A DNA stretch of 33,139 nt from positions 1 through 33,139 of the IMG/VR virus record IMGVR_UViG_3300021960_000289; one strand, 5' to 3'. The notes below the pieces were generated by a model. The model was not told the origin of the DNA. It worked only from the letters and a program-made list of their open reading frames with translations, and did no database searches. The first letter of the stretch is position 1. Each line of letters starts with the position of its first letter. This DNA is from a virus (taxonomy: Duplodnaviria > Caudoviricetes). This document shows, piece after piece, positions 1 to 33,139 of this stretch. A program made the position numbers and the translations under genes.

Positions 1-1
1 C

Positions 2-1324
2 GATATCACCCATGTTCTGAGCTTGAGCAATCGGCGACACTGGTGTCACCTTAACTTCAAGACCATTCACACGAAGCGGCATCTCAATCATGCCACGCTC
101 ATCCATGACATACAGGATACGCGCAATAAGCGGTCCCATCGTCTCTGTGATGAGGCGACCGAACGCAGAGCCAAGGTTCTGCGCCAGTTCTTTCATGCGC
201 TCTGCAATCTCAGTCGCAGAACGTGCCGACATATTGTCAGGCGGTAATGTATCATCCAGCATGATCTTTTTAATGTTCATGCGTAGATCATTGATAACAA
301 TCTGAGACACGTTGAAGTCACCGGAACGCGGCAACATCCGTAGGCTCTCACCTTGTGGGCCACCATTACGAGCCACAGGAATAATAGCACCCGGTGTAAT
401 GCGGATCATCTGTGGATTAAGAACACCGTCATCCGCTGCCGTGTAAACGCCAGCAATCGACAAGGATGCGTTCTTTAACAGAAGCTCTAGCGTCTTATTC
501 AGTGTCTTAATATCTGGGATTGCAGTAACGAGAGGCCCACGACCGTAGACTTCACCAGCAACCTTCATGTATCGAGCCACAATCCAAGGCGAAGACATCA
601 TCTTGCGCTGCACAATCTGTGCCTTACCTTCTGGCCAAATTACATGATAGTCATAATCACCACGGTTCATATCAAGGATTGTAGCCTCAACAAGCTCAAT
701 CTCTTCCGTTGGCTTATCTTCAATCATACGCGCTAGACGGTCTGGTATGTCAGCATCCATCCAGTGCTGTTTAATAGCTTCAGCCTTAATCCGCATACGA
801 CGATAGACGTTATCAACGCGGCCATGGGCGCCCTCTTCAATCGCCACAAGGTATTGAGGTACAGCGGTAAAGCGAACAGGTGTTACGTCATCTCCGGGTT
901 GTACAAGCATGACTGCTGTACCAACCGCAAGGTCCATAAGAAATTCACCCATTGCCAAATCAAAATTGGACTGACGGAGAACCGAAAACATCTTTTCTGC
1001 GTATAAGTCTAAAGCGGCTTGAGCTTCTAACTGACGGTCAGCAGGAATATCTGGACCCGGCTCAAGACGACACCAGCGCCCGTATGGTGGGAATAAGCCA
1101 GCTTGAATACGGTTAGCAAAGCGTTGCGTTGCACTAATGGCAGTAGAATCAAACACACGAGCCATTTTATTCTGACCCGGTGAGCCACCACCTTCATAGT
1201 ATCCGTCATACAGATTGCGCTGCGGTAGAGCAAACTCATAGCAGTCTTCGTAAATCTGACGCCAATTATCCTTGCGGCGTTGTGCAAGGGCGTGACGTTT
1301 CATAATTTGATCGACGGTCAGCAT
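2..1324 (-). CDS. Portal (head-to-tail connector) protein, T7 gp8/BPP-1-like; C-terminus runs off the window
   Basis: Not in the ORF track because there is no stop in the window. Manual translation from ATG 1324 gives MLTVDQIMKRHALAQRRKDNWRQIYEDCYEFALPQR...VFDSTAISATQRFANRIQAGLFPP...PWIVARYMKVAGEVYGRGP...SATEIAERMKE. The FDST, YGRGP and ATE motifs are typical of podovirus portals. Confidence 0.93.
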   Translation of the reverse strand, partial: MLTVDQIMKRHALAQRRKDNWRQIYEDCYEFALPQRNLYDGYYEGGGSPGQNKMARVFDSTAISATQRFANRIQAGLFPPYGRWCRLEPGPDIPADRQLEAQAALDLYAEKMFSVLRQSNFDLAMGEFLMDLAVGTAVMLVQPGDDVTPVRFTAVPQYLVAIEEGAHGRVDNVYRRMRIKAEAIKQHWMDADIPDRLARMIEDKPTEEIELVEATILDMNRGDYDYHVIWPEGKAQIVQRKMMSSPWIVARYMKVAGEVYGRGPLVTAIPDIKTLNKTLELLLKNASLSIAGVYTAADDGVLNPQMIRITPGAIIPVARNGGPQGESLRMLPRSGDFNVSQIVINDLRMNIKKIMLDDTLPPDNMSARSATEIAERMKELAQNLGSAFGRLITETMGPLIARILYVMDERGMIEMPLRVNGLEVKVTPVSPIAQAQNMGDI

Positions 1325-1327
1325 GGC

Positions 1328-1600
1328 TTAACCTTTCTTATGACGCGCCGCAAAATTACGAGCTGCTTCTTCGGAGCCAAAACCCCAAGCCTTTAGAGCA
1401 AGAGCCTTGCGCGTTGGCTCGCCCTTCTCATTCTTCATCGGACCCTTCATACCAGCAAAACGTGCAGCAAACGAAACGCGGCGTGGATTAGTGCCGGACT
1501 TTACTGGCGCTTGTAGGTTGCCACCTTCTTTACGCTCAAAGTATTTCCGTCCAGCCTCGTTAAGACCGCCTTTCGGGTTCTGGTAAGCCTTCTTAACCAC
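1328..1600 (-). CDS. Small basic conserved phage protein (GGLN...RRxSFAARFAGM...ALKAWG type)
   Basis: 90-aa Lys/Arg-rich ORF that overlaps the upstream stop and abuts the portal start. Confidence 0.8.
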   Translation of the reverse strand: MVKKAYQNPKGGLNEAGRKYFERKEGGNLQAPVKSGTNPRRVSFAARFAGMKGPMKNEKGEPTRKALALKAWGFGSEEAARNFAARHKKG

Positions 1601-1745
1601 GCGCGGCCCTCATGTTATCAATAAGATTAGGATAAGGACGGCCAGCCTTTTTAGCTGCGCGCATAGCAGAACGCTTTTGCGCTGACGTTAAACCTTTCGG
1701 TTTACCCAAATCTTTAGGCCGTTTCTTTTCCCAAACCTGTTTCAT
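1593..1745 (-). CDS. Small basic hypothetical protein (50 aa)
   Basis: Manual translation MKQVWEKKRPKDLGKPKGLTSAQKRSAMRAAKKAGRPYPNLIDNMRAARG; fills the gap exactly in a tightly packed operon. Confidence 0.75.
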   Translation of the reverse strand: MKQVWEKKRPKDLGKPKGLTSAQKRSAMRAAKKAGRPYPNLIDNMRAARG

Positions 1746-1747
1746 AA

Positions 1748-2044
1748 TTATCTTCCGATACGGATGGAAACAGTACCGCTTGTAAACTCACCAGTTTTTA
1801 CACCAGCGCGATAAGCCACGACAGGCTCTGGGTCTACACCATAGGTTTCAACCGGAGCGGTAAATGTATCGACATCACGCCATGTGCTACCTGCATCAAA
1901 GCTGCGTTGGACAGTAACAGTAGCCACGAAAGTGCCAGAGATGGAAAGATTGAAACCACCTTCGGTATAGATACCATCGCTAAACGTATTTTGAGCGGTA
2001 ATATCCTTTTCAACCAGACCAATACCTTTATCGAGAACAGCCAT
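1748..2044 (-). CDS. Hypothetical beta-rich protein, probably virion-associated
   Basis: 98-aa ORF with AAGGAG RBS; GTFVATVTVQRSFDAGSTWRDV segment suggests a beta-sandwich. Confidence 0.75.
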   Translation of the reverse strand: MAVLDKGIGLVEKDITAQNTFSDGIYTEGGFNLSISGTFVATVTVQRSFDAGSTWRDVDTFTAPVETYGVDPEPVVAYRAGVKTGEFTSGTVSIRIGR

Positions 2045-2182
2045 TTATTGCTCCTTTGGTTTTGGCTTGCCAGCTTTACGCATCGCAATAGCGACCGCTT
2101 GCTTCATTGGCTTGCCCTCTTTCATCAACATCTTAATGTTCTGACCCATAACCTTGTCAGACTTACCAGATTTAAGAGGCAT
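2045..2182 (-). CDS. Small basic protein (45 aa, 'KQAVAIA' type)
   Basis: Manual translation MPLKSGKSDKVMGQNIKMLMKEGKPMKQAVAIAMRKAGKPKPKEQ; stop abuts the next ATG. Confidence 0.75.
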   Translation of the reverse strand: MPLKSGKSDKVMGQNIKMLMKEGKPMKQAVAIAMRKAGKPKPKEQ

Positions 2183-2330
2183 ATTCTTTCTTCCTCTTCA
2201 TCGTCGTTTTCATATTGACGCTTTCAACACGTCCACCATACTGACGGGCATATTCTTTCGCCGCAGTCATGCCCTTCTTACTATAGGCAAACGTGCGGGT
2301 TTTGCCGTCTTTAAGAACGACTTTAGGCAT
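2172..2330 (-). CDS. Small basic hypothetical protein (52 aa)
   Basis: Manual translation MPKVVLKDGKTRTFAYSKKGMTAAKEYARQYGGRVESVNMKTTMKRKKEYAS; TGATG coupling with the upstream gene. Confidence 0.7.
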   Translation of the reverse strand: MPKVVLKDGKTRTFAYSKKGMTAAKEYARQYGGRVESVNMKTTMKRKKEYAS

Positions 2331-2551
2331 CAACCAACACCAAGCGTTGTACGTTTCTCTTCATCTGGACCTAACGTGCTACCTAACAATGCACGACCAC
2401 CAATCCGACGCGCACGAAGAGCGGATGCCAAGCGACGTTGCGCTTCGGTGGATTGTGTTATTTCACGAACAGGTGCAGGTGCTGCTTTTGGTTTACCGCC
2501 ACCAACAACATCCTCAACAACACTACCAACAGTACGAATAACACCACCCAT
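2330..2551 (-). CDS. Small hypothetical virion-associated protein (MGG-start, paralog of next gene)
   Basis: 73 aa; AGGAG RBS; RARRIGGRALL motif. Confidence 0.75.
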   Translation of the reverse strand: MGGVIRTVGSVVEDVVGGGKPKAAPAPVREITQSTEAQRRLASALRARRIGGRALLGSTLGPDEEKRTTLGVG

Positions 2552-2553
2552 GA

Positions 2554-2772
2554 TTAAACTCCTAAGTCAGAAGAAATACCAAGACGCGCATCTTCGCGCG
2601 TAGGCGATAACAACATACGCTGACCACCAAATCTGCGAGCGCGAGCACGAGAGGCCATTTGCGCTGCTTGACGACGCTCCTCTTCAGCAAGACGCTCTTC
2701 TTGACGTTTCTGGGCGGCAACTATTTCCGGCGATGGTGCAGGCATTTTCGGAGCCTTAAAAAGTCCACCCAT
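2554..2772 (-). CDS. Small hypothetical virion-associated protein (MGG-start)
   Basis: 72 aa; RARRFGGQRMLL motif; TAATG coupling with the GNAT gene. Confidence 0.75.
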   Translation of the reverse strand: MGGLFKAPKMPAPSPEIVAAQKRQEERLAEEERRQAAQMASRARARRFGGQRMLLSPTREDARLGISSDLGV

Positions 2773-3239
2773 TATTCAGTCCTCGCAAACATTTTATAAT
2801 CCGATCCATCAGGCCCATAACGGTGCAAGATAGCTTCTGGTTTCATTTTTAATGCAATAGCCCACCTCATTGCAAGCTCATTCCTACAGTTTACAGCAAT
2901 TTGCAATCTATGTAATTTCAAATCGATATAAATATTATTGAAGTATCGTATAGCAGTGCGCGTAGCTGTAATAGGAATTGTTTCAAACTGATATGAAGTC
3001 AATAGCCAAGCCTCGGCAACACCCGGCCAAATCTCATATGCGCCCCAACAGGCGACGATTTTTCCACCATATATTGCAGTGTAACAGTGCTTCTGCGTAC
3101 CGAACTGCTTTAATCGCTCCACATAGTCCGGCATATGTTCAAAGTATTCTTTTTCAAAGGGTCTCAGGTCCATTAAATTCACATGAGCCCAGTAAAATGG
3201 ACAGATAGATAATCTACTATTAGTGCTTAACTTAGACAT
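2772..3239 (-). CDS. GNAT-fold acetyltransferase-like protein (T7 gp13-like)
   Basis: IVACWGAYEIWPGVAEAWLL...HRLQIAV...NELAMRWAIALKMKPEAILHRYGPDGSDYKMFAR pattern, typical of phage GNAT-like proteins in late operons. Confidence 0.75.
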   Translation of the reverse strand: MSKLSTNSRLSICPFYWAHVNLMDLRPFEKEYFEHMPDYVERLKQFGTQKHCYTAIYGGKIVACWGAYEIWPGVAEAWLLTSYQFETIPITATRTAIRYFNNIYIDLKLHRLQIAVNCRNELAMRWAIALKMKPEAILHRYGPDGSDYKMFARTE

Positions 3240-3246
3240 AATACCC

Positions 3247-3275
3247 TTGATCTTGTGTTCATATACTACTATGAT
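3247..3275 (+). promoter_or_regulatory. Sigma70-type promoter for the intergenic small RNA
   Basis: TTGATC (3247-3252), 17-nt spacer, TATGAT (3270-3275); oriented opposite to the flanking genes. Confidence 0.7.
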
Positions 3276-3282
3276 ATCACTC

Positions 3283-3357
3283 GAATGGACGAGTCATGCG
3301 TGTCTGTTCTCCTCCCCGTGTGTGCTTGAGGGGTGTCTTCGGACACCCCTCTTTTTT
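3283..3357 (+). ncRNA. Putative ~75-nt trans-acting antisense sRNA (5' hairpin, anti-SD linker, terminator)
   Basis: Promoter and intrinsic terminator with no credible ORF between them. Stem GAAUGGAC/GUCUGUUC with loop AGUCAUGCG; linker UCCUCCCCGUGUGUGCUU. Complementary to several phage translation-initiation regions. Confidence 0.7.
3328..3357 (+). terminator. Rho-independent terminator on the plus strand
   Basis: GAGGGGTGTC-TTCG-GACACCCCTC followed by T6; the U-tract is present only in the plus orientation, opposite to terL. Confidence 0.85.
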
Positions 3358-4912
3358 ATGCAAACACGTTGAAGTCCATCGACGCATTAACCTGCTTAAA
3401 CAATGGCCTGCCATTTGGGTTCCGCGTCAGACGACGATGCTCACCACCACCCAACATAAGATACCCATACGCATCACCAACGTGCGAATGATCGTTCTTG
3501 GACGGCACGTCTCTGAACCGTTCTTGACCAGCACCAATCGCTAACCGCTTAAAATGATACCCACCAGCCAATGACTTCCTAATACGGTTGCAATCCTTCG
3601 ACACTAACAACCCCGGACGACCGTCAATCAATCTATTCATCGGCATAGCACCAGCCTCACGACGCACCATGAAATCATTGGAGTTCGTCGGCTGCGCTCT
3701 CAAACCAAGGGTCCGCAGATGGTCGAACGCCGTTACTTCAAATATTTCATCGCGTTTACCACCTGCGGGGTCGCCCCAGATAAACACCTCGCTCTTTGGG
3801 AACTTAGTGCTAATATCCGCCATAAGGTGATGGGCGAACCTCTCAAGACCCATGTCAAATGCTACCAATTCATGCACGACATGCCAACGCCCGTTCGGCA
3901 TCTTTTGCCCAAATACAGCAGCAGGCGTTAAACCAAAGTCCAAACCAATATGCACTGGCATACCGACTTCAATCTCAACGTCAGCCGCCATCAAGCTATC
4001 ACTATACTCATGCCAGACAGGCTTACCGTCCTGCACATAAACATACTTAGCCCCAGCATAACACTCGATCCAATCAAGCGTCTTACCCGCTAATTGCTGC
4101 TCGTAATAACCGGGCGGCAAGTTATTCAGGTTCTCAGCCTTCGGATTTAACCGCCAATACTTATTCGCCCCAAAAATCGCATCCTCATGCTCTTTAGTTG
4201 CGTCAGTAACACCACCGGGCTGCTTGTAGAACTTCCACGGATACCGACCCCTAATCGGGTTCTTCTCCGCTAACTCATGCCACCAATGATCCGAGTCCAT
4301 CGGGTTGGTAGACATCCAAACACCACGCCACGGACAACCGCCATTCTTCTTCGTCGGATAACGACCAACACGCGACGTTAATCCATCAACCACCGCTTTC
4401 GGTAACTCACGAGCCTCATCAACGAAGCCACCCGTCAATTCAAGTGACAATAACTTCCTAACGTCTCTCGGCTGATCCAACGCCAGAAAGATAACCTCAC
4501 AGTCCAATCCCGGCGTATCTTCTCTGGGCGGCAACTTAATATGATGCGTAATCGGTGGAGACCACCGCATCTCACCCCACATATGTTCAGGAAATAACTC
4601 CTGCCACGTCTTAATCGTCGTCGTCCGCAACTCAGGATAGCTATTACGAATAACAGCAAACCGCGTGTACCGAACATTATCGACGGGCGAAGGTGTCTGC
4701 TTCACGGCGCGAAGCATCACCTCCGCCAAACAAGCATACGTCTTGCCTGACCCTACCGGACCCATCAAGCCACGAACGAAGCTATCGTCATTCAAGAACT
4801 GCCACGTCGTAGGACTTTGCGAAAAGTCCAAGTTAAGACCAGTGAGCGCGTCGTCGCCCTTCTGGCGGCGACGGCGCGGCGAACGGTCTGTAGCGCGTGG
4901 CGATCTAGACAT
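3356..4912 (-). CDS. terL: Terminase large subunit
   Basis: Walker A GPVGSGKT, Walker B FVDE, motif III STNP, RNase H-like nuclease IGLDFG...WGDPAG...SHVGDAYGY. Confidence 0.95.
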   Translation of the reverse strand: MSRSPRATDRSPRRRRQKGDDALTGLNLDFSQSPTTWQFLNDDSFVRGLMGPVGSGKTYACLAEVMLRAVKQTPSPVDNVRYTRFAVIRNSYPELRTTTIKTWQELFPEHMWGEMRWSPPITHHIKLPPREDTPGLDCEVIFLALDQPRDVRKLLSLELTGGFVDEARELPKAVVDGLTSRVGRYPTKKNGGCPWRGVWMSTNPMDSDHWWHELAEKNPIRGRYPWKFYKQPGGVTDATKEHEDAIFGANKYWRLNPKAENLNNLPPGYYEQQLAGKTLDWIECYAGAKYVYVQDGKPVWHEYSDSLMAADVEIEVGMPVHIGLDFGLTPAAVFGQKMPNGRWHVVHELVAFDMGLERFAHHLMADISTKFPKSEVFIWGDPAGGKRDEIFEVTAFDHLRTLGLRAQPTNSNDFMVRREAGAMPMNRLIDGRPGLLVSKDCNRIRKSLAGGYHFKRLAIGAGQERFRDVPSKNDHSHVGDAYGYLMLGGGEHRRLTRNPNGRPLFKQVNASMDFNVFA

Positions 4913-5247
4913 CAGATAACATTCCTCCAGCGTCTTTGCTCCAAAGCAGGCCCGTTCTCAAACACAAGACCATACTTCGCCATAGCAGCACCGAAATAAG
5001 CATCAGCCTTATCAATCTCAGTAGGCGTCATACCCATCGCATTCTCAACATGCATAGAATTAAACGGCTCAAACTCACCGTACAACTCGTCCAAATGATC
5101 GTCAAAGTGACGCTTATTCATACGAACCCTTTGGATTTCCTTATCCAACTCCGCATTAACCTTACGCCAACGGCTCAAACACGCAGGGTGTATCTCATAA
5201 ATACTTGGACGCTTACAATAAATACAACAATTACTCGTCCTCGGCAT
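4912..5247 (-). CDS. Hypothetical protein with N-terminal Cys/His motif
   Basis: 111 aa between terS and terL, overlapping both; CIYC...HPAC. Confidence 0.7.
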   Translation of the reverse strand: MPRTSNCCIYCKRPSIYEIHPACLSRWRKVNAELDKEIQRVRMNKRHFDDHLDELYGEFEPFNSMHVENAMGMTPTEIDKADAYFGAAMAKYGLVFENGPALEQRRWRNVI

Positions 5248-5641
5248 CTGTTTCCTCCACTACTTCATACGTTGTTACGTCTGGCCCTCTCACGTTAATC
5301 CCAATCATGCTAGGACGGCGGTCATCACTATTAGGCTCAAGTAAGCCACGATGCTTCGCCAGCAATCTAAGCGCAGACAGTTTATCGTGCATCTCCACTT
5401 CAATCGTATTGCCATGCTCGTTAGGCGTAATCTTCACCTTCTTAATGGCACGACGAGCGCGTGGAGACAGTTTATCCGAGGCTAGAACCTGCACACGTCC
5501 TAGCTCGTCCCAAGACAGCACGTCAGTAATCTCGCTACTGCCGAGCGCCTCAAGCTCATTTACAACCGCCTCACGGCGCTCCTCATCACGAGAAGCTAAA
5601 GCGGCGCGTATTTCACGAACGGATAGTTTATCTTCGGTCAC
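5231..5641 (-). CDS. terS: Terminase small subunit
   Basis: Probable GTG start at 5641 after GGAGG. The V..EL.ALG.S.ITDV...AIKKVKI...IEVEMHDKLSALRLLAKHRGL pattern is terS-like, and the gene lies upstream of terL. Confidence 0.8.
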   Translation of the reverse strand: MTEDKLSVREIRAALASRDEERREAVVNELEALGSSEITDVLSWDELGRVQVLASDKLSPRARRAIKKVKITPNEHGNTIEVEMHDKLSALRLLAKHRGLLEPNSDDRRPSMIGINVRGPDVTTYEVVEETDAEDE

Positions 5642-5895
5642 TCGTGTACCTCCGAACCAAGAGCCGCGTAAGCAACAATATCCAGCCACGAATCCTCATG
5701 GCTAGGTGTCTCAGCTAAACGTGACAGCTTTAGACAAATCATACATTGGGCTACCTGCGCCCTCGTCACTTGCTGACCCATAATCACAGTCCACATAACC
5801 GCAATCCGATCAAAGTTCACACGAGCATCGCCATAATCAGCGCCTCGATCTACTAGCGTAACCTTCGCTAATTCCAATACTTCATCCCGCTTCAT
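5638..5895 (-). CDS. DUF6378-like phage protein
   Basis: ATG 5895 with GGAGGAGG RBS; DRGADYGDARVNFDRIAVMW...VAQCMICLKLSRL...HEDSWLDIVAYAAL signature. Confidence 0.85.
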   Translation of the reverse strand: MKRDEVLELAKVTLVDRGADYGDARVNFDRIAVMWTVIMGQQVTRAQVAQCMICLKLSRLAETPSHEDSWLDIVAYAALGSEVHE

Positions 5896-6049
5896 CGGGT
5901 GTGTCCTCCTCCATAAATATTTCCCCATGCCCGTTGCAGAGATAACAAATAGCAAGCACGTTCGTCCGCTCTCTCGCGCAATCGGGCGAATCATCATAGC
6001 GAAGATATTTCAGTCCGCAACATTCGGGGCAAGTTTGTAAGCTAAACAA
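5882..6049 (-). CDS. Small zinc-finger protein (DnaJ-like CxxCxG repeats)
   Basis: Probable TTG start at 6049 after GGAGG; CPECCG...CYLCNGHG. Confidence 0.6.
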   Translation of the reverse strand: MFSLQTCPECCGLKYLRYDDSPDCARERTNVLAICYLCNGHGEIFMEEDTPDEAG

Positions 6050-6087
6050 TGCGTTCCTCCGAAAAGTAAGGAAAATTTTGTGTGACA

Positions 6088-6119
6088 CCCCCCTATAGAA
6101 TTGGCCGGGGGTAGGGGGG
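6088..6119. repeat. G/C-run inverted repeat, candidate packaging-initiation (pac/terminus) region
   Basis: CCCCCCTA-N16-TAGGGGGG just upstream of the terminase operon. Confidence 0.5.
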
Positions 6120-6139
6120 AAAGGGCCTCTTTCGTTATA

Positions 6140-6152
6140 AATCAATAGGTTA
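6140..6152 (+). promoter_or_regulatory. IHF-consensus site
   Basis: AATCAATAGGTTA matches WATCAANNNNTTR exactly. Confidence 0.5.
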
Positions 6153-6181
6153 GCCTGTCAATCCGCTAGGGCAAACGTACG

Positions 6182-6838
6182 TTAATTCAAAGCGCGGGCA
6201 ACATCAGCAAGGGCAGGAACCCCCGCACGCTTTAATAAGCAAGCCCTGCAATGTTCCTCAGTAGCCCTTACGATTGCAGGAACGTCAACGCCTAACGCTG
6301 CTAGCTGGCGGGCAGCGCCTAGCTCATTCTCAGCCCTTCTAGGCTGTCCTAGCACCCTTTCAACGGTCGCCGCGTAGGCAGAAGCCAGTGAGTGAGCGTT
6401 TGCAATCAAGGTGTTGTCTTCCCCCAATCCCCCTATTTCATTCTTGTGCGTGTCTTCTGTATCTGCTGCCGATAACAGTAGTTTTGCCGATTGCACTTCT
6501 TCCCACGTTGGCAATGGTGCATCTACGTCATAAAGCACTTGGTAGCGGTTTATCTTGCCGAATTGTGCGTATTCCATCTGATAGTCTTGTGGCCTTAGTC
6601 TTCGCACGTAGCCAGCTTTAACTAGTCTCGCAATGCTTCTTGATACGCTAGCGGGATCAACTCCAACTATATCACCAACGGTCTGAACACCGGGCCAGCA
6701 AACGCCATGCGAGTTGGTAAAGATGCAAAGCCCTACGAGCACTCTAAAGTGTGAAGTGTGTAGCTTCCGATCCATTAATGCCCGAACGGGTATGATCGAC
6801 CATTGTCGTTTAATATCTAATTCAGAAGGGGATTGCAT
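6182..6838 (-). CDS. Helix-turn-helix protein (HTH_36/replication-initiator-like N-terminus)
   Basis: WSIIPVRALMDRKL...RVLVGLC...CWPGVQTVGDIVGVDPASVSRSIARLVKAGYV...NRYQV winged-HTH pattern. Confidence 0.8.
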   Translation of the reverse strand: MQSPSELDIKRQWSIIPVRALMDRKLHTSHFRVLVGLCIFTNSHGVCWPGVQTVGDIVGVDPASVSRSIARLVKAGYVRRLRPQDYQMEYAQFGKINRYQVLYDVDAPLPTWEEVQSAKLLLSAADTEDTHKNEIGGLGEDNTLIANAHSLASAYAATVERVLGQPRRAENELGAARQLAALGVDVPAIVRATEEHCRACLLKRAGVPALADVARALN

Positions 6839-7406
6839 CGTCTAACTTCCCGCCTTTAGTTTCCATACCCTTGAATATAGCGTCCGGCATTTTCGCCTTT
6901 ACCAATGACATGAGCTTAGCCGCATCGTAAGCATCAATTACCCGCGCCACCTCTTCCACGCTCCACACTACACAATCCGGGCGCTCCTTGGCTACCTTTA
7001 CGGCTTCATAGTCTGAGCGCGTAATACATAAGACGCCGCCCGATGGGATTGCAGCTTCCCATGCTTCCCCGGTTAGCTCTTTTGCTCCTGCTTCCATCGC
7101 TGCCTTTTCTAACGCGGCATACGCTCGACACGATACAGGAACCAGCTTCTCTACCTCGTCGGCGTTACACTCGCGGATAGCTTTATTGAGCCTATCACAT
7201 TGCAACTCGAATCGCTCGCGTAATTCCTGCCCTACTAAATCGGGCAAGCGATCAATACCCCATCGCGATTCATATCCGCTAACTACTTTATCGTGTTCGA
7301 GTAGTGCTGACCGCACTCTTTCGGCGTCACGCTCATTCGGCCCGAAGTCACGACGCACTGATGATCGATCAGCTTTCGTGACTCGTTTTCTAGTTCCAGT
7401 TTTCAT
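6822..7406 (-). CDS. Conserved hypothetical phage protein
   Basis: 194 aa; GGGGA RBS; ESRWGIDRLPDLV motif; C-terminal DDAIPF (SSB-tail-like). Confidence 0.8.
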   Translation of the reverse strand: MKTGTRKRVTKADRSSVRRDFGPNERDAERVRSALLEHDKVVSGYESRWGIDRLPDLVGQELRERFELQCDRLNKAIRECNADEVEKLVPVSCRAYAALEKAAMEAGAKELTGEAWEAAIPSGGVLCITRSDYEAVKVAKERPDCVVWSVEEVARVIDAYDAAKLMSLVKAKMPDAIFKGMETKGGKLDDAIPF

Positions 7407-7417
7407 CTTTTCCCCTT

Positions 7418-7575
7418 CATCAATAGATCATCATCAAATCGCATCAATAGTATTGTCCCCCTATAGGGGGACACAACACTATTGATCTGATGGAGCATTG
7501 TCTTACTACCCCTTACATACCCCCGATCTGCTATTGATCCCCTTATTATTCAATGACTTAGCCAGTTGATCCCCT
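7418..7575. repeat. Palindrome and iterated motif region, candidate replication origin
   Basis: Perfect 20-bp palindrome TGTCCCCCTATAGGGGGACA (7454-7473) flanked by inverted ATCAATAG/CTATTGAT copies (7419, 7443, 7479, 7531); near-consensus IHF site at 7548-7560. Confidence 0.6.
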
Positions 7576-7617
7576 CACTACCGCATCGGACCATGCAATT
7601 TTTTTTACCGTTTGCCC

Positions 7618-7661
7618 TTGCGCGATATCGGGAGTGTATTATATATAACAGTTATAGCACA
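7618..7661 (+). promoter_or_regulatory. Putative early promoter/operator
   Basis: TTGCGC-N16/18-TATATA, then ACAGTTATAGCACA; close copy at 12112-12153. Confidence 0.55.
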
Positions 7662-7682
7662 CTTATATACGGGAGATATAGC

Positions 7683-8381
7683 ATGACTACGACTTTTTAT
7701 TCACTCACGCTTAAAAGTACGAATAAGAAAACCGGGCCAATTCCCGTTTCAACGACTTCAGCTAATACTTGCCCTAACGATTGCCCTTTTAAGGGCAATG
7801 GATGTTATGCCGACGGATACCCTTTAAAAGGCCGTTGGGATGAGGTAACTCGCGGCGAGCGTGGCGGAAGATTGGAAGCATTTTGTGATCAAGTCGCGGA
7901 CTTGCCAGAAAATCAATTATGGCGTCACAACCAAGCGGGCGACCTTCCGGGCGATGGTGTTCATATTGACGTGACGGCAATGTCTAAGCTTGTCGCGGCG
8001 AATAAGGGCAAGCGCGGATTTACTTTTACGCACTATAACCCTAAACGCGGCCCCACTAACGCGGCTGTTATAGAAGCCGCTAACAAAGACGGGTTTGTTG
8101 TTAACTTATCGGCTAACAATCTAAATCATGCCGACGAACTAGCCGCGTTAGATATTGGCCCGGTTGCAACCGTATTGCCCGCCGATTTTAACGCGCGCAA
8201 AACTACGACGCCGCAAGGCCGTCGCGTCGCGCAGTGTCCCGCTACTTATAAGGACACAACTTGCGCGGAATGCGGATTGTGCGCCAAGCGTGACCGCAAG
8301 GTCATTGTTGGTTTCCCGGCGCATGGCAACAATAAACGCAAAGCATCCGCAATTGTCGAAAACATGGAGCACACACAATGA
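7683..8381 (+). CDS. Cys-rich early phage protein (GP88/DUF7227-like, possibly Fe-S binding)
   Basis: Probable start ATG 7683 with GGGAG RBS; motifs NKKTGPIP, TCPNDCPF..NGCYA, RHNQAGD, FTHY, NLSANN, CPA...CAECGLC, GFPAHG. Family assignment is from recall. Confidence 0.75.
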   Translation: MTTTFYSLTLKSTNKKTGPIPVSTTSANTCPNDCPFKGNGCYADGYPLKGRWDEVTRGERGGRLEAFCDQVADLPENQLWRHNQAGDLPGDGVHIDVTAMSKLVAANKGKRGFTFTHYNPKRGPTNAAVIEAANKDGFVVNLSANNLNHADELAALDIGPVATVLPADFNARKTTTPQGRRVAQCPATYKDTTCAECGLCAKRDRKVIVGFPAHGNNKRKASAIVENMEHTQ

Positions 8382-8509
8382 AACGCAATCCACTTATTTT
8401 TATCGCCGAGTTTCTCACCATCTTGGCGTTCTTTGCCGGGTGCTTTGCCATCATGGCGTTAGCGCCCGAAATAAACCAAACCATTATTGAGTTAAAAGGG
8501 GGCAATTAG
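8378..8509 (+). CDS. Small membrane protein (43 aa)
   Basis: Manual translation MKRNPLIFIAEFLTILAFFAGCFAIMALAPEINQTIIELKGGN; GGAG RBS; ATGA overlap with the upstream gene. Confidence 0.7.
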   Translation: MKRNPLIFIAEFLTILAFFAGCFAIMALAPEINQTIIELKGGN

Positions 8510-10377
8510 CCCCCTTCTTTTTGCGCTTCCTGCCCTTCCGGCGTAGGCCACACAAAGCCTTTATCTGTCACGACTAGGCCGCGCTTCTGTAGTGCATTAC
8601 GCGCTGCTGAGCGCGCCTGTGCCGTTTCGTCGGGCGCGTCACGCTTATGCGCATCGTGCCATACTGTAGAAAGTACCTTCTGAGCCTGTGCATCGATGAT
8701 AGTATTCGTTAAAATCCGCAATGCGTGGTATTGTGAAGGCGTGAGCCTAACCTTGGCCTTGCCCTCAACTTCGACACGCTCCAACACGATTGACGTTTCA
8801 CCTATAAGCGCGCGTTGGATCATACGAAAACGCAAGGGCTCTATTTGCTCGGCGTCTTTTTGCTTTTCAATTTCGCACGTTAGCAGGCCGTATTCTTGCG
8901 ATAGTTTTAAGACACTATCTGAGCCACCTAGTAGCGCGCTACTGCCCCTCATGCCGCGCGCCGAGTCCTTACCGGCGTGATGGATACCCAAAAGAGCGCC
9001 CCCGGTATGCTTCTTTATGGCGTCACACGCTGCAATGAATAGCCCCATGCTATCCGCGCTGTTTTCCTCGTGGCCTAGCAAGGCACGAGCTACCGTATCC
9101 ACTACCACGAGCGAAAAGTTTTCGCCTATCGCGTCGATAGTGCGTAGAAGGCGTTCTATGTCCCCGTCATTAGCGAAGGCGACGCTTGCGGGTAGGATAT
9201 ACAGTGGCGCATCATCACGCCATCCACGGGCGTATCTGAGGGCCTTCACGCGCTTACCTAAACCCGCTGCCCCTTCCCCCGCTATGTATAGAACCCGGCC
9301 TTGCGTCGTTGGTAGCCCGTGGAATGGAACACCGCGCGCAATACTCAGTGCTAAATCTAGCGCAAAAAACGTCTTTCCCACGCCCGGTGGAGCGTACAGG
9401 ATGCCTAATCCTTGCCGGGTCAATAGGTTTTCGACGGCCCAATCGACGGGCGGGAGAGCCATCAGATCGGAGAGGCTTAGAATCGGAAAAAGGCCATCGG
9501 GGGCCTTCAAATCGGGCTCTTCAGCTTCATAGATAGGGCTAGGGTCCGGAATGATTTCTTCGGCAATTTGAATTGGCGGTTCAATTATTTTCGGCGCGAC
9601 CTTCACTGCCTGTTTGAACGCGCTCAAATCCCTACCCATATTGAACCAATCCGCAACATCACCTTTTGGTGGTAGCCCTTGCAGTTCAACGCGCTTTATC
9701 TCAGCGGCTATACCCCATAACTTTTGGATCACTACATCCGCGTGACGTTTACCCGGCTCATCGTTGTCGGGCAGCACGATCACACGCCTACCTTCAAAGA
9801 ATTTATTCAGCGGATCGCGCCACTTGCCTGCGCCACCATGTGAAGTGGTGGCGACTAGGCCGTGTCGCGCTAGTGTATCAGCACACTTCTCGCCTTCGAC
9901 GATAAAGATTGGCGCTTCTGGATTCTTGATAATGTCGGGCAGGCGGTATGGTAGCGGTTCAATGCCGTCCATATTATAGACCCAACTCTCGCCCGCTGGC
10001 TGACGTTGGATGAAGCGTCGTGGCTCAAATCTGAGAACTTGATATCGTAGTTCTCCGTTGTCGTCGTAGTAATTATAGGCTTTGCTGAGATACTCTCTCG
10101 GACGTAGCTTCTCAGCTTGTTGCGACGAGATACCGAACTTACGTTGCAGGACTGATCCAATCCCGCCAAGCGTTGCACCTTCTTCTCGTTTAACAAGATC
10201 AATTACTCCACCGCCTTCGCCACCGTTCGTTTCAAAATCGTACCATGTGCCTTTGCGTACATCGACGGACTTACTGCCGTGTGTACCCCATCTCAGTTCG
10301 TGTCCTCGTTTTGCAGTTGGCTCACCCCAGTAGTGGGTAGCCACCTGTTGCATATACGCTCCGATATTTTCAGTCAT
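8506..10377 (-). CDS. Primase-helicase fusion (TOPRIM + RepA/AAA_25-type SF4 helicase)
   Basis: TOPRIM IFIVEGEKCAD...LPDNDEPG...KGDVADW; Walker A APPGVGKT; YIAGEG; VVDT; HHAGKD...RGSSAL. Confidence 0.92.
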   Translation of the reverse strand: MTENIGAYMQQVATHYWGEPTAKRGHELRWGTHGSKSVDVRKGTWYDFETNGGEGGGVIDLVKREEGATLGGIGSVLQRKFGISSQQAEKLRPREYLSKAYNYYDDNGELRYQVLRFEPRRFIQRQPAGESWVYNMDGIEPLPYRLPDIIKNPEAPIFIVEGEKCADTLARHGLVATTSHGGAGKWRDPLNKFFEGRRVIVLPDNDEPGKRHADVVIQKLWGIAAEIKRVELQGLPPKGDVADWFNMGRDLSAFKQAVKVAPKIIEPPIQIAEEIIPDPSPIYEAEEPDLKAPDGLFPILSLSDLMALPPVDWAVENLLTRQGLGILYAPPGVGKTFFALDLALSIARGVPFHGLPTTQGRVLYIAGEGAAGLGKRVKALRYARGWRDDAPLYILPASVAFANDGDIERLLRTIDAIGENFSLVVVDTVARALLGHEENSADSMGLFIAACDAIKKHTGGALLGIHHAGKDSARGMRGSSALLGGSDSVLKLSQEYGLLTCEIEKQKDAEQIEPLRFRMIQRALIGETSIVLERVEVEGKAKVRLTPSQYHALRILTNTIIDAQAQKVLSTVWHDAHKRDAPDETAQARSAARNALQKRGLVVTDKGFVWPTPEGQEAQKEGG

Positions 10378-10398
10378 GCTAAATCCCGTGTGCTAACG

Positions 10399-10432
10399 AA
10401 AAAATGGGCGGGTAGCATATTGCCACCCGCCC
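10399..10432 (-). terminator. Intrinsic terminator/attenuator between SSB and primase-helicase
   Basis: Minus strand GGGCGGGTGGCA-ATA-TGCTACCCGCCC-ATTTTTT. Confidence 0.75.
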
Positions 10433-10439
10433 GCGTTTG

Positions 10440-11051
10440 TCAAAATAAATCGTCTTCCTCCGCTGCTTCCTGCACCAGAGGTTTTGGTGCTGGCGCTGGT
10501 GATGATCCACCATCCAAACCTTCGGGACGATCAACCCATGACGCAATCTTCCAAGATGGAACGCGATAGGTAGACTTCGATCCATCAGGGGTAGTGATGG
10601 ATATCTTCTCAATCGACGTAATCGCAATTACTGGAACCTTACCTTCATTGGCTCCACGCTCCGCTTCAAACTGACTGTGCAGTTCATCCATCTTACGCAA
10701 GACGGTCTTGGCTGAGTGCGAGAACTCGCGCAACCCAAGGTCTTTATTATAGATGCGTAAACGGAAGGCGTTCTTGTGATCCGGGCTAGGACGGGCTGGC
10801 ATCTCGCCACCAATCTTAACCATGTGGAAGTCAGGCGCACCACCAGCGAAGGACAACCAACCGACCTCAATGTTATCGAAGTCAGCGACGAACTTGACAG
10901 GAATTTCCATGTCATTCTCGTCTCGTGTCCACGCACCACCTGCGTCTTGATACCGATCTACTCTGACCATCGCGCCGGACTTAGCGTCCCACTTAACGAT
11001 AGGCAGGATATCACCTGACGCTTTAGCTTCCGTTGCAAAACCTAATGCCAT
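10440..11051 (-). CDS. Putative single-stranded DNA-binding protein
   Basis: 203 aa, beta-rich, Pro/Ala linker and acidic aromatic-ended tail (EEDDLF); next to the primase-helicase. Confidence 0.65.
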   Translation of the reverse strand: MALGFATEAKASGDILPIVKWDAKSGAMVRVDRYQDAGGAWTRDENDMEIPVKFVADFDNIEVGWLSFAGGAPDFHMVKIGGEMPARPSPDHKNAFRLRIYNKDLGLREFSHSAKTVLRKMDELHSQFEAERGANEGKVPVIAITSIEKISITTPDGSKSTYRVPSWKIASWVDRPEGLDGGSSPAPAPKPLVQEAAEEDDLF

Positions 11052-11080
11052 TCTTTACTTTCCTTAACGTTGAATTACGC

Positions 11081-11491
11081 TCACACCATTGTGAACGCTT
11101 CGATTTGGAAGTGAGCGACAGGTTCAACATCATCTGAGTCTCCTCTGTCGTATCGACCTCCCATTCGTATCTCAAACGGTGATGCAAAATCGCACCAAAA
11201 TAATCCGTCGAGATACTGCACTAGCAGAATAGAGCGAGTACCGCTCACGTCTGCTAATTGCCTCGCAGCCAGTACCTTACCCAGCGATATCATCAGCGTT
11301 GGATAACGGTCGTGGCTATTGTTTCGTGCCTTTATCTCTGCCCAGCCCTTGAGCTTGCCATTCTTAAACATGGCAAAATCTAGGCGATAAGAAATGGGCA
11401 GCTTATGTAGCTGTATTCCTTTCCTCTCCATTTGTGCGGCGACCTTACGCTCGACAGTTAAGTCGGCTGGTCTTTCGTATCTTGGGCGCAC
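11081..11491 (-). CDS. PD-(D/E)xK-type nuclease
   Basis: YRLDFAM...WAEIKAR catalytic pattern. Confidence 0.75.
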   Translation of the reverse strand: MRPRYERPADLTVERKVAAQMERKGIQLHKLPISYRLDFAMFKNGKLKGWAEIKARNNSHDRYPTLMISLGKVLAARQLADVSGTRSILLVQYLDGLFWCDFASPFEIRMGGRYDRGDSDDVEPVAHFQIEAFTMV

Positions 11492-11895
11492 ATTAACTCT
11501 CTTGCTATGTAGCAGAAGGTTTCAAAATCCACCTCTGCTGTTTTAATCCATCCAATGTTTTCGGTTTTATCAAACATCAAACCGATGGTGCTTAAGGCTA
11601 GGACACAACGAATAGGTGCGCGATCATACTTATAGATAAGCACTGGCTGTAGATTAGCGCGTGACGCAGCAAAGCACGTCTGCCCCCACCACTCTGGCTT
11701 GTGTCCATTGCCACTCGCGTACCGCTTGCACTCGATAGCGAACGGCCATTCATCACACTCAATCGGGCGCAGATCACAGAGTTGTGATTGCCTGTACTGC
11801 TCAATGTCTCTTTGAAATTTTATTCCAATTTCATCGAACAACATACCAGCAATCTTGCGCTCAAACGCTGCACCTTTTTGCCTACCGTTAATCAC
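11458..11895 (-). CDS. Holliday junction resolvase-like (Hjc-type) nuclease
   Basis: RQKGAAFERKIA...DL...FAIECKR...WWGQ...PVLIYK. Confidence 0.85.
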   Translation of the reverse strand: MINGRQKGAAFERKIAGMLFDEIGIKFQRDIEQYRQSQLCDLRPIECDEWPFAIECKRYASGNGHKPEWWGQTCFAASRANLQPVLIYKYDRAPIRCVLALSTIGLMFDKTENIGWIKTAEVDFETFCYIARELMCAQDTKDQPT

Positions 11896-12089
11896 CGCTT
11901 CGCTGCGCTTATCATTCTGTCAACGCTGGTGCGGTTCTCTTCCTCTTGAAGTACCCGCGCCAATGCAGTGTAAATTATTTCATCAGCCAGCGCTGACATG
12001 CTGCGGTGCGCGCTCTTCTCTACTGCCTCGCGCAGCATATGATGCGTCTCAACTCTAAGTCGCAACATACATGGTTTGTATTCGCTCAT
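11892..12089 (-). CDS. Ribbon-helix-helix (Arc-like) transcriptional regulator
   Basis: Probable start ATG 12089; KPCMLRLRVETHHMLREAVEKSAHRSMSALADEIIYTAL fits the Arc strand-helix-helix pattern. Confidence 0.7.
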   Translation of the reverse strand: MSEYKPCMLRLRVETHHMLREAVEKSAHRSMSALADEIIYTALARVLQEEENRTSVDRMISAAKR

Positions 12090-12106
12090 AAAAATTTTCT
12101 TCCGTT

Positions 12107-12162
12107 TGCTATTGCGAACTATGCTTTCAATGTTATATAACACTGATAGCACATAAGTACAA
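12107..12162. promoter_or_regulatory. Overlapping divergent promoters
   Basis: Plus strand: TTGCGA-N16-TATATA with TG extension. Minus strand: TTGTAC-N17-TATATA with TG extension. Both -10 boxes fall on the palindrome TGTTATATAACA (12131-12142). Confidence 0.6.
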
Positions 12163-12174
12163 CGGGGATAAATA

Positions 12175-12825
12175 ATGTTTAGACATGACAAGTATGTTTT
12201 GTATCTGCGCGTATCGACAGACAAGCAAGGCCGTAGTCAGCTTGGCCTTGAGGCCCAGCAGACAATGGCCTCTCTGTATATGGATAAGGTGATAGCCACA
12301 TATACAGAGGTAGAAAGCGGTAAGATTGATGATCGCCCTGAGTTAGCGAAAGCATTAGCTCACTGCCAACGTGAGGACGCTGCAATCTTAATCGCCAAGC
12401 TCGATAGGTTGTCTCGTTCTGCTTCATTCTTATTCACGCTGCGTGATAGTGGTGTGGAAATTGAGGCCGCTGATATGCCGGGTATGGGTACATTAGAGTT
12501 TGGTATTCGTGCTGTATTCGCGCAGCATGAACGCGAAGAGATTAGCCGACGCACCAAGGCAGCACTCGCTGAGAAGAAAGCGCGTGGTGTTAAGCTCGGA
12601 TCACCTACACCCCATCGTGGTGGAGCTAAGACTGCTGCCACGATCAAAAATAAGATGCAGACAATTTGCACGAAGGCATTGCCTCTTGCTCAGAAACTGC
12701 GCGATCATGGCGAGAGCTATCGTGCTATCGCCTCAACCTTGAACGAAACTGGTGTACCTGCCTACGGAAAACAATGGCACGACACAGGCGTTCGTAACAT
12801 GCTGGAGAACTACAATGGTCGGTAA
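12175..12825 (+). CDS. Serine recombinase (resolvase catalytic domain + short Recombinase-type DNA-binding domain)
   Basis: YLRVSTDKQ (catalytic Ser), EVESG...RPEL, AKLDRLSR, AQHEREEISRRTKAAL; C-terminal GESYRAIASTLN...GKQWHDTGVRNML. Confidence 0.92.
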   Translation: MFRHDKYVLYLRVSTDKQGRSQLGLEAQQTMASLYMDKVIATYTEVESGKIDDRPELAKALAHCQREDAAILIAKLDRLSRSASFLFTLRDSGVEIEAADMPGMGTLEFGIRAVFAQHEREEISRRTKAALAEKKARGVKLGSPTPHRGGAKTAATIKNKMQTICTKALPLAQKLRDHGESYRAIASTLNETGVPAYGKQWHDTGVRNMLENYNGR

Positions 12826-13774
12826 ATTGACCCCTGACGATATCGCTACTGCGTCCACACTGCCCGCAATCATGGGCTTCTCCCGATACAAGACGCAGAA
12901 CGATGCACTCGCTGACGCTATCGCAGCGATGGAAGGAACCAAGGAAGACAGTTGGACAGGCAACGAAGCAACTCGGTGGGGTGATAGGCTTGAGCCTGTC
13001 ATCATCACTGAGGCAGCGCAACGATTGAACACAAGCAACCTATGTCTTGAGTTTCCGCAAGCGTTTTTCCATAACACACTGCCTCTTGCCTGTTCGTTGG
13101 ATGGTACAGCCGAAGGTAATGGACAAATCTCTACTGATTATGAAGCGGGTATCTACTGTATCAACCGTCCAGTAATAGACCTATCTGGTACTGGTATTAT
13201 TGAGTCCAAGCTGACGAGTGCTATGCCAGAAGATAGGCCACCACCCTTCCGTGGACCGTGGCAACTACAGGCGCAGATGATGTGTACTGGACACAAGTGG
13301 GGCTGTATCGCAACACTTTATCGTGGCATTGAGCTTCGATTGTTTCTCTATAGTGAAGACCTAGAGATGCAAGGCGTAATTGCTGAAGCGGTCATGGAGT
13401 TTGAGAAGCGTAAGAAGGAACGCGACTGGTATCCATCAGTCTCAAGTGAGGATGCTAATACTGCTTACTCTCGTGTTGATGATGGGCTGCCGGACATAGA
13501 CTTGAGCAAGTCAATGAACGGTGAGAAAGCTCTTGTTGATTTGGTTGAAGCAAAGGCTGCGAAGGCTGCGGCTGAAGCTAGGATTGATGACGCGGAAGCT
13601 ACAATAAAAGACATCATGGGTAGCCACGAAAACGCTGTGGGTCTGGTAGGTAATACTAAGTATGGTATAAAGTGGGGAATGCGGAACTACAAAGCGACGC
13701 CGGAGAAGATTACTCCAGCGAAGCCAGCACGTAGTGTTCGTTCATCCTCTCTAACTTTGAAGGCCATTGATTGA
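12815..13774 (+). CDS. YqaJ/lambda-exonuclease-like recombination nuclease
   Basis: Probable start ATG 12815 (GGAG RBS); TASTLPAIMGFSRY, WGDRLEP, ACSLDG, IIESK, QLQAQMMCTG. Confidence 0.88.
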   Translation: MVGKLTPDDIATASTLPAIMGFSRYKTQNDALADAIAAMEGTKEDSWTGNEATRWGDRLEPVIITEAAQRLNTSNLCLEFPQAFFHNTLPLACSLDGTAEGNGQISTDYEAGIYCINRPVIDLSGTGIIESKLTSAMPEDRPPPFRGPWQLQAQMMCTGHKWGCIATLYRGIELRLFLYSEDLEMQGVIAEAVMEFEKRKKERDWYPSVSSEDANTAYSRVDDGLPDIDLSKSMNGEKALVDLVEAKAAKAAAEARIDDAEATIKDIMGSHENAVGLVGNTKYGIKWGMRNYKATPEKITPAKPARSVRSSSLTLKAID

Positions 13775-13992
13775 TGGAAACTAGGTATCCCGGTACGAAG
13801 CTGCCAGACGTTATTAAATTGTATCAGGATGAGAAGGGCGATAGGACTACTGAAGTCTACCGCCTTGGTAATTCATTCGGTATCAGATACAGCGAAGGCG
13901 ATAAACATTGGAATGGTTTCTATGCCACTCGTCTTGATGACGTTGAAGCAATAGCCGAGGATTGGGTACTTAGAAAACCGATCAGGATTTAA
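13771..13992 (+). CDS. Hypothetical protein
   Basis: 73 aa, overlaps the YqaJ stop; ends AEDWVL. Confidence 0.7.
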   Translation: MMETRYPGTKLPDVIKLYQDEKGDRTTEVYRLGNSFGIRYSEGDKHWNGFYATRLDDVEAIAEDWVLRKPIRI

Positions 13993-14383
13993 GCGTTAAT
14001 CCAAGTGCTGTCTCCCAGCTATCCTCTTCGATAGTTGGGGACAGTATCTTCGATAAAGCCATGCGTCTGGTAAGTTGCTTGGAGATAATCTCAATTGGAA
14101 AGAAGGCGATCTTTCTCAAGTCTAACGCGACGCAAGCGACAATATCACAGTCGTCTATGGTCAGTGCTTTTTTCGGTAAGCTCTTGCTGACCTGCCATTG
14201 ATATCCGTGTTTATCATTTGTTTTCAATGTGGACTTCACTTGAATACGAACGATGTCTTGGTTTCTGACAGCGATAATGTCCATACCTTCGGCGTCGATG
14301 ATCGAAGGACTCCAACCAAAGGTGAATAGAACACTACAGGTTAGATGTTCTCCTGCGGTTCCAATGTGCTTGGCGCTAATCAA
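13982..14383 (-). CDS. PD-(D/E)xK endonuclease (restriction-like/homing-type)
   Basis: IGTAGEHL...DIIAV...RIQVKST...DIVACV; start uncertain (TTG 14383 after GAGG assumed). Confidence 0.75.
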   Translation of the reverse strand: MISAKHIGTAGEHLTCSVLFTFGWSPSIIDAEGMDIIAVRNQDIVRIQVKSTLKTNDKHGYQWQVSKSLPKKALTIDDCDIVACVALDLRKIAFFPIEIISKQLTRRMALSKILSPTIEEDSWETALGLTLKS

Positions 14384-14816
14384 GAGCCTCAAGCCGAGCC
14401 GCGTGACGTTCAGTTCTATTAGTAGTTTGCTTGTAAAGTTTACTATCCCGCAGTTGTGCTGCTGCTTCCTTCCAATCACTTGCCTCAATAGCTGCGTGAT
14501 GCTTGAGGAATTTCTGATATCGGCTTCGACCTAATTGAAATGCCAAGCTGATGATAGTGATCTGTGCATCCTCTGGCATGTTGTTTAGGTCAGGGTGTAG
14601 CCACTTCGCATCGTTGACCGCAACCTGCACGTCTTTCTTAAACACTTCATGCACACGTTCTTCTGATACAGGCGCACCAACAGGCCATCCATACTCAGGA
14701 TCGTCAGGCACAATCAAATGTCCTATCCCGTATGAGGGTTTAGACAAGTGGTCTAAATAGACGGCATACACGCAGCCTTCATCCTGCTCTAAAAGCTGCC
14801 GTAAACGGGTCATCAT
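14376..14816 (-). CDS. Endolysin, T4-type lysozyme (GH24)
   Basis: QDEGCVYAVYLDHLSKPSYGIGHL fits E-x8-D-x5-(T/S); LAFQLG...AAAQLRDSKLYKQTTNR. Confidence 0.9.
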   Translation of the reverse strand: MMTRLRQLLEQDEGCVYAVYLDHLSKPSYGIGHLIVPDDPEYGWPVGAPVSEERVHEVFKKDVQVAVNDAKWLHPDLNNMPEDAQITIISLAFQLGRSRYQKFLKHHAAIEASDWKEAAAQLRDSKLYKQTTNRTERHAARLEALD

Positions 14817-14953
14817 TTACCTTGGCCCCGGTAACGCTTCCAGTTCTTCCGCTTATGTTTATTAGCCGGACGAGAGCGAGGTGATTGACCTATGCTCGTC
14901 ATCTTCTGAACGGGTATCGGACGCCATACTTGGCCTACGGTAGATTTAGCCAT
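14813..14953 (-). CDS. Small basic protein (46 aa)
   Basis: Manual translation MAKSTVGQVWRPIPVQKMTSIGQSPRSRPANKHKRKNWKRYRGQGK; coupled at both ends. Confidence 0.7.
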   Translation of the reverse strand: MAKSTVGQVWRPIPVQKMTSIGQSPRSRPANKHKRKNWKRYRGQGK

Positions 14954-15348
14954 TATTTCACAACCTTCGTATCAGTCTTCTGTTTCTTGTCGTATGAACG
15001 CAAGCCAGAAATACCGAGCATACCAAACATGAGAGGCATCATTACAGACATATCCGCTTGCGGTATATCAATGCCAAAGCCAGCACAAATCGGACTGACC
15101 ATATAGTTTATGCCCAAAGATAGCCCACATATCCAGCCGATTAGGGGACGCCACGATGCTTGAAACCAGTTGCCTTTAGCATCAGCCTTCAGCACTTCGA
15201 TCTGAGCCATAATAACTTCGTGACTTTGACGCTCTGCAAGCGTGGCTATCTCGTGAGCTAATCGTGCCTTCTGATCTTTGTCCTCAATGACTTTATCAAG
15301 GATGCCAGTTACAGGACCAATCAGGCCACTTATTAAACTTCCAATCAT
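14953..15348 (-). CDS. Holin (3TM, GTA-holin-like)
   Basis: LIGPVTGILDKVIEDKDQKARLAHEI...WRPLIGWICG...MLGISGLRSYDK. Confidence 0.85.
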   Translation of the reverse strand: MIGSLISGLIGPVTGILDKVIEDKDQKARLAHEIATLAERQSHEVIMAQIEVLKADAKGNWFQASWRPLIGWICGLSLGINYMVSPICAGFGIDIPQADMSVMMPLMFGMLGISGLRSYDKKQKTDTKVVK

Positions 15349-15563
15349 TTCTTTTGCTGCCAACTAGTTGCACCGAAATAGACTGCGACGAGTCCAGACA
15401 AGGAATAGAAGATAGGAGCCATTTCAGAGCCACCGTATTTCTTTGGATCGATCAAGAAACAAATAACCACTGCAAGCATCATACCGATTGCGACCCAGCA
15501 CATCCGACGACGATTGACTTGATAAGCACGTTTATCGGGGACGTTATCAACAGCATCAGTCAT
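15345..15563 (-). CDS. Two-TM membrane protein (lysis accessory)
   Basis: RRRMCWVAIGMMLAVVICFLI...IFYSLSGLVAVYFGA. Confidence 0.75.
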   Translation of the reverse strand: MTDAVDNVPDKRAYQVNRRRMCWVAIGMMLAVVICFLIDPKKYGGSEMAPIFYSLSGLVAVYFGATSWQQKK

Positions 15564-15796
15564 TTCTTAACTCCATCCAATAACCGTCTGATATTCCACG
15601 TTCCGTCTGGACCTTGCGTCATTTCAACCTTCATGCGCTGACAGACCCAGCGATCCTCAAAACCATGCGCCTGACCATTATAGCGCTTGATCTTACGTTT
15701 AACAGCAAGGCAATCAGAAAGGTTTTCATGGTGCTTAAACCCCTCCAATTCACCACCAGAGAATAGCAAAAGAACGAAAGACATGGCGGTTATCAA
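15560..15796 (-). CDS. Hypothetical protein with hydrophobic N-terminus
   Basis: 78 aa, overlaps both neighbours; LSDCLAVKRKI...WVC. Confidence 0.7.
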   Translation of the reverse strand: MITAMSFVLLLFSGGELEGFKHHENLSDCLAVKRKIKRYNGQAHGFEDRWVCQRMKVEMTQGPDGTWNIRRLLDGVKK

Positions 15797-16236
15797 TGCC
15801 CATCTCCTTTCGCTCCGTTATTCTTATGAAACATTTCCATCTGGCTGTCCTTGAGCTTCTCCATCTGTGCTTCAAGGTTAGCGATGCGTTTCTCGTAAAA
15901 GTCCAATGTTAGCTTTTGCTGTTGATCGAATGGAGCTTGTCCGCTTTCTATCTCTTTCGTGAGTTTCTCTAACTCACCCGTGAGATGCTCTATAAGCATA
16001 AACTGTTCGCTGTCGGCAGGTAAATTACCCATCTCGCCACGCGGCCATTTGATCCTGAACTCCGTATTCATGTTCAGATCGTTTTGCATCAAATGCTGAT
16101 TGGTCTCGATCTTGTTGAGACGCTCGATCACTTGAAAATAGGCGTAAGTCGAAATAGCAGCAGCCGCAATCAACGAAATCAAATTGCGGATTGGCAATGC
16201 TACTTGGGTGGTATCATTTATTTTTGCCGCTGCCAT
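15793..16236 (-). CDS. Membrane-anchored coiled-coil protein (possible spanin-like)
   Basis: N-terminal TM (LISLIAAAAISTYAYF) followed by coiled coils, within the lysis cluster. Confidence 0.7.
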   Translation of the reverse strand: MAAAKINDTTQVALPIRNLISLIAAAAISTYAYFQVIERLNKIETNQHLMQNDLNMNTEFRIKWPRGEMGNLPADSEQFMLIEHLTGELEKLTKEIESGQAPFDQQQKLTLDFYEKRIANLEAQMEKLKDSQMEMFHKNNGAKGDGH

Positions 16237-16384
16237 TGCGGATCTCTTGTAATGTCTGGTAGCACCTCAAACCAAACCATAACGCCGATAGGCCCGCTGA
16301 TAGGGCAGGTAGCCACTCCATTAAAGCTGCTGCTGTAATGCCTAAACTTCCCCAATCAAATAAGCGGATATCGTCTTGGTTCAT
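16214..16384 (-). CDS. Small membrane protein (holin-like)
   Basis: MNQDDIRLFDWGSLGITAAALMEWLPALSAGLSALWFGLRCYQ; GAGG RBS. Confidence 0.65.
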   Translation of the reverse strand: MNQDDIRLFDWGSLGITAAALMEWLPALSAGLSALWFGLRCYQTLQEIRNGSGKNK

Positions 16385-16478
16385 TAGCTCTTCCTCAAAA
16401 CCAAGATAATTAATAGCACAATTAAGCCGCATGTCACTAGGTCAGGTGTTGACCACATGCTCATGCCCGGTGGCATCG

Positions 16479-16739
16479 TTATGAAGCCTGAGAAGCTAGA
16501 TGTGTAGCATAAGCAGCCTTTACTTCGTCCGTGAACACTTGACCTGCAATCGCTGCTACGTCTGCATCTTCAGCAGTTAAGTCTGCGTCAGGCGTTAGTA
16601 CATGACGATGGAATGTACGGCTTATCTCAGTACCGTCTTCAGCAATTACAGTAGCTGTACGAACCTGAACTACAGGATAACCCGCAGCTAGTTGTAGAAC
16701 TTCAATCTTGTCGTTCTTGGTTTCTTTAGTTAATGCCAT
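16479..16739 (-). CDS. Tail-fibre-associated small protein (assembly/chaperone-like)
   Basis: AAGGAG RBS; DKIEV...VQVRTATVIAEDGTEISRTFHRHVL; directly follows the fibre genes. Confidence 0.7.
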   Translation of the reverse strand: MALTKETKNDKIEVLQLAAGYPVVQVRTATVIAEDGTEISRTFHRHVLTPDADLTAEDADVAAIAGQVFTDEVKAAYATHLASQAS

Positions 16740-16778
16740 TTTTATCTCCTTGGCTGGACTGTCCACGCACTAGGCGCA

Positions 16779-18263
16779 TTAAGTTGATTTAATTAAAAAA
16801 TTACTTGATCCATCAGATATTAAAGTAACTTTGTTGTATTGAGCAGACAGCGCATATGTTGTTGCACCATTGATTGTTTGAGAACTTGCAGGATCAATCG
16901 TAACCGCATTACCAGAACTATCAGACTTGATAAAAAAGAACTCTTGACCGGGTGTCATTGTATTGGCGCTTGGCAAGTTTATTGTTACCGCACCACTACT
17001 AGCGTCAACGATTGCCCCATCGTCAGCATAAGTAATTGTTGAAGTTGATGATATGATTAACAATCTTTGCTCAGACATAAAACGTGTAGTTGGACTATTA
17101 ACTCTAAACACATCTGCATTAACATGATTGGAAACTGCATTATCTTCAATAACTGTATTAGCAGAACCATCCATGTAAATATAATAACGTGCAGTGCTAT
17201 TACCATCCATTTCGTTATATCTAATTTTAGTATTATCGCAGTCTACTAATTGAATACTATCAGAAGCGGCATATGTTCCAGAAAAACCACATGCGTAGAT
17301 TTGATTAAAAGCAATTTCTAGGTTATCTGTATCTTCTGATAATATTCCATAACCATAACATCTATCAATTTTATTGTCATAAACTGTATTTCCAATAGTT
17401 GTTAATGATGCATCATACTCATAAAAAGATAATGCAGCTGCTCCAGAAGCTGCTCCACTTTTTACTATTGTATTTCCTACAATACTCGTGCTTCTTGGAG
17501 ACCCAATTCTAATTCCATGTCCTCTCGTCTCAAAAATATCGTTACCTTCAATTTTTCCATAAATAACCTTAAATATATCAAGTCCTTTAGACGCATAACT
17601 AGTAAGGCTAGGATCGTAAAAAACTTTATTATAAGTAATTTGACATCCATCAAAATAACCAGCTTGTATCGCTGCTACTGTATTATTTTGAAAATAATTT
17701 TGATTAATAATGGCATCTGCTACTCTAGTCTCACCACCTTTAATTCCTGTAGCTGTTCCATAAAAAATACAATTTTCAATTTTAGGCTTAATATCATATT
17801 CTGATGCTGTTGTTGACATTTCAATTCCAATAGCACCAGATGCAAATGCACAATCTTCTATATTTAAATATTCTGTCCAAGATGTTTTTATAAATGATGT
17901 TGTGGTTGCTCCTCCAAAACGCAAGCCTTTAACTTGAACATATTGAACGGTTTGCGAAATAGTGCCAGTAATTATTAAGCAATCAATAGCCGTTGTTCCC
18001 TCAATGGTTGCCCCACGCCTACCTGATGAAAGCGTTATATTGTTTCGATCAATAATTAAAGATGAGGAGATTTTATAACGACCATTTGGAAAATGGACAA
18101 CAGCAGACCCATATATATTTGCTTCCGCATACAATTCGGCTGCATCGATAGCTGCCTGCAAAGCAGCAGTGCTATCAGCTACACCATTCGGGTCAGCCCC
18201 ATAATCAAGAACATTAAAATCTGCTCCATCAATCATACGGTTGTTTACTTTTGTAAGTGACAT
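16779..18263 (-). CDS. Tailspike with pectate-lyase-like right-handed beta-helix
   Basis: NVLDYGADPNGVADSTAALQAAID...VHFPNGRY; parallel beta-helix repeats; C-terminal DASSGAVTINLPSA...QTINGA domain. Confidence 0.85.
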   Translation of the reverse strand: MSLTKVNNRMIDGADFNVLDYGADPNGVADSTAALQAAIDAAELYAEANIYGSAVVHFPNGRYKISSSLIIDRNNITLSSGRRGATIEGTTAIDCLIITGTISQTVQYVQVKGLRFGGATTTSFIKTSWTEYLNIEDCAFASGAIGIEMSTTASEYDIKPKIENCIFYGTATGIKGGETRVADAIINQNYFQNNTVAAIQAGYFDGCQITYNKVFYDPSLTSYASKGLDIFKVIYGKIEGNDIFETRGHGIRIGSPRSTSIVGNTIVKSGAASGAAALSFYEYDASLTTIGNTVYDNKIDRCYGYGILSEDTDNLEIAFNQIYACGFSGTYAASDSIQLVDCDNTKIRYNEMDGNSTARYYIYMDGSANTVIEDNAVSNHVNADVFRVNSPTTRFMSEQRLLIISSTSTITYADDGAIVDASSGAVTINLPSANTMTPGQEFFFIKSDSSGNAVTIDPASSQTINGATTYALSAQYNKVTLISDGSSNFLIKST

Positions 18264-18276
18264 TTAAGTCTCCTAT

Positions 18277-19203
18277 TTATGCGGCATGATAAGTAATGCA
18301 GCAACGCAAATACTCATCGCCACTAGCATCTGTCACAGGCACAGCAACACTTTGATTATTGTTAGCATCAAATTTTCTAAGGCTTACTGTTGTAGTGCTG
18401 GTATTAGAAATTCCAGAAATTATACCAGAGGCCCAATTAGCTGAAAATCCTACATAAAGACATCCACGATCATCATCACTATCAGAAGAAAAAGGCAGAC
18501 CCTCAAGTTGTAAATTACCAGAGCCGCCAGAAAATGATGAAATAATTATTGTAATTTCACAATGAACAAGCCTTCCTATTTTTGTGTATTTGCCAGTTTG
18601 AGTTGTATAAGCAATAGTTGGATCAGATGTTGTGCCACCTAACGAAGGCACAAAGCTCCCCTCTTCATAGTCATCGAAAAGTTCACTTGTGCCAGTGCCA
18701 GAGGTGGCAGAGAAGTCGATGCCTTTGCCTGATGTGCCGATAACAAGGTTGCCATTCTCAACTTCAACATCACCACCAGAAAATACCTTTAGTATCTCTG
18801 TTGAAGCTGCGCCACCTGTGCCAAAACCAACACGCCAATAGTCTGGACTTGCTGAAAACACACCCATCATGTCAAAGACATTTGTTGATGCTTGAAGCTG
18901 CACATAAGGATTATTGCCAGCGCCAGCAGTTTTGACGAGCATCTTAGGATTACCAGCACCTACATCGATTGATACATCGCCACCGAATGTTCCTGTCGTA
19001 GCACTTAGTGCAGCCGTTGAGCTTGCACCAATGATTGTGCCATCAATATTTCCACCATCAATGTTTACACTGGTAGCATCTTGTTGAGCCATTGTTCCAA
19101 AGTCGGAAATAGGCTCACCGTTGACAGTTAGTGTTCCCTCAACTTCAACATCATTGAAAGTTGGATTGCGTCCAAAGATGCCGCCTTGTTGTTTAATTGT
19201 CAT
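18277..19203 (-). CDS. Tail fibre protein
   Basis: IDGGNIDGTIIGAS; GNLVIGTSGKGIDFSAT...FDDYEEGSFVP...GKYTKIGRLVH...GLPF fibre C-terminal signature. Confidence 0.85.
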   Translation of the reverse strand: MTIKQQGGIFGRNPTFNDVEVEGTLTVNGEPISDFGTMAQQDATSVNIDGGNIDGTIIGASSTAALSATTGTFGGDVSIDVGAGNPKMLVKTAGAGNNPYVQLQASTNVFDMMGVFSASPDYWRVGFGTGGAASTEILKVFSGGDVEVENGNLVIGTSGKGIDFSATSGTGTSELFDDYEEGSFVPSLGGTTSDPTIAYTTQTGKYTKIGRLVHCEITIIISSFSGGSGNLQLEGLPFSSDSDDDRGCLYVGFSANWASGIISGISNTSTTTVSLRKFDANNNQSVAVPVTDASGDEYLRCCITYHAA

Positions 19204-21659
19204 CAGTTTGCCTCCAGTTGTGCAATACGAGCTTCAAGCGCATCAATCTTATCAAGTGCTACCTGTAATGCGACAACAGCTTTTTGATGCACAATAGATT
19301 GCTTGATGCCTAGCCGTTCTTCACCAGTGTCTTGATTGGTATATTGTGAAACAAGATTGGGAGATGTTTGCTGTAAGTCTTGAGCAATTTGACCAAGCAT
19401 TACTTGATCGTCACCAATCATGTTATATTTGCAGAACCGCATTGCTCGAATATCATTGACCTGATTTTGCTTTGCTGCTTCATCAAGATAAGAGATGTTT
19501 TCCTTTAGACGAGCATCAGAAATCGTGCCGTATGTGCCTGTAGCATTGTTTACATCACCAGTATTTACAAACTCAACCTTGTTTGCACCACCGTATAGAA
19601 ATTGCAATTCATCATTTGCACTTGAGAATGTGCCTTGCATAATCCAGTTGTTTGTTGATGCAGACAATTTATAACTTGGATTATTACCAGCACCCGAAGT
19701 TACAACCTCAACAACGGGATTACCAGAACTTCCAAATGTTGCATTGCCCGTTGATGAAACAGCACCAGCAACCGCAAAGTCACCAGTAACATCAATGTCA
19801 GTGCCAAGCCTATTGATAATTCCTGTTGACGAATATTCTATTGCTTCGCCTGTGCCTGTATAAGTAAAAGCACCTGACTGAAGTCCAAATACAGTTAAAG
19901 AACTACCAGAGTTTACAACACATTGGCTAACAGTAGTATTGTCATTATATCCACCGCTCCAAACTACATTTGAATTTAGGTCAGTCAGATCAATAACATT
20001 AGTGCCGCCAGTAAGTGCGCTTCGTTGATTAACAAAAGAAATCTTGTATGCACTAACGGCAGAGCCGGGGGTTGTTAATCTTTTTAGTAGTGAGTTTTGA
20101 CCTTCGTTCCAGCAGCTATAACACTCAAGACCATCAATCCCGACAGTGCCAGAGATTCCAAATACAGATGCAGGATTTCCGGGGCCAGAATAAAAACCAG
20201 TGCCAAAGAACTTAGGATGAGCATTATCACCCATCTCAACAAGTACGCCACCATTCTTACCGCCAATAGAACCGCCATAGAAATTAAGTTGTTGTGAATT
20301 GACACGTAAAGACCGATTGCCACCATCAATTATGCAATTATGAAACTCACAGTCAGCTAATCCATAAACACTGCCAACACTAGCACCAGACATATCAACG
20401 CAAGCATCTGTGCCATTGGCTGCAAAGTTTCGCAGTTGGACATTTTCAAAATAGTAATGCTGAGGATGTGCGTTAGTTGCTCCAAAGATCATGCCGATTG
20501 AAGCTATGTTATCACCTTCAAAGCGCATATCTCTAATAACAAGGCTGGAAATATTTACACCACCAGCAAAGTCACCATCTAGCATTGTGCCATTAGCAGC
20601 ACCAGCCCATTTGATAATTGAACCTTTTACTGGATTTGTAGTTTCTTGAGCATTGAACCCATCGCCGTGTAGTTTGCGATAAGTTGTATTAGGAAGATTG
20701 AGGGTTGATATAATCTTGTAAACACCTGATGGAAAATAAACACTTTCAGACGCATCAATCGCAGCCTGTATAGCAGCAGTGTCATCTGTAACACCGTCGC
20801 CTGTAGCTCCGAAGTCTTTAACTGAGACAAACTCTTGTAGCTTGTTCTCTACTGTTCGGGTCTGAGCGCCAGTACCACCTTGGTTGTAGTTGATATTGCC
20901 ACTGTCAGCATCAAGCGTATCAATGGCATTACCGATAACGACTTCGATCTGAGCATTTAATGGTGGAGCCTCAGTGAATGTCAGCGTTGTGCCGGATACG
21001 GAAAAGCTAGATTTAAGCTGATAAACACCGTCGATGTAGACTTGGGCGTTATTCTTTGAGCCGGGAGCTACGGTTAGGGTAAATGCTGTTTGAGCGCCAG
21101 TGCCAGTGAAGACGTTATTTGTAAAGTTAGCACCGACAATAGCAGCGCCAGCAAGAACAGCAGCCGACTCAACAGCGACGTTACCATTGGAATCAAACTT
21201 GAGGATTTTGTCAGCACGATCCGTTTGAGCAGGAAGCTCCATATTGACGCTGACTGGGTCAGTTACTGGAGCGCGAACAGCACGATCCGATAGTTCAAGT
21301 AGCTGTTGGTCAAAGATTGTGAGGGCATCAAGTTGTTCATTAAGGGCAGACGCACGTAATTCACCTGCTGTCACGAAGTCAGTGGTGCGCTCAATGTCAC
21401 GAGCACCAACGATGGTGATGCGGTCATTCAGGGTTGGTGTTGAGGGAACGCTTGAGCCAGTTACAATCGTAACGCTACCAGTACCATTGGCATTGATTGT
21501 TACGGTGTAATCTGTTGCAAGTGTCAGCAACGTAGTGTTGAAATATACGTCTACGTCAGTGTTTACAAGGATTTCAAACGAGAAAGCGTATGGCCCAACG
21601 CCCGCACTACCAGTGTAGACGATGCGTCGTGTTACAGCATTGATATTATAGTCCGCCAT
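19203..21659 (-). CDS. Tail fibre/spike: T7 gp17-like anchor, beta-helix, C-terminal S74 intramolecular chaperone
   Basis: N-terminal YTGSAGVGPYAFSFEIL...LNEQLDAL; VSVKDFGATGDGVTDDTAAIQAAID; SDARLKENI...GQIAQDLQ...LEARIAQLE. Confidence 0.9.
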   Translation of the reverse strand: MADYNINAVTRRIVYTGSAGVGPYAFSFEILVNTDVDVYFNTTLLTLATDYTVTINANGTGSVTIVTGSSVPSTPTLNDRITIVGARDIERTTDFVTAGELRASALNEQLDALTIFDQQLLELSDRAVRAPVTDPVSVNMELPAQTDRADKILKFDSNGNVAVESAAVLAGAAIVGANFTNNVFTGTGAQTAFTLTVAPGSKNNAQVYIDGVYQLKSSFSVSGTTLTFTEAPPLNAQIEVVIGNAIDTLDADSGNINYNQGGTGAQTRTVENKLQEFVSVKDFGATGDGVTDDTAAIQAAIDASESVYFPSGVYKIISTLNLPNTTYRKLHGDGFNAQETTNPVKGSIIKWAGAANGTMLDGDFAGGVNISSLVIRDMRFEGDNIASIGMIFGATNAHPQHYYFENVQLRNFAANGTDACVDMSGASVGSVYGLADCEFHNCIIDGGNRSLRVNSQQLNFYGGSIGGKNGGVLVEMGDNAHPKFFGTGFYSGPGNPASVFGISGTVGIDGLECYSCWNEGQNSLLKRLTTPGSAVSAYKISFVNQRSALTGGTNVIDLTDLNSNVVWSGGYNDNTTVSQCVVNSGSSLTVFGLQSGAFTYTGTGEAIEYSSTGIINRLGTDIDVTGDFAVAGAVSSTGNATFGSSGNPVVEVVTSGAGNNPSYKLSASTNNWIMQGTFSSANDELQFLYGGANKVEFVNTGDVNNATGTYGTISDARLKENISYLDEAAKQNQVNDIRAMRFCKYNMIGDDQVMLGQIAQDLQQTSPNLVSQYTNQDTGEERLGIKQSIVHQKAVVALQVALDKIDALEARIAQLEAN

Positions 21660-21708
21660 TTTAATCCCTCACGTTGACCAGCACTTTAACCTAAATCCAT
21701 TTCATATT

Positions 21709-24207
21709 CTACCTTCGAAAATCAACCGATATTGCGCTTAAATCTGGTGTGCGTTTAGGTGCTGATTCACCCGGACTCCACCAGTAATTCTGCCCTTTTT
21801 CGCGTCTGAGTTTGCGCTCTAATCTTCTGAAATTTCTACCTGCATCTGGATCAGCCATTTTACGAAGATTGTCAAAAATCAATCTTTGCATTGCTAAACG
21901 TGCATAGAATGTAGATACACCGGGCATATATCTTTGTGCAAATTGTACTGCTTCTTTTCCTATATCAGTATCTTCGCCTTCAATGGCTTGCATTACATTT
22001 CCGACTGTTAAATCTAACACGTCTCCAGCAAATCCAATTCTAGGGCCAGCAACTGTTTCAGCAAGACCGCGATCAAATCTATTTCGATTAGAGAATAAGA
22101 AGTCACCGAATATACCCATGCCACCACCAGCAAGAAAGGCGCTACCCCAAAACTCCATATTTGGCTCGCCATCCTCATCAAACATTGCAAGAGGATCGCG
22201 GCCTTGAGAAAACTGTCTCATTTGTATGGAAAATGCAGCAAAGATAGTAGCGGTCGCCATAAACTCTACACCGTATCCAACACGGCCCATAGTTGATGAC
22301 TCAAGATGACGGATTTGTCTAAGATTGTTCGTCATTATCGTAACTGGGAAGTTTTTAAATTGACCGACAGAGCGGACAATTTCACCTACTGCAGTACCGC
22401 GTCTTGCTCCAGAAGTTAAAAGTTCACGCGACTCAAGTGATGCTACAGGAACAGATAAATCGACCTGTTTTTGCAGCATTTCCATATATTTATAACCAAT
22501 CTTTTCGTCGATATCAAAAACATCAACAGGACGCAGGAATGTTGCACCCTTATGTTTGTGAAGTTTTGTACTGCGTATCTTATCCCAATCAGCAGCATCA
22601 ACACCGTATTGACGTAATAATCTTTGGTTCTTGGACGAAAGTTCATCAAATTTCTTTCCAATGTTATCGGCAAAGAAACCCATGTATTCCATACCAACAG
22701 CCCACCGGGATGCTTGTGTCCACGGAGAAAGCAAGGATGCGTTCATAGTAAAATCAGATATGCGGCGGGTTATATTTGGCCCCATAACATCGCCAATATA
22801 TCTTGATTGTCCAAAGGCAACAGCAGACCAACCTTCAGCAATTAAACCAGCCCGAATAAACTCTCGCTTAGTAGCTTTACCCGCCACCATTGTGCCGAGC
22901 ATACGGCCCATCATTTTTGATTGTGGAAGGCCAGCAATACGAGACACGACACGCGCCGTACCCATATCACCAAGTATAGCTAGTAAAGACGTTGAACCAA
23001 GTAAGGCGGAGTTTAGTAAATTACCAAGACCTGCAAATCCATTTGACAACCATTCTCTATCTGAAGCTAATGCTGTACCAGTATAGATGCCGTACATTCC
23101 ATCAAATGTACCCTCATGTTTTTTAAAAGCATTTTCATTTGGTTTTTTTCCACCGCCAATCTTTTTATCAGCCGTTCTAGCAATAGCTTCTGCTTGCGTC
23201 TTTAAATAACGAATAGTTGCATTTGGATTAGGTCCAAGCAATTCAAGCATCGCAATGTCACGAGACATTGAATCAATGTGATCCATCATAATAGTAAAGG
23301 TATCACCACGACCAAATTTCTTTTGGTATTCAAGCCAACTATCAGTATCTTTGAACACGAGGAAACGATGATCCTGTCTACGACGCGCTAATGATTTGTT
23401 CATTAACGTACTATCACGACCAACCTTAGAAAAACCTTCGGTTTTGATTGAGTCATATACTCCTTCAAGAACTTTTCTATGCTCTGCTGGCGAAAACTTT
23501 TTACCAGTAGATTCATCAATCATCTTATTCCAATCAAGATGATCTTTAATATAATTAATCCACTCGTCCTCACCTGCCTTACCTATTTTAACAACATCAT
23601 GGCTTTGAGGCATTCCCCAATCAGCACGTTTTGGAATAGACCCTCCAGCGCGATTAAATGCTTTTCGTAAAAATTCTGATGTCTCTTTCCATGCTTGCGC
23701 TAATTCTTTAGCGACCGCATTTCCGGTATTCTTTTTACCAAAAACCTCTTCTGCCATATCTGCGCCCATTTCACGGGCCGCTCTGCGTTCATTACCAAAT
23801 ATGCCGCGTTTTAGCTCGGCAAGAACATTGTCCATTTTAGCGTGAGCGCGTCCACGAATAGCCTCACGTCTACCTTCAAGGCTCGAATAAGACCATTGCC
23901 CAGAACCATCACGCTCTACTAAACGGACAAGTGCCTCACTCTTGTATTTAAGATTATTGTCTTCCATCTCTTTTAAGCGTTCACGTTGAACAGCGCGGCT
24001 TAAAGCAATACGACGTTTTTTCTCTGCTGCTGCATATTCTGCCGTTTCAAAGGTTTCTTTTCCAGCACGACGAGCAGCTTCAGCCTCAGACATCTCAGTT
24101 TTATATTGAGAATATAAACGATTGTATTGATCCTTTAACTCGGCAGCGCGAGTTTCATCAATAACGTTTTCTTTTTTGGCATTTTCTATACATTCAAGAA
24201 GGCTCAT
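21709..24207 (-). CDS. Internal virion (ejection) protein, large
   Basis: ~832 aa, helical, in the T7 gp16-equivalent position; GGGMGIFGDFL...AGP...YWWSPG pattern; start taken as ATG 24207. Confidence 0.75.
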   Translation of the reverse strand: MSLLECIENAKKENVIDETRAAELKDQYNRLYSQYKTEMSEAEAARRAGKETFETAEYAAAEKKRRIALSRAVQRERLKEMEDNNLKYKSEALVRLVERDGSGQWSYSSLEGRREAIRGRAHAKMDNVLAELKRGIFGNERRAAREMGADMAEEVFGKKNTGNAVAKELAQAWKETSEFLRKAFNRAGGSIPKRADWGMPQSHDVVKIGKAGEDEWINYIKDHLDWNKMIDESTGKKFSPAEHRKVLEGVYDSIKTEGFSKVGRDSTLMNKSLARRRQDHRFLVFKDTDSWLEYQKKFGRGDTFTIMMDHIDSMSRDIAMLELLGPNPNATIRYLKTQAEAIARTADKKIGGGKKPNENAFKKHEGTFDGMYGIYTGTALASDREWLSNGFAGLGNLLNSALLGSTSLLAILGDMGTARVVSRIAGLPQSKMMGRMLGTMVAGKATKREFIRAGLIAEGWSAVAFGQSRYIGDVMGPNITRRISDFTMNASLLSPWTQASRWAVGMEYMGFFADNIGKKFDELSSKNQRLLRQYGVDAADWDKIRSTKLHKHKGATFLRPVDVFDIDEKIGYKYMEMLQKQVDLSVPVASLESRELLTSGARRGTAVGEIVRSVGQFKNFPVTIMTNNLRQIRHLESSTMGRVGYGVEFMATATIFAAFSIQMRQFSQGRDPLAMFDEDGEPNMEFWGSAFLAGGGMGIFGDFLFSNRNRFDRGLAETVAGPRIGFAGDVLDLTVGNVMQAIEGEDTDIGKEAVQFAQRYMPGVSTFYARLAMQRLIFDNLRKMADPDAGRNFRRLERKLRREKGQNYWWSPGESAPKRTPDLSAISVDFRR

Positions 24208-25373
24208 TATACGACGCACCCCCGTAAACGATCTAACATTTGATCGTCTTTAGCTAAATCTTCTTTGATTTCAATTCCTTTTAATTCTTGATAACCAGTG
24301 ATTTCATCACCAAGCTCAATAAACTCATCATCTGCCAAATCGTCTAAGGCTCGTGCATAAGTGTCTGGCGTTAAATCCTCTATATCATCAATCTTGGGTA
24401 ATGGAGAATAACGTGTTGGAACATCTGTTTCACCGGGAAAACGACCAATGCTGATATCCGCAGTCGCATCATCTAAGTTACGAGCATGTTCAAGAGGGTC
24501 TATTGCCTTACCTTCAAAGGTTGTTTCACCAAGAAGTTCTGATTCGTCAATGGATGCATTGATAGCGTCAGCATCACTTTTGCTCATTGCATCATCTTTG
24601 CGTAATGCCTTAACTGCTCCACGAGCTTGGTCATAAGTTAGAGAAATGCCTCTAAAAGCTACAGGAAATCCCGCAGCAAAAATACCAGCGGTTCCAACAT
24701 TTGTTAGAAAATCTTTATAATCATATTTTAGACCAAGCTCCTTATACCATTTTTGAGTGGCCGTTTGGATAGTTGCTTCACGAGCTGCCTCAAGTAAACC
24801 AGCGCCAAGAGCACTTTTCCATAATGGAGCTCTTGCAACTTGAGAAAAACCTCCGGCGCCAGTCATAACAGTAACTTCAATTAAATTCCTATCAGTTAGA
24901 AAGCCACCAGCATTACCTATAAATTCACCGATGGCAGGAAGAACACCATATCGTTTTTCTGATTCAGCTTGAGCCTTAGCAAGCTCATCTTTTGCACGTG
25001 AAACAATTTCTTGATTTATCTTATCAAGAGATAAATTTTGATATTCAGGAAATACATCAGAATTTTCATTTAGATAATCTATTATCTTTTGAGTTTGAAT
25101 ACCTCTCATTTCTTCGGAACCACCCATACTATCGGTTCCGCCATAATAATGAGAAGGATTAATAAAATCCGGACCACCTCGTTCAGCAATAGTGTTCAGA
25201 ACTGGTTGGATGTATTCGTCTAACAAAACAAGATTTGCATCAGAGTTCTTCGCGTAGCGTTGCTCGTAATAACCAGACGAAATTGAGTCAAAGAACCCCG
25301 GTTCCTCTCCACCAGTTTGTACGAGGTCTATTCCTAAAGAAGACGTTTCCCCTTCATTAAAGAAAAACGTCAT
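24207..25373 (-). CDS. Internal virion protein
   Basis: 388 aa between the ejection-protein genes; coupled starts and stops. Confidence 0.7.
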   Translation of the reverse strand: MTFFFNEGETSSLGIDLVQTGGEEPGFFDSISSGYYEQRYAKNSDANLVLLDEYIQPVLNTIAERGGPDFINPSHYYGGTDSMGGSEEMRGIQTQKIIDYLNENSDVFPEYQNLSLDKINQEIVSRAKDELAKAQAESEKRYGVLPAIGEFIGNAGGFLTDRNLIEVTVMTGAGGFSQVARAPLWKSALGAGLLEAAREATIQTATQKWYKELGLKYDYKDFLTNVGTAGIFAAGFPVAFRGISLTYDQARGAVKALRKDDAMSKSDADAINASIDESELLGETTFEGKAIDPLEHARNLDDATADISIGRFPGETDVPTRYSPLPKIDDIEDLTPDTYARALDDLADDEFIELGDEITGYQELKGIEIKEDLAKDDQMLDRLRGCVV

Positions 25374-27577
25374 TGTTTGGTTCTCTCTTTATAATTATTT
25401 CTAAAATCTTGAATATTGATAAGATACATTTTCCCTGAACCATTATCAAAATATTGATCTCTTCCACCTTCTCTTAAACCAACAGCAAAAATACCATCTC
25501 CAATACTTTGCAGAATTAAATTATTTTTTAAACGATCTATACCAATTACCTGACCGTTTTGCGCCATTGGTAATGCACCGACTGTTTTAATCCAATCTTC
25601 TGAAGAAGCATCTTTAAATAAGTCTTGAAGTTCAGAAGCATCTTCGCCATCAACCATAAAATTATTTGGAACAATGATTGGGCGATTATTAAAATATGCT
25701 ATTCCGCCATAAGTTTTACCTTTAACGGTAATTTGTCCCGCTGCGAGTTGAATAGCTTGAGCATATTTTTTGGTATCAAATTGCGTTCTGTTAGCAGCAA
25801 TGCTTTCATAAATAGCATCAGCAGTTGCCGAAATACTGGATTTAATACCAACAGGAAAAATACCAGTTGCAAATAAATTGTTTATTGCAGATGCTTTATC
25901 TGTTGACTCACCTGTAATTTTAGGAGCTTCTCCAGCATCAATAATACCCTGCCCTATTACTGCCGCTCTAACGGTACTGGGACCAGAACCAGCAACCATT
26001 AAACCGCCTATATGAGCAATTGTTGGGTCTTTCTCGCTAATCTGAGCAAAAACCTCTGGAGCTTGCGGGCCAGCAGATTCTGCTAGATTACCTATAAGTC
26101 TCATCCTTAATTCAACATCACCGTCTTTAAAGGCATTTGTAAAGCGCGTTACTTCATCGTCATTCAAATAACTGTACGGGCCTTCTATATTATTTTGACG
26201 ACTAAATGCCTTAACTTGAGAAATGCGTTGACCGAATTTATCGCCAAACTCATCTGGTTTAAGAACCAATGTTTCAGCAAGATTGATGTCTTCAATTCGA
26301 CCTATGAATTGTCCAGCACCAACAGGATCGCGCTTTAACTCTTCACGCATAAAGCTAAGACGTTTCTCAACCGCATTTAGTCGATCAATTTCTTCTGGTA
26401 TAGCTCCGTCTTTGCGAGCAGCAGCAGCATAACCTTTTCTCAATGCTTCAAGGTCTGGAATACCCATCCCATTTAATACTTTGTTAAAGTCAGCAGCAGT
26501 CTGTGTTTTTGCAAATTTTTTATCAAATTCGCTAACGTCTACACCAGCAGCAGCAAGTTTATCACGTTGTGCTAAAAATCTATTTGTTGTTGTCTCATCA
26601 GGAACATAACCTTGAGATACAGTTTTATCAGAAAACTTATTCCAATCACTTAAAAGGTCTTTGCCTTGGCTTTTAAGGTCATTTAACTCTGCTTTAATCT
26701 GAGACGCAAAAATAGATATTTTACGTTCAATAACATTGTCATCAAGACCTTCAACAAGAAAACCACCCTTCTCTTGTTGGCGTTGTAATTCAACAAGAAA
26801 TTTACGACGTTCATCCAAAGTCTCTAAGTCATCAAACGCACCATCAAGCCTTGCGCTATGAAACTTATTTCTTACATCTATTTCTTCTTTAGCAATATCT
26901 GCTGGAAGGTATCTCGCTCCTTCCATATAAGTCCGCAACATATCAATGTTTGCATTTAAAATGTCTTCTGAAACACCTTGACGACCAAGACGTTCAATCG
27001 TCCGTTTGTAATCAGCGACACCATAAGCAGCTTCTGCTCTACGTTGTGTATCTTGCGCTTTTAAATATTCGTTTGTTTGACTCAAATAATGCGAGTCACG
27101 AACAGAACCAAGAGTAGTTTTTAAACGTGCTTGAATTTCAGGCGATAAGATATTGAAACTACTGGAAAAACCATCAATTACATCATTTAAACGGGATGCA
27201 GTGTCTTCAGGGGTTAATTGCTCACGTTCAGCTTGAAGCGCAATTTCCTGCATTTGTAAGCGCGCTTTAGCCTCAACCTCAGAGCTAAGAGCCTTAGTAG
27301 CTGCTTGATATGCCGATTTTTCATAAATGGTCATTAAAGCAGGGTCTTGCCCTAATGATCTTTTAAGAACTTCTGTAGATTCTAATGCACCTTCTTGAGC
27401 GCCAGCAGCCGCTGCACTTTCACCAGCCCTCTCAAAAACAAATTGAGACATACGACCAATGGCATCAGATAAGCCTTGATAAACGCGAGCCTCTGCTTGT
27501 CCAGCAGAAACAAAGTCTACGCGCGGGGTAGCAAGACCTGTGCGTTGACGTTCAAAGCGAGGAAAACGTTCTGCCAT
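25370..27577 (-). CDS. Internal virion protein (gp15-equivalent position)
   Basis: 735 aa, helical; synteny. Confidence 0.7.
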   Translation of the reverse strand: MAERFPRFERQRTGLATPRVDFVSAGQAEARVYQGLSDAIGRMSQFVFERAGESAAAAGAQEGALESTEVLKRSLGQDPALMTIYEKSAYQAATKALSSEVEAKARLQMQEIALQAEREQLTPEDTASRLNDVIDGFSSSFNILSPEIQARLKTTLGSVRDSHYLSQTNEYLKAQDTQRRAEAAYGVADYKRTIERLGRQGVSEDILNANIDMLRTYMEGARYLPADIAKEEIDVRNKFHSARLDGAFDDLETLDERRKFLVELQRQQEKGGFLVEGLDDNVIERKISIFASQIKAELNDLKSQGKDLLSDWNKFSDKTVSQGYVPDETTTNRFLAQRDKLAAAGVDVSEFDKKFAKTQTAADFNKVLNGMGIPDLEALRKGYAAAARKDGAIPEEIDRLNAVEKRLSFMREELKRDPVGAGQFIGRIEDINLAETLVLKPDEFGDKFGQRISQVKAFSRQNNIEGPYSYLNDDEVTRFTNAFKDGDVELRMRLIGNLAESAGPQAPEVFAQISEKDPTIAHIGGLMVAGSGPSTVRAAVIGQGIIDAGEAPKITGESTDKASAINNLFATGIFPVGIKSSISATADAIYESIAANRTQFDTKKYAQAIQLAAGQITVKGKTYGGIAYFNNRPIIVPNNFMVDGEDASELQDLFKDASSEDWIKTVGALPMAQNGQVIGIDRLKNNLILQSIGDGIFAVGLREGGRDQYFDNGSGKMYLINIQDFRNNYKERTKQ

Positions 27578-27585
27578 TTTTTACC

Positions 27586-28092
27586 TCACGTCCAAGCGGC
27601 CATTTCGCCGCCATAGTTACCCATACCACCACCGCCCGGCGCACCACCTGTCATACCAGCAGATAATGCAGCCGATCCTAATGTACCAACAGCTTTAAAT
27701 ATTCCAGCTTGATAAGCACTTTTTGATTGCCGCATCAATTGCTGCGCCCGTATTAAACCGCCCTCACGAGCAACAATCTCATTGTCTTTAGACACATAAA
27801 TTTCATTAGCGCCCTCAGCTATTGCATAATCCTGCATAGCTAAAGCACTACCTGAGAATGGATCAATTGAACCAGCACCTGCACGAGCATTTATTGTTGC
27901 CTGAGTACGCAATACGCGATCCATAGTTGCAACAGCTTGTTCTCTATACTTTAGAGCTTCACCGCGTCCTTGAAGTTGTTCCATAGCGGCTTGACGAGCA
28001 AGACCTTTAGCCTGCGCTCGTCCGGCTTGATATTGCCCAAATGCCGAAGCGGCTTGGAGACCAACGGCTATAATTGGTAGTGCAGCAGCCAT
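27586..28092 (-). CDS. Internal virion protein (T7 gp14-like)
   Basis: Ala/Gly/Gln-rich with hydrophobic ends, AGAGSIDPFSGSAL; follows tail tubular B. Confidence 0.75.
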   Translation of the reverse strand: MAAALPIIAVGLQAASAFGQYQAGRAQAKGLARQAAMEQLQGRGEALKYREQAVATMDRVLRTQATINARAGAGSIDPFSGSALAMQDYAIAEGANEIYVSKDNEIVAREGGLIRAQQLMRQSKSAYQAGIFKAVGTLGSAALSAGMTGGAPGGGGMGNYGGEMAAWT

Positions 28093-28093
28093 C

Positions 28094-30301
28094 TTATTGC
28101 CCCGCGCTTAGTTTGTAGTCGATACCTAATACAGTCATTTTAAGCGGAACCGATTGCCCAATAGTTATTTGACCTTCATAAGTATAACCCAATATACCAT
28201 GCAATGTCTTGATGCCAGTAAACGCTGGAACAGCCGAGTCTAATATTGCCCCATCAAGACGACGAAATGCAATCTCTTTACCACCAATGGTCATAGACTG
28301 AGTGTCGTAAACTTCTGCATTTACCTCAAAGATACGCTTCTTAAATCCGCGCAATGGACCGCTTTGTAATCCCGGCTCAACAGGAAGCGTTTTAATTTCG
28401 GTGTTGAAGTTTAACCCAACCTGATAGCTCGAAGTCGCCGCTTGAGCGAACGTAATCGTGTACGGAGACGCTGGTACAACCTGTACAGCTTCAACAATAC
28501 CGTCTCGTACAATCTGGACAGTTTCTCCTTGGAGGTGATCCATAGTGACTGAAGCAGCCGCTCCGCCCGATTTAGCAGAATCAACAAAGATTTCATCGTC
28601 AAATAACTCCACGAGATAAACATCTGAACCATTTATGGTTCGTTTCACCACGACATAGATTAAATCAATATCGACACCGACATTGATAAACTCGCCATCA
28701 GTAGTCCATTCAGACGGCGCAATAACGTTCTGTGACCGCAGTAATGTATAGCAAGCCATAGACCCGTCATCGCCATTTACGATTAAAAGACGGTCGCCTT
28801 CATCGGTACTTGTTGAAACGCGCGTTGCCATTTCTTCTGGAGATTTTAGCAAATGCGATGAAAGCAAAGATATTTTAGCTGATGCGTAAGCGTTCTGAAC
28901 ATCAGTATATAGAAAGTCCTGTAACGCCTTACCTTGTCTTTGAATGAAAAGCGTAGCACCATCAATGTTTTGCAATCGAATACCCGGCTTCATACCATAA
29001 GCTGATTGCTGCTTAACAATCAAATTAGTAGGCGTGATCGGCGTATCCAATGATTGAGGTACATAAAACTCAGCGCCCGTTGTAAACACCTGCAAGTGAC
29101 GACCAGCATAAATGTCTACAATCGCGTTGAATGTTCCAGTATCAAGCGTGGCTTCAACGGCATCATCATCCAATCCTTCATTTGGACTGAAGTCAAAAAA
29201 CGATGATACGCGAGAACCCCAGATTGTAGATGGGCGAGACTTACTTCCACCAAAGAATAAACGGCCTTCATGGAAGGTAACGCTACGTGGCCAACCACGA
29301 GAAGCAGACCATGTTGGCTCATAACCATGTTCCGTTACATAGTCACCAGCATCTATCTGGCTGTTGTCAAAGAACGGAACTTCAGTAAATGCTTTAACTT
29401 CTGTGTCGCTAACAAATTCAATAACACGCGCACGACCGAAACCATTGTTTGCTACAACGTATTCATCAACCATTGCAGAGCCAAATGGCTCTACTTTGTA
29501 ACTAGTTGTAGCATCTGGGGCTGTATCCCAATCTGGATTAACAGTTAATACTTTTGTTGAAGCAACATAATCCTCAACATGCCGTACTTGGCCTGCACCA
29601 GTACCAGATGTCAGCGTGATGAACATACCGTTAGGCTGATCATCGCTAGTGAAGCTACTAGCAGCCTTGAGTGTGATTGTACTAGATGTTCCGGCTTGTG
29701 CTGTGCCAGTGTCTGTAGTCGCACCAGAAGCGGTCAGAGTGATATTACCGCTGGCTGCACTAGGTGTGATGTCATACGTTGTAACATGCGTATCAAGGTC
29801 AAACGCATATCTAGCAATATAGTCAAAGACAATCGTGCTTACAGTCCAAGTAGCATCGGTTGCACCGCGAACAATCTTTATAGGCTCAAGGTCTTCGTGA
29901 ACTATAATTACAGTATCAGCGGATTGCACCCAATTCATTTCTGGTAAAATGGCAGCAGTCAATGCAGATACGGTAGCGTAATCGTTACCAGAACCATTGA
30001 TATTCGTAATCTGCACACCGTCTTTAAAGACGTACATTCTACCCGGTGTGAAGATAAGCATATAGCTGTCAGACACGCTAAACTCAAACGACACCATGCG
30101 AACAGCGTTAGCTGCACCAGCATCTAGCGTGGTTATATATTTCGTTCCGGGCCTGCGAGTAGCACCACCCTGCGGTTGAATAGAAACATTTTGAGCAGTC
30201 GTAAGGCCAGATTGATACTGGGCAATATCAGTCCTTGCGCGCAGACGTGGGTCTAGCACTCCAGACGTGAAATTGTTTTGCATACGAATAACACGGCTCA
30301 T
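28094..30301 (-). CDS. Tail tubular protein B / nozzle
   Basis: NFTSGVLDPRLRARTD...QGGATRRPGT...WPRSVTFHEGRLFFGG...IWGSR. Confidence 0.9.
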   Translation of the reverse strand: MSRVIRMQNNFTSGVLDPRLRARTDIAQYQSGLTTAQNVSIQPQGGATRRPGTKYITTLDAGAANAVRMVSFEFSVSDSYMLIFTPGRMYVFKDGVQITNINGSGNDYATVSALTAAILPEMNWVQSADTVIIVHEDLEPIKIVRGATDATWTVSTIVFDYIARYAFDLDTHVTTYDITPSAASGNITLTASGATTDTGTAQAGTSSTITLKAASSFTSDDQPNGMFITLTSGTGAGQVRHVEDYVASTKVLTVNPDWDTAPDATTSYKVEPFGSAMVDEYVVANNGFGRARVIEFVSDTEVKAFTEVPFFDNSQIDAGDYVTEHGYEPTWSASRGWPRSVTFHEGRLFFGGSKSRPSTIWGSRVSSFFDFSPNEGLDDDAVEATLDTGTFNAIVDIYAGRHLQVFTTGAEFYVPQSLDTPITPTNLIVKQQSAYGMKPGIRLQNIDGATLFIQRQGKALQDFLYTDVQNAYASAKISLLSSHLLKSPEEMATRVSTSTDEGDRLLIVNGDDGSMACYTLLRSQNVIAPSEWTTDGEFINVGVDIDLIYVVVKRTINGSDVYLVELFDDEIFVDSAKSGGAAASVTMDHLQGETVQIVRDGIVEAVQVVPASPYTITFAQAATSSYQVGLNFNTEIKTLPVEPGLQSGPLRGFKKRIFEVNAEVYDTQSMTIGGKEIAFRRLDGAILDSAVPAFTGIKTLHGILGYTYEGQITIGQSVPLKMTVLGIDYKLSAGQ

Positions 30302-30912
30302 CCACGAATATCCGTTAATGGGAAGTCCATAATATTCTGCGGCGGACGATCAACACCATCAATATTCATTGACACACGCACCAATCCGCCACGCATGTTT
30401 TCAGAAGGCGCGCCATAAGCGAGACGATGGTAATAATCGCCTTTTTGTATTTGATCCGTAATCGGTTCAGCAAATGATGCAGCTAGTGCATGTTTGAGAA
30501 GATTAACGAAATACGGCGGAAAAAAGGCAGGTTCTGGACGATACTGATAATCAATCCAAACGTCTTCATAATTCGTATAAATGTCAGTGCCGTATATCTC
30601 AAAGTCACGCGCTGGTAAAGAACCAACGGAGCCAGTGATGAAAAGAGCTTTAGGATTGCCAAGGATATCACCGGGCAAAGTGTAGCGGTATTTCCATTCG
30701 TTAATCGGAGTATCGACAAGACGAGCTAACTTAACCTTCTTGATCGACCACGAATATGGATACTGCATAATCAAGGTATCGCGGATATCGTCATATAAAC
30801 GATCCGCAACTTGTGCTTCATCTGTTCCTTCAGAAAAAGAAGAAATAGCGGACGCACCTAGCATAATCATGGCGTCCGAACAGATAGTTAGTTTGGTATC
30901 CCCAGAAGCCAT
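30298..30912 (-). CDS. Tail tubular protein A / adaptor
   Basis: ICSDAMIMLGASAISSFSEGT...YPYSWS...YTLPGD...FPPYF. Confidence 0.9.
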   Translation of the reverse strand: MASGDTKLTICSDAMIMLGASAISSFSEGTDEAQVADRLYDDIRDTLIMQYPYSWSIKKVKLARLVDTPINEWKYRYTLPGDILGNPKALFITGSVGSLPARDFEIYGTDIYTNYEDVWIDYQYRPEPAFFPPYFVNLLKHALAASFAEPITDQIQKGDYYHRLAYGAPSENMRGGLVRVSMNIDGVDRPPQNIMDFPLTDIRG

Positions 30913-30924
30913 TTTTTACTCCGC

Positions 30925-30953
30925 AAGAAAAGGGGTGAGCCGAAGCCCACCCC
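30925..30953 (-). terminator. Intrinsic terminator after the capsid and decoration genes
   Basis: Minus strand GGGGTGGGC-TTCG-GCTCACCCC-TTTTCTT. Confidence 0.85.
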
Positions 30954-30960
30954 AATCCTA

Positions 30961-31239
30961 TTAGTCGCCGTCGGTTGCGGCAAGTGTCGTACCGTCAGCA
31001 ACGTCAACAACACCACCTGTGTTCGAGAGAACTTGGGTAAGTGTGCTAACGCGAGTGCCTCCGGTAGAGGTTACACAATAGATCAAATCGCCCACTGCAA
31101 GAGTGTCCGATAAGCTATTGAAATAACCTTCGGTATTTACGTCGGCAATCGCATCAGCGGTCTGATAGGTGTAGATGCTAGGAGCATTACCCTTTTTAGA
31201 AGCTGAAACGACACCGAGGCCAGCAGCATCAAAAGCCAT
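30961..31239 (-). CDS. Probable capsid decoration protein
   Basis: 92 aa right after the MCP and before the terminator; YTYQTADAIADVNTEGYFN...LAVGDLI. Confidence 0.7.
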   Translation of the reverse strand: MAFDAAGLGVVSASKKGNAPSIYTYQTADAIADVNTEGYFNSLSDTLAVGDLIYCVTSTGGTRVSTLTQVLSNTGGVVDVADGTTLAATDGD

Positions 31240-31251
31240 GATTTAGCCTCC

Positions 31252-32085
31252 TTATTCAGTGCTGGAGATTTTGACGATACCGTCGTCGTCGATTGCAATG
31301 GCTCCAGCGGAGAACATTGAAGCGACTAAGAAGGATGTCTTCTCTGGCACATAGTTAATTTCAGACTTTTGGTTCATGCTGATGCCAAGGCCAACCGCAT
31401 CGCGGTGGAAGGCAAAGCTGGTGCGGGTTGATGGAAGTGGCAAGCCACCTTCATCACGATCACCAAGCATGATGAACTTGAAGCCAAGGAATGTGTCGAT
31501 TTCACCCATCGACAGAGCCTTCACAGTAGCGAAGTCGCTGCTGGTAAGTTCAGTTTCGTCAAGCAATGCAGCCAGACCATTAGCATGGATAATCATGCAA
31601 CGACCTTCAGCAGGAACGTTTTTGGCGTCCAGAGCTTTTTTAGCAGCAAGTAACTTGGCGAGGTTGAGGTTAGTACCAGCACCACCGACTGAAGTTGCAA
31701 CGGTGGCTGCGCCAGACGAAGCATTCAGTGCGTCAATGACAAGCTGATCCATGCGACGGCCAATGGCATTGCCAACGACCTGCACGAGCTCACGACGCTC
31801 GTCAAAGTTTACTTTCGCTTGATGGAAGATATCGCTGTATTCCGCAGCAATATAATCCGACATAGAAGCTGTCACCTGTGAATAGGAGACATTTAGAGGA
31901 GTCACGTCCGATTGTGGAACGCGAATAGTTGCAGTGCCTTTCCCAATTTTAGGGAACTTCACCTGATTGCCCTCGACGTTTGTTCGCTCGCGCGTCACGC
32001 CTGCAAGCGCACGAGACGCTTGGTATGCCTGCTTGACTTCTGCATCGAACAACTGAACGAAGGCGTTAGAAATGCCAACAGCCAT
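31252..32085 (-). CDS. Major capsid protein
   Basis: AFVQLFDAEVKQAYQ...VKFPKIG...AIGRRMDQLVIDAL...TSSDF...GEIDTFLGFKFI; follows the scaffold gene. Confidence 0.93.
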   Translation of the reverse strand: MAVGISNAFVQLFDAEVKQAYQASRALAGVTRERTNVEGNQVKFPKIGKGTATIRVPQSDVTPLNVSYSQVTASMSDYIAAEYSDIFHQAKVNFDERRELVQVVGNAIGRRMDQLVIDALNASSGAATVATSVGGAGTNLNLAKLLAAKKALDAKNVPAEGRCMIIHANGLAALLDETELTSSDFATVKALSMGEIDTFLGFKFIMLGDRDEGGLPLPSTRTSFAFHRDAVGLGISMNQKSEINYVPEKTSFLVASMFSAGAIAIDDDGIVKISSTE

Positions 32086-32121
32086 TTCCAGTTCCTTTCG
32101 CTAGAACAGTTATCAAAGTAA

Positions 32122-32218
32122 TCGCGTGCAGGTATCCGTGAGGGCTGCGAGCTTGAACGATTTAACGCCACGTCCCAAGGCGGGTCTGACGGGCCAATAA
32201 TGGGTATCCGTCAGACCC
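32122..32218 (-). ncRNA. Putative structured 5' leader of the capsid mRNA
   Basis: Two hairpins carrying the same GGAUACC/GCCC internal loop; 11-bp stem GGGTCTGACGG/CCGTCAGACCC. Confidence 0.55.
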
Positions 32219-32247
32219 AATATAAAAAACTAATTGTTAGTTGTAAA
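32219..32247 (-). promoter_or_regulatory. Putative sigma70 promoter for the capsid gene
   Basis: TTTACA-N17-TATATT on the minus strand; inverted repeat AACTAA-TTG-TTAGTT in the spacer. Confidence 0.55.
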
Positions 32248-32276
32248 CAAGTAACAGTGTTGTATTTTTGCAACAC

Positions 32277-33086
32277 TTATATTGGTCGATAAGGTTCACC
32301 TCCATACATCTTCTCGAACATCCGTTCTACCTTTGCACGATATGCTGGATCAGTATTGTATTCAGGACGACCAACCATAGCTGTTAGTTCCTCACGGCTC
32401 GGTCCATCTTCGATGGTAGAGACATCCACAGGAACAGTTTGATCGCCATAGTAAGCGCGTATCTTTTGAAGAGCGCGAATACCATCAGCAGTTCCGCCCA
32501 TGATTTTGAACTCTTCAAAGTCATTCTCGCCCCAAACACCTTTACGAACTAGGCTTTGCGCCCAATCCGTCATAGATTTAATGGTGGCGTCAGCATTTGG
32601 ACCGAGTTTCTTATACTCTTCTTGATACGATAACTGGGCTTGTTGAGCCTCGCTACCAGACATATCAAGAAACTTTTGAGCTAACTCGTCAAAAGCAGAC
32701 TGACTAATACCATTCTCTTTGGCCCATTCCTTGTAGGTTACAAAGAGTTCGTCGTCTTGGGGTATATTTGCGCTCGTAAAAACTGAATCATCATACGCTT
32801 CGGGAGCTTTGTGTTTTCCTTGCGAAAACTTTTTCTGAAGTTCGTTATAGGATTTAACGAGGTTTTCAAGGTCTGGACCTTCGTCGTCGTTCCAAAACTT
32901 CGCTGGATACCAATCTGGTTTAACAAACTCAGTCTCCTCGTCTTCTGAAGCAACGGTGACTTCATCAACCGATTTTGCCTCAGATGGGGAAACCCCTTCA
33001 AGATGGGAGATACTTACTTCCTGCTCTTGCTGGTTATCGTCGCTCTCGACTGAGGCTTCGGCCAGCAAGCCTTCGGTTGCGTTCAT
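32277..33086 (-). CDS. Capsid assembly/scaffolding protein
   Basis: Acidic N-terminus, KPDWYPAKFW...LVKSYNELQKK...DPAYRAKVE (T7 gp9-like); upstream of the MCP. Confidence 0.85.
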   Translation of the reverse strand: MNATEGLLAEASVESDDNQQEQEVSISHLEGVSPSEAKSVDEVTVASEDEETEFVKPDWYPAKFWNDDEGPDLENLVKSYNELQKKFSQGKHKAPEAYDDSVFTSANIPQDDELFVTYKEWAKENGISQSAFDELAQKFLDMSGSEAQQAQLSYQEEYKKLGPNADATIKSMTDWAQSLVRKGVWGENDFEEFKIMGGTADGIRALQKIRAYYGDQTVPVDVSTIEDGPSREELTAMVGRPEYNTDPAYRAKVERMFEKMYGGEPYRPI

Positions 33087-33139
33087 AATTTGGATGCCCT
33101 TCTAATTCGCCGCTCTATTTCGCGGACTAGTGAGTTTTG
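33083..33139 (-). CDS. C-terminal fragment of the small gene between portal and scaffold
   Basis: QNSLVREIERRIRRASKL*, ATGA overlap with the scaffold start; runs off the window. Confidence 0.6.
   Translation of the reverse strand, partial: QNSLVREIERRIRRASKL

Follow-up and report, generated by a model that had tools for sequence, protein, structure and literature searches.

A putative small RNA unit in the terL-GNAT gap of a phage with a T7-like virion, predicted to pair with the primase and early leaders of its own genome

What might a predicted plus-strand transcription unit be doing in the short gap between two minus-strand genes of a phage, and which messages could its RNA recognize? The window (the whole stretch of DNA analyzed here, 33,139 nucleotides) is a nearly complete genome (CheckV 99%) of a marine phage with a T7-like virion and a G+C content of 45.7%. 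Its nearest cultured relative by terminase is the Methylophilales phage MEP301 (65% identity), which has a similar gene order. The minus strand carries most genes of the window, and two short plus-strand units are conspicuous. The first of these occupies a slot between g7406 and the primase that holds variable cargo, with unrelated genes in each lineage (compared in L003, L084, L018, L023, and G001). The unit that concerns us lies between terL and an acetyltransferase-like gene, hereafter GNAT, for which we found no Pfam match; the gene in the same position of MEP301 is annotated as a putative acetyltransferase. Upstream of g7406, a long inverted repeat centered on CCCCCTATAGGGGG (window 7400-7480) is a candidate origin or operator, and similar palindromes precede g7406 in many relatives.

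The original prediction placed three elements in the 116-bp gap between terL and GNAT: a promoter, the ~75-nt RNA that it would drive, and a terminator with a U-tract usable only on the plus strand. All these parts are where it placed them (Table 1), including the one-sided U-tract, and the RNA is predicted to start at 3282-3283. The fold that had been proposed, a 5' stem followed by an unpaired linker and the terminator hairpin, was reproduced (z = -4.4, with none of 200 shuffles equal). The promoter scan by itself is not evidence, since it returned 8 sites across the window for 15.7 expected. Among eight close variants, the 5' stem is paired in 64 of 64 cells, with four of its eight pairs varying on one side only and none on both, i.e., the compensatory change that we looked for in this stem is absent from these variants. 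Two other candidates were rejected. The hairpin was ruled out as a terminator for terL, given that its U-tract is on the plus strand only. A mini-ORF on the minus strand (an SD followed by MTRPFE) was also ruled out, as both its peptide and its frame vary among 7 close variants; its ATG is absent in 3 of the 17 clusters of relatives described below.

Table 1. Position of the RNA unit, its neighbors, its predicted targets, and other features discussed in the text.
Feature	Position	Strand	Remark
Acetyltransferase-like gene (GNAT), left flank of the RNA unit	2772..3239	-	MEP301 annotation
Sigma-70-type promoter, TTGATC-17-TATGAT	3247..3275	+	-35 overlaps the GNAT RBS of the opposite strand
5' hairpin of the predicted sRNA	3283..3309	+	Loop complements the start codons of primase and DUF7227
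Unpaired linker	3310..3327	+	Anti-SD core and lineage-specific tail; predicted main seed
Intrinsic terminator, 10-pair stem	3328..3357	+	U-tract on the plus strand only
terL (terminase large subunit), right flank of the RNA unit	3356..4912	-	Stop codon adjoins the U-tract
Predicted target: DUF7227 leader, first gene of the plus-strand early unit	7656..7688	+	
Plus-strand early unit 1: DUF7227 gene and 43-aa membrane peptide	7683-8509	+	
Predicted target: leader of the 43-aa membrane peptide	8367..8376	+	10-bp helix with the linker
Primase-helicase gene	8506-10377	-	
Predicted target: primase-helicase leader and start codon	10372..10394	-	
ssb-primase hairpin with overlapping TTGACA-18-TATGCT promoter-like site	10406..10443	-	Loop here without anti-SD
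65-aa candidate ribbon-helix-helix (Arc/CopG-like) regulator	11892..12089	-	Weak matches only
Predicted target: recombinase leader (serine resolvase/invertase type) at the head of early unit 2	12154..12168	+	
Plus-strand early unit 2: 216-aa resolvase-type recombinase and YqaJ exonuclease	12175-13992	+	

Is the unit peculiar to this phage? We collected the terL-GNAT gaps of relatives, merging 370 oriented loci into 290 records, of which 207 have both flanks. The gap is shorter than 45 nt in 108 of them and longer in 99. The unit type is conserved: 95 of the 99 longer gaps (95 of the 207 records) contain it and the other four do not. Because the records are redundant, the 17 sequence clusters of these units are the fairer counting unit. 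Across clusters the layout is kept and the sequence is not, to the point that stem sequences are unrelated. The terminator hairpin and its U-tract occur in the same orientation in 17 of 17 clusters, the TTG of the -35 box in 15, and a G at the predicted start in 13, with the 5' hairpin missing or weak in the shortest ones. The mean promoter score of the clusters is 9.7 versus 6.7 +/- 0.4 in shuffles, none of 300 being as high. When mapped on a tree of 50 TerL rows, the unit occupies the deep branches of the group and requires around five gains or losses, at least three of them on well-supported branches. A blind scan of unit-lacking genomes (8 phage records and MEP301) revealed no copy of the RNA elsewhere.

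Unit-lacking genomes were also scanned for terminators combined with promoters, which gave one candidate, in G002 (L107). In this genome, and in L031, L035, L053, and L026, the terL-GNAT unit is absent and the spacer between scaffold and capsid holds a short similar unit, in the late sense and before the capsid promoter, made of a -10 box, around 19 nt with an anti-SD, and a terminator. The best predicted targets of the G002 version are small minus-strand genes, not the primase. The major capsid gene of the window is itself preceded by a leader of about 125 nt (32086-32215, minus strand) with sequence blocks conserved across the family, and in many relatives a sigma-70-like promoter in this region overlaps the scaffold terminator. 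This capsid leader has no Rfam match and its single-sequence fold is unremarkable (z -0.4).

Which messages could the RNA pair with? The complement of the loop octamer, GCATGACT, does lie across the start codons of the primase (10372-10379, minus strand) and of DUF7227 (7681-7688, plus strand), as had been proposed. It had also been stated that every match is in mRNA sense. Not all matches are start regions in this sense, since the octamer also turns up at 907 (plus strand), where the portal gene is encoded on the opposite strand, and on the minus strand at 2265, within a small gene. GCATGACT is found at 2 of the 43 gene starts of the window versus 1 of 376 starts in eight unit-lacking genomes. 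When the loop is considered alone, the primase and DUF7227 leaders are the top two of 43 (-13.4 and -13.3 kcal/mol; next -10.5). When the pairing is corrected for accessibility, the top five of the 43 leaders are those of the recombinase (-15.1 kcal/mol), the membrane peptide (-14.4), DUF6378 (-14.3), the primase (-14.1), and DUF7227 (-12.7). These energies were computed with our own duplex-plus-accessibility script, on gene starts from our own gene caller, some of which are misplaced. In a raw genome-wide duplex scan without accessibility, GC-rich windows dominate; DUF7227 comes 9th among non-self sites and the primase leader falls outside the top 40.

We next shuffled only the part of the linker that lies behind the anti-SD core. 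The mean early-leader energy went from -11.3 to -6.3 +/- 1.4, and none of the 60 shuffles matched the real value. Therefore, the tail, and not the anti-SD core alone, drives the predicted pairing with early leaders. The additional targets that had been listed fared unequally: the recombinase and membrane-peptide leaders are among the five best, YqaJ is only 11th of 42, and the leader of DUF6378 is bound nearly as well by foreign RNAs (z -2.2 versus -2.5; p=0.22). From the predicted energies, the DUF6378 match is generic SD pairing rather than a specific target, and YqaJ is not a specific target either.

The proposal that a trans-encoded RNA has multiple targets, namely the leaders of the primase and of early genes, receives comparative support from predicted pairing that is matched by lineage. 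Our co-evolution set included 15 records of 9 lineages with the unit and other genes, 13 of which, from 8 lineages, had the primase leader. Own and foreign RNAs were compared by permutation, using one record per lineage. Primase leaders bind their own RNA at -12.2 kcal/mol and foreign ones at -7.4, a difference reached in 6 of 40320 permutations of the 8 lineages (p=1.5e-4, a value which, like the other permutation and Fisher values given here, is optimistic because the lineages are related). The result is kept without the window's lineage (3/5040, 6e-4) and when lineage B, whose record consists of two contigs joined over 1693 identical bases, is removed as well (3/720). A simpler duplex matrix gives 4/40320 for the primase. 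The plus-strand early leaders also prefer their own RNA (-9.3 versus -6.4 kcal/mol; 1/720, p=0.0014), with 1/120 permutations without the window's lineage and 1/24 without lineage B too. We found no own-RNA preference for 11 control genes (TerL, TerS, ssb, DUF6378, rep, g7406, capsid, two tail genes, g92, and scaffold; p 0.22-0.91), nor for all other minus-strand genes pooled (p 0.90). The GNAT leaders were left out of these control sets because they overlap the unit itself.

Paired changes can be followed among close relatives, where the linkers CCCGUGUG, CCCUGUGU, and CCCUAGUG stand opposite the primase leaders CACACGGG, ACACAGGG, and CACTAGGG. When these three leaders are combined with the three linkers, each leader favors its own. 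For the primase leader of the window, the own linker is better by only 0.2 kcal/mol among the three, and the linkers of two further relatives bind better. Seeds are wholly different between lineages whose TerL proteins are 84-100% identical. The plus-strand cargo genes vary by lineage, and their leaders still carry the complement of the local seed (five of six in L023, four of six in L105). A blind search for the segments most complementary to early leaders ranked the unit among the ten best segments of 7 of 11 records (ranks 1, 2, 2, 1, 1, 9, and 3), including rank 1 of about 830 segments in this phage, and missed it in the other four, i.e., L216 and three records with short RNAs. Enrichment in early leaders is absent in L003, L084, and G003 (p 0.26, 0.50, and 0.59), and the primase leader of G011 ranks only 18th of 47. 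In G012 (L211), the primase and ssb genes are relocated between GNAT and terL, the RNA gene is found directly beyond the end of the primase gene, and the RNA retains its match to the primase leader despite this relocation.

The relatives lacking the unit raise a further question: is the primase message left uncovered in them? A hairpin between ssb and the primase is present in every member. In 25 of the 27 unit-lacking primase leaders, it has a C/U-rich loop able to pair with a G-rich stretch at or just before the RBS, and in 9 of these 27 the loop contains exactly UUUCCUCCCU, the single-stranded 10-mer of the alpha-R8 RNAs (PMC12559287). Among unit-bearing primase leaders, such loop-to-RBS pairing is missing in 13 of 16; the remaining three all belong to lineage H, which has the shortest RNA and the weakest primase match. 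Counted by lineage, the cis loop occurs in 10 of 12 unit-lacking versus 1 of 8 unit-bearing ones (Fisher p=0.0045, the lineages not being independent). The loop and the downstream sequence co-vary modestly (p about 0.02). In some unit-lacking genomes (G004, G015, and G016, rows L151, L245, and L192), the hairpin that directly follows the ssb stop is very stable, and its loop forms an anti-SD, in many cases UUUCCUCCCU itself, opposite G-rich repeats before the primase start. We predict that the leader hairpin of unit-lacking relatives is a repressive pseudoknot, possibly opened by translation of ssb; alternatively, an anti-SD RNA could be released from the 3' end of ssb. Judging from these predicted pairings, nearly all members appear to have their primase RBS covered, either in cis or in trans.

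Altogether, comparison of the sequences strongly supports a real conserved element directed at the phage's own genes. Our main reading, to which we give a probability of around 0.7, is that the unit encodes a stand-alone sRNA that would pair in trans with the RBSs of the primase and early genes and block the translation of the phage's own replication and early functions. We favor a trans-acting repressor because the promoter, the hairpin-linker-terminator unit, and the complementary sites co-vary across related phages. The RNA would be transcribed by the host sigma-70 polymerase, starting at a promoter that lies within the late operon and antisense to it. The promoters predicted ahead of the primase, DUF7227, and the recombinase belong to the same host type, and there is no phage RNA polymerase among the gene annotations of the window, so the RNA would be made from entry and accumulate. 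The linker, with its anti-SD core and lineage-specific tail, would seed on the target leader, and in this lineage the 5' loop would add a second contact over the start codon. The RNA would most likely block the loading of ribosomes on the primase and early messages, and may use Hfq. A stable RNA building up with time and genome copy number could exert negative feedback on primase and early translation, resulting in a brake on replication or an early shut-off that includes the early cargo. Incoming kin with matching leaders could be silenced as a side effect. The RNA might thus act as a timer of lytic growth, maintain a carrier state, or exclude kin. Late transcription through the locus would oppose the RNA, both by collision and by providing a perfect antisense strand. 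In this way, the trans RNA would do what the loop of the primase-leader hairpin is predicted to do in cis in most unit-lacking relatives.

The best surviving alternative shares this molecular mechanism and differs in purpose. A constitutive RNA expressed from a dormant genome, as in P4 CI, would keep the primase and early genes off and block kin in a lysogenic or carrier state, and late-operon transcription through the locus would cancel the RNA, making a toggle. We regard it as unlikely. In its favor, some of the predicted targets open units that follow sigma-70-like promoters, the RNA has its perfect antisense in the late mRNA, and the complete difference of seeds at such high TerL identity is what one expects of immunity groups. 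It had been argued that the lack of a repressor may point to immunity by RNA. None of the 5 near-complete genomes yielded an HTH_3 repressor, which would favor a role for the RNA. The argument is weakened by the candidate Arc/CopG-like regulator (weak matches only), a conserved ORF that occurs in both unit-bearing and unit-lacking groups and, in the window, is divergent from the recombinase promoter. Its single-sequence fold has two helices; its alignment model gave no significant Foldseek match, with ribbon-helix-helix proteins among the weak rows. This protein may regulate early promoters in both groups. Between its ORF and the recombinase (window 11892-12175) there is a divergent promoter region, with a 12-bp palindrome at 12131 that is a candidate operator and is kept only in the closest relative tested.

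The other ingredients of lysogeny also argue against this reading, although a plasmid or carrier state may occur. A tyrosine integrase (PF00589) was found in none of the 5 near-complete genomes. The serine recombinase is a 216-aa protein of the resolvase/invertase type. PF00239 occurs in 3 of 5 relatives; the complete genome G001, which bears the unit, lacks it, and the unit-lacking G004 has it. The authors who described MEP301 considered it improbable that the resolvase of that phage functions as a serine recombinase (PMC8024684). Searching bacterial and archaeal genomes gave 4 matches, all phage-sized contigs in unrelated bins, and no integrated prophage was seen among them. One unit-bearing contig is in an alphaproteobacterial MAG, and unit-lacking contigs are in unrelated bins. 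These contigs of the group (L107, L108, L109, and L110) come from MAGs labeled Opitutae, Nitrosopumilus, Alphaproteobacteria, and Parvibaculum, and their placement is probably binning contamination rather than evidence of prophages. Lysogeny is thus the weakest part of the idea of an RNA switch, given the lack of tyrosine integrase and HTH_3, the distribution of the resolvase in G001 and G004, and the judgment on the MEP301 protein. The lysogeny switch of the original prediction is unsupported, no integrase, repressor, or prophage having been found.

Could the RNA be aimed at the host instead of at the phage? It would then be a mimic of MmgR and other alpha-R8 RNAs, retuning host metabolism (carbon storage, transporters), with secondary matches to phage genes. 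We consider this improbable. The likeness is real in layout, since the unit is assembled, like alpha-R8 RNAs, from a dedicated promoter, a 5' hairpin, an unpaired core, and an intrinsic terminator. The anti-SD core, which would pair with many host messages, is identical to the alpha-R8 10-mer at 8 of 10 positions in the window, where the 10-mer starts at 3308. The best member of 11 of the 17 clusters has 8-9 of 10 (9 of 10 in 5 clusters), so that a near-core 10-mer is retained; the exact 10-mer occurs in no cluster, and the flanks follow the phage leaders rather than a fixed target, which speaks against a host-directed role. The Rfam search reached the gathering score neither in the window nor in 13 related loci, and matches to sbrA and AniS were discounted as driven by the terminator. 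With RF00519, the window copy scores 15.1 bits and the units of relatives 24.8-32.5 (the 25-32 bits that favor a mimic), none reaching the cut-off of 41, with a background of up to 28 bits in an unrelated bacterial bin. A genome-wide RF00519 search of this phage gave no candidate, and the unit is the best RF00519 match in 4 of 5 related genomes. The RNA does not reach membership of an Rfam family, and saying that it is not a described family was too strong, given its resemblance in layout and near-core 10-mer to alpha-R8/suhB/MmgR.

Slightly less probable still is that the RNA serves as a cis-antisense regulator of the late operon, pairing over its full length with the terL-GNAT message and causing its cutting or uncoupling. 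Full complementarity is guaranteed by geometry, and in several lineages the predicted RNA start is at most around 35 nt upstream of the called GNAT start, although some of these starts are miscalled. In the window, the RNA is intergenic and begins around 44 nt upstream of the GNAT start codon, off the RBS, without the overlap with the RBS or coding sequence of its target that defines cis-antisense RNAs. Furthermore, such control leaves unexplained why the RNA co-varies with leaders at a distance of 4-9 kb. The RNA may have it as an additional role. Least probable, finally, is a DNA-level repeat (an inverted copy of an early leader, or a shared protein-binding motif, whose RNA does not pair with those messages): read on the minus strand the locus does look like a leader (SD, then ATG), and a G-U wobble comparison aimed at separating RNA pairing from a DNA repeat gave no separation (100 wobble-type versus 81 other transitions, a ratio that foreign pairs share, p=0.8), but conservation of the promoter and U-tract is confined to the orientation from which the complementary RNA would be made, the matches lie on the RBSs of genes of both strands and change with the lineage, and a DNA motif does not explain the swap with the cis anti-SD loop.

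The evolution of the sequences by itself points to a single RNA keyed to the primase and the early cargo, and re-keyed in at least seven other lineages. This suggests how the group could limit its replication, and possibly exclude kin, without a recognizable repressor or integrase. It also provides a natural set of matched and mismatched RNA-target pairs, usable in a reporter without phage culture. If true, the apparent exchange of a cis anti-SD loop and a trans RNA for one another at a single RBS would be a rare worked example of the gain or loss of control by a trans-acting sRNA. More tentatively, a widespread group of marine phages might have an RNA-only, lineage-keyed replication switch and no CI-type repressor, in which an anti-SD sRNA scaffold of host type was turned on the phage's own primase and early operons and swaps with a cis pseudoknot in the primase leader, and in which rapidly diverging seeds define immunity (incompatibility) groups among kin that co-infect.

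How does this unit compare with known systems? Our literature search, which covered the main texts of mostly open-access journals, found no paper on this RNA or on a phage MmgR-like RNA aimed at phage genes. The closest likeness is with the alpha-R8 family, which includes suhB (RF00519), MmgR of Sinorhizobium meliloti, SisA-D of Caulobacter crescentus, and SuhB of Sphingopyxis granuli, and whose layout is described in PMC1273637, PMC12559287, PMC7143759, and bioRxiv 10.64898/2025.12.09.693200. Both are stand-alone RNAs, of around 75 nt here, with their own promoter, a 5' hairpin, a C/U-rich anti-SD stretch, and a terminator (PMC1273637, PMC12559287). The alpha-R8 RNAs associate with Hfq and are described as repressing by pairing near the RBS (PMC12559287; bioRxiv 10.64898/2025.12.09.693200), whereas pairing of the phage unit is predicted only. 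They are set in alphaproteobacterial genomes, often beside an FGase gene, whereas our unit is phage-borne, flanked by terL and GNAT, predicted to target the phage's own genes, and carries seeds that diverge by lineage. By analogy, the unit would work like an alpha-R8 RNA, and a common origin is plausible.

Among phage RNAs, the CI RNA of P4 is similar in being a small RNA that holds the phage's own replication genes off by pairing; it is described as arising by processing of the leader of its own target operon and as causing premature termination via seqA and seqC, which flank it (PMC4825925). Our unit, which has no Rfam link to P4 CI, differs in having its own antisense promoter and terminator and in lying 4-9 kb from its predicted targets, which are several RBSs. 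According to one account, trans-acting phage sRNAs mostly target the host or one regulator gene, and sar of P22, OOP and aQ of lambda, and 24B_1 of Phi24B repress phage regulatory genes by pairing, each with a single regulator as target (ant, cII, Q, and d_ant) and mostly as antisense RNAs (PMC12197685). Unlike them, our unit is predicted to target the primase and several early leaders directly. The c4 RNA of P1 and P7 is another phage RNA that represses a phage regulatory gene by pairing. VpdS of VP882 and PreS of lambda are phage-encoded, Hfq-bound, trans-acting sRNAs; PreS acts on host dnaN, VpdS competes for Hfq, and both are described as promoting phage replication (PMC12197685). In contrast, the unit described here is predicted to restrain the phage's own replication genes. 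In this respect it recalls plasmids, where the Inc RNA of IncI/IncB (acting on the repZ pseudoknot) and CopA of R1 are made from their own promoters and limit the translation of replication proteins, with changes in the seed defining incompatibility groups. These copy-number RNAs are encoded in cis and each has a single target, and the repZ pseudoknot is an activating one, whereas our unit would pair imperfectly, in trans, and with multiple targets, and the cis loop of its relatives is predicted to be repressive.
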